Made by a program: the position numbers and the translations under genes
The notes under the pieces: model-generated
What the model was told of the DNA's origin: nothing
Databases searched by the model: none
Seen by the model: the letters and a program-made list of their open reading frames with translations, nothing else
Source of the DNA: an uncultured delta proteobacterium
Lineage (GTDB): Bacteria; Desulfobacterota; Binatia; Binatales; Binataceae
DNA: 64,000 nucleotides
Direction of reading: 5' to 3'
Assembly: GCA_963842085.1 (NCBI GenBank)
Contig: CAWJET010000001.1
Span: 448,001-512,000 of the forward strand
Part shown: positions 1 to 64,000 of the stretch, one piece after another
Position numbering within the stretch: position 1 is the stretch's first letter
Layout: every line of letters begins with the position of its first letter

Positions 1-1102
1 TGAAGTAGCTGTGCAGCAGGTCGATCACCGGCAGATAGGACGACGCCTTGCCGTGGGAGACCGAGAAGGCCTCGAGCACCATCCAGCCCGCCGCGCCGGT
101 GGCCTTGAATTCGAACATCAGGCGCGACTTGCCGACCCCGGCCTCGGCCATTGCGGCCACGATCTGCCCGCGCCCGGCCTTGGCTTGCTCCGCCGCCGCC
201 TTCATCGCGTCCATCTCGCGCTGCCGGCCCACGAATTTCGACAAACCGCGTCCGGCAGAGCGCTGTAGGCGCGTCCGCAGCGGCCCGAGGCCGGTCACCT
301 CGTAAACGTTCACCGGCTCCGTGATGCCCTTGACCTTGGTTGCACCGAGCGGCTTGAGCGTGAAGTAGCCTTCGGAAAACTTCCGAGTAGCCTCGCTAAC
401 CACGATCGAACCGGTGCGCGCGATACTCTGCAGGCGCGATGCGAGATTGGTGGTATGGCCGATGGGCGTGTATTCAACGTGCCCGCCACCAGTCGAGATC
501 GAGCGCACGACCACTTCGCCCGTGTTCACACCGACCCGAATCTCGATCGGTGCGCGCCCTTCGGCCTGGAGCTTCGAGCCATAGCGGCGCAACTCCTCCT
601 GCATCCTGAGCGCCGCGTACAGCGCGCGCTGCGGATGGTCCTCATGCGCGACCGGCGCGCCGAACAGTGCGAAGATCCCGTCGCCGGTGCTCTGCACGAT
701 GTACCCGTCGTAGCGCCGCACCGCGTCGATCATCAGCTTCAACGCGGGATCGACAATCGCACGCGCCTCTTCGGGATCGAGGTCCTGCTCCAGTTCGGTC
801 GAGCCCTTGATATCCGCGAACAAAGCGGTGACCGTCTTGCGCTCACCGTCGAGCGCGGATGCGTCGACTTGCTCCGCCGCTACACTGACCGACTGCGGAA
901 ATTGATTAGCAGGTTGAGGAACGGTCGATGCGGGCGACAGCGATGCGGCGCACTCGTCGCAGAATTTTGCTCCGGGTGGATTCGATGCTCCGCAGCGGGG
1001 GCATTTTGCGGCGAACGGTGTCGCACACTCGCTGCAGAACTTCGCACCTGCGCGATTGTCCGCCCCGCATTTCGTACAACGAATCTTCCCCGCGCTCGCC
1101 AT
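1..1102 (-). CDS. Double zinc-ribbon + class III adenylate/guanylate cyclase + AAA-ATPase protein, 5' part (runs off the window)
   Basis: Translated by hand (absent from the ORF track): MASAGKIRCTKCGADN..FCSEC..CPRC..FCDEC, cyclase motifs TALFADIKGST, STGDGIFALFG, VGVNTGEVVV, NLASRL, then FVGRQRE and Walker A AEAGVGKSRL. Confidence 0.9.
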   Translation of the reverse strand, partial: MASAGKIRCTKCGADNRAGAKFCSECATPFAAKCPRCGASNPPGAKFCDECAASLSPASTVPQPANQFPQSVSVAAEQVDASALDGERKTVTALFADIKGSTELEQDLDPEEARAIVDPALKLMIDAVRRYDGYIVQSTGDGIFALFGAPVAHEDHPQRALYAALRMQEELRRYGSKLQAEGRAPIEIRVGVNTGEVVVRSISTGGGHVEYTPIGHTTNLASRLQSIARTGSIVVSEATRKFSEGYFTLKPLGATKVKGITEPVNVYEVTGLGPLRTRLQRSAGRGLSKFVGRQREMDAMKAAAEQAKAGRGQIVAAMAEAGVGKSRLMFEFKATGAAGWMVLEAFSVSHGKASSYLPVIDLLHSYF

Positions 1103-1344
1103 CCAGTCACCCAGTTCGCCGAGCAGGGCGGCCCGCTCTCTTATATGCGCAAGTGCGCAAGTTCGCGGAGCAGTTCATAAACGACGGCGGCGAAACTGTG
1201 CACCTCTGCCTCGACAACCTTTAGCGCGGATTCGCGCGAAATCGCTAGCAGGCTGTTGATACAGGTGGTTTAATCTGAACGAGATCGCCCGTACCAGCGC
1301 CGCCGAGCGAGTGCGGACCGCCTGACAAAAAGGAATTTCAATCC

Positions 1345-2142
1345 ATGCCCATGGCCCAACTTGGCGCGATTGACCTCTACTATGAGCGTGCCGGACAAGG
1401 CGCACCGCTGCTCTTTATCTCTGGCACAGGCGGCGACCTTCGCGTCAAGCCTAACGTGTTCGATGGGCCGCTGCCCAAGGCATTCGACCTTCTGGCCTAC
1501 GACCAGCGCGGCCTCGGCCGTTCGGCCAAGCCGGACGTCGTCTATTCGATGGCCGACTACGCCGACGACGCGGCTGCGCTGTTGGACTACGTAGGTTGGG
1601 CAACGGCGAAGGTGATCGGCGTTTCCTTCGGCGGCATGGTGGCCCAAGAGCTGGTCTTAAGGCATCCCGCCAAGGTCGAGCGGCTGGTGCTCGCCTGCAC
1701 CTCGCCGGGCGGCGCGGGCGGCGCCTCACATCCGCTCCACGAAATACAACATCTCAAAGGCGAAGACCGCGCCCGTCACCTGATCCCGATTGTAGACACC
1801 CGCCTCGACGCGGCTTGGGCGGCGGCCAATCCCGACGGCTTCGCCCAGTTCGTGGCCATGCTCACGGCTGATCCTTACGCCGGCGAGCCTGGCCGGGAGA
1901 TGGGTGCGCGACGCCAACTCGAAGCCCGCGCCGGGCATGACACGTGGGACAGGCTGGAGCAGATCCGTTGCCCGTTGTTCATCGCGGCCGGGCGCTACGA
2001 CGGCATCGCGTTGCCGGAGACCCAGCACAAGCTTGCGAGCCGGATCGCCGGCGCGCGCCTGCGCTTCTTCGAGGGCGGCCACGGCTTCTTGCTACAGGAT
2101 CGCACGGCGCTCCCGGCCATGGTCGAGTTCCTGAACGGCTAG
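1345..2142 (+). CDS. Alpha/beta hydrolase fold protein
   Basis: YDQRGLGRS, nucleophile elbow GVSFGG, Asp in GRYD, His in GGHGF. Confidence 0.9.
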   Translation: MPMAQLGAIDLYYERAGQGAPLLFISGTGGDLRVKPNVFDGPLPKAFDLLAYDQRGLGRSAKPDVVYSMADYADDAAALLDYVGWATAKVIGVSFGGMVAQELVLRHPAKVERLVLACTSPGGAGGASHPLHEIQHLKGEDRARHLIPIVDTRLDAAWAAANPDGFAQFVAMLTADPYAGEPGREMGARRQLEARAGHDTWDRLEQIRCPLFIAAGRYDGIALPETQHKLASRIAGARLRFFEGGHGFLLQDRTALPAMVEFLNG

Positions 2143-2394
2143 ACGCACCTCGCATCGCGGTTTTGGCCGGAGCTACGGCCGTAGAGGTGGGCGATCTCGC
2201 TAAGTTGGATCGATTGATTCGCGAATGACGCTTCGCCGAGCGAGACATTCCTGCCCATAGTTACGCGCGCTCCTGACTTGTCCATGAAAGCCCGAAGTGG
2301 ACCCCGATCTATCGGGCGCCAGGCGAAATGCTTTCAAATGGAACGACACCGGCGGGTTGCTGTATTGGGCTGGCCGAAGACGACCTATTGCCTT

Positions 2395-2440
2395 TGGTGG
2401 GCCGTTGGAGACTCGAACTCCAGACCCGCTGATTAAGAGT
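2395..2440 (-). pseudogene. 3' half of tRNA-Lys(CTT), probable att-site duplication
   Basis: Reverse strand reads ACTCTTAATCAGCGGGTCTGGAGTTCGAGTCTCCAACGGCCCACCA (anticodon loop, T-arm, CCA). The D-arm and 5' acceptor strand are absent. Confidence 0.8.
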
Positions 2441-2621
2441 TGGCCCTCGGACCAAACCACCAGTACCCATCCGGACCTATCCCGCATGAAATCAAGAGGA
2501 AAACAATGAGCGCGGCTGCCGTGGGCGTTGGTGGATCGTCCCGGTTCGGCTGAGTTTGGCACCACGTTGGCACCAACTTCCCTACCCCCGGTGAGCTGCT
2601 TCCTTTCCATCGCGGGCAGCT

Positions 2622-2660
2622 GGCAGAAAGGCGCCCGGTGGCCCCACCGGTCTTCAAAAC
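2622..2660 (+). pseudogene. 5'-half fragment resembling tRNA-Sec (TCA)
   Basis: CCGGTGGCCCCACCGGTCTTCAAAAC resembles the selC D-arm and anticodon arm. The sequence diverges right after the anticodon loop. Confidence 0.5.
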
Positions 2661-2904
2661 GTATTCCGTGGGTTACGGCAGGTCATGTGACGTTACCTTG
2701 GATAGAAAATGGGCGGATATTTCGCTTTCGAGGTTGCGCAGGGTTACGCTGTTGCAGCTGAGAGTGGGCACTCAGTGGGCACTCGCCTGCCTTATGGCGG
2801 TAGGGCTCGACTTTTGGGCTCGTCATCGGTTGCTCCTCAAAGCGGCGTGCGATCGACTCGCCGTATAGGCCAGACGGCGTCCATCCGCAAGGTTTTAGCC
2901 CGGC

Positions 2905-3030
2905 TTTGGTCCACGGGGTGATCGGCGGCGTCCTTCCGCACTCCGGATACTTGCGGCGCGCTGAGTCCCTTCGCCTCACGCATGCTGGCATAGACCGTGT
3001 GTCCGGCAGCGGCCAGCGCGCGAGCCCCTT
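2905..3030 (-). pseudogene. SDR oxidoreductase N-terminal fragment
   Basis: ARALAAAGHTVYASMRE...APQV is typical of SDR N-termini; no complete ORF. Confidence 0.55.
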
Positions 3031-3200
3031 CTAGCGCTAGGCGCAAGAGATCCGTAGCCGGCATATCGGGCGTCATCGACCCGGCACACGAGGCCGTCCT
3101 GTGGTAGAACTCGCCAACGACGGTGCGCAGATTCATCACTCTGCGGATGCGAAACGAAAGGGCTTCCTCACCGCACACCGGGCATTCGATGATGTGGCTC

Positions 3201-3857
3201 TCAGGGACGCAGGCCCAGGTAGAGTTGCTGAGTGACCTCGCGCGCGAGTACGAGAGGATCGTCGGAGCTGAAGCCCCGGTTCGCGAGCTGTCGATCGACT
3301 GCCAGGATCGCGAGCCCATGGACAATCGCCCATGCGCCCAGCGCGAGTTCTCGCGGCGATCCGGCGCGAACCTCGCCGGCCTGCTGGCATCGCTTGATTG
3401 CGACGACCAGCACGTCGAAGGCTCTGCCAGCCGCATCTTCCAGCGCATGGGACGCATTCCGATCGGCCACATCCGGATGGAACATCGCGCGGAAGCGGCC
3501 CCGGTTCGTGGTGGCGAACTCGACGTAGGCGACGCCCAGGATCCGCAGCGCCTGGAGCGGAGCAGCGTCGGGCTGCTCGGCGACGCACTTCAAGAGATGC
3601 TCCCGGAGCGCGCCGTATCCCTCCTCCGCGACAGCGCAGTAAAGGTCGGCGACGGTTGCGAAGTGGCGTTTGGGCGCGGCATGGCTCACGCCCGCCCTGC
3701 TCGCCGCCTCGCGCAGTGAGAGCGCCGACGGTCCGCTCTCATCGATTATCTCGAGTGCGGAGTCGAGCAGCGCCTGCCTCAAGCTTCCGTGATGGTAGGG
3801 CTTGCGGGCGCGCGGTGCCTTGCGGCTTGCGATCGGCATCGATTCATTTTCCCCCAT
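3201..3857 (-). CDS. TetR/AcrR family regulator (WHG-type C-terminus)
   Basis: YHHGSLRQALLDSALEII..LSLREAASRAGVSHAAPKRHF HTH; WAIVHGLA. Start could be 3857 or 3839. Confidence 0.9.
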   Translation of the reverse strand: MGENESMPIASRKAPRARKPYHHGSLRQALLDSALEIIDESGPSALSLREAASRAGVSHAAPKRHFATVADLYCAVAEEGYGALREHLLKCVAEQPDAAPLQALRILGVAYVEFATTNRGRFRAMFHPDVADRNASHALEDAAGRAFDVLVVAIKRCQQAGEVRAGSPRELALGAWAIVHGLAILAVDRQLANRGFSSDDPLVLAREVTQQLYLGLRP

Positions 3858-3860
3858 CCC

Positions 3861-3896
3861 GTTGACATCGTCAACATTAATGTTTACAATGTCAAC
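3861..3896. promoter_or_regulatory. Two tandem palindromic operators, likely bound by the TetR
   Basis: GTTGAC-ATC-GTCAAC (3861-3875) and GTTTAC-AAT-GTCAAC (3882-3896) lie between the divergent genes. Confidence 0.75.
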
Positions 3897-3918
3897 ATTC
3901 TTTCCTTGAGCGAGGTGC

Positions 3919-5580
3919 GTGATGCCCGCGAACATGAAAATCGCTGAGCCTTACGATCTTAATCGTTCAACGGGCCCATGGGACGCGATTGTAATCGGCT
4001 CGGGTATAGGAGGGCTCGGCGCCGCGGCGCTGCTCTCCCGATACGGCGGCAAGCGGGTGCTCGTGCTCGAGCGCCATTACACTCCCGGCGGCTTTACCCA
4101 CACCTTCCGCCGGCCGGGTTACGAATGGGATGTGGGCGTGCACTACGTCGGCGAAGCCGGGCCAGGACAAGCGATCCGAGCGGTATTCGACGCGGTGACA
4201 GACGGCAGCCTGGAATGGGCGTCGCTCGGTGCGGTGTACGACCGGATCGTGATCGGCACCGATACCTACGAATTGCACGCGGGCGCGGACAATCTGCGCC
4301 GCGATCTGAAGCGGCAGTTTCAGCCGGAGGCGCCCGCGATCGATAAGTACCTCGCAATGGTCGCCGAAGTGGTAGCTGCGTCAGGCAGATACTTCATGGC
4401 CAAGGCTCTCCCCGCGCCTATCGCCGCGCTCGCGGGGCCGGCGTTGCGCCGGTCCTTCATGCGCTACGCCGAACGGACAACGCGTTCGGTGCTGGAGGAA
4501 CTGACGCGAGACCAGAGGCTGATCGCGGTGCTCACCGGGCAGTGGGGCGATTTCGGACTGCCGCCTGCCCGGAGCAGCTTCGCAATCCACGCCATCGTCG
4601 CCAACCATTACTTGGAGGGCGCGTACTACCCGGTCGGCGGCGCGCGCAGAATCTTCGACGCGATCGCGCCGGTGATCGAGGCGGGCGGCGGCAAGGTCCT
4701 GATCAACGCCGAGGTCTCCGGGATCGCGATCGAGAACGGCCGGGCGGTCGGCGTGACGATGAGCGACAATGCCGTCATCCGCGCGCCGCTTGTGATCAGT
4801 GACGCGGGGGCGATCAACACGTTCGAGCGTCTGCTCCCCGAGGACGTGGCCGAGCGATGCAATTTGGACCGGACCGCGCTCGAACCCTCGATCGCTCACC
4901 TGTGTCTCTACCTCGGCCTGCGCCACACTGCGGATGAACTGGGACTTCCGAAGAGCAACTTGTGGATCTATCCGGACGAGCGCCACGAGCGCACTTTCGC
5001 GAACGCGCTGGAAGATCCGGACGCCGCGATGCCACCGGTGTACATCTCGTTTCCCTCGGCAAAAGACCCCGATTTCGCCCGGCGCCATCCGGGACGCGCG
5101 ACGATCGACGTGATCACGCTTGCGCGATGGGACTCATTCGCGCGATGGAACGCTACGCGATGGAAGAAACGTCCCCAGGAGTACTGCGCGATGAAGGAAA
5201 AGCTGACCGCGAGGCTGCTGGACGTGGTGTACCGCCATCTGCCGCAAATCAAGGGCAGGATCGACGTGTGCGAGCTGTCGACGCCTGTCACGACGCGGCA
5301 TTTCTCCAACTACGCGAACGGCGAAATCTACGGCCTGGCACATACTCCGGCGCGTTTCAGAGATCCTTTACTGCGTCCGCGTACTCCCATCCGCGGCCTG
5401 TTCCTCACCGGGCAGGACGTGACCGTATGTGGAGTGGCCGGCGCCCTGATGGGTGCCGTGCTATGCGCCTCAGCGATACTTCGGCGCAACCTGGTGAGGA
5501 GCATTAGCCTCAGAATCGGGGACCATGAATACGCACCTGCCGGTGCGGAAATCCGCGGGGCGCAACCGGCCGTCCTGTAA
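3919..5580 (+). CDS. FAD-dependent oxidoreductase, phytoene desaturase / retinol saturase-like
   Basis: GSGIGG Rossmann motif, ERHYTPGG, WDVGVHYVG, STPVT..GEIYGL, GLFLTGQD. Confidence 0.88.
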   Translation: MMPANMKIAEPYDLNRSTGPWDAIVIGSGIGGLGAAALLSRYGGKRVLVLERHYTPGGFTHTFRRPGYEWDVGVHYVGEAGPGQAIRAVFDAVTDGSLEWASLGAVYDRIVIGTDTYELHAGADNLRRDLKRQFQPEAPAIDKYLAMVAEVVAASGRYFMAKALPAPIAALAGPALRRSFMRYAERTTRSVLEELTRDQRLIAVLTGQWGDFGLPPARSSFAIHAIVANHYLEGAYYPVGGARRIFDAIAPVIEAGGGKVLINAEVSGIAIENGRAVGVTMSDNAVIRAPLVISDAGAINTFERLLPEDVAERCNLDRTALEPSIAHLCLYLGLRHTADELGLPKSNLWIYPDERHERTFANALEDPDAAMPPVYISFPSAKDPDFARRHPGRATIDVITLARWDSFARWNATRWKKRPQEYCAMKEKLTARLLDVVYRHLPQIKGRIDVCELSTPVTTRHFSNYANGEIYGLAHTPARFRDPLLRPRTPIRGLFLTGQDVTVCGVAGALMGAVLCASAILRRNLVRSISLRIGDHEYAPAGAEIRGAQPAVL

Positions 5581-5845
5581 ACCGAGGAGCATGCCCTTGC
5601 GATTCGATGCGGTTATGGTTTGCCTATAGGTTCGCCCTGTGAGCAAAGACGACGGCGCAGGGGAATCGGTTCGGGAAAAAATGTTCGCTTTTCGGTGCAG
5701 CACGATGTAGAGAAATAGACGGAGCACCAGCAGAGCGGAATGTTCAGATCATGTCGGCCGAGCGACGAACCAACGGCGCTTTCGGAGCCGAGCTGTCTCA
5801 TGCGGCCGAGGGTCAGAACCTCGTGATCAGAAGGAGACAATTGAG

Positions 5846-6193
5846 ATGAGCGACCACAAAACACATGATCAGCACTCCCATCCGCACGGTTCAGGCTGCG
5901 GGCACACCGCCGTCAAACACGAAGGTCACGTCGACTATCTGCATGATGGGCATCTTCACAGTGCTCACCAAGGGCATGTGGATGAACATGCGCTGACGGA
6001 GGGTGGCTCGAATCCGTCCACGTGCACCCCGACTCATGCGTGTGGCGCGCACGACAGCAAGCATTCTCATGGGGCTGGTTGCGGACATGAAGCGATTCCG
6101 CACGGCAGCCACACCGACTATCTCGTCAAAGGCCACCTGCATCATAGGCACCAAGCGCACTGCGATGACCACGGCGCAGTCTCGATGGCTTGA
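5846..6193 (+). CDS. His-rich metal-binding protein with internal tandem repeat
   Basis: Two copies of HGxGCGHxAxxHxxHxDYLxxGHLH; RBS AAGGAG upstream. Confidence 0.8.
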   Translation: MSDHKTHDQHSHPHGSGCGHTAVKHEGHVDYLHDGHLHSAHQGHVDEHALTEGGSNPSTCTPTHACGAHDSKHSHGAGCGHEAIPHGSHTDYLVKGHLHHRHQAHCDDHGAVSMA

Positions 6194-6273
6194 TGAAGAA
6201 ATTATTGAGGGCCGGTTGCTGACCGACCCTCGACGGATTGCAAATGAAAGAGCCGTTCGCGCGGCGGTGCAGG

Positions 6274-6534
6274 ATGAATGATTTAAACCAATGCCCTCTG
6301 TGTGGTCTGCGGACCGCCAGTGAGCGTTCGACCCAGATGCATCTGCGCTCGGATCACAAACGTAAGGAATCAGAGATCGCAGAACTAGTAAGCAGAGCGA
6401 AGGCCGGTTCGCTCGGGTGCGACCCCGCAGCAAAGTTGCTCAGGAAGGTGATCAAGGCGCCTCCTCCAGGCCATTCAACCCAAGACTTAGTCGATGATCC
6501 TTCCATGAATGGGCTACAGACCAGCCAACAATGA
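6274..6534 (+). CDS. Small protein with C2H2-type zinc finger
   Basis: CPLC-x12-H-x4-H; its stop overlaps the next ATG (ATGA). Confidence 0.55.
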   Translation: MNDLNQCPLCGLRTASERSTQMHLRSDHKRKESEIAELVSRAKAGSLGCDPAAKLLRKVIKAPPPGHSTQDLVDDPSMNGLQTSQQ

Positions 6535-7322
6535 TACAAGAAGATAAGTTTTACCGTGCTTACATGGAGTTTTTTGAGATCGCGGAGCGAAAGCGCCGCT
6601 GGAATCTCTTCGACGACGTTCCATGGGACAGGCTTTCGGCCGTTACCAACAGCGAGGAGCGCGCGATTCGAATCGAAACCTACTGCGCCGAGGAGATGTA
6701 TCTCCCTGACTACAGCGCCGCCGGAGTGGAGTTGACGCGGTCGGTGTTCGGACAGGCGTGGTTCCAGGCCGCTTGGAGCTACGAGGAATCGCGACACAGC
6801 CTGGTATTTCGCGAGTATCTGATTCGCGCGGGACTTCGCAGCCAAGCTCAATTCGACAAATTCGAGAATGACCTGTTCGCGCGCTCTTGGAAGGTGCCCT
6901 TCCAAACTCGCCGTCAGATGTGCTGTTACGCCGCACTGCAGGAAGCCGCCACCTATCTGGCTTACAAAGCACAGAAAGACCGCGCCGCGCTCGAAAACGA
7001 CAAAACCCTCGAAGCGATATTCTTTTTCGTGAGCCGCGACGAGGCCGCTCATGCCGGCTTCTATCGTAAGATGGTCGCGCTTGACCTTGCCGAAGACCGG
7101 GGCGGAACTCTCTCCGACCTCTCATATGTGCTCGAGAACTTCAAGATGCCCGGCGAAGGGCTCATCCCCAACTACCTGGAAAACTTGAGAATTGGTGGCG
7201 GCGGAATCAGCGCACGGCTGTTCTTCACCCGCGCCGTCCTGCCTTTGCTCAAGCAGTTGGCCACCAGCCGTAAAGAACTGAAGAGTGCGCCCCCGCCCAG
7301 GGTGTCAGCTGCTACGCTCTGA
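6531..7322 (+). CDS. Acyl-ACP desaturase / ferritin-like diiron protein
   Basis: RRWNLFDDVPWD, E..LPDY, WSYEESRH, LQEAAT, RDEAAH diiron motifs. Confidence 0.85.
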   Translation: MIQEDKFYRAYMEFFEIAERKRRWNLFDDVPWDRLSAVTNSEERAIRIETYCAEEMYLPDYSAAGVELTRSVFGQAWFQAAWSYEESRHSLVFREYLIRAGLRSQAQFDKFENDLFARSWKVPFQTRRQMCCYAALQEAATYLAYKAQKDRAALENDKTLEAIFFFVSRDEAAHAGFYRKMVALDLAEDRGGTLSDLSYVLENFKMPGEGLIPNYLENLRIGGGGISARLFFTRAVLPLLKQLATSRKELKSAPPPRVSAATL

Positions 7323-7333
7323 GGAACCAGACG

Positions 7334-7558
7334 ATGGCTGATCCGACCAAGCTCACGATCGAGGAGCTGAAAATGGGCATACGCAATACCAAGAAAGCTC
7401 TTCGACGCGCCGAGGAATTGTTCAAGGAGGCCAGTTTAAGCGAGAACATCTCGCTTGGCCGCACCAACCTCTTGGAATCAACTGCGAAGCACGTGGAGAA
7501 GCTTGAGAAGGAACTCGCGGTTTTCGAAGTTGAGATCGAAGCAAGGACTAGCCAATGA
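7334..7558 (+). CDS. Small coiled-coil hypothetical protein
   Basis: 74 aa with heptad-like E/K/L pattern, GAGG RBS, directly after the desaturase. Confidence 0.55.
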   Translation: MADPTKLTIEELKMGIRNTKKALRRAEELFKEASLSENISLGRTNLLESTAKHVEKLEKELAVFEVEIEARTSQ

Positions 7559-7744
7559 CACATTCCTCGCCTGGAGGGACGCATCGGATGCGGCCAGACC
7601 TGCGGGCTACTTCGGCGCTGCGCTTCAGCGCTTCGGTTGTGAGGTTGGCTGGCTGTGATCCATTGCAGATGCTTCGGACGATTTCGAGTGCGAGACGCCA
7701 GCTTTCTTCCAGCGTGTTTCGGGCGTCGATGAAATTTCTGAGCC

Positions 7745-7908
7745 CCTCAGGGTTGATGGATTTTTCAGTCGGCCGTGTTAAAGCTGATCGCGTAAGGTCA
7801 CACTTTCTCTTCCTGAAAAGGAGCGCACTGCTATGGCGATCACGCTGAAAAAGATCACGCTTTGGCGCAAAGAGGTCGACAACAAGCCAGGAGCGCTCGC
7901 CGATACGC
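7745..7908 (+). repeat. ~165-bp duplicate of the leader and first ~25 codons of the ACT gene at 38125-38287 (truncated copy)
   Basis: Near-identical CCTCAGGGTTGATGGATTTTTCAGTCGG...ATGGCGATCACGCTGAAAAAGATCACGCTTTGG in both places. Confidence 0.9.
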
Positions 7909-8334
7909 GTTGCGACCGTCGATGCAGCTTTATCGTGCAAGGCGCGCCTCGGGGTAGCCAAGCACAATCCTGCCCTTTTCCCGACAACGCGCGACGAGAA
8001 CGCCGGTTACCTCGGTTCGGACTGACGCCCTTTTGGCCCGTGCGCCTGCCGATGGTCGTCAATACCGCCCATCCCGGCTTCTGGCGTGTTGGAAGTTGCC
8101 GTTTCGGTGAACACGTTTTTCGGCTCGAACGGCTGGCAAACCATCGGACAGAACTTAACCAGCGACGCGGGCACTTGTCAGGTGTGTATCAGCTGCGCCC
8201 CTGCGTCCTGAAAAGGTCGCTCCATCGGTCTGCGTGCCGCGACCTGCCTGAAGGCCGACGTGCCCTGACCGACCTAAATCACTAATGGCGAGAGGTTGAG
8301 TTTCCCCGCCTCTCGCGATCACATCGGGGCCTCG

Positions 8335-8796
8335 CTATTTCTTTCGCACTTCTCGGCGAATCAGCTTGCCGGAATCGTCGTAATACTCGACGATGTCGAC
8401 GTAACCGCGCTCCTGCGGATCGCGCTCTACCAGTGCTAGCGTGCCATTTGGGCGAAAAGTCTTGACCATCTCGGTCTTGCCGTCGAAATCGTCATCGTGA
8501 ATTTCGCGCAAAAGAACCCCGTGAGAGTACTCCTGCACCAGATCGGCCTTGCCGTCAAAATTCCGATCGCTTTCAATGTCCACCAGTTCGTTATCTTTGT
8601 AGGTTTTGACTACGTCCGGCCGGCCGTCGCCGTTGGTGTCGATGGCAATCTTGTAGGTGTCCTTGTCGATCCGGTATACCCATTGGTCAGGGTGCCCGTC
8701 GCGACCACGGTGCGTGACCGTGCGGTCGGGATCCCGGTTGCAGCAGATGAAGCCGAAAGCCAGCGCTGCCAGAAAAATCATTGCGGCTTTCCGCAT
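8335..8796 (-). CDS. Putative exported/lipoprotein with DxxxDG repeats
   Basis: Hydrophobic N-terminus ending FICC; DTNGDGRPD, DRNFDGKAD, DDDFDGKTE. Confidence 0.7.
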   Translation of the reverse strand: MRKAAMIFLAALAFGFICCNRDPDRTVTHRGRDGHPDQWVYRIDKDTYKIAIDTNGDGRPDVVKTYKDNELVDIESDRNFDGKADLVQEYSHGVLLREIHDDDFDGKTEMVKTFRPNGTLALVERDPQERGYVDIVEYYDDSGKLIRREVRKK

Positions 8797-9145
8797 GTCT
8801 CCTTATACCCGGCGCTCAATCTGCTCTCAACTTGGTTGTTTGGTACTGGCGCTGGCCGTGCTCGCACTTCCGTTGGCGGGCATCAGCATCGAGCGCGCGC
8901 CGATCCTCACGCCACTCGCCACGGAGCTCGTGCCGCTTGGCATGAGTCTGCAATCGCCGCCGAGCAGCCACCTTGATCTGCCTTCATTTCTTGCCCCAGC
9001 CCGGCTGGTCATTGGACCTTTGCCATCTGCGGCTCTTGGGCCGAACGCCGACAGCAAGGGCCGGATTCGCAACCTCACAAGCCTCGGCTCCCCTGATTCA
9101 CGCCCGATAGACATTCCCAACGGTCGCTCTCCTCCTTCGAACTAA
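8795..9145 (+). CDS. Putative leader ORF: N-terminal hydrophobic segment, C-terminal RSPP motif
   Basis: MSPYTRR..LVLALAVLALPLAG.., Pro-rich body, ends GRSPPSN; lies just upstream of the TolC gene. Confidence 0.5.
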   Translation: MSPYTRRSICSQLGCLVLALAVLALPLAGISIERAPILTPLATELVPLGMSLQSPPSSHLDLPSFLAPARLVIGPLPSAALGPNADSKGRIRNLTSLGSPDSRPIDIPNGRSPPSN

Positions 9146-9263
9146 CTCGATTAACAAAAGATAGCGCGGCGCCTCGACCCTGCCATAGACGGCAGGGGCG
9201 TCGCGTGTTTGTGCTTCCGGCGGCCGAGCCAAGGATCCAGTGCGATCTTGTCGCCGCGAGTGG

Positions 9264-10547
9264 ATGCAGGAGAAAAATGTGCTTGTGTGGCGTGCCATGA
9301 CATTGGCGTTTTTCATCGCTTGGTTGACTCCGACGGGAATCGTTTGGGCGGCGGCGGAACAGCCGTTGACGGTCGAGCAGTTGGTGGAGATTGCCATCGA
9401 AGTGAATCCTCAGGTCAGAGCCACGAAGGAACAGTGGGACGTCGCCCAGCATCAGATCTTGCAGAACTATGCGCCGGCGGATCCGCTCTTCACCTACGGA
9501 AATGTTGAGAGCAGCAAAGATTTCAACGCGGCGCTGCATAGCCATGCGGTCAGCGAAAACTTCCAGTTTCCGGGAGAGGCGTTTCTACAGGCGGATCAAG
9601 CAAGGCGGACCGCCGAGATTGCGCGTTTGACGTATCAGGCGGCGGTGCGCGACTTGCGAGCCGGCGTCGAGACCGCCTATTACCGGGTACTGCTGGATGA
9701 GGGGCTGATTGGAATCAACGCCGAGAATATTGCGAACCTGAAGCAGGTCGTTAACGTAACCCAGGTCCAATACACGGGGGGCCAGGCGGCCCAGTCCGAT
9801 CTCATCGGAGCTGAGTTCAATCTCGAGCAGGCTCAGTTGCAGCAGCGCCAGTACCAAACCAACCGCCTGAACGACCGAGCAGGGCTGAATCAACTGCTCT
9901 ATCGGAAACCCGCCTCACCGTTGGATCTTGATCGGAAGATCGAGCTGAAACCCCTGCAGATCCGGCTGGATAAAGCGGTCGACACCGCAACGCACGCACG
10001 CCAGGAGATACTCGAGGCCGCGCTGACGGAGAAAAATTCAACCACGGCGCTGAAACTCGCTGAGATGGAATATCTGCCGAACTATACGGTCGGATACGAG
10101 TTTGACTACATCCTGCAACCGGGCGCGCAGCCGCTGCCCACGGTGACTCAGGGCAGTACATGGACCATCGGATTCAATGTGCCTATATTTTTCTGGATCC
10201 ATCAGCGTGAGGACGTGCACGCGGCGCAGCATTCGTTGCAGGCCGCTCGTTACGGCATGAACTCCGTCCTGAGCCAAACTGAATCGACCGTCACGCAACT
10301 GTACCAGTCCGCGCAGTTCGCCTACGAGTCGGCGCAACAATACAAGGGATCGCTGATCCTCTTGGCCGACAAGAACTTCAAAGTGTCATTGGTCGCTTAT
10401 CAGTCGGGTAAAGTCGACTTCCTTACATTGTCCTCGGCCTTGCAGAGCGCCTACACGTCGCGCCTCACCTACCTTCAGAACGCCAACCAGTTCCTCGCCG
10501 GAGAAGTGGCGTTGGAGCAGGCGATGGGAGTCTCGTTCCAGAAATGA
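9264..10547 (+). CDS. TolC/CzcC family outer membrane efflux protein
   Basis: Signal peptide, LTVEQLVEIAIEVNP, YLPNYTVG, IGFNVPIF, YQSGKVDFL. Confidence 0.88.
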   Translation: MQEKNVLVWRAMTLAFFIAWLTPTGIVWAAAEQPLTVEQLVEIAIEVNPQVRATKEQWDVAQHQILQNYAPADPLFTYGNVESSKDFNAALHSHAVSENFQFPGEAFLQADQARRTAEIARLTYQAAVRDLRAGVETAYYRVLLDEGLIGINAENIANLKQVVNVTQVQYTGGQAAQSDLIGAEFNLEQAQLQQRQYQTNRLNDRAGLNQLLYRKPASPLDLDRKIELKPLQIRLDKAVDTATHARQEILEAALTEKNSTTALKLAEMEYLPNYTVGYEFDYILQPGAQPLPTVTQGSTWTIGFNVPIFFWIHQREDVHAAQHSLQAARYGMNSVLSQTESTVTQLYQSAQFAYESAQQYKGSLILLADKNFKVSLVAYQSGKVDFLTLSSALQSAYTSRLTYLQNANQFLAGEVALEQAMGVSFQK

Positions 10548-11713
10548 AGTGCGGCACAATTACCAGAGGATGCGTGACGGCCCTATCGGGCTTGGTCATA
10601 GCTTTGATGGCGCTGAGCGTGCTCAGCGGATGCGACAGTCCGGCATCAACTCCGGCCGCTACCGGATCCGCGCCACCCGAACTGCCAACGTTGGTTCATC
10701 AGTCAGACGGCCGCGAGTTGATGGTTGTTGCTCGAGCGCAGGAAGGGTCGATTAAGACGATCAGAGAGATACCACTGCCAGGCGTTCTGGAAGCGGTGGG
10801 CCAGGTGACGTTCGACGATCGTCTGGTGTCGACCATCATCTCGCGGGTCACCGGGCGGATTGAGGAAATCCGGACATCGCAATGGGATACGGTCCGGCGC
10901 GGTGAGCTGGTGATGTCACTCTACAGCCCCGACCTCATGACTGCCCAGGCGGAATACCTGGAGGCAACTTCCGGTGCTAGCCAAAGCGGCGCCGCCGGCG
11001 CGCAGACCGACGCCTTTGGCGTGCCGGCCGGCAGCTTTAACATGACGGCGAACCTGAAGGCCGCCGCCGTGCGCAAGCTTGAGCTTCTGGGTTTTTCAGC
11101 AGCGGATATCGCCGCGATCCGGGAACCGAGCGTGTCGGTCTGGATGCGTGCGCCGATCAGCGGAATCATCGTGAGCAAAAATGCAGTGCGTGGGCAGCAG
11201 GTCAACCCTGGCGACCAGCTTTTCTCTCTCGCCACGCTTGAACGCGTATGGATCACCGCGGACATTTATGAAGACGACCTCGCCCGGGTGAAGGTCGGAC
11301 AGAGCCTGGAAGCGGTTACCGCCGCTTATCCGGGAGAAGTCTTCAAGGGAACGATTCAGAGAATCAGCCCCAGCCTCGATCCAAACACTCACACCCTGCA
11401 ATTGCGCTGTCAGGTCAGCAACCCCGGCTCGCAACTGAAGCCGCAAATGCTGGCCCGCGTGCGCATCGTAACCGGCCCGGGTCTGGCACTCGTGATTCCG
11501 CAGTCAGCGTTGGTCTTCGATGATAACGCCTACTATGCCTTCATCGTAGCGGGCGCCAACAGCGTTGAGCGTCGGCGCGTAGACATCGCCGATTGGAATG
11601 AGCACGGATACGCCCGCGTAATAAGCGGCATCAAGCCAGGCGACCGATTCTTTACCACCGAGTCACTGCGGTTGAACGCGCTGTGGCATGCCGCGCACGG
11701 CCAGGCCTCCTGA
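10544..11713 (+). CDS. RND periplasmic adaptor (CzcB/CusB-like)
   Basis: Lipobox LSGC, LYSPDL..AQAEYL, RAPISG, LKPQM. Confidence 0.9.
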   Translation: MKCGTITRGCVTALSGLVIALMALSVLSGCDSPASTPAATGSAPPELPTLVHQSDGRELMVVARAQEGSIKTIREIPLPGVLEAVGQVTFDDRLVSTIISRVTGRIEEIRTSQWDTVRRGELVMSLYSPDLMTAQAEYLEATSGASQSGAAGAQTDAFGVPAGSFNMTANLKAAAVRKLELLGFSAADIAAIREPSVSVWMRAPISGIIVSKNAVRGQQVNPGDQLFSLATLERVWITADIYEDDLARVKVGQSLEAVTAAYPGEVFKGTIQRISPSLDPNTHTLQLRCQVSNPGSQLKPQMLARVRIVTGPGLALVIPQSALVFDDNAYYAFIVAGANSVERRRVDIADWNEHGYARVISGIKPGDRFFTTESLRLNALWHAAHGQAS

Positions 11714-11723
11714 GAGAAATGCG

Positions 11724-14700
11724 ATGATCAGAATCTTAATGGACCTCGCGCTCCGTGAACGCGTGGTGGTTATCGGCGCCGCCATCTTGCTCGCAATCGC
11801 AGGGTTTTATTCCTTTCGCGAACTTGACATCGAGGCCTATCCCGACCCCGTGCAACCGCGCGTCGAGATCATCACGCAACCACTCGGGCTGAGCGCAGAG
11901 GAGGTCGAGAAGATCGCCACGATACCGCTGGAGGTCGGCTTGGCCGGAATCCGCAATCTGGAGGCGATGCGGACAATATCTCTCTTCGGACTCTCTGACG
12001 TAAAACTTTATTTCACCTGGGACAGCGACTACTACTGGGACCGCGTCGAGACTATCAATCGTCTAGGACTGGTTACCCTGCCGCAGAACCTTTCCCCCTC
12101 GATATCACCCGACAACCCGATCGGCGAAATCTACCGTTATATCGTACAAAGCCCGGACCATAACCTCCTTGAGGAAAAGGAGGTCGAAGACTGGGTGCTC
12201 GAAAAGCAGCTCAAGACGGTGCCAGGGGTCGAAGATGTGTCAGGCTTTGGCGGCTTGACCAAACAGTACCACGTAGACGTGGATGCCGCGAAGCTCAATC
12301 ACTACCAGTTATCGCTGGCGACGCTGACCAGTGCGATCGCGAACGCGAACATCAATGTCGGTGGTAACTACGTCGAGGTTGGCCAACAAGCATTCGACGT
12401 TCGAGGGATCGGCTTCGTCACTACCCTGGATGACATAAGGAATATCGTTCTCAGTAGCAGCAACGCCACGCTCAATAGCAGCATCGCCATACCGGCTCGC
12501 GTGCGCGATGTCGCCGAAGTAAACCTCGGCTACGCGCCGCGGCTGGGGATCGTCGGAAGGAACGAGAGAGACGAGGTCGTCGAAGGCATCGTCCTGATGC
12601 GCAAATATGGCGATACACTAAAGACGCTCAAAGGGGTGGAAGCGAAGGTACGGGAGCTGAACAGCTCCGGCACCATGCCGGCTGGCTATAAGGCTGTTCC
12701 GTACTACGACCGTACCTCGTTGGTCGATACCACCCTGCGCACGGTGTTGGAGAACCTGGGACTAGGGATGCTCCTGGTGTTCCTCGTGCTGATCTTTTTC
12801 CTCGGCAACCTGCGAACCGCAGTTATCGCCGCATTGAATATCCCGCTGGCCATTTGCGGAGCATTCATCCTGCTGTATCTGACTGGAATACCGGCAAATC
12901 TGCTCTCGCTGGGTGCGGTCGACTTCGGCATCATAATCGATTCCACTGTCATCGTGATCGAGAATATTTATCGTCATCTTACCACGGACAACCAGCCCGG
13001 CGAGAGCGAACTTCAATGCATTCGCCGTGCGTCTCTGGAAGTTGGAGGGCCGATGTTCTATTCGACCCTGATTTTCCTGGTCGCTTTTTTGCCGTTGTTC
13101 ACGATGCGCGGGGTCGAGGGTGTCATTTTCTCTCCTATGTCACACACCTACGCATTTGCGCTGACCACCGCGATCGTGCTGGCGATCACGCTAACACCGG
13201 TTCTGAGTTCCTTCCTGCTCCGCACGGGGATGAAGGAAACCCACAATATAGTCTGGGAGGGGTTTCATCGCTTCTATCACAACCTTTTCATAAGGGTTTT
13301 ACGATGGCCTTATCTGACGCTGGCCGCAATCATCCTCGTCATGGCCGGTGGGCTCTCGCTGTTTCCGCGTCTGGGCGGCGAGTTCTTGCCGAAGTTGGAG
13401 GAAGGTAACATCTGGGCCAGAGCGACGCTGCCGCTCAGCACCTCACTCTCTCACGCAAACGACGTGGCACGGGGCACCCGTGACGTATTCAGATCGTTTC
13501 CCGAGGTAACGGACGTCATCTCACAGACCGGTCGTCCTGACGACGGGACTGACGCGACCGGATTCTTCAATATCGAATATAACGTCGATCTCAAGCCGCA
13601 GTCCCAATGGCGGCCAGGCCTCACCAAGCAGAAGCTGACCGACGAGATCGATGACCGGCTCAGGCGCAAGTTTCCGGAAGCAGTTTTTGGCTATTCGCAA
13701 TATATCGAAGACAACATAGAGGAGGCGTTGTCTGGAGTTAAGGGTGTCAACGCCATCAAGGTCTATGGCCCTGACCTCGTCCTTGACGAGCGGGTAGCCA
13801 ACGAGACTCGAGAGGTAATCGACGGCGTGCGCGGGATCGCTGACGTCGCAGTCTATCGAGCAATGGGGCAACCAAACCTGCTCATCAAACCAGATCGGCA
13901 AATTTGCTCACGCTATGGACTCAACGTGGGCGATGTCGCCGCGGCCGTGCAAGCCGCGATCGGCGGTCAGGCGGTCACACAGGTACTGGAAGGAGACAGG
14001 CGGTTCGACCTCGTGGTTCGTTGGCAGCCCAAATACAGGCAGAGCTCTGATGCCATACGTCAAATTCAAATCGCCCTACCCGGCGGCGGCTACGTCCCGC
14101 TCGGCCAGGTCGCGGATATTACTACCGCTGAGGGCGCGTCATTTATTTATCGGGAGGGTCTCCGCCGCTACGTTCCGATAAGATTCAGCGTCCGAGGCCG
14201 CGACATGCAGAGCACCATCGACGAGGCAAAGAATGCCATCGCCAGGCAGATCAGGCTCCCCGCGGGCGTTTCGCTGGACTGGGTCGGCGAGTACAGCGAG
14301 CTCCAGCAAGCCAACCGACGCCTGGAGATTGTTATTCCCTTCGCGCTGCTTGTGATCATGGGGATTCTCTACGCCGCGACCTTGTCGTTCATCAACACGC
14401 TCATCTTGATGGCGCAGGTGCCGTTGGCTTGCCTGGGTGGTGTGCTCGCACTGGTCGTCACCGGCACGCCGTTTAGCGTCTCCGCCGCAGTCGGCTTCAT
14501 CTCGATTTTTGCAATTGCAATCATGGACGGTATTCTACTTAACTTTTACATCCATCAACTGTGGAGGGAGGGACACTCCGTCGTCGATTCAATCGTCATG
14601 GGCGCCGACCGGCGCTTCCGCGCGCTGATGATGACGGCCCTAGTCGACGGTCTGGGCTTGCTGCCGGCGGCGCTTTCAACTCGAATCGGCGCTCAAACGC

Positions 14701-14849
14701 AGCGTCCTTTGGCGATCGTGGTGATTGGTGGCGCGATTTCGATAGCGCTGTTGACACGGGTATTTCATCCAACGCTGGTTTACGTCTTTCACCGGCAGCT
14801 CGGTTTGACCGACGGTCGACGACCCGAACCCCAAGAAAGGAGAATATGA
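11724..14849 (+). CDS. CusA/CzcA heavy-metal efflux RND transporter
   Basis: IEAYPD, ANLLSLGAVDFGIIID, EFLPKLEEG, RRFRALMMTA, QRPLAIVVIGG. Confidence 0.95.
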   Translation: MIRILMDLALRERVVVIGAAILLAIAGFYSFRELDIEAYPDPVQPRVEIITQPLGLSAEEVEKIATIPLEVGLAGIRNLEAMRTISLFGLSDVKLYFTWDSDYYWDRVETINRLGLVTLPQNLSPSISPDNPIGEIYRYIVQSPDHNLLEEKEVEDWVLEKQLKTVPGVEDVSGFGGLTKQYHVDVDAAKLNHYQLSLATLTSAIANANINVGGNYVEVGQQAFDVRGIGFVTTLDDIRNIVLSSSNATLNSSIAIPARVRDVAEVNLGYAPRLGIVGRNERDEVVEGIVLMRKYGDTLKTLKGVEAKVRELNSSGTMPAGYKAVPYYDRTSLVDTTLRTVLENLGLGMLLVFLVLIFFLGNLRTAVIAALNIPLAICGAFILLYLTGIPANLLSLGAVDFGIIIDSTVIVIENIYRHLTTDNQPGESELQCIRRASLEVGGPMFYSTLIFLVAFLPLFTMRGVEGVIFSPMSHTYAFALTTAIVLAITLTPVLSSFLLRTGMKETHNIVWEGFHRFYHNLFIRVLRWPYLTLAAIILVMAGGLSLFPRLGGEFLPKLEEGNIWARATLPLSTSLSHANDVARGTRDVFRSFPEVTDVISQTGRPDDGTDATGFFNIEYNVDLKPQSQWRPGLTKQKLTDEIDDRLRRKFPEAVFGYSQYIEDNIEEALSGVKGVNAIKVYGPDLVLDERVANETREVIDGVRGIADVAVYRAMGQPNLLIKPDRQICSRYGLNVGDVAAAVQAAIGGQAVTQVLEGDRRFDLVVRWQPKYRQSSDAIRQIQIALPGGGYVPLGQVADITTAEGASFIYREGLRRYVPIRFSVRGRDMQSTIDEAKNAIARQIRLPAGVSLDWVGEYSELQQANRRLEIVIPFALLVIMGILYAATLSFINTLILMAQVPLACLGGVLALVVTGTPFSVSAAVGFISIFAIAIMDGILLNFYIHQLWREGHSVVDSIVMGADRRFRALMMTALVDGLGLLPAALSTRIGAQTQRPLAIVVIGGAISIALLTRVFHPTLVYVFHRQLGLTDGRRPEPQERRI

Positions 14850-14897
14850 AAAAACATAATTAAGTGGTGGCGCACCTCAGGGTTGGAAAGCGCGTTA

Positions 14898-14973
14898 TGC
14901 CGGGGGCGGGACTCGAACCCGCACGGAGGTTGCCCTCCCGAGAATTTTAAGTCCTCTGCGTATGCCATTTCGC
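14898..14973 (-). pseudogene. tRNA-Leu(TAA) lacking the 5' acceptor strand, probable att duplication
   Basis: GCGAAATGGCATACGCAGAGGACTTAAAATTCTC-variable arm-GCGGGTTCGAGTCCCGCCCCCGGCA. The upstream GCCACAGATC cannot complete the acceptor stem. Confidence 0.8.
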
Positions 14974-15855
14974 GATCTGTGGCTAACAAAAGATCCGAGT
15001 GCTCCGGAAAGTCTGAAGTTTTTAGATCGGCCGCCGTTGAATCGCCGGCATGCTTAATTCGAGCGATCCGTCATCTCGGTTGTTGCCCGTCGATTCCGGG
15101 TCGGGCGGGAAGGCGTCAGCCGTTCTTACCTGGTTCCTGTCAAGATAGGCTTCGACCGCGACTATCGTATCGCGCTCGGTGTGGATCGGCCCCCTCGCCA
15201 GTCTTCGGAGCTGAGCGGCGGTGACCCGGAACAAGTTGGCGATTTTCAGCAATTGCTCGGCCATTAGCGGCCGTGTTCATACCCCAAGTCAGCGGGAAAC
15301 ATCCACTGAATCGATCATCGAGCGCTGCAGCATCCGCTTACCTAGACTATTATCTTACCCGTTCCGTCTTCGCCTTCCATCCGGCACTCGGCACAATCGG
15401 TTATCCAAACCGGCTACGCTAAAATAACCTAATATCCGGATAAGATCGCCATCTCGAAGGTCTCTCGCTATCAACTAAAAGTGGGCAAGGTTAAGTCGGA
15501 TAGAGCCCCATTGCGGGGGCATCCGCGCTATGACGCGCGGTCTTTAGTAAACCGCGCAGACACGCCAAGACCACTTCACTCGGTTTCGAGCTGACGCGCA
15601 ATAGTGCTATTTTGCTCCCCGTAGCTAATCCGAGCAGTGCTGGCGTGAACCTAGCCATTTACGATCGGGGTCTCCATCCAGCGGTTCGTGCCAGCCAGGC
15701 TCAAAGTTCAGGGGGTCTAGTTCGGGGGCTTCTACGTTCGGCGGGTTCTGACGTCCAGGCGGCGTTATGGTTCACGCGCGACCGACAAATGGCGCTCAAT
15801 GGCTTCTGGCCGGTCGCGATTGCGCGCGACCTCGTCGCCGGGCACGATCGGCGTG

Positions 15856-17094
15856 ATGCTCGACCAGGAAGCAATGCAGATCGCCCGGAACCGGCTCAAC
15901 GCGGAGTCGGCGCGGCGCGGCCACCTCTTTAGCGACGAACTTCAGCGGGTTCAGAGCGAATTTGCGATCAAAGGACTCGCACATTCCGGTGCGCTCATCC
16001 GAGCCGTCGCCGACGTTTGCGCGAAAGAGATCGAGGACGCGACCGAGCGGCTCTGGGAGATCATTCGCGACCTCCTTCGGGAGACCGACGCCGCTCCCTC
16101 GCCTGAAGCGGTCGCGACCCTTTACCGTCAGATAGATGAACTGTGGGTGCCTTATCGCTCTGCAGGGCCAGAAGAGCAGTTTGAGGCGATCTGCCGGCGT
16201 GACGGCACCGATCTTCTGTCCATGAAGAACGCGACCAACTTCGGCAATCGAAATATCGGCGCACGCATGCGAATCCGGTCCGAGGTCGAACAGTTCGTCC
16301 GCTCGCTGCGCAACCGGGTCCGTGTTGGCACTGCCTCAAGTGATCGCTCCAAGGTGTTTCTAAGCCATGCCGCGTCAGACCGATCGATCGCGTCGCTATT
16401 GAAGGCAGAGATCGAGCGTCGCCTGCCCGGTGTAAGTGTATTCTGTTCGAGCGATCCTGCGGACCTGCCGCCGGGCACCAAGTGGTCGGCGGCGATTCAA
16501 GAAGCTCTGCAAGACGCGACTATGCTGATATTCGTCGCATCAGAGCGTGGCGTGCAGCGGCAGTGGGTCTGGTTCGAGTGCGGAACGTTCTGGTTCAGCC
16601 GAAGGAAGATCATGCCCCTCTGCCTCGGCCAGGTTCGAAAGAACGCCCTCCGTCAACCTCTCTCGGAACTGCAGGCCATCAACGGCGACGAATCCAGCGA
16701 CTTGAAGACCGCCCTTGATGTCGTCGCCACAGCTACCGGTTTGTCCGTTTCTGATGCCTCCGATCTAGATGGCCTTTCCGAAAAGCTGAAGCTGTTGGAT
16801 CGCGAAGCCGCCGCCGTTATGAGCGCCGCATCCGGCTGGCTTGGGGCCGAGTGGGACGGAAAGTTTATAGCGTACAAAGGTCCCTATGAAGTCCTTCCGC
16901 GGATAGAAGATCACAACTTTGGAATTTCTATGCAGGAAGCTCTCAAGGCGGCCGGCTACACAGTGACCCTGTACGACAGGAACAATTTCGCGGCGATGGC
17001 CGAACCAAACCATTTCGTCTGGTTGACCGACAGGAAATCATGGAGATGTCGCGTCGTTAAGGGTGATGCATACCTCGTCGCAAGACCTACCTGA
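15856..17094 (+). CDS. TIR-domain protein (helical N-terminus, central TIR, unknown C-terminus)
   Basis: KVFLSHAASD, GTKW..IQEAL, QWVWFECG (TIR catalytic Glu position). Confidence 0.82.
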   Translation: MLDQEAMQIARNRLNAESARRGHLFSDELQRVQSEFAIKGLAHSGALIRAVADVCAKEIEDATERLWEIIRDLLRETDAAPSPEAVATLYRQIDELWVPYRSAGPEEQFEAICRRDGTDLLSMKNATNFGNRNIGARMRIRSEVEQFVRSLRNRVRVGTASSDRSKVFLSHAASDRSIASLLKAEIERRLPGVSVFCSSDPADLPPGTKWSAAIQEALQDATMLIFVASERGVQRQWVWFECGTFWFSRRKIMPLCLGQVRKNALRQPLSELQAINGDESSDLKTALDVVATATGLSVSDASDLDGLSEKLKLLDREAAAVMSAASGWLGAEWDGKFIAYKGPYEVLPRIEDHNFGISMQEALKAAGYTVTLYDRNNFAAMAEPNHFVWLTDRKSWRCRVVKGDAYLVARPT

Positions 17095-17494
17095 CTTTCC
17101 ACGCATGTCTCCTGCGATTGCGCGTCATCTCGCCGCAGGGAAATGATGGGGCGTGATGGCGCGTGCCCCAATGCGGCTAAACGGAAAATGAGCTACACGA
17201 AATTCGCTCTCTCATTCTGGCAGATCGAGCCAATACAAGGAGAATCCCTGCAGATTTTCTAAGTAAGACAAGGATTAAGAGGGGAAAAGAAAAGAGTGGT
17301 GACCGGTCGTCCCACGGCTGCGGACCCCCGGTAAGCTCCCGGTGTCAAGGCGACCTCGGCCTTCCGAGGTTCATTAGCGGGCAGTTCGTACAAATATTAC
17401 TCTGCGCAGCTGAGAATGTGGTAGTTTTGTCTTGCAACCCTGGGCATCCCTGCGTCGGTGTCAGGTGCGATGTCCGTGGGGCGGGGGAGGAGTC

Positions 17495-19519
17495 ATGGGC
17501 GGGAGGGTTCGGGTCGAAGGCGGGGTCGCAATCCCTTTTCACGTGTCACGCGACGAATTTGTCGCCACCATTGATCATGCGGTAGTGCGGTCGCAGCGTT
17601 CGTTGATAGAGCTTCAGCGGGCTGAGGGATACTGGCATGCGCCGCTGGAGGCGAACGCACAGATGAATGCCGAGTTTATCATTTTCAGCCACTTCATGGA
17701 CTCGGTCGAGCCAATGCTTGAGGCTAAGCTCGCGAAGTTCCTATTGGATACACAACAGCCGGACGGCAGTTGGAACCTCTACAGGGGCGGAGAGGGCTAT
17801 CTCTCATACAGTATCGAGGCCTATTTCGCGCTCAAGTTGGCGGGCTCGAAGGCGAGCGACGACCCGATGGTGGCGGCGCGCTCATGGATCCTGTCACGGG
17901 GAGGTATCGAAGCAGCGGGTACGCTCGCGCGCTTCTATCTCGCCTCGTTGGGTCAGGTACCGTGGGACGCGACCGCAGCGCTGCCGGTGGAGCTCGCCCT
18001 TTTGCCCGTCTGGTTTCCGGTTAACGTTTACGAATTAGCCTCGTGGGCGCGCGGCACGCTGTTCTCTCTCATGGCTCTGCAGAGCTCGCGGCCTGTCATA
18101 GGGATTGAACCAGATCGCAGCGCGTTTGAGCTTTACTGCCGACCCTTAGCTTCAACCAAGTTCAGGCAGCCGCGCGCGCGGAAACTCTTTTCTCTTCGCA
18201 ATTGCCTTAACGTCGCGGACCGAGTGTTGCGCATCTATGACCACCATCACTTCAGCGGTTTGCGAGCACGTGCCCTCCAGTGCGCGGAGACTTGGTTGAT
18301 ACGGCATCAGGACGCCAACGGTTCATTTGGCGGGATCGAACCCTGCTATTTGCTGACACCGATGGCGCTAAGGGCGCTTGGTTATCGCAACGACCATCCG
18401 GTCATGAGGAAGGCGATCGAGGCGACGCGCGAGCTCGTATGGGATTTCGGCGACACTGCGCTTTGCATGCCGTGTGTGTCGCCCAACTGGAATACGGCCC
18501 TGGCGGTTAAGGCCCTTTTGGATTCAGAGTTGGATGCAGGCCATCCCGCGCTCCAGCAGGCTGGCAAGTGGCTTATCAACCATCAGATTTTCAAGCGCGG
18601 AGATTGGGCGATCAAGCGACCCTATCTAGAGCCCGGCGGATGGGCGTTCGAATTCTACAACGATTGGTACCCCGACGTGGACGACTCCGCCGTCATTGTA
18701 ATGACCTTGGCTAGGATGCAGGTTGATCACTCCGCCGCAAAAGAGCGCGCGGTCCTAACCGGAGCGAATTGGGTGATTGGAATGCAGTCGAGAGACGGCG
18801 GCTTCGCGGCATTCGACGCCGACAATGACTCCGAATGGCTCAACCATCTCCCGCTTGCGGATGTTGAGGCCGTAACCGACCCCTCCTGCGCCGATCTCAC
18901 CGGTCGCGTGCTCGAGATGATGGGGACGCTTGGTTATCGTGCCGATCATCCGATCGCTTGCAGGGCTGTCGCATGGCTAAAGCGCCACCAGACGCCGGAG
19001 GGCGCCTGGTGGGGGAGATGGGGCGTCGCGTACATTTACGGCACGTTTTCGGCTCTCGCCGGGCTGCGCGCAGTCGGTGTCGATCTGAACGCAGCCTGGA
19101 TCAAGCAAGCAGTCCAATGGCTCAAGTCCAAACAGAATCCCGACGGGGGCTGGGGCGAAAGCCCGCTCGCCGATAAGGACCCCGCCTGGCGCGGGCGCGG
19201 CAGCAGTACCGCCTCGCAGACGGCGTGGGCGATAATCGGGTTGCTGGCAGGCGAGGACAATGTAAGCGACCACGTTGTTCGTGGTGTGCAGTGGCTCATT
19301 GAGCGACAGAACGAGGGCGGCGGGTGGGAGGAGGCCGAATCGACGGGCAACGGCTTCCCGAACCACTTTTATCTGCGCTACTACCTGTATCCGCATTGCT
19401 TCGGACTGATGGCGCTCGGCCGCTTCCGTGCGCGTCTGAAGGAGGTCGGCCGATCGATAAATCGCCCATTGGGCGCGGTCGGGATGGGACTTCCCGATAC
19501 CCCAACCATGGCCCGGTAG
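17495..19519 (+). CDS. shc: Squalene-hopene cyclase
   Basis: YPDVDDSA (DxDD), multiple QW repeats (QPDGSW, QSRDGGF, QNPDGGWGE), WWGRWG, GFPNHFYLRY. Confidence 0.93.
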   Translation: MGGRVRVEGGVAIPFHVSRDEFVATIDHAVVRSQRSLIELQRAEGYWHAPLEANAQMNAEFIIFSHFMDSVEPMLEAKLAKFLLDTQQPDGSWNLYRGGEGYLSYSIEAYFALKLAGSKASDDPMVAARSWILSRGGIEAAGTLARFYLASLGQVPWDATAALPVELALLPVWFPVNVYELASWARGTLFSLMALQSSRPVIGIEPDRSAFELYCRPLASTKFRQPRARKLFSLRNCLNVADRVLRIYDHHHFSGLRARALQCAETWLIRHQDANGSFGGIEPCYLLTPMALRALGYRNDHPVMRKAIEATRELVWDFGDTALCMPCVSPNWNTALAVKALLDSELDAGHPALQQAGKWLINHQIFKRGDWAIKRPYLEPGGWAFEFYNDWYPDVDDSAVIVMTLARMQVDHSAAKERAVLTGANWVIGMQSRDGGFAAFDADNDSEWLNHLPLADVEAVTDPSCADLTGRVLEMMGTLGYRADHPIACRAVAWLKRHQTPEGAWWGRWGVAYIYGTFSALAGLRAVGVDLNAAWIKQAVQWLKSKQNPDGGWGESPLADKDPAWRGRGSSTASQTAWAIIGLLAGEDNVSDHVVRGVQWLIERQNEGGGWEEAESTGNGFPNHFYLRYYLYPHCFGLMALGRFRARLKEVGRSINRPLGAVGMGLPDTPTMAR

Positions 19520-19690
19520 GTAGACGAAGAAGTACTGAATAAAAGGTAAGAATTGCGAACAGCCACCATCTTGGACTTATCGAAACGCGCCATTCTTTGC
19601 CTGAGAGGCAGCGAGAAATTCATCAGGCCGTCCTTGCAAAAAGTCTCAGTCATTTTGGTAACGCCGATAGGTCGCTGACACCTATGACGG

Positions 19691-19980
19691 GGTCACCCAG
19701 ATATTCCGGCGCCAGCGGCTCGCCCCCCCATCGACATGCGGCTGCTGCACTTCCCGGAAGGTGCAGCTGGGTACCGGTGCGGCGTCTAAGTATTTCAGGG
19801 AAGATGGACGTGGGGATGGGAGGGTGAGTCACCCCGATATCCGGGCGCCAGGGGCTCGCCCCCCCCATCGATACCCAGGAATGGATCGTGCCTGATATGC
19901 AGCAGTGCCCCTAAGGATTTCAGCGACGACAGGCAGGAAGAGAAAAGGGTGAGGTCACCCTAATATCTGGGCGCCGGCTC
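19691..19980 (+). repeat. Three degenerate direct repeats (30-45 bp), ~130-bp period
   Basis: GTCACCC.GATAT.C.GGCGCC..GGCTC at about 19691, 19828 and 19953. Confidence 0.7.
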
Positions 19981-20495
19981 AACAAGAGCGCTACACAACC
20001 GTGCCGAGGCCGTTGTTCCAATACGAAGTCCACCGCGTCGAGTTTGTGCGTAGTCGCGATTGCCTTGGCCGCGGGCCGACTCCAGACGTCGCGTTCGAGC
20101 GGAATTGCGCCAGGATTCATCACGCCGGTCCATGAGAGCGCTGGCAATTCGATGAGACGAGCGTCCCAGCGACTTCATCCGCGCGGATTAAAGTTGTGAG
20201 GAACCACAGGCCTTCGGCTGTCCATTCAAGGAATTCGATCGCTGTAACCAGTTGAGGGTTTGAGCCAGCGGCATCTCTTCATATCCTCGGCCGCCGCGAA
20301 ATAGATGTCCGCATATGAATTTGCAACATGAATCGATTAAGTATGGCTAATCCCTATAGTGCGCTAAGGTAGCGAAACATCAACATATGTAGAGGAACCG
20401 ACGAGATAGCAAAGGCCTGTCACAGAGGACGAGTTTTGTCATCGCTAGCTGATGTCTGTTTATTCCTGCTTAGTTTTTTGATATTAACTCAGACC

Positions 20496-20998
20496 ATGTT
20501 GAATGTAAATAATTCCGCGCCATCCTCTGAGCCACACACTGCTAAACGCAAATCGAACCGGTCAGCAGCGCGTGCGAAGCAGCCCAATTTTGGTGAAGTG
20601 ATCCGCAGCAGGCGAAGAGAACTGGATCTCACACAGGATGAGGTCGCTTCGCGAATCAAGACCTCGACGCCATATGTGGGGCACTTGGAATCGAGCAAGC
20701 GGCACCCGTCCGACAAGATTGTCACGAGACTGGCGGAAGTACTCGGCCTCGATAGCGCGAACTGTTCTTTCTCGCAAACCCGCACACCGAGGCTTTACTC
20801 TCTGCGCAACCGGAGAGTACCGAAAGTTCGGTTTCGGCCTGGGACCAGTTCCGAAAGAACGAACAACTTCGACGCATCCACAACGTCTCGAATGGCGAGA
20901 TGGAGATGTTGTCGCAAGTGGCACTTCTTGGGGAAGTTCAGTCGCCTCGCGATCTGATCTATATTCTGAACACGGTTCGTCACGCAGTCGGTAGATAG
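20496..20998 (+). pseudogene. XRE-family HTH regulator with a frameshift near 20756 (pseudogene or sequencing indel)
   Basis: FGEVIRSRRRELDLTQDEVA..YVGHLES..LAEVLGLD continues in another frame as RELFFLANP..SAWDQF..HAVGR*. Confidence 0.8.
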
Positions 20999-21146
20999 CT
21001 GTCCGCTATCGTTTGGCTTCCAAGCCGCAAAGCTTTGAGACTCTGGTGGCCTTTGGCCCAGTGCGAGATTGAACAAGGTCAGATCGACTACCTGAGACAA
21101 TGGCCAATTTCGGCCACAAAACTGCCAGCAAGGAGAACACTGGAAA

Positions 21147-21344
21147 GTGTACGAGGCCGACCATAGCCGCCGCCGCTCCGCATGGGAGCAGTTTCGTAGC
21201 GACGAGCGGCTCCAGCATGCCTACAACGTCAAGCCCGAAGAGCTGGAATCTCTGTCAAGGGTGGCGATGCTGGGAAATATCACAAGCAAGGACGATTATC
21301 TGTTCATCCTCAAAATGATGCGGGCCAAGCGTCACCGCTACTGA
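21147..21344 (+). CDS. Small protein paralogous to the C-terminal domain of the upstream XRE regulator
   Basis: 23/49 identities by hand alignment; AAGGAG precedes the GTG. Confidence 0.7.
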   Translation: MYEADHSRRRSAWEQFRSDERLQHAYNVKPEELESLSRVAMLGNITSKDDYLFILKMMRAKRHRY

Positions 21345-21521
21345 CTCCAGCGCGTCTGTCCTAATTTTGGCGACGAATCCATTGTTCCGCCGACCGCTTG
21401 ATAGCCATTGACGGCGACCGGCTTTCGACTGTGCCTCATTTTTGTGCCCCCTCTCCAAAGCATATTGACTACTCCCTAGGATTCGCGCAGCCGGGCGTTT
21501 GATAGGAAGCGATGAAGAGGC

Positions 21522-22028
21522 TTACGCCTTCACCTCGTTGAGCTTCCCGGTAAGCACATCGTAGACAAATCCGCGCACGGGAATTTTGTTGGGTACCCAT
21601 GGATGCGACTTTACCCGCTGGACCTGGCGGCGTACGTTCGTGGTCGTGTCGACGAATGAATGAAAGTGACTAGGCGCCACAACTGCGGTGCCCGTTTCCC
21701 GCTCCAGCCGTTCACGTAGATCCTCGTCCTTGAACGTCAGCATCCCACAGTCGGTGTGATTAATGATCATGAATTCCTGAGTGCCCAGGAGGTAGTGCGA
21801 AATCAGCAGCGAACGAATAGCGTCCTCTGTGGCAATACCGCCGGCGTTACGGATGATGTGCGCGTCGCCGGTCTTAAGCCCGAGAAACTGCTCCACTGTG
21901 AGTCGGGCGTCCATGCACGCAACGATGGCCAGTTTGCGCGCCGGCGGCATTGCCAGATCGCCCAGTTTGAAGTTCTGAGCATATTGCCGATTAGCCTTGA
22001 GTGCCTCATCGATTACGCTCATATCCAA
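21522..22028 (-). CDS. Beta-class carbonic anhydrase
   Basis: ACMDARL, IRNAGG, HTDCGM zinc ligands. Confidence 0.93.
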   Translation of the reverse strand: MDMSVIDEALKANRQYAQNFKLGDLAMPPARKLAIVACMDARLTVEQFLGLKTGDAHIIRNAGGIATEDAIRSLLISHYLLGTQEFMIINHTDCGMLTFKDEDLRERLERETGTAVVAPSHFHSFVDTTTNVRRQVQRVKSHPWVPNKIPVRGFVYDVLTGKLNEVKA

Positions 22029-22049
22029 CCTCCATGATTTTCGTCACGC

Positions 22050-22304
22050 TAACTTTAGCGCTTGCTCAGCCGCCTGTCACGGACGCGATTCATTCTCACC
22101 TGATGGACCGGGAATACTGCTCCGCCAGATCTCCGGGTTTATCGCTCGTGGGGCATCCCGAGGCCGATCATCAACGCGCTTCCATCTCCACCGCGCGTCA
22201 GCGTCTGAGTAGGACACTCGCCCTGCCGCCGGCCTAGTTTATCTTAAGCGGCTTACGATTAGCCCCACGCCGTTCGGCTGTCAACGATATTGTGCGACCG
22301 TCCG
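22050..22304 (-). repeat. ~255-bp non-coding leader, second copy inverted at 34455-34716
   Basis: Shared TTGACAGCCGAACGG..TAAGCCGCTTAAGAT..GGTGGAGATGGAAGCGCG..CCCGGAGATCTGGCGG..GGCTGAGCAAGC. Confidence 0.9.
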
Positions 22305-22713
22305 GGGTTCCCGCTTCTTGCTCTCCCTATTCGCAACTCTGAACTCGGCGCTTTACATTTGCTTCGCTCTCCGCACTGTATTCCTGGCCTTTCAACTGGA
22401 AAACCATTCCCCACAGCGGCATCCAGCAGAATTGGTTGCGCCCAAGTAAATCAGCAAGCGCGAATTCGGCCGTAGACGCGCTTATTTCCATCGAATCCTG
22501 CGGAGAATCTCTGAACGCGAAGACTGGGTGGCGGGGGTTTTTACCGCCTGACTACGACCGGAATCGATTTCATCGAGAACCGCGTTCTTGAGAAACGAAA
22601 GCGTCGCTGGGAAACCTGGTTGTTGGCTATACCCGCTTTGACTGGCCTGATTGGAACGCTTACCGCTCTCGTCTTGGCGCTTTGGCACCATTCAAACTAG
22701 ACCTCTTGGAATC

Positions 22714-22950
22714 ATGCTCCAACCCGATTTCGACCCCGCGCGCCGACAGGCGTTCGCATCCACTGCTGCAAATACGTTTCGCAGTGCAGAGCACGCAGTT
22801 GCCTGAAGCGCGCGACTCTGATCGCTGAGAAAGTCGATACCGCTGGGCGCCACGTTCGCCAGATCGAACCGTGCGGCGCGGCATTGCCAGATCATTATCG
22901 AGCGCGAGCGCTCTCGCGGGCTTGAGATTTGCGACAGACAGATTGAATAG
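22714..22950 (+). pseudogene. Small Cys-rich protein, frameshifted copy 1
   Basis: MLQPDFDP..RIHCCKYVSQC..C..RATLIAEKVD..RQIE.C..HC..GLEICDR; paralog at ~25710. Confidence 0.6.
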
Positions 22951-23053
22951 CTCCCATGCGCCAGAGGACGTGCGCAATCGCGGTCAAGCCTAGACGCTAG
23001 GCGGAAACTGAGAGATAGTGGAAGGGATTCGCAGACCAAGGGGACGTGCGATC

Positions 23054-23635
23054 ATGAGAGCGCGTCGGTTAAGGCTAACTCTATCCGGAATGGCCCTCGC
23101 GGAGATGTTTATCGGCGGACTCGCGTTCGCTCAATCGGCGCCAAAGCCCGTCGTCAGGACGGACCATCCCACGAACGCCATCCGGCCCACGGTTCAGCCC
23201 GTGAGCGCCTACGAGCGCTCCGGACTTCTTTTTCCGTATCCCGACTTTCCCATCGAAGTTGTGGTCGGCTTTTCCCCCGGCGGCACGCCCAAGTACGAGC
23301 TCAGAACGTTTGGTTCTTCGATTCCCGACACCGAGACCGAGCTCGACGAGCTTAGGGTCAACACGCTCATTGGCGGGGTTCCGGCCGTGCCCAACGGCGG
23401 CGCTCCCGACGCGTCCGAGCCGGCGCATACGGCGCCGCGGGAAATCGGGCTGCGCCAGGCGCTCGACGCGCAGGGTTACAGCTCGGTCCATTTCAAGATG
23501 GACGGCGACACGCTCATCCTGTGGGGCACGGTGCCGACCGAGGCCGATCGTCTGATGATCGAGACGCAGGTTTTCTTCGCGCATTTTTATTCGATCGAAG
23601 ACCATATCCAGGTGCGCGAGTTCGCCGAACCCTAG
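23054..23635 (+). CDS. Secreted protein with C-terminal BON-like domain
   Basis: Signal peptide ending AFA-Q; LRQALDAQGY..VHF..GDTLILWGTVPTEADR..IEDHIQV. Confidence 0.7.
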   Translation: MRARRLRLTLSGMALAEMFIGGLAFAQSAPKPVVRTDHPTNAIRPTVQPVSAYERSGLLFPYPDFPIEVVVGFSPGGTPKYELRTFGSSIPDTETELDELRVNTLIGGVPAVPNGGAPDASEPAHTAPREIGLRQALDAQGYSSVHFKMDGDTLILWGTVPTEADRLMIETQVFFAHFYSIEDHIQVREFAEP

Positions 23636-23817
23636 TAGCCGCTTCATGATTGTGGCTGAGCCGGGCCGGGAAACTGTTTGACACTCGCCGCGGGTGGCTC
23701 GCTGAGATTGTCGCGGCCTGAAAAGGTTTCGCCTCGGAAAGAGCGGCTCAGCGATGCGCCGCCTTGTCGTGGAGCGAAGTTGTCGGTCGCGCGGGGCCGT
23801 TTGATAACTCAACCTCG

Positions 23818-24048
23818 ATGAAGGCCCGCCACGCGGCCGCTTGCGCCCGTTGCGGGAAGGTCGGTAAGCAGCGCCAACTAGACGAGCTTCTCCGGTTTAG
23901 CAGGGACGCGCCCGCCGTCGTGCTCTGTGATCGATGCGTTCACTTGCTCCGATACGCCGACGCCAAGACGTGGAAGTGGTTTCGGGAATACCGCGACCGT
24001 TTGATCGAGTCAGGACAAATGAATCAGCGTACTCTGCCGCGCACGTGA
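23818..24048 (+). CDS. Small zinc-ribbon hypothetical protein
   Basis: CARC...LCDRC pair. Confidence 0.5.
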   Translation: MKARHAAACARCGKVGKQRQLDELLRFSRDAPAVVLCDRCVHLLRYADAKTWKWFREYRDRLIESGQMNQRTLPRT

Positions 24049-24192
24049 TCGCGCACCTAGTGGCGAGGATACGTACTATCAAGGAATCGCTTTAGGCGGT
24101 TGGCACATCTCGAGATTTTTCGATTGTCCTCGAACGAGATTGAGTCCGAAAATTCGCGTCGGTAACCTGTCAGTCAGAGGTTGAACGATTAC

Positions 24193-25689
24193 ATGGCGGA
24201 TACTCGCCTGCCGGAGCTTTTCGGAGACCGTTGGGAGGTCGTGCGCCCACTCAATGGCGGCGGTCAGAGCCACGTTTACATCGTCCGCGACCGCTTGGCT
24301 CAGCAGGTAGGTGACCTGGTCCTCAAGCACATCGATAACAGTCGTGACAACCGTGACGAGCGATTCCGTAACGAGGTCGAGGCAGCGATGCGCCTCAACC
24401 ACCCGAATATCATGCGAGTCATCGACCATTCCGACTTCAGCAGGGCCGGAAGCGACGAGCCGATGTATCTCGTGATGCCCTTCGCAGCGGCAGGTTCGTT
24501 GACGAAGCGCGCGGCACTTTACAAAGACCAGATCGATCCCACGATCACTGTTGCCAAAGCGCTGGCGGCGGCACTTGCCCACGCGCACAAAAACGGCGTC
24601 ATTCATCGGGACCACAAGCCCGACAACATCCTGTTTGCAGCCGAAGACCATCACCCGTTACTCGCGGACTTCGGCATCTGTCTGATCCAGGGAGCAGCGC
24701 GATTCACGGGAGACGCAGAGATCGTCGGACCTCGCTCGTTCATGGCCCCGGAACTCGAAGATGGCGGTAAACTAAACGTGACGCCCGCCGCAGATTTGTA
24801 CTCCCTTGGCAAGGTTATCTACTTCATGATTTCTGGTGGTCGCATTTTTGCGCGGGAGCGACACCGCGAACCGGACTATGACCTTTCGCAGACGAGCGGA
24901 CGGCACGCTCAGATCTGGCTCCTGCTCGATCGCTTGATTTGTCCTGTCGCTGACCGATACAGCCGTGCTGAGGAAGTGATCGACCGCCTCGAAAAAATCG
25001 AAGGCTTTGGGAAGAGCGCAGCGGTCCCCCTCGGGGACGGGGCCAAGGCGCGACTCCGAGGCATGGTCACCGCGGACGCGGCTCACAATGCAGCGATTCA
25101 GAAACATCAGGAAGACGAACGACGAAAAGAGGCAGCGTTCGAGAGTTTCGTTCAGGACGTGGCAGCGACGACGAACGCGGCCCTGAAATCGTTCGCGGAG
25201 GAGATTGGACAGGAAGGATACATCACTGCGACTGCTATAGACGCGGCTCCCGCGGCTGGGGTACCCAACGGTTGGGATGCTGCGTGGGGAGCGCACCGAA
25301 AAATAAAACCGCTCTGGGTGGCCAGCATCAAAGTTAATCGAGTGGCCGCGATGCCCCCCGAGCATTTCCTCAGCGTCTTTCTCGCCATCGAACTTAAAAC
25401 GATCGTACGTGCCGTCGAAACCGGAAAGCCGCTACCGCTCGTGTCGCATGTGCCAGATGACGCGATTCTGTTTCCGATCTACTTTCGAGGTCCCGAGTGG
25501 GGGTTTCTCGTCCAGCATCAGGCCACGCAGGTTCGTAGAACCTTTGCCGGCGTACAGCCTGCGATGTTCCTAAACTTACGCCCGAGCGAATGGCCTGCCG
25601 ACGGCGATAAGGTCAGGAAGCTTCTGCAGGGAAGTGTTGAACTGTTCGTGGAGTATCTCGCCGCCCAGGGACCGATACTCGGCGGCTAG
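24193..25689 (+). CDS. Hanks-type Ser/Thr protein kinase, cytoplasmic
   Basis: GGGQSHVY, VLK, RFRNE, HPNI, HRDHKPDNIL, DFG, FMAPE, DLYSLG; no TM segment seen. Confidence 0.9.
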   Translation: MADTRLPELFGDRWEVVRPLNGGGQSHVYIVRDRLAQQVGDLVLKHIDNSRDNRDERFRNEVEAAMRLNHPNIMRVIDHSDFSRAGSDEPMYLVMPFAAAGSLTKRAALYKDQIDPTITVAKALAAALAHAHKNGVIHRDHKPDNILFAAEDHHPLLADFGICLIQGAARFTGDAEIVGPRSFMAPELEDGGKLNVTPAADLYSLGKVIYFMISGGRIFARERHREPDYDLSQTSGRHAQIWLLLDRLICPVADRYSRAEEVIDRLEKIEGFGKSAAVPLGDGAKARLRGMVTADAAHNAAIQKHQEDERRKEAAFESFVQDVAATTNAALKSFAEEIGQEGYITATAIDAAPAAGVPNGWDAAWGAHRKIKPLWVASIKVNRVAAMPPEHFLSVFLAIELKTIVRAVETGKPLPLVSHVPDDAILFPIYFRGPEWGFLVQHQATQVRRTFAGVQPAMFLNLRPSEWPADGDKVRKLLQGSVELFVEYLAAQGPILGG

Positions 25690-25709
25690 CCGCTTTGCGC
25701 CAGTTCTCA

Positions 25710-25940
25710 TTGCAGCCCGATTTCGATCCCGAGCTGCGAACTCTCCGCATCCATCGCTGCGGCTACGTCTCGAAATGCAAAAAGCGCGGATGCCGCGAAC
25801 GCGCGACGCTGATCGCCGAGAAGGTTGATGGCGCCTGGCAGATACGTTCGCCAGATCGAACTGTGCAAGCAGCACTGCGACATCGTCATCGAGTGCCAGC
25901 GAAAGCGAGGCTTGAGATTTGCGACAGACGGAGGAGAATG
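25710..25940 (+). pseudogene. Small Cys-rich protein, frameshifted copy 2
   Basis: LQPDFDPELRTLRIHRCGYVSKC..C..RATLIAEKVD..RQIELCKQHC..LEICDR. Confidence 0.6.
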
Positions 25941-25977
25941 GCGCTCTTAATTAGGACGCTACTGTACTTGGTTCAAA

Positions 25978-26265
25978 GTGGAAATTCTGGCTGAGACGCC
26001 CGCGAAGCAATTGCAGTTCCAGCTTCGCGGTCGGGAAATCAATCGGATCGAAGCCGTCAGCGACGTGGTGTTCGGTTTTGCGCTCAGTATGCTGGTGGTC
26101 TCGCTGGAAGTTCCCCGTACCTATACTGATCTCATTGCCGCAGTGCGTGGCTTCCCGGCCTTCGCGCTGACCTTCGCAGCGCTGATGTGGGTGTGGGTAC
26201 GGCACTATTATTTCTTTCGCTACTATGGGCTCGACGACCTCACCACCATCTTTCTCAACACGGGA
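25978..26265 (+). pseudogene. TMEM175/DUF1211 family channel, N-terminal fragment
   Basis: RIEAVSDVVFGFALSMLVVSLEVP; similarity is lost after FLNT. Confidence 0.75.
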
Positions 26266-26544
26266 ACCCGATTTGTGATGCGAATCCGTTTGCGGCTTTG
26301 CTTTGACAGGACGTCAACGACTATCAGAGCGGTATGCGGCGACAATGGCTCCATCCGAATCCGATCTCCTTTGCCGTACCGCAACCGAGCGGTTTCTCCA
26401 CGGCCCCGGCGCCGATTGCAGGCAACACCTACGCACTCACGGTGACAAATCGGGACGGGCAGACGACGACGCCATTTCCTCTGCGCGTCAGCGTCAAGAA
26501 TCCCATGGTCCCTTATGCGGCCGTGTTTCGCTTCCTGGAACAGG

Positions 26545-27072
26545 TCAGGCACCCTCGCGATTTCGGAACTGGCGGTGGCCTGAATCCGGCGGCAGCGTCA
26601 GCAGCTCGTGGCTGAAGAACTCACTCAGGTACTCGATCAGGTTGCGCATCGAAATGACGCTGGTCGGGCGGCCGGCGTCGTCGATCAGCGGAATGTGGCG
26701 GAATCCCTCGAGCACCATCTTGCTCAGCGCGAACGCTACGTTCGCGTCGGCCGGGAGCGTGAACGGGTCGGCAGTCATCGACGCTGACACCGGAGTGTGG
26801 ACGAGGTCGAGCGATTGGCCGGCTACCTTCATCAGGACGTCGCGTTCGGTGAAGATGCCGGCGAGCCGATCGTTCTCCATGATCAGAACGCACGCGCGCC
26901 GCTCCTGCTGCATCAGGTGAATCGTGTCGGCGAGAGTGGTCGAAGCGGAGACCAGCAGCGCTGGCTGCGATACAACCTCGCTCAGTGCCGTGTCGGCGAG
27001 GGCGGATTCGAGAACTTGAGGCCCAGGATGTTCGTCGTCGAACAGCTCGCGGTCATCGTCGTCGCCTGGCAT
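26545..27072 (-). CDS. CBS-domain pair protein
   Basis: LAGIFTERDV, MTADP, GFRHIPLID. Confidence 0.88.
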   Translation of the reverse strand: MPGDDDDRELFDDEHPGPQVLESALADTALSEVVSQPALLVSASTTLADTIHLMQQERRACVLIMENDRLAGIFTERDVLMKVAGQSLDLVHTPVSASMTADPFTLPADANVAFALSKMVLEGFRHIPLIDDAGRPTSVISMRNLIEYLSEFFSHELLTLPPDSGHRQFRNREGA

Positions 27073-27158
27073 GACTCAGCCCTCCGATGCCAATTTTCTG
27101 CGCTCGTCCAGACTAGGATGTTATCCAGCTTAGAGCAAAGGGCGGGAGCACGCATGCG

Positions 27159-28080
27159 TCAAGCATCGCGTCTCGAATGGGCAATCTCGCGCATCAGGAG
27201 TTTTGCTATGATGCATGATTGCTGACAAGCAACCGGCTGATACATCCACCACAACCCCACGCAGACACTGATCGCGGCGAGCCCATCAACCCAGATTGGA
27301 GGCTTCAAGAGCACCAAGGCGATCGTGATCAGCGCTGTCGTTGGAGCGGCAAGCAGCGGTCGCAGCCAGTCCCGGCGGGCGACGACCCCGACCTCGGCCA
27401 CGACGAATCCAAAGAACACGGACAGCCACAAGGCCAACTCCGCGTAGGCAGCCGGTGGCGCTTGCGGTGCCACGCCCTCCGCTCGCGCCTTGATGCCCAG
27501 CATGTTCTGCCGCACGGCGATGAAGTCGCTGAGGTCGGCGAATAGTTGGATGGCGATGTAAGGTGCCGTCCAGTTGTAAGGAGCATTGCGTATCCGCCAC
27601 AGCAGGCGTGTGTGACTCGCGTCGACGGGGTAAAGAGCTAGTGCCATGCTGTCGTGCCCACTCTCGCTCTCCCACACGACGTAGCGGTTCGGTTCGACCG
27701 CCGCGACCTTGAAGTTGATTCCCTCCCAGATCGGCACGGTGTCACCGACCTTGACGTGTTGCCACTCTGGGAGGATGCGGTTGGCACTGGGAATACCCGC
27801 ATTGTCGATCAAGTCGTAGCCGTACCACCCGGCGCGCTTGTACCCTATTTGCGCGAGCCACGGCCAGACCTGCTCGGGCCGCGCATGAATCGTGACGGCG
27901 CGAGTTGCGTTGAAGACAGGCCGTGGCTGGATCTCGTCGCCAGGGATGGCTCGCGCGACTTCGTCGTCGGTAGTACCCCAGCGCAGTTGTCGCGGACGGT
28001 AGACGAACAGATACGAGGCGAGGGCGATGACCAAGGCCAACCCGATCCGACCTACATAGTGCCGCAAAGGCTTCTTCCTT
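27159..28080 (-). CDS. SRPBCC/START-like membrane protein (5' end uncertain)
   Basis: WGTTDDEVARAIPGDE, TRAVTIHARPEQVWPWLAQIG..RAGWY. Confidence 0.72.
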
Positions 28081-28121
28081 TCGTCCTGTTGTGACCCATC
28101 AGGGCGGCACCGGCGCGGCGG

Positions 28122-28156
28122 GAGTTGGAATTGGAAAGTCAAAAAGGAAATCCCGG
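28122..28156 (+). mobile_element. Isolated IS1380-type right end
   Basis: GAGTTGGAATTGGAAAGTCAAAAAGGAAAT.CC matches 36425-36459, downstream of the IS1380 transposase fragment. Confidence 0.7.
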
Positions 28157-28214
28157 TTAAGAGAAAACAGGAATGGCCGAAGCAGACACAAGCACGAAAT
28201 TGCCGTTAAAAATA

Positions 28215-28420
28215 GGCCAGGCATACTTGGTGTTTGGCGCCTTTATCGCAGGCATGATGCTGGGGCGTTCGACCCGGCTGCGGCGCCGCGATCGCACCGA
28301 ACTGGAAGCAGCGACCATCGGCGTGTTCGCTCCGATCTTCTTTGGAACTCGGGCCTCAGGGTGGACCTGTTCGCGCTCCACGGCGTCGGACTGCTCGCGA
28401 TTGTCGTTGGTGCGACGCTC
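28215..28420 (+). pseudogene. Cation/H+ antiporter internal fragment
   Basis: VFGAFIAGMML..FAPIFF..SGLRVDL with a frameshift. Confidence 0.6.
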
Positions 28421-28789
28421 AAAAATTATCACGAAAAATTGAGCGAGGTGTCGGAGAGGGGAGTGGCGTCTTTTGAAATCCAGAGTGGCGTTTTTTCGCC
28501 AAAAGTGCTATACAGGGATCGTCGGTGTCTCATCCCCTCGATGAAGCCGAAGGCACGCCTGGAAAATATGCCCTCATGGTGAAGCCAATGCGTGCCTCGC
28601 CCTCTCAGCCCACAAGCGCGAGTGCGTGGCGGATAGTCCTTCTTCTTCGTGCGCTTCTTTCGCAGGCGCCGGCGCATCTCGGCGGGCGGACAACGAGGGC
28701 GTCAATCCTTCCACCAACGCTGCGATTATGCGGGCCAAGTACTCTGTGGGTGAAGCGGTGGCGCGTGCATGTGCAACGTCAGAGGCATC

Positions 28790-28900
28790 GTTTCGACCGA
28801 TCAAGCCGCGTTGTGGCGCGTCCTGTTTTGAACGGACTTCACCACGAGTACAAACTCTTGGCCCCCGCTGCATGAGTGTCGTTGAGTTTTTGCGGACCAC
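28790..28900 (+). mobile_element. IS3/IS481-like integrase-core transposase 3' remnant
   Basis: RVVARPVLNGLHHEY C-terminal signature. Confidence 0.6.
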
Positions 28901-29128
28901 CGTAGGTCTCCCATGCGGCTATCGCCTCCAAGAGCCGTGCCTTCAGGTCTTTCGCAGTAAGCGCCTGAGTTTGAGATTTGCTCGAACAGCCGTGAAATCT
29001 CCCGTCCTGCCAATCGCGCGCCGATCTGCTGGCCGCGGTTTCCCTGTCCGCCGTATTGCGGTAATAGGCCCTATTGAGGCGCGAGAACTTTCCAGGGCGG
29101 AGCCCATTCATTCTCGCGAGGTAATCGT

Positions 29129-30355
29129 ATGGAACGCAGCACGAATCGAATTCTCACCACCCATGTCGGCAGCCTCGTCAAAACTCCCGAAGTCATCGAC
29201 CAGATGCGCGCGCAGGCAATGGGCGAGCCATTCGATGAGGACACTCTCGCCAAACATCTCCGAACCGGGGTCGCGCAAGTCGTTCGCAAGCAGGCCGAAG
29301 TCGGAGTCGACGTTCCGAGCGACGGCGAATATGGAAAGAGCAGCTGGATGGGCTACGTGTGGGACCGGATCTCCGGACTCGAGCCTACGCATCAGCTTCC
29401 CACCCAGGACGGCGTGAATTGGTTTACCCTTCGCGCGCAGCAGTTTCCCGGCTTCCACCGCGCCTACGACCGGTTCGAAACGACAGTGTGGATGCCCGAT
29501 CTGCCGTCCGGAAAAAAACCTCAGAACGCCAACGTACTGAGATTCTTCGTCGTCACGGGTCCGGTCAAGTACAAAGGTCACGCCGCGATCCGCCGCGATA
29601 TCGAGAACTTCAAGGCGGCGCTCGCGCAGAACAAGTTCGTCGAGGCGTTTCTGCCCGCTGTCGCACCCTGTAGCTGCTCGTTTCCCGGAATGAATCGCTA
29701 CTATAAGAGCGAAGAGGAATACCTGTTCGCCACGGCCGACGCCCTCCACGAGGAGTACAAGGCGATCGTCGATGCGGGCCTGCTGCTGCAAGTGGACGAT
29801 GCGATTCTGCCTATGATGTACGTGGTCGGCGCGCCCGGCCAGGACCTGCAGAAATATCTCAAGTGGGCCGCGATGTGCATGGATGCGCTCAATCACGCGC
29901 TCCGCGGAATTCCCGAAGACCGCGTCCGCTACCACATATGCTGGGGCAGCCAGAACGCGCCTCACACCTGGGACATACCTCTCAAAGAAATCGTGCACCT
30001 CGTGCTCGGGGTAAAGGCGCAGGCCTACTGCATAGAGGCGGCTAATCCGCAGCACGAGCACGAATGGCAGGTCTGGGAGAAGGTGAAGTTGCCCGCCGGC
30101 AAGATCCTGATTCCGGGCGTGGTCACTCATTGCACCAATGTCGTCGAACATCCCGAGCTCGTCGCTTGGCGTATCGGCAACTTCGCCCGACTGCTGGGAC
30201 GGGAAAACGTGATGGGCGGCACCGATTGCGGATTCTCCCAGGGATGGAATTGGGCGCGCGTGCACGAAGAGGTGCAATGGGCGAAGCTCGCGTCGTTAGC
30301 CGAAGGCGCCAGGCGCGCGACCCGCCAGCTGTGGGGTAAATCGGCGGCCGCGTAG
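29129..30355 (+). CDS. Cobalamin-independent methionine synthase II family protein
   Basis: ILTTHVGSL, SDGEYGK, LQVDDA, YHICWG, IPGVV..EHPE, TDCGF. Confidence 0.92.
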   Translation: MERSTNRILTTHVGSLVKTPEVIDQMRAQAMGEPFDEDTLAKHLRTGVAQVVRKQAEVGVDVPSDGEYGKSSWMGYVWDRISGLEPTHQLPTQDGVNWFTLRAQQFPGFHRAYDRFETTVWMPDLPSGKKPQNANVLRFFVVTGPVKYKGHAAIRRDIENFKAALAQNKFVEAFLPAVAPCSCSFPGMNRYYKSEEEYLFATADALHEEYKAIVDAGLLLQVDDAILPMMYVVGAPGQDLQKYLKWAAMCMDALNHALRGIPEDRVRYHICWGSQNAPHTWDIPLKEIVHLVLGVKAQAYCIEAANPQHEHEWQVWEKVKLPAGKILIPGVVTHCTNVVEHPELVAWRIGNFARLLGRENVMGGTDCGFSQGWNWARVHEEVQWAKLASLAEGARRATRQLWGKSAAA

Positions 30356-30851
30356 CTCCTTCATTACGAGCGCCGAAGTCACAGTCAAGGAGATCGACCC
30401 GAAGTGGTAGCGCGACGCTACATCCGGATCGGTGTGTCGCCTGTTCTCGATTTGCGCAGGAGCCGGCGTTTGCGGCCACGACGCGCAGCTCGGGCTCGGG
30501 CCTGCTCGACGGTCGTACCCGTTCCGTGGTCGCTTATTTCCGGTTCTCGACGCCACCGGTTATTGAAACCTGTGACTACTGAAAACCGCAGCTTCGCAGT
30601 TGGTTGGCACGCAAACGGGTCCAGGTGAATCTGATGCGTATGACACTTCAACTGGGATTCGGCTTCCAACTTCCATCTGGATCAGGAAAGAGCCGAACGG
30701 TTGCCGGTTCGCTCGATGAACGGGAATGAGTCGTCGATGGTGCGAAGACCTCATCGAACCGCCCCGTTTTTCGTTATCGCTTCCGGGCTCAGCGCCATCA
30801 CGATCGCCGTTGTGACGGTTGTCTACGGATTACGCTGCAAACGACAGAGTC

Positions 30852-31160
30852 TTAGAGTTTCCATCCATGCCCAAAGATCCTCCCGAGCGGGGCCTGAATC
30901 ACCACCGATGCGATCGAGGTTCCGATCAGGCAGATGGTCGCGGCCACCAACCACCAGGCCGCACGCCGCTGCGACTCCGCGGCCCGGATTTGGAAGTTCA
31001 CTTGCCGCCGCTGCATCTCGACTGTGACGCGGTTCCAGAAGTCAGGGCCACGGTTTGTTTTTTCGCCGTGCTGGAGCGCCTCAATATCCCGGCGCCAACT
31101 TTTAATCTCCTCGTCTAACAGCAACGCAAAGTCCAATAGTTCGTCGCTCTCGTGTTTCAT
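30852..31160 (-). CDS. Small hypothetical protein with C-terminal TM helix
   Basis: GGAGG RBS before MKHESD; AWWLVAATICLIGTSIASVVI. Confidence 0.55.
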   Translation of the reverse strand: MKHESDELLDFALLLDEEIKSWRRDIEALQHGEKTNRGPDFWNRVTVEMQRRQVNFQIRAAESQRRAAWWLVAATICLIGTSIASVVIQAPLGRIFGHGWKL

Positions 31161-31311
31161 GGATGACCTCCTACCGCTATTGGGAAGCACCGGCGATTCA
31201 ACTCCTCGAGGCGGCTCCTTTCGCTGCGCGTTTGAGCGACGGCCTAAGCTATTGAAGTTCCCTCCTGCCGACACGATACTGTCTCAACCGTTCAGTCAAG
31301 GAGAGCCCATA

Positions 31312-31638
31312 TTGGACCTAAGCACGATCATCGCAGAATTGAAGAGTGAGAGAGATAAGATAGCCCGGACGATTGCTGCCCTAATCGGAAGCGCGGGTGT
31401 GGGTGGCAAAGGCGCCACTCGAAAAGCCGCGCCTAAGAGACGAGGCGGCATTACCCCGGCAGGGCGACGCCGATTGTCACTGGCGATGAAGAGACGCTGG
31501 GCGCAGCGGCGGGCAAAACATTTGTCTGTTAAGGCTGCCGCGCCAAAGAGACGTGGGCGACTCACACCCGCAGGCAGGAAGAGGCTGTCCCAAGCGATGA
31601 AAAAGCGCTGGGCGGAAAGGAAGGCAAAAGCTTCCTGA
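31312..31638 (+). CDS. Small highly basic protein with tandem repeat, putative nucleoid-associated
   Basis: AAGGAG + TTG start; helical N-terminus then 2x APKRRGxxTPAGRxRLSxAMKxRWA. Confidence 0.75.
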   Translation: MDLSTIIAELKSERDKIARTIAALIGSAGVGGKGATRKAAPKRRGGITPAGRRRLSLAMKRRWAQRRAKHLSVKAAAPKRRGRLTPAGRKRLSQAMKKRWAERKAKAS

Positions 31639-31981
31639 GCAGGCGCTCGTCAAGGTCCTTCCGAATCGCGTCAGGGGTTGTTTGCGAGAGTTTGTGGCAA
31701 CGTCAAGACCACCGGCACGCAACGGTTGTGGGCTGGTATCTCTTGATCCCGCCTGTCTTTAGCGCGATGGGAGACCATCCTCGCGCGTTCAACGATCTGA
31801 ACGCTTCACTTATGATCGTTGCACTCGCCCACGCCGCGCTCCGCGCGGTGCGCGAGCAGCAGCTCGAACCCCGGCATTGCAGAAGAGGCGGACGGGCGGC
31901 GGCGGTGATGCTGAAACCGAAACGCTGCTACGGCTGCAACATTCGGCCACTCGCTAGCTCGTCGAGCAACGCCTTGGCGTC

Positions 31982-32861
31982 TCATTCGCGGTTCTTTAGT
32001 TGCTGAATATCGCCGAGCCCGTACACCATCGCGGTCTTGGTGGCGCCAAGCTTGATCCATTCCGCGCAATCGAGCTGTACTCTTTTGTAGAACTGTTCGG
32101 AGAGCTCAAGGGACTCCTTGCTCACCTCGTCGATCCGATCGAACTTGCACTGAAAGGCAAACTCGCCCGACAGTGACTTTTCCAGCGCCCGGCTCCGCCA
32201 TATCGCGATGGTGGTCTTACCCTTGAAGTGGTGCCCGAAGTGGATCACGCCCATGGTATTTTGCACCTCCTCGACCGCTACGTTGTTGACCAGCGCCATT
32301 TTGGTTCTGGGCCGTATGTCTATCTGCTTCAGGGTCGGGAACGCGCGGGCGATGTCCTCGATACCGCGGTCGAGTTCAATGTTCGGCGATGTAAGCACGC
32401 AACCGTGAGAGTAGACGCTGCGCATTCCGCCGGTCGCGCTCGAGCAACAACTCCTCTTTGAACTTTATCTCATCGTGACCACCCAATTGCGGACGCACGT
32501 CAACGGCTGCGGCGTTCTTGAGCTCCGGGGTCCGGTATTTGAAGGCCAGCTCGTGGCCCGGACGAGGCCATCCCTGGTCGTAAAAAGTCCGCTTTCGCAG
32601 AATGAAGTGGTTGTTGTAGAGGTCAAACTCCGGGGTGTCATAGAAGAGCACCTCCCGAACCTGACTGTCGAATGCGTGCTCGTCGACGTCTACTTCAAGG
32701 CCGAGTTTCCTGAGAGTCTTGGACGCCGTCTCCCAAAATTCGAGAAAACCATTCTTGCTCGTAAATCGATCGGGCTGCAGCAGAATCTTGTATTCGCGGT
32801 AATGAACCACGTCGGCGGCGAGATGCTTGGTTTCGGGATGCTTGCTTATGTGCTTTTCCAT
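31982..32861 (-). pseudogene. CYTH-like phosphatase-fold protein split by a frameshift near 32430
   Basis: YREYKILL, FYDTPEFDL, ILRKR, FKYR in the first ORF; EFAF and ATKT in the second, overlapping ORF. Confidence 0.65.
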
Positions 32862-33047
32862 GGGTCAAATTGCACCACATTTCGAAGAACTTGGCAAAAA
32901 GCGAGGCAAGTATGTCTGCCGCTCATAAGTGACCTCGATGCGGAGAGCATTACGCTGTCATAGGTAAGGTCATTCTCCCTGAGCGTCACTCCGGCTGCCT
33001 CAATTTGCGGTGAGTGATGCGAACGTTCAGAATCGTTCCTCTCGTAA

Positions 33048-34166
<1,119 letters not shown>

Positions 34167-34226
34167 TTTTTCGGGCGGATACCCCTGACAATGCGCCCGC
34201 GCTTCGGGCGACCTGACTGTGAGAAG

Positions 34227-34411
34227 ATTCTCGCGACACCGAAAATTCGAGGTTCATGGCGGGCAGGGTGCCGAACTGAAAGCGAATTCATTCTCTGGAC
34301 GATGTTAGCTGGTCTCGACACGAAATTTCTCAAGCAATCGCGGAGGTTTTCCTTTGGACAGACTTCTCGCGACACCGGCGGTTCGAATCCACCCCGCTCC
34401 GCCAGGCAGTC
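34227..34411 (+). repeat. 185-bp element with internal direct repeat and tRNA-like 3' end; inverted copy at 56569-56751
   Basis: TTCTCGCGACACCG occurs twice; ends GGTTCGAATCCACCCCGCTCCGCCAGGCAGTC. Confidence 0.88.
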
Positions 34412-34454
34412 AGAGCAAAACGCGTTATCTCCGAAGGCGGACGTTGATTGCGGC

Positions 34455-34716
34455 GGACGGTCGCACAATATCGTTGACAGCCGAACGGCGTGGGGCTAAT
34501 CGTAAGCCGCTTAAGATAAACTAGGCCGGCGGCCGGGCGAGTATCCGACTCAGACGCGCGGTGGAGATGGAAGCGCGTTGATGAGGTCCTCGAACAGGTC
34601 GGCCTCGGGATGCCCCACGAGCGATAAACCCGGAGATCTGGCGGAGCAGTATTCCCGGTCCATCAGGTGAGAATTAATCGCGTCCGTGACAGGCGGCTGA
34701 GCAAGCACTTAAGTTG
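34455..34716 (+). repeat. Second copy of the ~255-bp leader found upstream of the carbonic anhydrase
   Basis: Reverse complement of 22050-22304 with a few substitutions and indels. Confidence 0.9.
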
Positions 34717-34854
34717 ACCCAGAGCTATTCGAGCTTGAACCCGAAGATATTCACCTGGAATGTAATGCGTGACGTGCGTTTTCCAAATTAGGACACTACC
34801 CTACGCCTTTGCCGAGCTTGCGACAACGGCATCCGGCCAGTTAGGGAGGATGAA

Positions 34855-34953
34855 TGCGCGACGCTCGCCGAAATCTACAACTGGGTCACCGAGGGCTTCG
34901 ACACCGCCGACCTGAAGGACGCCAAGGCGCTGCTCGACGAACTGAGCGGGTAG
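34855..34953 (+). pseudogene. Extreme C-terminal fragment of a cyclase-AAA-TPR protein
   Basis: LAEIYNWVTEGFDTADLKDAKALLDEL*. Confidence 0.8.
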
Positions 34954-34993
34954 CATCGCCGCTGCTGGAAGGACGACTCGTGGCAGTGAAAGA

Positions 34994-35566
34994 GTGAAGA
35001 AAGTGAAAATCGAAATCGTTCCTTACAATCCGGCATGGCCGGCGGAGTTCCACGAAATCGGAAAACAGATCAGAGGGGCGGTAGGAGACGCTGCATTGAC
35101 GATTCATCATATCGGCTCTACTGCGGTGCCGGGATTGATCGCTAAAGACGTCATCGATGTGCAGATGGGGGTCGCCGATTTTTCACCGCCATGGAAGACC
35201 CGTCTCGAGGCCATCGGATTTGAGGATGGTCAAGGCTTTCGGGATCACTGCCCGCCCGGAACGGAGCTTTCAGCGGAACAGTTGGAGAAGCGCTTCTTTA
35301 AAGTGAAGCGCCGTGCGGCCCACCTGCACATCCGCGTGCAGGGACGCTTCAACTATCGATACGCAATACTGTTCCGCGACTACTTGCGCGCACATTCGAT
35401 GGCCGCGAATGCCTATGGCGAAGTGAAGAAAAATCTGGCGCGCTACTTCGCTGGCGATATGGACGCTTACTACGCGATCAAAGATCCAGTCTGCGATTGC
35501 ATCATGTGCGGTGCGTTCGATTGGGCTCGCTCCACCGATTGGAAGCCTGGACCGTCCGATGCTTAG
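34994..35566 (+). CDS. GrpB (UPF0157) family protein
   Basis: YNPAWP, IHHIGSTAVPGLIAKDVID, LFRDYLR, YGEVK. Confidence 0.9.
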   Translation: MKKVKIEIVPYNPAWPAEFHEIGKQIRGAVGDAALTIHHIGSTAVPGLIAKDVIDVQMGVADFSPPWKTRLEAIGFEDGQGFRDHCPPGTELSAEQLEKRFFKVKRRAAHLHIRVQGRFNYRYAILFRDYLRAHSMAANAYGEVKKNLARYFAGDMDAYYAIKDPVCDCIMCGAFDWARSTDWKPGPSDA

Positions 35567-35724
35567 CGATCATACCTTATCGCCGCTGAGCCATAGAATG
35601 AACTCTTCCACGTAGGAGGCCGATGCCATGAATGTGCAGGACGTTTTTCGGAGGTTATGCGAGGTCATTTCGGACTCAATGCGAAAGTTGGGGATTCCTG
35701 GTGTGTGGGGCGGCCAAGCCACAA

Positions 35725-36459
35725 GCCGGTGTTTCGATTCAAAAGCTTTCTCTATCAGGCCGCAAGTTGGACGATAGCCCGGCGGGTGGTGGCGAAAGTC
35801 GAGTTCTTTTGGGGGGAGTTATTTCCCCGCGTCGGCTTCATCGTGACCAATCTGGGGACTTCAAGCCGGGCGGTGGTGCGCTTCTACAACAAGCGCGGGA
35901 CCGCGGAACAATGGATAAAGGAAAGCAAGCAGGCGGTCGCGCTGACGCGGCTTAGCTGCCACCGCTTTCGCGCCAACGAGGTGCGACTCTGGTTGAGCGT
36001 CATCGCCTATAACCTGGGAAACTTGTGGCGGCGGCTGGCGCTGCCAACGCGGGTGGCCACCTGGTCGCTGACCAGCTTGCAGCAGCGGTTGGTCAAGACC
36101 GGCGGCCGATTGATCAAACATGCCCGCTACTACTGGTTGCTGCTGGCGGAGAGTCATCTCACGCGGAGGCTGTTCGCGGGCATGCTGGCGAAGATCGCGA
36201 TGCTGCCATCGCCGGCGGGATAAAGTGAGCGCGAAGCGGAGCAAATTTCGATGACGACGCCGGGGATGCAGGGAGAAGTGTTACCAGAATCGATGGGGAA
36301 AACGGCGTCTTCAGCCGTCGAAAGCCCGCCCGACGCGAAACCGGTCACTTCTGCAATTACTAGGAACACTGAGGACCAAAATCGGCTAAAACCTTGCAGC
36401 GGAAAGCCCTTTGATCTATGGAACGAGTTGGAATTGGAAAGTCAAAAAGGAAATTCCCG
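35725..36459 (+). mobile_element. IS1380-family element, truncated (transposase C-terminus and right end)
   Basis: SFLYQAASW..RRVVAKVE, FYNKRGTAEQWIKE, FRANEVRL..AYNLGN. Confidence 0.88.
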
Positions 36460-36546
36460 TGCAAAGAACCAGATTGGCCGATATCCTGCCCGTCGCTGGC
36501 CGATTGGCGGTCCTCTGGGAAATCCAGCACAAGGAGACTGAGCAGG

Positions 36547-37422
36547 ATGTCCGACGCGGCGACGATCAACGCCGACATGCTTTCCTTCTGGAACGGGCAA
36601 GGTGGCCGCATCTGGGTGACGCGGCAGGCGCATACCGATTCCACCCTGGCGCCGGTGACGGATGCGCTGGTCAATTTCGCCGCGCCACGCGCCGGCGAGA
36701 TTGTGCTGGACGTCGGCTGTGGTTGCGGTGCGCCGACCTTGGAATTCGCGCGCAAGGTCGGCCCCTCGGGCCACGTGGTTGGGATGGATATTTCCGGGCC
36801 GATGCTGGCCGAAGGCGCGGCGCGTGCCAAGGCCGCCGGCATTGGCAATATCGATTGGCGGCAGGATGACCCCGCCACGGCGAAGCTCGAGGGGTTTGAC
36901 CTGCTCGTCTCGGCCTTTGGCGTGATGTTCTTTGGCGACATGGTGGGAGCCTTCACGAACATGCGGCGCGCCGCCAAGCCGGGCGCCCGCATAGCGTTGG
37001 TGTGCTGGCGGGGTCTGGCTGAGAACCCTTGGATGGAGGTGCCGATGAACGCGGTGGCGCAGCATTTGCCGCCGCGGCCGAAAGGGACTTCGAATACGCC
37101 TGGCATGTTTGCCTTTGCCAATCCCGAGTACGTATCCCAAGTTCTCACCGCTGCCGGTTGGGCGGCGCCGCGGTTCGAGACTCTCGACTTGCATTTGGAT
37201 ATCGCCGCCGGCCGTGGGCTGGAGGAGGCCGTGGTGCAGTCGACGCAGATAGGCGCGGTCAACAGCTGGCTGCGCAATCAGCCGGCCGAGATCCTCTCCG
37301 CTTCCACCCAATCCCTGCGCGAGGCTCTGGCGCCATACGCGGACGGCGCAAACGTTCGCCTGCCCGGCGCAATGTGGTTAATCGGCTCTAAACTCCATTT
37401 TCCGTTGCGTGAAATCGGATGA
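36547..37422 (+). CDS. Class I SAM-dependent methyltransferase
   Basis: FWNGQGG, VLDVGCGCG, MDISGPML, SAFGVMFF. Confidence 0.9.
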   Translation: MSDAATINADMLSFWNGQGGRIWVTRQAHTDSTLAPVTDALVNFAAPRAGEIVLDVGCGCGAPTLEFARKVGPSGHVVGMDISGPMLAEGAARAKAAGIGNIDWRQDDPATAKLEGFDLLVSAFGVMFFGDMVGAFTNMRRAAKPGARIALVCWRGLAENPWMEVPMNAVAQHLPPRPKGTSNTPGMFAFANPEYVSQVLTAAGWAAPRFETLDLHLDIAAGRGLEEAVVQSTQIGAVNSWLRNQPAEILSASTQSLREALAPYADGANVRLPGAMWLIGSKLHFPLREIG

Positions 37423-37451
37423 TTTTCATTCATACCTCCGCCGACACGTTC

Positions 37452-37710
37452 TTACCTGAGCATCGGCCATAAGGTGAGCGCGGTTTCACTAAAAAGCCAA
37501 CGGCGGTCCTCTTCCGACACGAACGACAGTTCGTTCAACGCCAGTTCGAGCTGCTCCTTTAGTCCGCGATCGAAGGTGGCGGGAAAGTTGGACCCCCACA
37601 TCATTCGCTTGGCGCCGAATCTGTCCAGCAAGCAGCGGAAGAAATCCTTCGCGGTGCTTTTTCCTTTGACGGCGGCGCAAAGGTTTTCAGTCGAGAACTT
37701 AAGATAAAAG
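37452..37710 (-). pseudogene. Amidohydrolase family C-terminal fragment
   Basis: FGAKRMMWGSNFP..EEDRRWLFSETALTLWP. Confidence 0.7.
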
Positions 37711-38211
37711 TTTGGGAAGCGGGCGAGTTGCAGTGTAGGCTCGGCGGCTTTATAAGGCGCGCCGTCGGCGGTGGGTGGAAATCCAACGTAATACGCCTGG
37801 TAGGCTTCCAGCTTGAGCTCGAGATCGCCCTGGCCCCAAAACAGTGTCCGGTCGAGAAACTCTCGCCGTATTGTCCCGATCAGTCGCTCAACGAAAGCAT
37901 GCGAGCGGGGCGTGCCGGGAACGGTCTTGATCTCGTCGACCTCGAGTACCCGAAGGCAGTAAGAAAGCGGCCTTCGAGAGCGGACGGCCCCCGAGGTCCG
38001 AAAATTAACCTCATCACACTTCGCCTGCCGTCACGTGACGATGCCACCGGATCACGGTCTCAGACTAGACCACGGTGATCGCATCCAGAATCGAGGCGAA
38101 CGGTCGGTACAGCCAAACGAAGCTCCTCAGGGTTGATGGATTTTTCAGTCGGCTGTGTTAAGGCTGATCGCGTAAGGTCAAACTTCTCTTCATGAAAAGG
38201 AGCGCACTGTT

Positions 38212-38652
38212 ATGGCGATCACGCTGAAAAAGATCACGCTTTGGCGCAAAGAGGTCGACGACAAGCCAGGAGCGCTCGCCGAAACGCTGGCGCTACTTGC
38301 ACAGGCCCGCACTGACCTGCAGACAGTGATGGGCTACGGATATCCGGGGGACCAGGGCAAAGCGGCCATCGAGCTGCATCCGGTGTCGGGCAAGAACGCT
38401 ATCGAGGCTGCCCGATCGGCGGGATTGGCGGCTTCGTCGATCCCGACCGTGCTCGTGCAGGGCGACAACAGACCCGGCCTAGGCCACACTATCGCCAAGG
38501 CGCTGGGAGACGCCGGTATCAACGTGGGCTTCGTGCTGGCTCAGGTGGTCGGCCGCAAGTATGCCGCCGTGTTTGGATTCGAGAACGATTCCGATGCGGC
38601 GAAGGCGATCACCCTCATCAGAAAGGCTACAGCCCCAGCCCGAAAGCGTTAA
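38212..38652 (+). CDS. Tandem ACT-domain protein
   Basis: DDKPGALAETL and DNRPGLGHTIAKALGDAGINV. Confidence 0.85.
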   Translation: MAITLKKITLWRKEVDDKPGALAETLALLAQARTDLQTVMGYGYPGDQGKAAIELHPVSGKNAIEAARSAGLAASSIPTVLVQGDNRPGLGHTIAKALGDAGINVGFVLAQVVGRKYAAVFGFENDSDAAKAITLIRKATAPARKR

Positions 38653-39398
38653 CCCGGCTCCGGTACGAGCGGCATGCCGCCCCAGCTGGGCGCTAGGTTC
38701 GGCGCTACACTTGGACTTTGTCGGTGGTCGCCCAATCTGAAGAAGGCCGTCGATTACACTGCCGAAGCTTGAACTAATCGCCCGTGGGCGGCGCGAAGGC
38801 TGGAGTGCTTGGGGCAATCAGGCCGCCGCATAGTCGGGCTGGTCAGCAAAGGGCCCCGCCAAGTCTATGTCGAGGGACGACTCCCATCGGCGGCACGCCT
38901 CCCATCCACACATTCCCTTGCGCTTGGAAGGCGCTATTTTGTCCCGAATACGATTCTTCCGAATCTGGTTGTGCCGGTTGACCGGATGTACGTGGGCATG
39001 TTTCTGTTTGCCTACCGGCCGGATGATTTCGAGCACGAGCCGAATAAGGCCGGTGAGTGCGAGCGAAAAACGTTTCGGGTCGCGTTTCAGTGCTTCTCGC
39101 GGATCGCGACTGGGATAAGACCAAACGCGGCTGACTATCAAAGGAGAAATGAGGTCCATACGAGCGTCACAAAGCTGATCGACAATGCGATTTTTGGGTT
39201 TGTCGAGCGCGCACGACTATCCACGGGCGGCGGGGCTTGGATAAACACGCAGTTAACGAACCCTGTCATTCCACGGATAGTAAATAACCACATAGCTGGA
39301 ACCTCCGGTGCCGCCGTTGCGGCACGCAGCATAGCCTGCGACGCCACCGCCGCCGCTGTAGTTCGGACCGCCGTCTGCGTCCTGTTCGGAGAGGAAGA

Positions 39399-39749
39399 TC
39401 AGCACGTCACGTGGAGAATGGCATTTGTTCCTCGGGGCTGGTCGGAGAGCGCCTCGATGGCTTCGTCGGTCGGCAAAATCAGCAGTTCGATTCCTCGGCG
39501 GCGGGCCTCGTGCTTGACCTCGCTCATCACCGGAAGCGACCCGTACTTTCCCGTGCCGACGACGAGCCGATGGCACTTCCACGGTACCGCTTCCTCGACC
39601 GAAACCGGGGTATGTCCGAATGCCCCTCGGAATTTTTTCGAGGGCTTCTTCCTGCGCTTGCGAATCCTGCCGCCGTCAATGACGACGTCATGTTCATAAG
39701 TGAGGCCATCGATCTCAATTCCACCGAACCGAAATTTGCCAAATTTCAA
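39399..39749 (-). CDS. Mth938-like (DUF498) protein
   Basis: FGGIEIDG..YEHDVVI, LVVGTG..G.L, PTDEAI, LHVTC. Confidence 0.85.
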   Translation of the reverse strand: MKFGKFRFGGIEIDGLTYEHDVVIDGGRIRKRRKKPSKKFRGAFGHTPVSVEEAVPWKCHRLVVGTGKYGSLPVMSEVKHEARRRGIELLILPTDEAIEALSDQPRGTNAILHVTC

Positions 39750-40039
39750 GGGCGGCGTTCTCCGTTCAGGTGGCTCCTATCCGCAAGGCGACAGTAGCGC
39801 TTCGCGAGGGACGCTGCCAGCATCCAAAGGCTGGGCGGGCTTGGCCCGCCTGCCCGAGGGCCGCCGAGGTTCGTGCGGAAAAGCGCAACCGGGTCTTACG
39901 GTCTTGATGGCCCGCGAAGCGTGGGGCGGTAAAATGGACCCGGCGGCGCAAGACGCTGACTGGGCATGAAACTGGATGCTTGAAGCACGGATTATGCGAG
40001 TCGCCAACATGCCATATTTTGATTCCAATAACGCATAGC

Positions 40040-40993
40040 GTGGCGGTGTTCCGTTACATTCGCGACGGTACGTATTTCCGGGCTTGGCCACAGGGATTCT
40101 CCTTCACGATCGGGGGCGTGACGTTCGAGCTGCAGGAGCCGGAGGTGAACCGCCAGTTGATTCAAGCGTGGCCCTTCGTTGCGTGGTGCGATGTCGAGGC
40201 GGCGGATATCGAACGCGCGCTGGTCATCGGGCATGAGCGCTGTGCGGTGGCCGCGGATGTCGCCGTGCTTATCTCCGGATACCGGATTGACCTTGGGATT
40301 GAGGGTGTGCGTCCTCAGGTGGGCGGCGCTGATTTGCCCGGAATCGTGCAGATTCCGGCCGCATTCCGCTTCCGGAGCGATCCGGCCACGGAAGGTGAAC
40401 AGCAAGCGATGCTTCGCCAGGCCGTGCTGCCGCACTTTCCGCTTGCTCAGGCGCCGCAGCCGACATCGGTACTTCATGCCATGCGGTGGTACGCTGAATC
40501 GGTGCGGGAGACAGACTCCATAGACAGATACGTGAAACTGTTCGTTACGTTAGATATGTTCGTTCCTCGGAGTCGGCGAGGATTCGCGGACCGTGGCGCG
40601 GACGTTCTCAGCCCGCAATTTCAATCAGTCAGACGGCGATACATCCGCAAATGCCTTTCCGACCTGGCGGATGTTCGTAATGATCTTTTTCACGAAGGAC
40701 TGGCGGACAGTCGATTGGCAGCAGCGACGCAAATTCTAGAGCGGATAGTTCGAGCGATGTTGCGTCGGCACATCGCTCTTGCAGACGAGTTCCCGGAGGT
40801 GGAGCTTTTCAGGCGCGTCGGAGGCTATGAAGTGAGGCGAGAGGGCGGCGTCTTCGGCTGGCTCAATCCATCTGGCGAGGTCAGCGTTGCGGGCGCTCAA
40901 AATCAACTGCGAGTAGGCGACCCTGACCGCAAAGACGGCAAGCACTATCTGTACGCTCGCGAAGTCGGCGCGGTCATTCGTATGGTGCCGTAA
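40040..40993 (+). CDS. HEPN-domain protein (ApeA/MauJ-like)
   Basis: AMRWY..DRYVKLFVTLD..VRNDLFH (RxxxxH); start uncertain (39980 or 40040). Confidence 0.68.
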   Translation: MAVFRYIRDGTYFRAWPQGFSFTIGGVTFELQEPEVNRQLIQAWPFVAWCDVEAADIERALVIGHERCAVAADVAVLISGYRIDLGIEGVRPQVGGADLPGIVQIPAAFRFRSDPATEGEQQAMLRQAVLPHFPLAQAPQPTSVLHAMRWYAESVRETDSIDRYVKLFVTLDMFVPRSRRGFADRGADVLSPQFQSVRRRYIRKCLSDLADVRNDLFHEGLADSRLAAATQILERIVRAMLRRHIALADEFPEVELFRRVGGYEVRREGGVFGWLNPSGEVSVAGAQNQLRVGDPDRKDGKHYLYAREVGAVIRMVP

Positions 40994-41014
40994 CCGCAAA
41001 GGCTGGCCGGCTCC

Positions 41015-41443
41015 GTGAAGCTGTCGGAAGTTCTCAGTGACCGTTACACGATCTGGTGGATGGTCGAAGGGCCACTGTTGCTGTTGGTCATCTACGCGGC
41101 TTTGCCTTCAGGCTTCCTGCGAAAGCTTTTCGATAGCGCGATAAGTTCTGTGCAAAGGCTTTTCGGTGGGCAGGAGGTGGCCGGCATCAGGTCTGTCTCA
41201 TCCCTCTCAGCGACTCTCTCAGTCACCCGAGGGGAAGTGTCCTGGGGCTATGTCGGGGCGTTCTACGGCGGGTTTTCGGCGGCCGTGTTTTCGATTCCGC
41301 TGTTCGTCGAGCCGGCAAAGCCCTATCGGATAATTTTGAGCGTCCTCAATCTGGCGGCCGCGCTTTATCTGTGTTTTTTCAACGGGTGGTTCAGAAATAA
41401 GGTCATCGGCCTGATCGGAGGGACGAGGAACAGGCCGGATTGA
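41015..41443 (+). CDS. Small membrane protein, about 3 TM helices
   Basis: Three hydrophobic segments; 21 bp downstream of the HEPN gene. Confidence 0.6.
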   Translation: MKLSEVLSDRYTIWWMVEGPLLLLVIYAALPSGFLRKLFDSAISSVQRLFGGQEVAGIRSVSSLSATLSVTRGEVSWGYVGAFYGGFSAAVFSIPLFVEPAKPYRIILSVLNLAAALYLCFFNGWFRNKVIGLIGGTRNRPD

Positions 41444-41620
41444 AGCGGGCCTCACTGCTCGAAGCAGTAGAGGCGGTCGGATACGTTGCATTTATCGCTG
41501 CTCGATGCGGTCCATGTGGAGGTGGTCGAGCTGGTCAGGCCATAATCGCCCTTGTCTCCGTTGCCGGAGTTTGTCCAGGCGGCGCAGTTGGCGGTGGTCG
41601 AAGAGCCGCTTTTGCAGCGC

Positions 41621-42007
41621 CTGGCTGCTGGAGCAAGATGAATTCGAACTGACGGTTCCGATTCTCGACAACCTGACGACAGCTGGTTGTTTGGTTCGGC
41701 AACACTTTGACGAGCCGGCGATGCTAGGCGTGACGAAAGGGCCCGCCGGCCGCTTGTCGAGCTGTTCCGAAACCATCACCGAGAGCTGTCGTCTGGAAGT
41801 TCCAGAACCGGTACCGGCAGTTCGAATTCACTCTGCTCAGCAAGCAGGCTGCAAACCCGCGGTCCCGTTCGAGGCAAATGCGTCGTGATGATGAGGTGCC
41901 CTGTCTCGCCGCCAAATGGGGGTCTGTGTCGACTCGAACAACCAGCTGTCGTCAAGTTGTCGAGAATCGGAACCGTCAGTTCGAATTCATCTTGCTCCAG
42001 CAGCCAG
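41621..42007. mobile_element. MITE-like 387-bp element with 71-bp terminal inverted repeats
   Basis: 41621-41691 vs 41937-42007, one mismatch by eye; a diverged third arm lies at ~41784-41848. Confidence 0.8.
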
Positions 42008-42816
42008 TCACCGCGAAAAGGAATATCCTTCCGTCCGCTGAAGGCTCAGACTGGTCGAAGCACGTCCCATAGCGGGCAGACGCGCTCTCTCTTTTGGCGA
42101 GTATCTGATGGTGCTGCCGATCATTGCGACCCGTATGCTGAGAGTTTCTTGGATAGATGACGCATGAACGCCATCACCGCGTTCCAAACTTCTTTCGCAT
42201 CCTCCGCGTGCAGCCTCCACCACACGTAGCCGGCTGCAAGAAGCGCCAGGCATAGATAGATGAGGCCGCGAGCGGCGCGGTGATACCAGTAGTCCAATCC
42301 GTGTACCTTTCCCGAACTCCCGACCGCAGGTCGTGCAGACTTTGCCCCAGGTCACGCGGAGCGGAGACTTGCAGTGTGAGCAGCGAGGGACAAAGGCTGC
42401 GCGAGTGAACGAGACTATTGTGCGGCGACGCCCGAACTTGCTCTTGTTCTGGAATTTATGTTCCACCGTGCGATGCTGCCTTGTCAGATGTTAGTGATGG
42501 TAGGCTGGGCGCGGGCCCAGCGAAAGTCGCCGGCCTCGTATAAGCGCTTGTGAGGTTTGGCTGATGCTCGACGACTCGAAGGTGCCAACTCCTGATGATC
42601 TCAGGCGTGCCCATGAGGTTTACGTCACGGAAGAACCACGTGATCTCTTCTATCGTTTATCGAGAGAGTTGAAGCGGCATTTGCAGGAGCGGGAAGATAT
42701 TCTCTCGCAGAATCTGCGAACATCTTCAGCTTGTCCGGCATCTTCGAGGCCAAGTCGTTGTATTGCGAGTAATCGTCGGCACCAGGCACAGGTCATCCCC
42801 TCTTCGAACGCCAACC

Positions 42817-43493
42817 TCAGTTGTGATTGTAGCCGCCCGCCTCGGTTTCGGTGAGTGGCCGTGAGAGCGGATGCTTTTCGAGAAGCGCAAGCGAACGGCG
42901 AATGTCTTCCAGTAGAAGGTCGCCGAGGTCACGGCTCACACCGTGGCGAACTAGGATCCGCTGGACTACGAGATCCTCGCGGTTCGGCGGCATCGAGTAG
43001 GCCGGAACCTGCCATCCGCGCGCTCGGAGCCGATCAGAAAGATCGTAAAGAGTGAAGCTGTACTCGATGCCCTCTTTGAGTTTCCAGCAAACCGCGGGAA
43101 GTCCGCCGTGCCCGTCGTGGATGACGCGGAATGGCCCCATCTTGTCGATCTCAGCCGCGATGCGTTGAGCGGTGTGGTAGCAGGCGTTCTGAACTTTCCG
43201 GTAGCCTTCGAACCCCAGCCGCAAAAAATTGTAGTACTGGCAGACGATTTGACCGGCCGGGCGCGAAAAGTTCAACGCGAAGGTCGGCATTTCGCCGCCC
43301 AGGTAGTTGACGTGGAAAATCAGATCTTCCGGCAGGTCCACGTGATCGCGCCACACCACCCATCCCACCCCAAGCGGAGCCAGGCCAAACTTGTGCCCCG
43401 AAGTATTGATTGATTTAACTCTCGGCAGGCGAAAATCCCACGCGAGGTCGGGCTCGCAAGGCGGAGCGAGAAACCCGCCACTGGCGGCATCGC
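42817..43493 (-). pseudogene. gadB: Glutamate decarboxylase, C-terminal half only
   Basis: [34 protein letters not shown] (PLP lysine), VNYLGG, GWQVPAY. Confidence 0.88.
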
Positions 43494-43598
43494 CGCCCCG
43501 ATTGCGCTTGTCCCTGCGTAGTAGTAGCAGGATAATGATACCGCTAGGGAAAGACGTTTTCCTCCGCCTATGACTGAGCGATTGCCGGAGGCTGAGCG

Positions 43599-45470
43599 AC
43601 GACGGACGCTCAAACCAAATACGCCAGAAGCGGCGATGTCCACATAGCTTACCGCGTCTTCGGCGACGGCCCGCGCGATATAATCCTTGTCCCGGGAACC
43701 GTCTCGCACGTCGAGCTGTACTGGGAGCTGCCTACAAACGAATACCTACTCAAGAGGCTGTGCGCGTTCGCTCGCGTGATCGTCTTCGACAAGCGCGGCC
43801 AGGGCCTGTCCGATCGGGTGGCCGAACAAACGATGGAAGAGCGAGTGGACGACGTGCGCGCGGTGATGGATGCGGCCGGGTCGAAGCGCGCGACGATCTA
43901 TGGATGGTCCGAAGGCGGGCAATTGTCGATTACGTTCGCCGCTCGACATCCTGAACGGACGGCCGCCCTCATCCTGTACGGCAGCTACGCTTCGATGAGA
44001 TCGGAGCCGTGGATCGTCAGCCCCGAGCGCTTCGAATGGTTCTTATCGGTAATCACAAAGCACTGGGGCGAGGGGATTTTGGTCAAAGTGAATGCGCCCA
44101 GCCGAAGTAAGGACGAGGCATTCCTCAAGTGGTTCGGACGCCTCGAGCGCGCTGTCGCCAGTCCGGGCGCGATCGTGGCGTTGTTGCGCGCCAACTACGA
44201 GCTTGACGTAAGCGGGCTGTTACCTTCGATCCGGGTCCCGACCCTGATCCTGCATCGCGAGGGCGATGCGCTGGCTCCAGTGCAAGCCGGGCGTTACCTG
44301 GCTTGGAACATTCCCGGAGCAAAATATTTCGAGCTGCCGGGCGACGATCACCTGCTGCAGGCTTTCGACCTCGACGTCCTCGACATGCTGATCGATCGGA
44401 TAGAGGAATTCGTGACCGGCTCGCGCCCAGAGAGGCGGCCTCGCGAAATCCTCGCGGAACAGATGCAGCCCAAATCGCCGAGCGTTCAAGACATTGCACG
44501 CGGCGATGCGGCCGACTCCGAGAACGACTCACTGAGTGAAGCGATCGCGGAACTCGAGCGATGCCGCGAAACGATAGCGGCGGGCGGAGACGTGAGCGAT
44601 GTCGAAGGTCCACTGGCGCGAGTGCAGGCGCTGGTCGCCTCGGCTTCGGGATCGTGGCAGGACTCTGAATCGCAATTCGTGCGGGCCATCTCAAACTTCC
44701 GACGCCACAAGATGGCCTGGCAGGAAGCGCGCACGTTTGAGATCTGGGGCCGCAGCCTGATGGCCGGTCTCGATCGAAGAGGTCTGATCGAGCGGCTCGA
44801 TTCGACCATCGAAACCTACCGACGACGGAGCCTCGCCAACGGCAACAGTGCGGCTCAGAACGCTACGAAAATCACCGTGCAGGAAGAGTCCTCGCCTGCG
44901 GTGTTTCAGCCCGAGGGCGATTACTGGACGGTTTCGTGGCAGGGAAAAATTGTCCGGCTCAAGGACGCCAAGGGCTTTCATTACATCGCGTACCTGTTGG
45001 CAAATGCCGGGCGTCAGGTGCCGGCGTACGAGCTGGCGGCGCTGGGCAAATGTGCACAAGACGAGCGGTCGGCTAATGCTAATGGGCGCACCGTCGGGAG
45101 CCTTGGCGACGCGGGACCGGTGATAGATTGCACCGCGCGCGAACGCTACAAACGGCGCATCGACGAACTGCGCTCAGAACTCGCGGACGCCGAGCGGCTC
45201 AACGACACTGGACGCGCAGGGCGTCTGCGCTGGGAGCTTGAGTCGCTTTGCGATCAGATCGCTTCATCTGTCGGATTGCGCGGGCGCGTTCGTACTGACG
45301 GATCGCATCGTGAACGCGCACGCCAAATGGTTACCAAGTCGGTCAAGGCAGCGATTGCGAAGGTCCGCGCCGGCAACGCCGCGCTGGGGCACTACTTTGC
45401 TACGTCGATCAAGACCGGCAACTTCTGCGCCTATGATCCCGGCCCCCAGAACATTTCCTGGCGGCTATAG
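43599..45470 (+). CDS. Alpha/beta-hydrolase sensor + helical repeat region + C-terminal regulator-like domain; apparent ACG start
   Basis: Frame open from 43599 ([17 protein letters not shown]); GWSEGG; [31 protein letters not shown]. Confidence 0.8.
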
Positions 45471-45599
45471 GCGCGCATCCGGAATCACAGAGTAGTTTCA
45501 TTTGTCCTCTCCGTTGGCACATCGTGCCAGGAGTTTTCACGCTTTCATGGTTGAGGGCCGCTATCACTCACGGAGCGGTGCCAAGGGAGGAACCATCAA

Positions 45600-46163
45600 A
45601 TGCGTACGATTTCGACCACAATAGTTTTGGCGATAGCTGCGACGCTGGCCTTCGCGACACATGCCATGGCGCAGGGAAACTCGCAACCGCTTGCGCAGGT
45701 CATAGCGCTGGACGAATGCGATCCGGAATCGTTTAACGCCGCGCTTAGCGAAAGCGGAGGCGGCTTTTGTCATAACGTTTCGCTCGCCGCCTTTGGTTAT
45801 GCGACCACCCTGAGTGATCTTCTCACGGGCGCCGAGAGCGGGACCCCCGATCCGGGCTGGGACTTCGAGCCCGACCAGCTCACAATCAAACAGGGAACAA
45901 TCCTCTCAGTCGTCGATCAGGGCGGCGAGCCGCACACCTTCACCGAGGTGAAAGCGTTCGGAAACGGATTCCTGCCGCCGCTCAACCCCGGCAGCTCGAC
46001 CACCGTTATCCCCGAGTGCAGCGGCGGCTTTAAGAACATAGCTGTAGCCCGCACGCGAGTTGTTCAAGGCAGTCATCTCGATATCACGGGACTGTCCAAG
46101 GGCAAGCACCTGTTCCAATGCTGCATCCATCCCTGGATGCGCATGGAAGTCGACGTGAAGTAA
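45600..46163 (+). CDS. Secreted cupredoxin-like (type 1 copper) protein
   Basis: Signal peptide AMA-Q, GGEPHTFT, FQCCIHPWMRM. Confidence 0.82.
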   Translation: MRTISTTIVLAIAATLAFATHAMAQGNSQPLAQVIALDECDPESFNAALSESGGGFCHNVSLAAFGYATTLSDLLTGAESGTPDPGWDFEPDQLTIKQGTILSVVDQGGEPHTFTEVKAFGNGFLPPLNPGSSTTVIPECSGGFKNIAVARTRVVQGSHLDITGLSKGKHLFQCCIHPWMRMEVDVK

Positions 46164-46214
46164 TTCGCGCCGCGCGTGCCGAAACGCGTGGCCAATCCGC
46201 AGTAGCGCGAGACG

Positions 46215-47534
46215 ATGGATAGTCCGGTCCAATACGCGAGGAGCGGCGATGTTCACATCGCTTACCGCGTTTTCGGCGACGGCCCGCGCGACATCGTGCT
46301 GATGCCGGGAACGCTGTCGCACGTCGAACTCTACTGGGAACTGCCCGCCAACGAGTACATGCTCAAGCGACTCACTTCTTTCGCGCGGGTAATCGTCTTC
46401 GACAAGCGTGGCCAGGGGCTCTCGGATCGGGTCGCCGAGCAGACCCTCGAAGAACGAATTGGTGATGTGCGCGCAGCACTGGATGCGGCCGGCTCCAAGC
46501 GCACGGCCGTCTTTGGCTGGTCGGAAGGCGGCCCGATGTCATTGATGTTCGCCGCCACCTATCCCGAGCGAACCTCGGCTCTCGTGACGTTCGGCGCCTT
46601 TGCTTCAATGAGGGCGCAACCATGGGCGCTCAGCCAGGAGCAATTCAATCGATTCCTTGCGGCACTGGACGCGCACTGGGGCGAAGGCGTCCTCGTCGGC
46701 ATTAATGCTCCGAGTCTGCGCAATGATGAGGTCTTCGTCCAGGCATTCGGCCGGCTGGAGCGCAACGCGGCGAGTCCGGGAGCTATCCTCGCGCTGTTTC
46801 GAGGCGACTACGAAACCGATACCCGCCACCTGCTGCCCTCGATCCGGGTGCCCGCCCTGATCCTTCATCGCAAGGGTGATTCGCTGGTCCCGGTCGCATG
46901 CGGGCGTGACATGGCCTCGAAGATTCCGGGGGCTAAGTATGTCGAACTCCCCGGTGAGGACCATCTGCTCCAGGCCCTCCCTCCGGATTTGCTGGACCGT
47001 CTTCTCGATGAAATCGAGGAATTCATCACCGGCGTGCGCCATCGTCCGGACCCGGACCGGGTGCTTGCCACCGTGATGTTCACAGATATAGTGCGCTCCA
47101 CCGAGCGCGCCGCCGAGATGGGCGACTTCAGATGGCGCGAGCTGCTCAACGACTACTACGCCGCGGTGCGAAAGGAGCTGGCCGTTTTCCGCGGGCGCGA
47201 GGTCAACACTGCCGGCGACGGGCTGCTCGCCACCTTCGATGGGCCGAACCGGGCGATACGGTGCGCCTGTTCGGTGCGCGAAAGGCTTCGTCCGCTGGGA
47301 CTTGAGGTCCGGACCGGGCTCCACACCGGCGAGTGCGAGTTGATCGGCGACGACGTAGGCGGCATCGCGGTGCATATTGCGGCGCGCGTCGCAGCCACTG
47401 CCGAACCGGACGAAGTGCTGGTTTCCAGCACCGTTCGAGACTTGGTCGCCGGTTCCGGCCTGCGCTTCGCGGACCGGGGCATGCATGGCCTCAAGGGCGT
47501 GCCCGAGGAATGGCGTCTTTTCCTCGTTCAGTAA
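46215..47534 (+). CDS. Alpha/beta hydrolase + class III adenylate cyclase (LipJ-like)
   Basis: GWSEGG; VMFTDIVRST, TAGDGLLATF, GLHTGE, AVHIAARV. Confidence 0.92.
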   Translation: MDSPVQYARSGDVHIAYRVFGDGPRDIVLMPGTLSHVELYWELPANEYMLKRLTSFARVIVFDKRGQGLSDRVAEQTLEERIGDVRAALDAAGSKRTAVFGWSEGGPMSLMFAATYPERTSALVTFGAFASMRAQPWALSQEQFNRFLAALDAHWGEGVLVGINAPSLRNDEVFVQAFGRLERNAASPGAILALFRGDYETDTRHLLPSIRVPALILHRKGDSLVPVACGRDMASKIPGAKYVELPGEDHLLQALPPDLLDRLLDEIEEFITGVRHRPDPDRVLATVMFTDIVRSTERAAEMGDFRWRELLNDYYAAVRKELAVFRGREVNTAGDGLLATFDGPNRAIRCACSVRERLRPLGLEVRTGLHTGECELIGDDVGGIAVHIAARVAATAEPDEVLVSSTVRDLVAGSGLRFADRGMHGLKGVPEEWRLFLVQ

Positions 47535-47552
47535 CCGATCGCCAAAGCCCAC

Positions 47553-47596
47553 CCTCCACCACGGGGCCGCTTCGCTGTGAAGCCCCATGGTGGAGG
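47553..47596 (+). terminator. GC-rich hairpin after the cyclase gene
   Basis: CCTCCACCA.GGGGC...GCCCC.TGGTGGAGG; no U-tract. Confidence 0.4.
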
Positions 47597-48079
47597 CCGA
47601 ACAAACTGGAAAGGAAAATCAGATGACAGTCACCAATCGCGACCGCGCCGAATGGGCTCGCAACGCCCTGGGGGGCTTTCGCCGCGAAACAAAATGCGAC
47701 TACGAGGGTAGCACCGCCTTCTGCGTACATTGCAAATACACAGGCCCTGTCTCCGGGTTCGACGCCCCTTCTACCGACGGAACTACTGGCAACGAGAAAG
47801 GCGGTGCGGCATGAGCAACAAGCCAGCGACCGTTATCGACGCGGCGATCGCCGCAAACCTTGCGGCGCTCGCCCAGCGCCTCGAAGAAGCCACCGCCGTC
47901 GCGCGCGAAGCATCGAGCGCGATGGAGAACCGTCACCGCAATCTCGCCATCGGTACGCTGCTCGTGATCGAAGAGATGCTGCCTGAAGCACAGGCGCTTT
48001 GGGGACGATTACTTCTTCCGGAGTATGACGGAGCCGGAGGCTGCCGAGGTTTCCGGACGCGAGGCGATCATGGTCAGAC

Positions 48080-48268
48080 AATCCGCTCATTGAGCATTAG
48101 GGGAGGCCACAGTCCCGAAAGCATCCTGAGCGAAGGCGAACAGAGAGCCGTCGCCCTCGCGGACTTCCTGACAGAAATTGCGCTCAATCCCGCCAATGCG
48201 GGTATCGTTCTCGATGACCCGGTCACCTCCCAGGATCACCAGAGAAAAGAGCTCATCGCACGCCGCGC
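48080..48268 (+). pseudogene. ABC/SMC-type ATPase fragment (signature and Walker B)
   Basis: LSEGEQRAVALADFL..IVLDDPVTSQD. Confidence 0.7.
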
Positions 48269-48391
48269 TGCTTCTCGTCCCGATTACCTTGTTTGCGTTC
48301 GCACGACATACGTTCGCGCAGCAAAAGCCTACACCGCTCCGCCAAGAATCAGGATGCCGTACAGCATCGTGTGACTGGGCACGCGTACTTA

Positions 48392-49309
48392 TCAGGCTGG
48401 ACGAGAACCTGCTTGTGCAAGGCGCCGCTTCGCCTCCTGTAGCACGTCCTCGGGAAGCGGCCCCTTAAGAGCGGCAGCAATATTATCTCGCAAATGCCCA
48501 ACGTCCCTCGTTCCTACAATCGTCGTGTCCAGGTCTGGATTGGAAAGGGTGAAACGCAACGTGAACTCCATGCGGCTCACGCCATTGAGCAATTCGTCCA
48601 GATGCGCCTCTTGCCAACGATCGCGCATCGTATTCCGCGGCATCATCCGGGATGCCCGCCCTTCCCAGTCGGTAGGCGCGCCCCGCGCTACTCCGCCGCG
48701 GATGACGATTCCGGCGCCGGCCGCCGCGGCCCGAGAGATCGCCTGCTCATGCTCGCGCTGAAGCGCTGAATACGGAATCTGGAACTCGTCAAACACACCC
48801 ATATCGACCTGCTCGAGCAGGTTGGGTAGGGTGGCGGACACCCCGATGAAGCGCACCTTGCCTTCTTTCTTGAGCGCCAAGACCGTCTCCAGCGCACCCG
48901 TTTCCTCAAACTCCTTGCGAGTGAGGCTCCGATGAAACTGCACCAGGTCCAGATGGTCCGTCTTCATCTTGCGCAAGCTCTGCTCGATGCCGATTCGAAT
49001 ATTTTCCGGCGTGTGAACGTGGTCGGAACCTCCCGGCATCCCGGGCACGCAACCGCATTTGGACGCAAGGAAGTATTCCGAGCGCCGATGCGCGATGAAA
49101 CGTCCGATCAACTCTTCGCTGCGTCCATAGTCGATGGACGTATCAATAAAGTTGATGCCGGCGTCCAAAACCGCGTTCAGTACTCTCTCTGCTGTTTCGT
49201 CGGAGACTTCCGGACCCCGTGGTGCCCCTCGCAGCTCCATCGCGCCGTAGCCCAGTGTCGTAATTTCAAGGCCCGTGCGGCCCAGCCTTCGTTTTGCCAA
49301 TTCGCTCAT
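48392..49309 (-). CDS. Aldo/keto reductase
   Basis: LGYGAMEL, GINFIDTS..YG.SE, LASKCG, SLRKMKTDHLDL, GKVRFIGVS. Confidence 0.92.
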   Translation of the reverse strand: MSELAKRRLGRTGLEITTLGYGAMELRGAPRGPEVSDETAERVLNAVLDAGINFIDTSIDYGRSEELIGRFIAHRRSEYFLASKCGCVPGMPGGSDHVHTPENIRIGIEQSLRKMKTDHLDLVQFHRSLTRKEFEETGALETVLALKKEGKVRFIGVSATLPNLLEQVDMGVFDEFQIPYSALQREHEQAISRAAAAGAGIVIRGGVARGAPTDWEGRASRMMPRNTMRDRWQEAHLDELLNGVSRMEFTLRFTLSNPDLDTTIVGTRDVGHLRDNIAAALKGPLPEDVLQEAKRRLAQAGSRPA

Positions 49310-49589
49310 AGTAAACCCTCCTCGATAATCAGGATCCAGCCTCACCGGCGTTGTGCGGCTTGAACGTGGTCGTGAACGCTATCACGATATTGCCGCAGTG
49401 GCATTGCGCGTGAAGAGTGTGCATTGTCGCCCTCCACGACGATCTCTTCGGACCGAAGCCTAGAGCGAACGTTTTAACTTTTCTATCGCGCCTCGACCCT
49501 TGCCGCCGGCGCTCCGGCCACGCGGGGCACCCTGTTTTGACAGCGGCGCGGAGCAGAACGCATACCAGAATCACCAGAAGCGATCCTCT

Positions 49590-49792
49590 TCGTCGTTTGG
49601 CTTTCCTGCATCACCGGCTGATCTTCGTGTGGATGTACCGACTGTTCCCATCGATTCTGGATGCAATCACCGTGGTCAAACCCGAGACGGTGATCCGTTG
49701 GCATCGGCGCGGCTTTCGGGCTTACTGGCGCTGGAAATCCCGCCGACGTCGTGGCCGCCCCAGAATCGACCGCGAGATCCGCGATCTCATCG
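49590..49792 (+). mobile_element. IS3-like integrase-core transposase N-terminal remnant
   Basis: VVKPETVIRWHRRGFRAYWRWKS..GRPRIDREIRDLI. Confidence 0.8.
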
Positions 49793-49816
49793 ATGCGGGC
49801 CAGAGAGAACCTCGCA

Positions 49817-49955
49817 ATGAAAACCATCTACCGCGCCGAAGCAATCGGATCGTTGCTGCGTCCACGCCTGTCTTCGGAGTGCTCGGCGGTCGCTGCGGTG
49901 GAGAGAGATAACAACCGCTGAGTTCAAGAAAATCGAAGATCGCGCAGTCGACCCC
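49817..49955 (+). pseudogene. Methionine synthase II N-terminal fragment
   Basis: MKTIYRAEAIGSLLRP..GEITTAEFKKIEDRAVD across a frameshift. Confidence 0.7.
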
Positions 49956-49998
49956 CTCTAGCCTGTTCCGTGATTCCCGCCATGAGTCAAACACTCAC

Positions 49999-50500
49999 TC
50001 ACGGCCGGCGGCGTATGTGTTCCTTCTCGCTTTCGGTTAGGTCCGACAGGTCGAGTTCGGGCTGCGGGTCGGGTTCGGGATCGCCAATACTGCGCGCCGC
50101 GTCTGTGGCTTGTTTTGCATGTCTCTTTTCCCCGCGAAAGATATCGCGGAGAGTGTTCAACTGCCGATGGCAATTCACTAGGGCTTCATAAACGATCGAC
50201 TCAAGGTAATCGCCGCCCCTGCTCCGCTGGTCTCTTCTGAGTATTTGAAAGACTGCGACAACCGGGTCATGCGGCTCCCATCTAGGAAAGTTTGCAGGTT
50301 TGACACGGACCCAATCGGCCACAATTGCTTTGTATTCATCGGTGCTGCCCTCGGCTGCGAAGTCGAGCAGTTCTTTTCTCGAAAGAATGAGTTGCGCCTT
50401 GGACAGGTCGCCCGTAGATGACACTGTTCCGCAATACAGCGCGGCCGCGCATAAAGATAGAGACTCGCGAGCGATCAATGAGTCGCTGCCGGAGTCCGGC
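49999..50500 (-). CDS. Hypothetical protein (start uncertain)
   Basis: Long open frame with protein-like composition and no recognised motif. Confidence 0.35.
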
Positions 50501-50652
50501 TTGATGTGCTCGTCGGGCTTGCGAAAACCGTCAGATCTGTACTGATACCCCAGTCCCGCGCCAGTTCGAGTACGCCGTCGTAGAGGTCGCTTTCCTCGGC
50601 TCTCTCGTCCCGAAATCAATGGTCTCGTCAACTTGCTGCCACCCTCAAAGCC

Positions 50653-51528
50653 TTGTCGATGACGAGTAACCGTAACCGTGCGGTCGCCGCGGCGATGGGC
50701 GCTGCTGCAGCGCTTGGCCTGACAGTCGATGATGCGATCGTGCTCCAGGAGTCGAACAAGCTCGCTGTGCGCCTGCTGCCGTGCGACGTTCTTGCTCGGG
50801 TCGCGGAGGAGCGCATCAAGCGCTGGGCGGAGTTCGAAGTCGAGCTTGCTTTACGGCTCGCGGAAACCGGGAGCCCCGTAGCAGCGCTTGAGCCTCGGGT
50901 CGCGCCGGGCGTCTACGTGCGTGACGGCTTTGTGGTCACGCTGTGGACCTACTACGAACCTGTGCCGTCCCGAGAGTTCGCGCCAGCCGACTACGCGCGC
51001 GCGCTCGAACGGCTGCATGACTGCATGCGGCAGATCGACTTCCCTACACCGCACTTTACGGATCGAATCACCGACGCCCAGCGGCTTATCGGAAGCCGTG
51101 ACCAGACTCCAGAGCTCGTTGACGCGGACCGTGAGCTTCTCAGCAACACGTTACGAAGTCTGCGGCAGGCGATCAGCGCTCGCGGGCGCCCCGAACAACT
51201 CCTGCACGGCGAGCCACACCCGGGCAACGTGCTCAGGACGAAGAAGGGCCTGCTGTTCATTGACCTCGAGACCTGTTGCCGCGGGCCCGTCGAGTTCGAT
51301 CTCGCCTACGTGCCCGAAGAGGTGAGCGTGCTCTACCGAAGCACCGATCAACAGCTGCTCCGCGAATGCCGGGTCCTGATGCTTGCGATGGTGGCAGCAT
51401 GGCGCTGGGATCGAAACGACCAATTCCCCAACGGGCGACAAGCAGCGCGAGAATTCGTCAGCGAGCTCCGGGCGGCACTGTCGGGCGCACCTTTCTCGAC
51501 GCACTTGCCGCGCTGGACTGACATCTGA
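50653..51528 (+). CDS. Aminoglycoside phosphotransferase family kinase
   Basis: LLHGEPHPGNVL, FIDLE, GPVEFDLA. Confidence 0.88.
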   Translation: MSMTSNRNRAVAAAMGAAAALGLTVDDAIVLQESNKLAVRLLPCDVLARVAEERIKRWAEFEVELALRLAETGSPVAALEPRVAPGVYVRDGFVVTLWTYYEPVPSREFAPADYARALERLHDCMRQIDFPTPHFTDRITDAQRLIGSRDQTPELVDADRELLSNTLRSLRQAISARGRPEQLLHGEPHPGNVLRTKKGLLFIDLETCCRGPVEFDLAYVPEEVSVLYRSTDQQLLRECRVLMLAMVAAWRWDRNDQFPNGRQAAREFVSELRAALSGAPFSTHLPRWTDI

Positions 51529-51580
51529 ATCGCTGGTGGACGATAAAAATTGGAGCTAGTTCGTTGAGCTCTTTGCCCCA

Positions 51581-51700
51581 CTAAGTAATGACGTCCATCT
51601 TTTCCGCCATCTCGCGCTTGGACTCCGCCATTAGGTGAGTGTAAGTGTCGGCAGTTAGCTGGATTGTCGAGTGCCCAAGCACCTCCGAAATCATTCGCAT
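51581..51700 (-). pseudogene. Tyrosine integrase C-terminal fragment
   Basis: MRMISEVLGHSTIQLTADTYTHL (LGH..Y catalytic box), translated by hand. Confidence 0.8.
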
Positions 51701-52173
51701 TGAATAAGATAGCGCGCGGCGCTACGACAACAAGGACGATCGTGAATCGAGCGTTACTCAAACCGTACTTCACCGGGCTTTATGAATATGTCGCTAATGC
51801 GACTTGACTGTCGGTAAGCGCCGAATGCTCGGCGAAGGCGACGATCCTGTTTGACAACTTCTTCACTGGTGCCGCACGACCGCGTCGATCTCGCGGCCGC
51901 TCAAACCCCCCTGCTCCAGCAACGCGAACGCGACGACCTCGACCCAGCGCCAGCGCATCGCGATAAGGTCGTCGACCTCGGGCCGAAGCTGCGCGAACCT
52001 TCGTTGTCCAGATCGATCTGGTCCTAACAGGGCGCCTGTGCGGCGGGTCTGCGCGACACCTCGTGCGTGAGCTTCCTCTTCGGCGGGGTCATCACGCCGA
52101 TCGTGCCCGGCGGCGAGGTGCCGCGCGATCGGTAGCATAGGCGCGACCATCTCGATCAAAAAAAGAACGAAAC

Positions 52174-52600
52174 TTACTCGTCGCTCGCTGGGCGGCGACG
52201 CTCGCGATAATTCGCGATCGCCTTGGGCAGGTTGTATAAGTACTGAAGAAGATAGTCGAGAAACTCGACCACATCGCGGCTGTCCGCTGCGCCGGCGCCC
52301 CGACTTTCGTCATCTGGGTGCGTGGCGTCGTTGCCCAGCAACCGTACTTCATCAGACCACTCACGCATCAGCGGGAGGACGCCCTGATCCGATAGACTCT
52401 TGTTGATCTCTTCTTTGAGGTTGTTTCCCTCAGCCCCCTGATCGCGAAGCGCAGCTTGCAGGGCGGTGCGGGCCATAATAGCTGCAGCATCCCAACTCTC
52501 GCTCTGAAGGCTTCGGTGCGCCTGTTGCCAGCAGCGCCTTACTTCGGGAGGCCAATATTCGGGCGGATCAGGCACATGCAGCGGCCACGGTAGAACGCGA
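52174..52600 (-). pseudogene. DUF4145 (HEPN-like) domain, probably 5'-truncated
   Basis: AAAIMARTALQ..NLKEEI..VRLLGNDATH. Confidence 0.7.
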
Positions 52601-53038
52601 AAATCGTGCAGTGTCTTCGACCCGCTGTACTCACTCGCTGACCACAACACCTGAACATATCCAGCGCAGTATCTCCGGTTTGTCGCGAATGCCCAGCCCG
52701 GACCTCGGGTGTCGTGTTCAGCGCGGCGATCGCCTGCTTCAAATGAAGCTCGGCTTCCTGGGCGGCGCCGCGCATCATTCCCTGCCGGCCTGCGCGGTCC
52801 ATGTACTGGACCGCTTTCTAGGCGTTCGAGCTGCGGCCGTACTGGTAAGCGAGTTGGCTCAGATGGTCATCGATCGATTGAGCGCACGCGATCCTGACGA
52901 CCGATCAGTTGATGGCGCCGCTGCCCGCGCCTGCACTTGGCAAGAAACAGTCGGAGCTGGCTGCTTAGCTCTTTGGCGTTCAGCCAGTACCTAAATGAGT
53001 AGCGGCTATGCTAAGAAAGCGGCGGGGAGGGCCTTCAC

Positions 53039-53980
53039 ATGCTAAGCCGTGCAGCTAGTCGAATAGTGAAGAACGAGGCGATGGACAGTGGCAGGTGGTC
53101 GGCCTACAAACCGCGCTCCGGCGATATCATCATCGGCACCGCGCCAAAGGTGGGTACCCATTGGACGTTGCAAATAGTCAGCCTGCTCGTATTTCAATCA
53201 CCTGAGCCGAGAGACTTAGGGTTTGCGCCGTGGCTCGATGCGCAATTCCTGGCGCCGCTCGACGAGGTGCTCAAAAAGATCGAGTCTCAAGCTCATCGCA
53301 GGATTCTCTTCTCGCATCTGCCGTTTGACGCCATGCCGATTTACGACGAGGTTCAGTACATCCACGTAGCACGCGATGGCCGCGACGCCTGCATGTCACT
53401 GCTAAACCACGTTAGCAACATGACTACCGACCATTTCAATCGGATCGCTGAGAACCGTCGCGACGGCGACACTATCGAGCGTGCGATGAGGGAATCGCCC
53501 AGGGAGCCGCGCGAGTTTTTTCTTCATTGGATCGAGGCGGGCACCAGCCGTGATATAGATCGTGCCGACTGGTTCTTCGAAATCGAGCGCTCCTACTGGT
53601 CGGAGCGTCATCGCCCAAATCTGTTGCTGGTACACTTCAACGATTTGAAGGCCAACCTGTCAGATGAGATGCGACATATCTCCGCGTTTCTTGACATTCC
53701 GGTGAATGAGGCGATTTGGCCGAAGCTCGTCGAGGCAGCGACGTTCGACTCGATGAAGCAAAATGGTGCGCAGATTCTTGCGAAACTCGAACACCTATTC
53801 CGAGGCGGCCACGAGACATTTCTCCATCAGGGCACGAACGAGCGATGGCGCGATGTGCTGACCGAAGCCGATCTGGCGCTTTACGAAAAGCACGCGCATA
53901 CCGCACTTTCGCTGGGACTTTTCAACTGGCTGCGCAACGGCCGGCGCGTCGCAGGCGACCCGGTCTCGATGCCGGATTGA
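53039..53980 (+). CDS. Sulfotransferase domain protein
   Basis: APKVGTHW (PAPS loop), SHLP, RDGRDACMS, ATFDSMK. Confidence 0.9.
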   Translation: MLSRAASRIVKNEAMDSGRWSAYKPRSGDIIIGTAPKVGTHWTLQIVSLLVFQSPEPRDLGFAPWLDAQFLAPLDEVLKKIESQAHRRILFSHLPFDAMPIYDEVQYIHVARDGRDACMSLLNHVSNMTTDHFNRIAENRRDGDTIERAMRESPREPREFFLHWIEAGTSRDIDRADWFFEIERSYWSERHRPNLLLVHFNDLKANLSDEMRHISAFLDIPVNEAIWPKLVEAATFDSMKQNGAQILAKLEHLFRGGHETFLHQGTNERWRDVLTEADLALYEKHAHTALSLGLFNWLRNGRRVAGDPVSMPD

Positions 53981-54007
53981 GAAGCGCGCTTGTTGCCTCT
54001 CAAGTGA

Positions 54008-54100
54008 TGGCAGCGTGGTGTCTTCTATCAGATCTATCCACGATCTTTTTCGATTCGAACCGCGACGGGATCGGCGATCCCGACGGCATCACTGCCAAGC

Positions 54101-54101
<1 letters not shown>
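54008..54101 (+). pseudogene. GH13 alpha-glucosidase N-terminal fragment
   Basis: WQRGVFYQIYPRS..DSNRDGIGD..GITAKL. Confidence 0.75.
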
Positions 54102-54890
<789 letters not shown>

Positions 54891-55344
54891 AACGACCTCC
54901 TTCAAGAAAATGCGAGCGCCTGGACCGCTTTCGAGTGATGACGATTAGAACGAGGTAGCCTCGCCTCGCTCCAGGCTTTCGCTGCGTCAGCCGGGTCCCA
55001 GAACGGACCAAATGCGCCTATCTTTTTGCACACCTCTTGAGCCTCGAGCAAACAGTTGGGAAATGTGGAAGAGTTCATCCCACGTTTCCAGACTCAGTTC
55101 AACCGCTGTGGCTATCTTTCGACGGTCTTCGCGGCAGACGACTGTCCTGAAAACGACCGTTTCCCGGACAAAAACAAAACGCAACAGAATTCGTGTCTTG
55201 TAAGTCCGGAAAATCTGTCCGTCAATTCTAACTCCCATCTCCGCTATCAATTCCTCTTTCGAGTGCGTCGCAGAGGCGAAGGCTGCGGCCTCTGTGATTC
55301 TCTCGCGAGCGAGCCGCTTTTCGTGACCGGTGCTGTGGGTCAGT

Positions 55345-56268
55345 TCATGTAGATCCGGATTGCCGAGCGCTCTCGCCCGCGACTTTCTCGCTGTAGAAGC
55401 GGTGAATATTGCTGGAGATGTATTCCAGGCAATCTTCGACAGCAAAATGACCTGAATCCAGGCGGTGCATCTCAGCCTTGGGCAGATCTTTCAAGTAGGC
55501 TTCTCCGCCCTCACGCGTAAAGAAGATGTCATCTTGCCCCCAGAAAATAATCGTCTTGGGTTGACGATCACGCAGCAACGATTGCCATTTCGGATACAGA
55601 GTTACGTTAGTACGGTAGTCATAGAACAAATCCAGTTGGACACGGCGTGCGTTGGGGCGCTCCATGAAGCGGAAGTCCATATTCCAGTTGTCTGGGCTGA
55701 TAAGCTCTGCCCTTTTGTGGCCATGAAGATAGACACCCTTGATCGCGTCGACTTCGAGGAACCCGGCGAGGGGCTTCTCGGTCTCGGGCGTCCGATTCTT
55801 CCAGAGGGCGCCGCGGAACCGGTCCCATGCGCTCGTAAAGCCGACTTCGTAGGCGTTGGTGTTCTGGATAATCAACCATTCAAGCCAATCGGGGTGGCGG
55901 GTCAGCACCCTGAAGCCAACCGGCCCGCCGTAATCCTGAGCGAACAAACCAAAATAATCGAAACCCTTCTGCTCTAAGAAGTTCTCTACGACCTCAGAGA
56001 TTTTATCAAAGGTGTAGGAAAATTTGGCCGGATCCGGCATGTCGCTGTTGCCGAAGCCGGGATAGTCCGGAGCAATGACATGAAACCGATCGGCGAGAGC
56101 GAGGATCAAGTTGCGGTACTGATGCGAGGATGCCGGAAACCCATGAAGCAGTACTAGCTTTGGACTGGCGGGATTGCCGGCCTCTCGGTAGGCAATACCG
56201 AGGCCGTCAACGTTGAGAGCCTTGTATGTAACCTCAGTGGAGGGGTCGGCTGGAGAAATGAGACTCAT
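55345..56268 (-). CDS. Alpha/beta hydrolase (epoxide hydrolase/dehalogenase-like)
   Basis: LLHGFPASS, PDYPGFG, QDYGGP, SGHF. Confidence 0.92.
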   Translation of the reverse strand: MSLISPADPSTEVTYKALNVDGLGIAYREAGNPASPKLVLLHGFPASSHQYRNLILALADRFHVIAPDYPGFGNSDMPDPAKFSYTFDKISEVVENFLEQKGFDYFGLFAQDYGGPVGFRVLTRHPDWLEWLIIQNTNAYEVGFTSAWDRFRGALWKNRTPETEKPLAGFLEVDAIKGVYLHGHKRAELISPDNWNMDFRFMERPNARRVQLDLFYDYRTNVTLYPKWQSLLRDRQPKTIIFWGQDDIFFTREGGEAYLKDLPKAEMHRLDSGHFAVEDCLEYISSNIHRFYSEKVAGESARQSGST

Positions 56269-56568
56269 AACCTTTCTCCTTATGTTCAGCCGGGAAATAA
56301 TTCCGGGGGTTTTCTCAAATTTACCACTGCGCGGTGCCGTTTTCCAGCCAATGGCGGCACGCGGCCGTCAGTTCTCGGTTGGCGGCTGAGTCCTAAATCT
56401 AAATGATCGGATATGCGAGAGTCTGCACCATCTGCCAAACAATCCAGTCGCGGCATCTACGCTGTGAGCCGCCCCGCGACCGCTCCGTAAACTCCGCGCG
56501 CTGTCTACCCTCTAGTTTTGTCCAGGAACACGGTCCGGAACCTAATCCGGAGACAACGGTTTCGCTAG

Positions 56569-56751
56569 GACTGCTTGCTGGAGCGGGGCGGATTCGAACC
56601 GCCGGTGTCGCGAGAAGTCTTTGCCAAGGAAAACCTCGGCGATTGCTTGAGAATTTCCTGTCGAGCTCAGCTAACATCGTCCGGAGAATGAACTCGCCTT
56701 CAGTTCGGCACCCTGCCCGCCATGAACCTCGAATTCCGGTGTCGCGAGAAT
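56569..56751 (-). repeat. 185-bp tRNA-like-ended element downstream of the recombinase
   Basis: Inverted homolog of 34227-34411. Confidence 0.88.
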
Positions 56752-56862
56752 GCGGCTGGGTTGCGAGACTTCCTTCCGACGAAACTCAAGTCGTCCAAGG
56801 CCGCTGGTCGAAGGGCCAATCGGGTGAGCACGAGCCGAAAACGGCCGCTGGTCAGTTGCCGA

Positions 56863-58551
56863 TCATCGGCAGCGTAGGATCTGGCGCTGTTTGGTCCATT
56901 CCAGCGGGAGCGGCGCGGTGTGTTTCAGCGCTTCGGCGGTGAGCGTTGCAGGCTGCGATCCATCACATATGCTTTGGACAATGTCGGGCGCGAGCAGCGC
57001 CAGCGGGATCAGGCGTTTTACGTAACTGTCATAGACGCCTTCCCGGTTGGCGATCTCTCTGATGGAAGCGGTTCTTCCCGAGGCTAATTCATGAAACCAT
57101 CGATGGCCGCGCGCGATCGCCTTGAGCAGGGCGGGGTCGGAGCGCGCGGCACGCGCCGATTCGCCCTCGATGACCAGCCTGATTTCCAACCCGCGTCGCT
57201 TCATCTCGAGCGGTATGAACCGTGTCATCGTCAAGCTGGAAGCGTCGGGGGTCTCGATCGGACCCGTGATCAGTCTCTTCAGATTCAGCGACACCCGGAT
57301 GCCGCCGCGCCCCAGCTGAACTCGATCGATCAGGTTGCTGAGATGGTCGGCGACCTCGGCGTCATCCGCGAGTTGTTTGCTTTTCGTCTCTGCTGTGTCG
57401 AGCGCCGACTGCAACTCGCCGATCGGCACGCCAGCGTCCTGCAGGGTTGCGGCGATCGTGGGCCGGTCTCCGAGCATCTGCCGACTCGCGCTTGCGACTG
57501 CGCACTCGATCTCGGGTGCTGGCAGACGCCACCCATTCTTCGCGTTCTCCGACGACCCCTGGATCACTTTGCGCGAGACGTAGTACCGGTAGCGGCGCGC
57601 GCCCTTGTTGGTGCCGCACGCGTAGAGCGGCTCACCACCTTCGTCGAACAGCTTTCCCGCCAGCGGACTCGACACCGCTCCTCGGTCGATGGTTCGATGA
57701 TGCGCCGCTTGCTCTCGCAGTTGGTGTTGCACGCGTTCCCAGAGCTCTCGATCCACGATTGCCCGATGCTGGCCGGGATGCCGGACCTTGCGGTGCCGGA
57801 TCTCGCCCAAGTAAATCGGGTTGGCGAGCAGTTCATAGAGCGCACCGCGACTGAACGGCTGTCCTCCAGATTTGATCCCTTTGCGGGAGAGCCGGTTTTT
57901 CGACAGGATCCCGTCGCGACTCAGTTCTTCTTGGAGCAGCCGAACCGAGCGAAGTTCGAGATACCGTTCGAAGATGTGGCGGACTGTCGCGGCTTCCGCC
58001 TGATTGACGACCAGACGCCGCTCGCACCAGTCATAACCCAGCGGCACCCTGCCGCCCATCCAGATGCCCTTCTTCTTGGAGGCGGCAATCTTGTCGCGGA
58101 TGCGCTCGCCGGTCACCTCGCGTTCGAACTGGGCGAAGGAGAGCAGCACGTTCAGTGTGAGCCGCCCCATCGAGGTAGTGGTATTGAACTGTTGGGTGAC
58201 GGCCACGAATGAGACGCCGTGGCCGTCGAAGACCTCGACCATTTTCGCGAAGTCCGCCAGCGAACGGGTCAGGCGGTCCACTTTATAGACCACGACTACG
58301 TCGATGAGCTTGTCGCGGATGTCGGATAGCAAGCGCTGCAATCCGGGTCGTTCCATGGTGCCACCGGAGAGCCCGCCGTCGTTATAAGCGGTCTTGACGA
58401 GCTGCCAGCCCTCGCCCGTCTGACTTTTGACAAAGGACTCGCATGCGTCGCGCTGCGCATGGAGCGAGTTGAAGTCCTGCTCCAGTCCTTCTTCCGACGA
58501 CTTTCGAGTGTAGATCGCACAACGTAGCGGCGAGGAGTTAGGCAGCTCCAT
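56863..58551 (-). CDS. Large serine recombinase (resolvase + recombinase domains)
   Basis: CAIYTRKSSEEGL, VYKVDRLTRS, GRLTLNVLLSFAQFERE, GGRVPLGY, NPIYLG. Confidence 0.95.
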   Translation of the reverse strand: MELPNSSPLRCAIYTRKSSEEGLEQDFNSLHAQRDACESFVKSQTGEGWQLVKTAYNDGGLSGGTMERPGLQRLLSDIRDKLIDVVVVYKVDRLTRSLADFAKMVEVFDGHGVSFVAVTQQFNTTTSMGRLTLNVLLSFAQFEREVTGERIRDKIAASKKKGIWMGGRVPLGYDWCERRLVVNQAEAATVRHIFERYLELRSVRLLQEELSRDGILSKNRLSRKGIKSGGQPFSRGALYELLANPIYLGEIRHRKVRHPGQHRAIVDRELWERVQHQLREQAAHHRTIDRGAVSSPLAGKLFDEGGEPLYACGTNKGARRYRYYVSRKVIQGSSENAKNGWRLPAPEIECAVASASRQMLGDRPTIAATLQDAGVPIGELQSALDTAETKSKQLADDAEVADHLSNLIDRVQLGRGGIRVSLNLKRLITGPIETPDASSLTMTRFIPLEMKRRGLEIRLVIEGESARAARSDPALLKAIARGHRWFHELASGRTASIREIANREGVYDSYVKRLIPLALLAPDIVQSICDGSQPATLTAEALKHTAPLPLEWTKQRQILRCR

Positions 58552-59017
58552 CGCGAGCCTCCTCAGCGGGCTTCCGCAGACCAAAGAACAAGGGACCTGA
58601 CCAGCGTGTTCCAGTGATCAGACGGGCGACCTCGGAGAGCGAACCGTAGCGTTTGCCGCGATAGACGACCCCATCATCGTGCACCGTGACCCGATGCGCG
58701 TTGCCCCGCCACTCGCGAATGAGCAAAGTACCGGGAGCTGCTTTGCGAGCCAGATTTGGTCTCGCGCGGTGAGATGCCAGGTCGTCGGCGACGCGTTCGA
58801 GGAGCCGGCGCGTCGCCGGCGCCAGGCCACCGAACTCTCTCTCCTGCAAGCGGTAAGCGATCGCCCGAGTGAGCAACTCGCGGCTGATCCGTGGAGGCGG
58901 TTCGGTGTCGTACAATTCGCGCCAGCGCGATTTCAAGTTCCTGAGGTCCAAGCTGGCCAAGGCCGCGATTTCGGCGGAGATCCGGTCGGCCTGACCGAAG
59001 GAAGATTGCTCTCTCAT
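58538..59017 (-). CDS. DUF2924 family protein
   Basis: IAYRLQE..GGL, PGTLLIREWRG, SLSEVARLITGTRWSGPLFFGL; overlaps the recombinase start. Confidence 0.9.
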   Translation of the reverse strand: MREQSSFGQADRISAEIAALASLDLRNLKSRWRELYDTEPPPRISRELLTRAIAYRLQEREFGGLAPATRRLLERVADDLASHRARPNLARKAAPGTLLIREWRGNAHRVTVHDDGVVYRGKRYGSLSEVARLITGTRWSGPLFFGLRKPAEEARDGAA

Positions 59018-59175
59018 CTGCTTCCTCCTGATTCTCCGGGCCGACATACACATGGCTCGTTGTCCGCCACGCAGCCAGTCCTGCGCGGCTATCGTAGAGG
59101 CGATGCAGCGGCGAAAACCGGTATCCGAGAGGCCGAGCGCTCTCGGGCAAAGAAACCCAGTGCGGCCCCGATTCA

Positions 59176-59646
59176 GTGGATGCGTTACGCCGACTTGAGC
59201 TATCTGTCACCGCCGCTATGGCTGCAGATCAAAGACGCGCTCGAGCAGTTCGCCAGGTCTCCGAAGGCGAGCCGAACTGCCGTCCGCGGAAGATCGTACA
59301 CAAGACCAAACGGCCGGAGCGAGTTGAGCGCGTGATGGAGGTCCGCGCCTTCGTGCTTAAGCTGCTCGCTGAGCAAGGTCGCTGGACGACGCTGTTCCAC
59401 GGTCCGCAGGTGCTGCGCTTCGAAAATTCGCGCTTCTTAATCATGTTCTACATCAAGCCACCCGTGCCGTTGGAACTGCGTGAGCGGTTCCGCATCGGTC
59501 CGCTCGGGTGCGGCCTCTATGGCTTGGAACTCTGGGACAAGCAGATCGGAAAAGTCCTGAATATAGACTGGCAGACCGCGGGGGCGGTGGCGCGGATCGT
59601 CACCTTTAAGCGCGGTGACTGGGAAGAACGCCTGCTGATGGGCTGA
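59176..59646 (+). CDS. Hypothetical protein
   Basis: 156-aa ORF ending GKVLNIDW..FKRGDWE. Confidence 0.55.
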   Translation: MDALRRLELSVTAAMAADQRRARAVRQVSEGEPNCRPRKIVHKTKRPERVERVMEVRAFVLKLLAEQGRWTTLFHGPQVLRFENSRFLIMFYIKPPVPLELRERFRIGPLGCGLYGLELWDKQIGKVLNIDWQTAGAVARIVTFKRGDWEERLLMG

Positions 59647-59850
59647 GTCTCCCGTTCCATCGCGTCCGCTGCAGGCAGTCTGCACTCGTCGCTTCAGATT
59701 CCTCTGAACAGCTTTGACATCGAGATCTTGAGCGCGACTCCGATCACCTCGATTTCCGGAGCGCGACATTGCACTGTTGATCGGACGATCACGATAGAGT
59801 CGAGACCACACTTTGCGGCTACCGCGATGCAAAATCACGACGTACTAATT

Positions 59851-59890
59851 TGGCGAAGCAGGAGGGATTCGAACCGCGGTGTCACGAGAA
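59851..59890 (-). repeat. tRNA-3'-like repeat (third copy of the 185-bp element's end)
   Basis: TTCTCGTGACACCGCGGTTCGAATCCCTCCTGCTTCGCCA. Confidence 0.8.
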
Positions 59891-59957
59891 ATCTGCTATC
59901 GAAGAAAGAGGCGCGGGCACTTCCCGATGCGCTCGCACGCGGCTTCCCAGTCGCTGC

Positions 59958-61712
59958 TCATTTGTTTTGCTCCCACTTCACGAAGCACCCAGGATGCCAA
60001 TGCTTCCCGTTCCTTTCCATCGCAGCACCAAAGATCTGCTGCTTGCAACCGCCGCAAAAACGCACGGCGACCAGCGGCGCCGCTGGCGGTTCGGGTTCGT
60101 CCGGGCCCCAGGGGTCGCCGCCCTTCTGCAAGACGCGTTGTACCCGCTCGTACTCATCCTGCATCGTCGTGTCAGGCACCGGCGGTGGTAGGGATGGATC
60201 CTTTTCCCGGGCCCGCGCTTGTTCCGCCAGTTCTTCCGTAAACACGCTGATCCCGGGACGACGATCAGCGAATGCGAGCATTAGCGCCTCTGCGCGGTCG
60301 GGCGATTTGATGCCGCGCTTCTCCATCGTCGACTTCTTCTCCATCTCGATGAGGCCGCGCAGATTGATCTCGAACCTAAGCGACGCCAACTGCGTGATCA
60401 TGAGGTCGTCCTCGAGTCCCGACACTTTCCCCTGCTCGAAGCGCTCCCGCAGCGACCAGTACAGCTCGTCCTTGAGCCTGGCGAATCGATCAGGGAACCG
60501 GGTCGCTTCACCTACATTTACCGGAGTCACGCTGTGGAAACCGGCCACCTCGAGCGCCTGTCCGAAGTACTCGCCGGGGCCGGCCGAATCATAGTTGATC
60601 TGCGCGACGTAACGCTTGTAGGGCCCGAGGAAGTTGATGACCTGCCCGGTCGAGTGACCGTACCAAGAGCGCCAATTGACGATGCGCCCAGCCTTGGTGC
60701 GAATTACGCAGACCGTCTCGTCACCACCGCCAGCCGCGACGTCAATGCCAACAAACAATCCTTTCTCGTCGCCCTCGACGACGATTGGTTCGCGCGCGGC
60801 CTCGAGCCACTTGAGCGCGATCAGCGCATCCTCGGCCTGCAGCGGGAACTGGCCACGGACTTTCCAAGCCCAGAGCGGGCCGTCTTCGCCCCACTTGACT
60901 AGGTTTTCTTGTGCCCACAGCGGAGTCGCAAGATATGGCCGCGGCGCATACGCGATCGCGGGGTGATCTACCGGCAAGGTCCGCAGAAGGTCGACGATGT
61001 GCTCCTTTCCTTTCCGTTGTCTGACCGGCAAGCTGACATCCATTTGCTCGGCTATCTCACGGAGCTTCTCGAAGTTAGGCGTATCGAACGCGTCGATCGT
61101 AAACGTCTGCCAGTTCGCGCGATTCGTGGTGAATGCATCGTAGAAAGGGCCGCCTGGCGACGACGGATTCCCGAGCAGCAGGATCCGCACGTCGCCGCCA
61201 GCCGCCGCGCCGGAGATAGCGTCATACACTTCGGCTGGTATGCCCGGGGCCTCATCCAGGATGAACAACAGATGGGGAGCCTTGAAGCCGTGAAACTTAA
61301 TGCCCATATCCGACTTGTCCGTGCTGAAGCCCAGCCCGTAGTTGTTGGACCCAATTCTCAGTGATGCCACTCCTGGCTGCGGATATTTCATTCCGCTGCC
61401 GAGGGCGACTGGATTTCGCAACGCCTTCCGAATCTCGCCCCACATAATTTCTTCGACTTGTCGCTGTCCCGGAGCGGTATTAATTGCGATGCCATCTGGG
61501 AAGTAGGTAATGAACCAAAGAATAAGTTGAGCGGCCGTATAGGTCTTTGACGATGAATGGCAGCCCTTGACGGCGACGCGCGCCCGCGGCTTTGCGATCG
61601 CATTAGCCATCGCGATCTGCGTAGACCACCACGGCTTATCGCCGAGCATGTGCTGTGCGAACCAGACGGGATCCTGAATGGACGCGAGCAGTCGCTCCTC
61701 AGCCCCTGTCAT
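59958..61712 (-). CDS. Phage-type terminase large subunit with C-terminal zinc-finger tail
   Basis: KGCHSSSKT (Walker A-like), FILDEA (Walker B), LGNPS, GIDVA..D, SPDRAEAL nuclease motifs. Confidence 0.88.
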   Translation of the reverse strand: MTGAEERLLASIQDPVWFAQHMLGDKPWWSTQIAMANAIAKPRARVAVKGCHSSSKTYTAAQLILWFITYFPDGIAINTAPGQRQVEEIMWGEIRKALRNPVALGSGMKYPQPGVASLRIGSNNYGLGFSTDKSDMGIKFHGFKAPHLLFILDEAPGIPAEVYDAISGAAAGGDVRILLLGNPSSPGGPFYDAFTTNRANWQTFTIDAFDTPNFEKLREIAEQMDVSLPVRQRKGKEHIVDLLRTLPVDHPAIAYAPRPYLATPLWAQENLVKWGEDGPLWAWKVRGQFPLQAEDALIALKWLEAAREPIVVEGDEKGLFVGIDVAAGGGDETVCVIRTKAGRIVNWRSWYGHSTGQVINFLGPYKRYVAQINYDSAGPGEYFGQALEVAGFHSVTPVNVGEATRFPDRFARLKDELYWSLRERFEQGKVSGLEDDLMITQLASLRFEINLRGLIEMEKKSTMEKRGIKSPDRAEALMLAFADRRPGISVFTEELAEQARAREKDPSLPPPVPDTTMQDEYERVQRVLQKGGDPWGPDEPEPPAAPLVAVRFCGGCKQQIFGAAMERNGKHWHPGCFVKWEQNK

Positions 61713-62251
61713 TTATTTCCCTTCTTCTCGGCAGCTCCTTGCAGCCGGCGCAACGCCTCGATCGGGATCAACGCCTCCCCGTCCTTGCCGGTCACCGCCA
61801 CCTTCGCCGGCGCCTTGTAGCCATTGATTTCAGCCTTATGCGCCAGCACCTTGACGCCGACCTCGACGCTGCGCGGATCTCCTTTGCGGATTCCTGACTG
61901 CAGCGACAGGAACATGTCTTCACAGCGTTCGGTGTCGAGCTTGCGAAGCTCAACCGCCTCGGCGTTGGGAAGACGAAGGATTCCGCGCCGAAACGCCCGG
62001 TGAACGGCCTGAGCAGAAATCCTGTACTCTTCTGTAAACCGCGCGGGTTCCGGAATGGGCACCATCGCTTGCTGCTGCCCATGTGCGACACCAACGATGT
62101 GATCTGCAATCATTTGGTAGCTCATGCCGAGCCGCTTCAGGTGTAGCGTCTCGGCCTCGACCCAGCGCGCGATGATACTTCGGTTGGTCAGTTGTCTCGG
62201 CTTGTTGGTCTGGCGAATGGTTCCGTCGGAGTTGCGTGGCTTGTTACGCAT
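61709..62251 (-). CDS. Terminase small subunit-like HTH protein
   Basis: LKRLGMSYQMIAD HTH, VTGKDG tail, coupled to TerL. Confidence 0.7.
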   Translation of the reverse strand: MRNKPRNSDGTIRQTNKPRQLTNRSIIARWVEAETLHLKRLGMSYQMIADHIVGVAHGQQQAMVPIPEPARFTEEYRISAQAVHRAFRRGILRLPNAEAVELRKLDTERCEDMFLSLQSGIRKGDPRSVEVGVKVLAHKAEINGYKAPAKVAVTGKDGEALIPIEALRRLQGAAEKKGNK

Positions 62252-62252
62252 C

Positions 62253-63506
62253 TCACTTCACCAGCTCGGGCTTCAGCCCGAGAACCGAGAGACGCTCAAG
62301 CGTCACCGCCACGTATGCGGGGTCGACTTCAACACCGTAGCCGACGCGATCGAGCTGGTGCGCGGCGAGTAATGTAGAACCGGATCCGCAGAATGGATCG
62401 TACGCCAATTCACCGGCCCTGCTGCTGTTGGCGATCATCCGCGCGATCAGTGCGACCGGCTTGGTGGTGGGATGAAACTCACTGGTCGCTGGCTTGTCGA
62501 CCTGAAAGACCGTGTCCTGTGTCCTATCGTCGCAGAAATAGTGCGGCCCGTTTTCGAGCCATCCATACAAGATCGGCTCATGGCGATAGTGATAGTCGCA
62601 CCGGCCGATCACCATCTGCTGCTTGACCCAAACCAGGTGGTGCTTGAAGGCAAATCCAGCGCGTTCGAAAGCCTCGATGAATCCGCTCAGCAGAGGTCCG
62701 GCTGCGACAGTCGCGTAACATGTCGCTCCCCGTTGCGAGTGTTCTATCGCGAGCGAAAGCGCGTCTCTGAACATCGCGTGCGTCTCGCTCGGCGAGAGCG
62801 AATCGTTGGCAATGCTCTTCTTTACAGAAGTGCCCTTGTGCAGTTGTTGGAGAGCATTATTCTTGCTCTGGACGTAATCGATTCCGTATGGCGGATCAGT
62901 CCAGGTGGATCGAATCAAAGGACCGCCGTCGCGCCAGAGTTTCGCGACCTCTGCCTTGTTGGTGCTGTCGCCACACACGAGCCGGTGTGACCCGATTCGC
63001 CAGAGTTGGTTGCGCGCTGTGCACCACTTTTTCTGCAGTTCAGCCGCTCGTTCGATCTGCGGTTCCGGGTCCAGGATTTCGACCGGCGGCCGAAGCGCCA
63101 GCGCATCTTGTTCAGCTATGCGCGTGAACAACTGTTCGACCGCCTTGCTGTCAGTGCGAACATTGTTCAGAAGTGCCTGAAGCCGCTCCGAGTCGCTCTC
63201 GGCCATGCTGGCCAATGGATCTAGAGTCAGCAGAATCTTGTCGGCTTCCTCTTCAGAGACATCCAGTATCAGGACCGGAACTATCGCCGACGGTGTTGTC
63301 TCCGCACGGAGGTGACCGTCGATCAGTTGCAGCCGACCATCTGCTAATTCCCTTGCAATCAGCGCATCCGCATACCCAACCTCTGCAAGTAACCCGCGCA
63401 GCGCAGCAGCTTGGGCCTTCGGATGGACTCGCCAGTTTTTTGGATTTGCGAGTAAATCTCTCGCGCGTACTCGTCTCAGCTCTTTAATCCGATCTCGTAT
63501 CACCAT
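62253..63506 (-). CDS. ParB-like N-terminus + N6/N4 DNA methyltransferase
   Basis: NPKNWRVH..LIDGHLR; HRLVCGDS, TDPPY, HPTTKP, DPFCGSGSTL. Confidence 0.92.
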   Translation of the reverse strand: MVIRDRIKELRRVRARDLLANPKNWRVHPKAQAAALRGLLAEVGYADALIARELADGRLQLIDGHLRAETTPSAIVPVLILDVSEEEADKILLTLDPLASMAESDSERLQALLNNVRTDSKAVEQLFTRIAEQDALALRPPVEILDPEPQIERAAELQKKWCTARNQLWRIGSHRLVCGDSTNKAEVAKLWRDGGPLIRSTWTDPPYGIDYVQSKNNALQQLHKGTSVKKSIANDSLSPSETHAMFRDALSLAIEHSQRGATCYATVAAGPLLSGFIEAFERAGFAFKHHLVWVKQQMVIGRCDYHYRHEPILYGWLENGPHYFCDDRTQDTVFQVDKPATSEFHPTTKPVALIARMIANSSRAGELAYDPFCGSGSTLLAAHQLDRVGYGVEVDPAYVAVTLERLSVLGLKPELVK

Positions 63507-63542
63507 CTTCCGCCTCCTCCTGCATCCGCGTTTCCCACCTTC

Positions 63543-63598
63543 AAAAAAAACGAGCCCAGCTCGACAACCGCTTTTCTTGCGGCGTCGGACTGGGCTCG
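63543..63598 (-). terminator. Intrinsic terminator-like hairpin just upstream of the MTase-terminase operon
   Basis: CGAGCCCAG...CTGGGCTCG stem followed by T8 on the minus strand, ~37 bp before the ATG. Confidence 0.7.
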
Positions 63599-64000
63599 AG
63601 TCTTTCGATACCCTTGTACTCTTAGATTTTCGTTAAGACGCTCACATGCTTAGTTCCCGCCCTGCAAACTCAGACTAGCAGGACTGGTTGACCGAGTCGA
63701 ATGCCGATCCTGTGAGTGTTGTCGGCAAATCGGCGATCGTAAGATTGACCAGAGCAATGGGATCGAACCCAATGGGTCTAGCTCATTTGTATCGCCAGAT
63801 GGCTTTCACGAGCGCCGATCCTCTTATTGCCTCGTCCAGCTGATCGTGAGTGTAAGCCGGCCATAGGCGACCACGGCTTCGAGCGTGGACTTCTTGGACA
63901 GGTCGTCGGTTAATCCCAGGAGCGACTTAGTTGAGGACGCACAAACCAGACGTATTCAGCTCGGCCGCTCGCAGCCTCTCCCAAGTACCCTATATTAATG

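Follow-up and report, generated by a model that had tools for sequence, protein, structure and literature searches.

The window, a stretch of 64,000 nucleotides from the genome of a soil bacterium of the Binataceae, holds at its right end a composite island of 7.6 kb, which extends from 56575 to about 64188. Six genes are present: those for a methylase, a TerS-like protein, a large terminase subunit (TerL), a DUF2924 protein and a large serine recombinase (LSR) lie on the - strand, and a small ORFan lies on the opposite (+) strand. The gene set listed in the original prediction (coupled ParB-methylase, TerS-like and TerL genes, an opposite-strand ORF, DUF2924 and LSR) was thus confirmed. From its sequence, the island appears better read as two joined parts: a packaging cassette of 4.3 kb, composed of a leader with a terminator, the methylase-TerS-TerL operon and a tRNA-Ser-like end; and an LSR unit of 3.3 kb (56575-59890), composed of the ORFan, DUF2924, the LSR and a tRNA-Ser-like fragment at the far end. 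Host genes flank the island on both sides: alpha/beta hydrolase and sulfotransferase genes on the left, carboxylesterase, TetR, sigma-70 and LpxD genes on the right. The latter lie past position 64000, where portal and capsid genes had been proposed as a check, and none was found. The island lies in a variable, accessory region of the genome; recombinase fragments are also found elsewhere in the wider region, at window 64450-64671 and at C1:519954-520193.

The cassette begins with a conserved non-coding leader on the - strand (63507..64000, continuing to about 64188 beyond the window), defined by homology to the related locus L094: nucleotide identity is 80% over 723 columns, with indels which are not multiples of three. 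No Rfam family was assigned to it by an Rfam search. The left cassette edge, at window 64188, is common to the limit of the L094 homology and to contig ends in two runs, X4 and X5, whose contigs both stop at L001:10188, which corresponds to the same position. In these runs, the depth of island contigs is 10-15 and that of flank contigs 5-8, a weak hint in favour of a mobile element. Among the assembled contigs mapped to the island, none spans an excision or circle junction, and no empty insertion site was found in relatives. The module originally placed between 56569 and 63600 is present, but its end had been set too short, as the conserved stretch reaches about 64188.

Within the leader, a hairpin resembling an intrinsic terminator, followed by eight T residues (63543..63598, - strand), ends 36 nt before the methylase ATG. 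It is nearly identical in L085, L091 and L094, while L112 and L020 feature a different hairpin with a T-run at the corresponding place; a terminator precedes the operon in 6 of the 13 upstream regions read. In L218 and L227, cI-like repressors (HTH + S24) are found beside the cassette. The first gene (62253-63506, - strand) encodes a ParB-like N-terminal domain fused to an N6/N4 DNA methyltransferase (PF01555, 7e-22; phrog_498, 1e-85); its N-terminal residues 10-120 match ParB-like PHROGs at 1e-6 to 1e-7. The PADLOC model MTase_II is matched at 1e-66, without a partner, and no restriction enzyme lies beside the gene: the methylase is an orphan.

The methylase stop is one nucleotide from the start of the next gene (61709-62251, - strand), whose stop in turn overlaps the TerL start as ATGA. 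Its product, of 180 aa, has phrog_645 as its sole family match and no Pfam or NCBIfam family. A structure model (pLDDT 78) features helices 23-40 and 45-56, arranged as a helix-turn-helix, and then long helices. The BFVD entries retrieved with the model (E 1e-4 to 1e-3; TM only about 0.3) are HTH proteins or carry the name "terminase small subunit"; four of the top 12 matches are named TerS. Among PDB entries, G20c TerS is retrieved only at E 3-8. A single phage TerS, from Arthrobacter phage Altadena, is matched in sequence (24% identity, E 2e-4). These weak sequence and structure matches, together with the position directly before TerL, suggest a TerS-like protein.

TerL (59958-61712, - strand; 584 aa) matches phrog_2 at 2.5e-31, and no Pfam terminase model at E 0.01. 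Over residues 5-493 it is 27-33% identical to annotated phage terminases; by tblastn 377 phage records are matched, 73 of which cover at least 80% of the query, the best at 33% identity. Matches in PDB include a large terminase (1.5e-8) and the Sf6 gene 2 protein. In an alignment of 39 sequences, columns K56, D153/E154, D324, D375 and D472 (window numbering) are invariant or nearly so: we take them to be the Walker A lysine, the Walker B Asp-Glu pair and the nuclease aspartates. The C-terminal tail carries a CxxC...HxxC zinc ribbon. By homology and by intact motifs of both the ATPase and the nuclease domain, the protein is predicted to be a large terminase subunit; no portal is encoded with it, either in the locus or in the genome. 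Among the loci compared, the nearest TerL genes (L126/L210, 57-60% identical) sit in a portal-bearing, decaying prophage, and a portal also follows several further TerL genes of the same 24-row clade, so that the motor derives from ordinary phage terminases. TerL relatives 71-83% identical also exist, beyond the loci compared. In more distant relatives (L022-L026, L031, L033, L079; TerL 33-35% identical), the order is methylase, small protein, TerL, portal, scaffold/protease and major head protein.

In the second part of the island, the LSR gene (56863-58584, - strand) encodes 573 aa from a TTG start, a later ATG being the likely start. The protein matches PF00239 (2.9e-39), PF07508 (7.4e-17) and phrog_95 "integrase" (1e-100), while a zinc-ribbon domain is not reported at E 0.01; resolvase and Recombinase domains, in a protein of more than 500 aa, indicate a phage-type integrase. 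Fourteen matches to it are found in the genome, the full-length paralogues being 57-61% identical. The DUF2924 gene (58538-59053, - strand; PF11149, 1.1e-47) encodes a protein that usually accompanies this LSR type on its upstream side: of nine matches in the genome, seven are directly upstream of an LSR match, and about seven other DUF2924-LSR pairs occur without a terminase. The ORFan (59176-59646, + strand) would encode 156 aa, or 103 aa if translation starts at the ATG at 59335; by GC content per codon position (GC1/2/3 = 0.62/0.39/0.78), it looks coding. No family was found by profile search, no match elsewhere by tblastn, and none in the Atlas.

ARAGORN finds no tRNA gene in the island. 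Fragments similar to the 3' end of tRNA-Ser are present on the - strand at 56575..56616, some 250-290 nt past the LSR stop, and at 59850..59890, 68-108 nt past the TerL stop and in the same direction as TerL; such fragments give three matches, versus 0.22 expected. A 173-nt block holding the first one (56580-56751) is found again, 91% identical and inverted, next to LSR paralogue C. Similar fragments lie 240-290 nt from the stops of paralogues A, B and C, and a real tRNA-Ser(cga) is located 256 nt away from paralogue G: tRNA-Ser is the probable site used by this LSR type. Orientations differ among the four. A strict form of the motif, occurring only 10 times genome-wide on both strands, is located 65-130 nt after TerL in seven loci (the window, L084, L085, L086, L091, L093 and L213), and the mutual homology of L084, L085 and L086 ends right after the tRNA-like "...GCTCCGCCA", about 100 nt past TerL. 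The second fragment marks the junction of cassette and LSR unit. The island had been described as bounded by a tRNA-like repeat: the repeat brackets the LSR unit only, its second copy lying between TerL and the ORFan, and the LSR unit may accordingly be a separate insertion.

In the genome (4.93 Mb) no match was found to PF04860, PF05133 or PF05065, nor to any of 47 profiles derived from the structural genes which portal-linked relatives carry; as a positive control, nine portal-linked loci gave 2-12 matches each to the same 47 profiles. The island contains neither replication nor lysis genes, no primase-replicase or AlpA/Stl/MerR regulator is encoded among its six genes, and the portal, capsid, tail and lysis genes of an intact prophage are missing from the element.

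The TerS-type gene was found in 42 distinct loci (48 before removal of identical copies). In 38 of them it is directly followed by the window's TerL family, and in 38 it is preceded by a methylase. None of the 42 loci, 18 of which extend about 4 kb or more past TerL, gave a structural-profile match: the genes after TerL belong to the host or to insertion sequences (FtsX, SDR, aminotransferase, P450, ABC transporter, Mrr, IS110, rve). A comparison of neighborhoods, suggested as a check for TerL, revealed a recurrent methylase-TerS-TerL unit. The claim that the element is not a plain prophage is supported by the host genes to its left and right, by the absence, genome-wide, of portal and capsid genes of the families tested, and by the 42 loci free of structural matches. 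The expectation that would have contradicted it, TerL homologs normally followed by a portal, applies to the nearest relative and to several others, but not to the 42 TerS-type loci.

Of the family's 165 genomes, 39 carry the TerS type, which is present in 23 of the 96 of good quality; matches per genome reach seven. L225 and L226, found in one genome, are 85-89% identical over 4.5 kb, with unlike flanks. Low dN/dS values (TerL 0.09-0.29; TerS 0.09-0.17; methylase 0.07-0.16) show purifying selection, and hence that the function of the cassette is kept. TerL is in pieces in 7 of 38 loci, and several methylases likewise, indicating that many copies are decaying. The cassette is a discrete, recurrent unit; it seems to be self-contained and to have spread and diversified in the Binataceae without virion genes.

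An LSR or DUF2924 gene is present in 13 of the 42 TerS-type loci, in three orientations. With cassette and LSR or DUF2924 on one strand, the latter is downstream in the window, L089, L231 and L240, and upstream in L207, L218 and L213 (as it is in L115 and L142, related loci outside the 42); in L220, L221, L222 and L229 it is downstream and convergent. In L089 the gene order of the window recurs, at 47-63% protein identity. No recombinase is found in the other 29 within the sequence compared, which for several includes 9 kb on both sides; an adjacent LSR is thus not needed by the cassette.

The island was compared to known systems. PICI have a core of integrase, AlpA/Stl/MerR regulator, primase-replicase, capsid-morphogenesis gene and terS, and cfPICI have a capsid, a head-tail adaptor/connector and terL in addition (PMC10085698). 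The island of the window resembles both, being a small integrated island where an integrase is joined to terminase genes of the kind that steer packaging into helper capsids, and shares terL with cfPICI. It differs from the PICI described there, since it carries a serine integrase with DUF2924 and a TerS-like gene, but no primase-replicase, capsid-related gene or AlpA/Stl-type regulator, and from cfPICI in the absence of capsid and connector genes. PICMI are elements of about 6 kb, inserted next to fis, with int, alpA and primase as core and no terS homologue, packaged as concatemers in full-size heads (PMC10803314); by that account, an island of 6-7 kb can fill a phage head. The island is likewise minimal in size and free of capsid-remodelling genes, but its gene set is the mirror image of theirs: packaging and integration genes, no replication gene. 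The start of a phage late operon (ParB-like methylase, TerS, TerL, portal) has the same order up to TerL, after which the operon ends in the window and in all 42 TerS-type loci. In a Wolbachia prophage region, a DUF2924 protein is noted with a recombinase immediately downstream (PMC10299305), and DUF2924 is stated to match in part the RAMA DNA-binding domain (PMC11342252). Gene pair and order are as in the island; the Wolbachia module serves a full prophage, while the cargo of the island is a packaging operon only, with putative att sites.

Gene transfer agents (GTAs) retain head and tail genes. The cassette resembles GTAs and domesticated defective prophages in having packaging genes under purifying selection in a bacterial chromosome; it differs in that no head or tail genes were found in its genome with the families and profiles tested. 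As for known anti-phage defence, only generic methylase models of PADLOC 2.0 are matched.

Because the same compact cassette occurs in dozens of related genomes, it looks more like a small mobile element riding on phages than like a broken prophage. Our preferred reading, held tentatively and at somewhat less than even confidence, is that the island is a helper-dependent, satellite-like packaging element, composite of cassette and LSR unit. Its anatomy fits the satellite-like or packaging-hijacking element originally proposed; excision, a helper and encapsidation are what we infer beyond it. The island would stay integrated, with the terminator keeping the packaging operon off; a divergent regulator, cI-like or with a zinc finger, might act as off-switch instead of the terminator in related copies. 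A late regulator of the helper phage would turn the operon on, TerS would mark the island DNA, and TerL would cut it and fill empty heads of the helper with it, as multimers or by packaging that starts in the chromosome. In the next cell, the methylase would protect the packaged DNA, and the recombinase, with DUF2924, would insert it at a tRNA-Ser-like site.

The two parts could instead be unrelated neighbors, a resident cassette (immobile, or otherwise moved) at whose tRNA-Ser-like end an independent ORFan-DUF2924-LSR element was inserted. Such an origin, which we consider unlikely, would agree with tRNA-like fragments bracketing the LSR unit alone, with a genome where about seven further DUF2924-LSR pairs accompany a single TerL of the window kind, with the 29 of 42 cassettes lacking a nearby LSR, with the duplicated unit of L225/L226 being the cassette alone, and with the variable orientation of LSR and cassette. 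Yet LSR/DUF2924 genes lie within a few kb in 13 of 42 loci, about 10 times the expectation (about 8 copies per 4.9 Mb, 20-kb stretch; a rough estimate, the genomes being related and not independent), L089 repeats the order of the window, and a cassette end serving as recombinase target would still link the two functionally.

Alternatively, terminase and methylase may form a module kept by the host for its own benefit, such as sabotage of the packaging of invading phages or transduction of the nearby chromosome. Purifying selection, the many cassettes without integrase, the accessory, variable genome region and a terminator-controlled operon able to respond to phage late regulators are all compatible with this; still, we judge it quite improbable, because the patchy distribution (39 of 165 genomes) and the up to seven copies per genome look selfish, about one fifth of TerL copies are broken, and PADLOC 2.0 defence models recognize the methylase generically, and neither TerS, TerL, ORFan, DUF2924 nor LSR. 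Least credible, and already disfavoured, is a plain remnant: a prophage with this recombinase, on its way out, which lost all but its late-operon start and integration genes. The nearest TerL does belong to a prophage itself decaying, recombinase fragments do lie nearby, and replication and lysis genes are absent. Random decay, however, does not account for 38 of 42 loci that share three intact genes and their edges, for dN/dS values of 0.07-0.29 or for several copies per genome, and no structural-gene fragment is found in any of the 42 loci.

Known satellites follow different strategies: PICI redirect the helper's terminase via terS, cfPICI bring a whole capsid, and PICMI carry only excision and replication genes. 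If the satellite-like reading is true, an island with a full packaging motor as sole cargo would be a fourth one. It is possible, though doubtful, that such "motor-only" satellites form a new class of phage hyperparasites, which would carry TerS, TerL and a protective methylase, without replication, capsid or lysis genes, would be moved by a tRNA-Ser-targeting serine recombinase, would be common and multicopy in Binataceae-like soil bacteria, and would fill helper heads with their own or neighboring chromosomal DNA. L006, L007 and L126, prophages found in the same bacterial family and equipped with related terminases, are candidate helpers. Those who use serine recombinases as tools may find this one, with its tRNA-Ser-like sites, of interest. 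Being compact, sharply bounded and present in about one quarter of the family genomes, the 4.3-kb cassette is easy to seek in virus-particle metagenomes; its IMG/VR matches are metagenome predictions, which do not prove encapsidation. Binataceae-like soil bacteria are largely uncultured, and we know of no phages infecting them: for these bacteria the cassette would offer a concrete, testable handle on gene transfer, and motor-only satellites, if real, would drive transduction among uncultured soil lineages, a role so far unrecognised.

The source genome (G000; two contigs, C1 and C2, 4.93 Mb) carries, at 56.8-63.5 kb of the window (C1:448001-512000), five minus-strand genes: a 417-aa methylase (PF01555; phrog_498, 1e-85; ParB-like N-terminus by PHROGs), a small, TerS-like protein (180 aa, unmatched in Pfam and NCBIfam), a TerL of 584 aa, a DUF2924 protein and a 573-aa large serine recombinase (LSR). 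The first three are packed as one operon: methylase and small protein are 1 nt apart, and the latter overlaps TerL by ATGA. On the opposite strand, between TerL and DUF2924, lies a 156-aa ORFan (59176-59646) with coding-like codon-position composition; family, relative and Atlas match were all sought, and none was found. Two other reading frames, one of 179 aa at 56403-56942 and one of 175 aa beyond 64000, look spurious by composition. The gene content of the original prediction, a terminase-only module lacking portal and capsid and bounded by a tRNA-like repeat, is confirmed, with two corrections to its anatomy, concerning the repeat and the right edge.

Judged from its sequence, TerL is a real terminase homologue, as indicated by its matches to 377 phage records (24-33% identity) and to a solved large-terminase nuclease domain (1.5e-8), and by ATPase and nuclease columns invariant across a 39-sequence TerL alignment. 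Its nearest relatives in protein sequence (P0002-P0005) are 71-83% identical. A C-terminal tail of 80-90 aa (residues about 500-584; window 59958-60200), ending in CxxC...HxxC, weakly matches LIM (E 0.003). Some portal-less relatives have it, as does the portal-linked group L135, and many others lack it; as L135 also carries one, a C-terminal zinc ribbon is ruled out as a marker of portal-less terminases. The 180-aa protein is probably TerS, on modest evidence. Its gene lies directly 5' of TerL, its predicted model (pLDDT 78) features a helix-turn-helix followed by long helices, its viral fold matches, down to E 1e-4, are called TerS or HTH protein, and one cultured-phage TerS matches at E 2e-4; in PDB nothing significant was found, by sequence or by fold.

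Profile searches for portal and capsid genes, extended past position 64000 and to the whole genome, found none, as the original prediction implied. PF04860, PF05133 and PF05065, positive in control genomes, have zero matches in the whole of G000, and the same holds for three pooled portal profiles and for 44 profiles from genes located 3' of TerL in portal-linked relatives; each of nine control loci was hit 2-12 times by structural profiles. The module is flanked on the left by an alpha/beta hydrolase and a sulfotransferase and on the right, outside the window, by host genes: a carboxylesterase, TetR, a sigma-70 factor and LpxD. When empty sites were sought in 30 relatives, including the unpublished genome G018, the left flank (53000-56560) was only fragmentarily matched, and no uninterrupted site was found. 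At 56449-56498 lies a short dispersed repeat of ~50 nt, with copies of 90-95% identity at numerous sites across several congeneric genomes; in two runs the flank contigs break off next to it.

No tRNA gene is found at the locus by ARAGORN. Sequences resembling the 3' ends of the tRNA-Ser genes of G000 are located at 56575-56616 and 59850-59890. Since the second copy sits 68-108 nt past the TerL stop, the pair brackets only the 3.3 kb unit formed by ORFan, DUF2924 and recombinase (the LSR unit), not the whole module, as had been proposed. The same motif, '...TTCGAATCC...GCTCCGCCA', is found 65-130 nt past TerL, co-directional, in L084, L085, L086, L091, L093 and L213, with degenerate versions in L089 and L221; in L084, L085 and L086 homology stops exactly there. 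In its strict form the motif has just 10 occurrences in G000, three of which are real tRNA or tmRNA ends. At the opposite side, homology with L094 begins at window 64188, where contigs from two soil runs of separate studies also stop. This shared edge, together with the motif past TerL, defines a packaging cassette (leader, methylase, TerS-like protein, TerL) of 4.3 kb, at ~59850-64188, and a composite of cassette and LSR unit of ~7.6 kb. The right edge lies outside the window, at ~64188. Consistent terminal inverted repeats flanking the cassette were not found.

A possible third, degenerate tRNA-like piece, spotted by eye only, is located in the leader (~63745-63775). A 58-nt tRNA-like block past the recombinase has copies, 88-93% identical, at 34343-34400, and more at C1:522820-522877, C1:547445-547505 and C1:539764-539799. 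They are spread over ~65 kb, suggesting a hot-spot for insertion or a row of island remnants. A recombinase pseudogene fragment (64450-64671; C1:512450-512671, plus strand), corresponding to residues 408-482 with two stop codons, is located beyond the window, just outside the cassette's 5' edge; a second one is found at C1:519954-520193.

The ~680 nt 5' of the methylase share 80% identity with L094 and, their indels not coming in multiples of three, read as a conserved non-coding leader. It ends, 36 nt ahead of the methylase ATG, in a long hairpin followed by T8, conserved in L085, L091 and L094; L112 and L020 feature a different hairpin and T-run at the corresponding place, and a terminator of this kind is found in 6 of the 13 upstream regions read. 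Comparison with Rfam gave no family, only chance-level rows, and a sigma-70 promoter scan gave 0 sites. The leader was also considered as a decayed regulator gene, and this was discarded, as no trace of the regulators adjoining other cassettes was found by tblastn. Such regulators include divergent cI-like HTH and S24 proteins, in L218 and L227. At 11 loci, in three clusters, a divergent gene directly 5' of the methylase encodes a shared C-terminal four-cysteine motif, which may be CGNR-like (among them L225:7511-8257, L208:6216-7004 and L153:262-1362). These proteins, two of which were examined and have no Pfam match, are possible candidates for cassette regulators.

Relatives were drawn from reference genomes, metagenomes (among the matches listed), IMG/VR and the window's own bacterial family; the closest include Candidatus Binataceae. 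Leaving out L001-L003, L164-L202 and L223, and counting identical TerS stretches once, 42 distinct loci carry the window's TerS type. The window's TerL family is directly 3' of it in 38 of them, and a methylase is 5' of it in 38. In a 39th locus, L219 (2848-4808), the same TerS type is followed by another TerL family, PF03237/PF17289 (Terminase_6N/6C), indicating that the two subunits have been swapped independently. None of the 42 loci, including the 18 with at least ~4 kb past TerL, has a structural-profile match, and host genes or insertion sequences are found downstream of TerL. Among the 13 of 42 loci that have a recombinase or DUF2924, three arrangements relative to the cassette are seen. 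In the window, L089, L231 and L240 the recombinase or DUF2924 is downstream and co-directional. In L207, L218 and L213, as also in L115 and L142, related loci not counted among the 42, it is upstream and co-directional. In L220, L221, L222 and L229 it is downstream and convergent.

Within the family, with unpublished G169 included among the positives, the TerS type is found in 39 of 165 genomes (23 of the 96 of good quality), with up to 7 matches per genome; two cassette copies in one genome are 85-89% identical over 4.5 kb, with unlike flanks. In the window's subgroup, dN/dS is 0.09-0.29 (TerL), 0.09-0.17 (TerS) and 0.07-0.16 (methylase). Broken genes are also found: TerL is in pieces in 7 of 38 loci, and several methylases likewise. 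In L214, from a genome of the same genus (G007), a DNA-hypermodification gene adjoins the packaging operon: a 5-hmdU DNA kinase (PF18723, 4e-110; L214:6988-8145), two genes past TerL.

G000 holds 14 recombinase and 9 DUF2924 matches, and only one TerL of the window's kind. About seven further DUF2924-LSR pairs, some broken, are 57-61% identical to the window's (C1:1260609, 523152, 921082 and about 3189-3192 kb; C2:1613955, 1678101 and 1681256). This LSR type very likely targets tRNA-Ser-like sequences: three paralogues (A, B and C) have a tRNA-Ser-like fragment 240-290 nt past the recombinase stop, paralogue G has a genuine tRNA-Ser(cga) at a distance of 256 nt, and L020 holds a recombinase fragment directly next to tRNA-Ser(gct). 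Fragment orientation differs among LSR copies.

A TerL tree of 109 rows was built by a quick IQ-TREE method, without five duplicate loci, rows with fewer than 420 query residues covered and rows below 30% identity. The window's TerL is sister (support 99) to that of L126/L210, a prophage in decay within the same bacterial family, where a portal gene follows TerL at a distance of 1.5 kb. In the surrounding 24-row clade (support 97), portal-linked L006, L007, L100 and L126 are mixed with portal-less loci; a second portal-less group (L018, L020, L212-L214, L162) is located elsewhere in the tree. Distant relatives, at 33-35% identity, feature methylase, small protein, TerL, portal, scaffold and major head protein in order. 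These portal-linked relatives indicate that the terminase comes from ordinary phages and that the same bacterial family holds candidate helpers. The possibility, raised with the original prediction, that homologous TerL genes are normally followed by a portal, making this a deleted prophage, is half borne out by these loci, but the TerS-defined cassette is never portal-linked. Random prophage decay is disfavored by four findings taken together: the recurrence, in dozens of loci, of the intact trio with the same edges, purifying selection, multiple copies per genome and repeated linkage to one LSR type.

The most economical reading of these sequences is that the composite may be a small selfish element with its own packaging motor, a helper phage supplying the heads; a terminator or repressor would control the packaging operon. 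The proposed satellite-like or packaging-hijacking nature is partly supported. PICMI (PMC10803314) are a precedent for an island of 6 kb that can fill full-size heads as concatemers. PICI and cfPICI (PMC10085698) share terminase genes with the composite, but there these always come with replication or capsid genes. A role kept by the host, in defense or transduction, is possible, although for defense no known model supports it. Contig depth over L001:4662-10188 (window 58662-64188) in soil runs X4 and X5, from two studies, is 10-15, versus 5-8 in the flanks; this ~2x excess is only a hint, which could reflect additional copies or additional genomic contexts, and depth of contigs measures either poorly. 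In assembled contigs, which would miss rare excised or circular forms, the joints at the locus are short skips, in other runs.

A second terminase island is found in G000, at ~11.4-23.7 kb of C2 (L223, C2:10001-30000). It contains a tRNA-Leu(tag) with a tyrosine integrase on either side, a primase/helicase-like gene (Toprim and AAA_25) and a TerL from another family (637 aa; PF03354 and PF20441), after which come host-like genes. It lacks portal and capsid genes, and it looks like a P4/PICI-style satellite carrying TerL.

A limited literature search found no printed account of such a cassette. The cassette is sharply defined and occurs widely in an uncultured lineage of soil bacteria; it is directly testable in virus-particle metagenomes.
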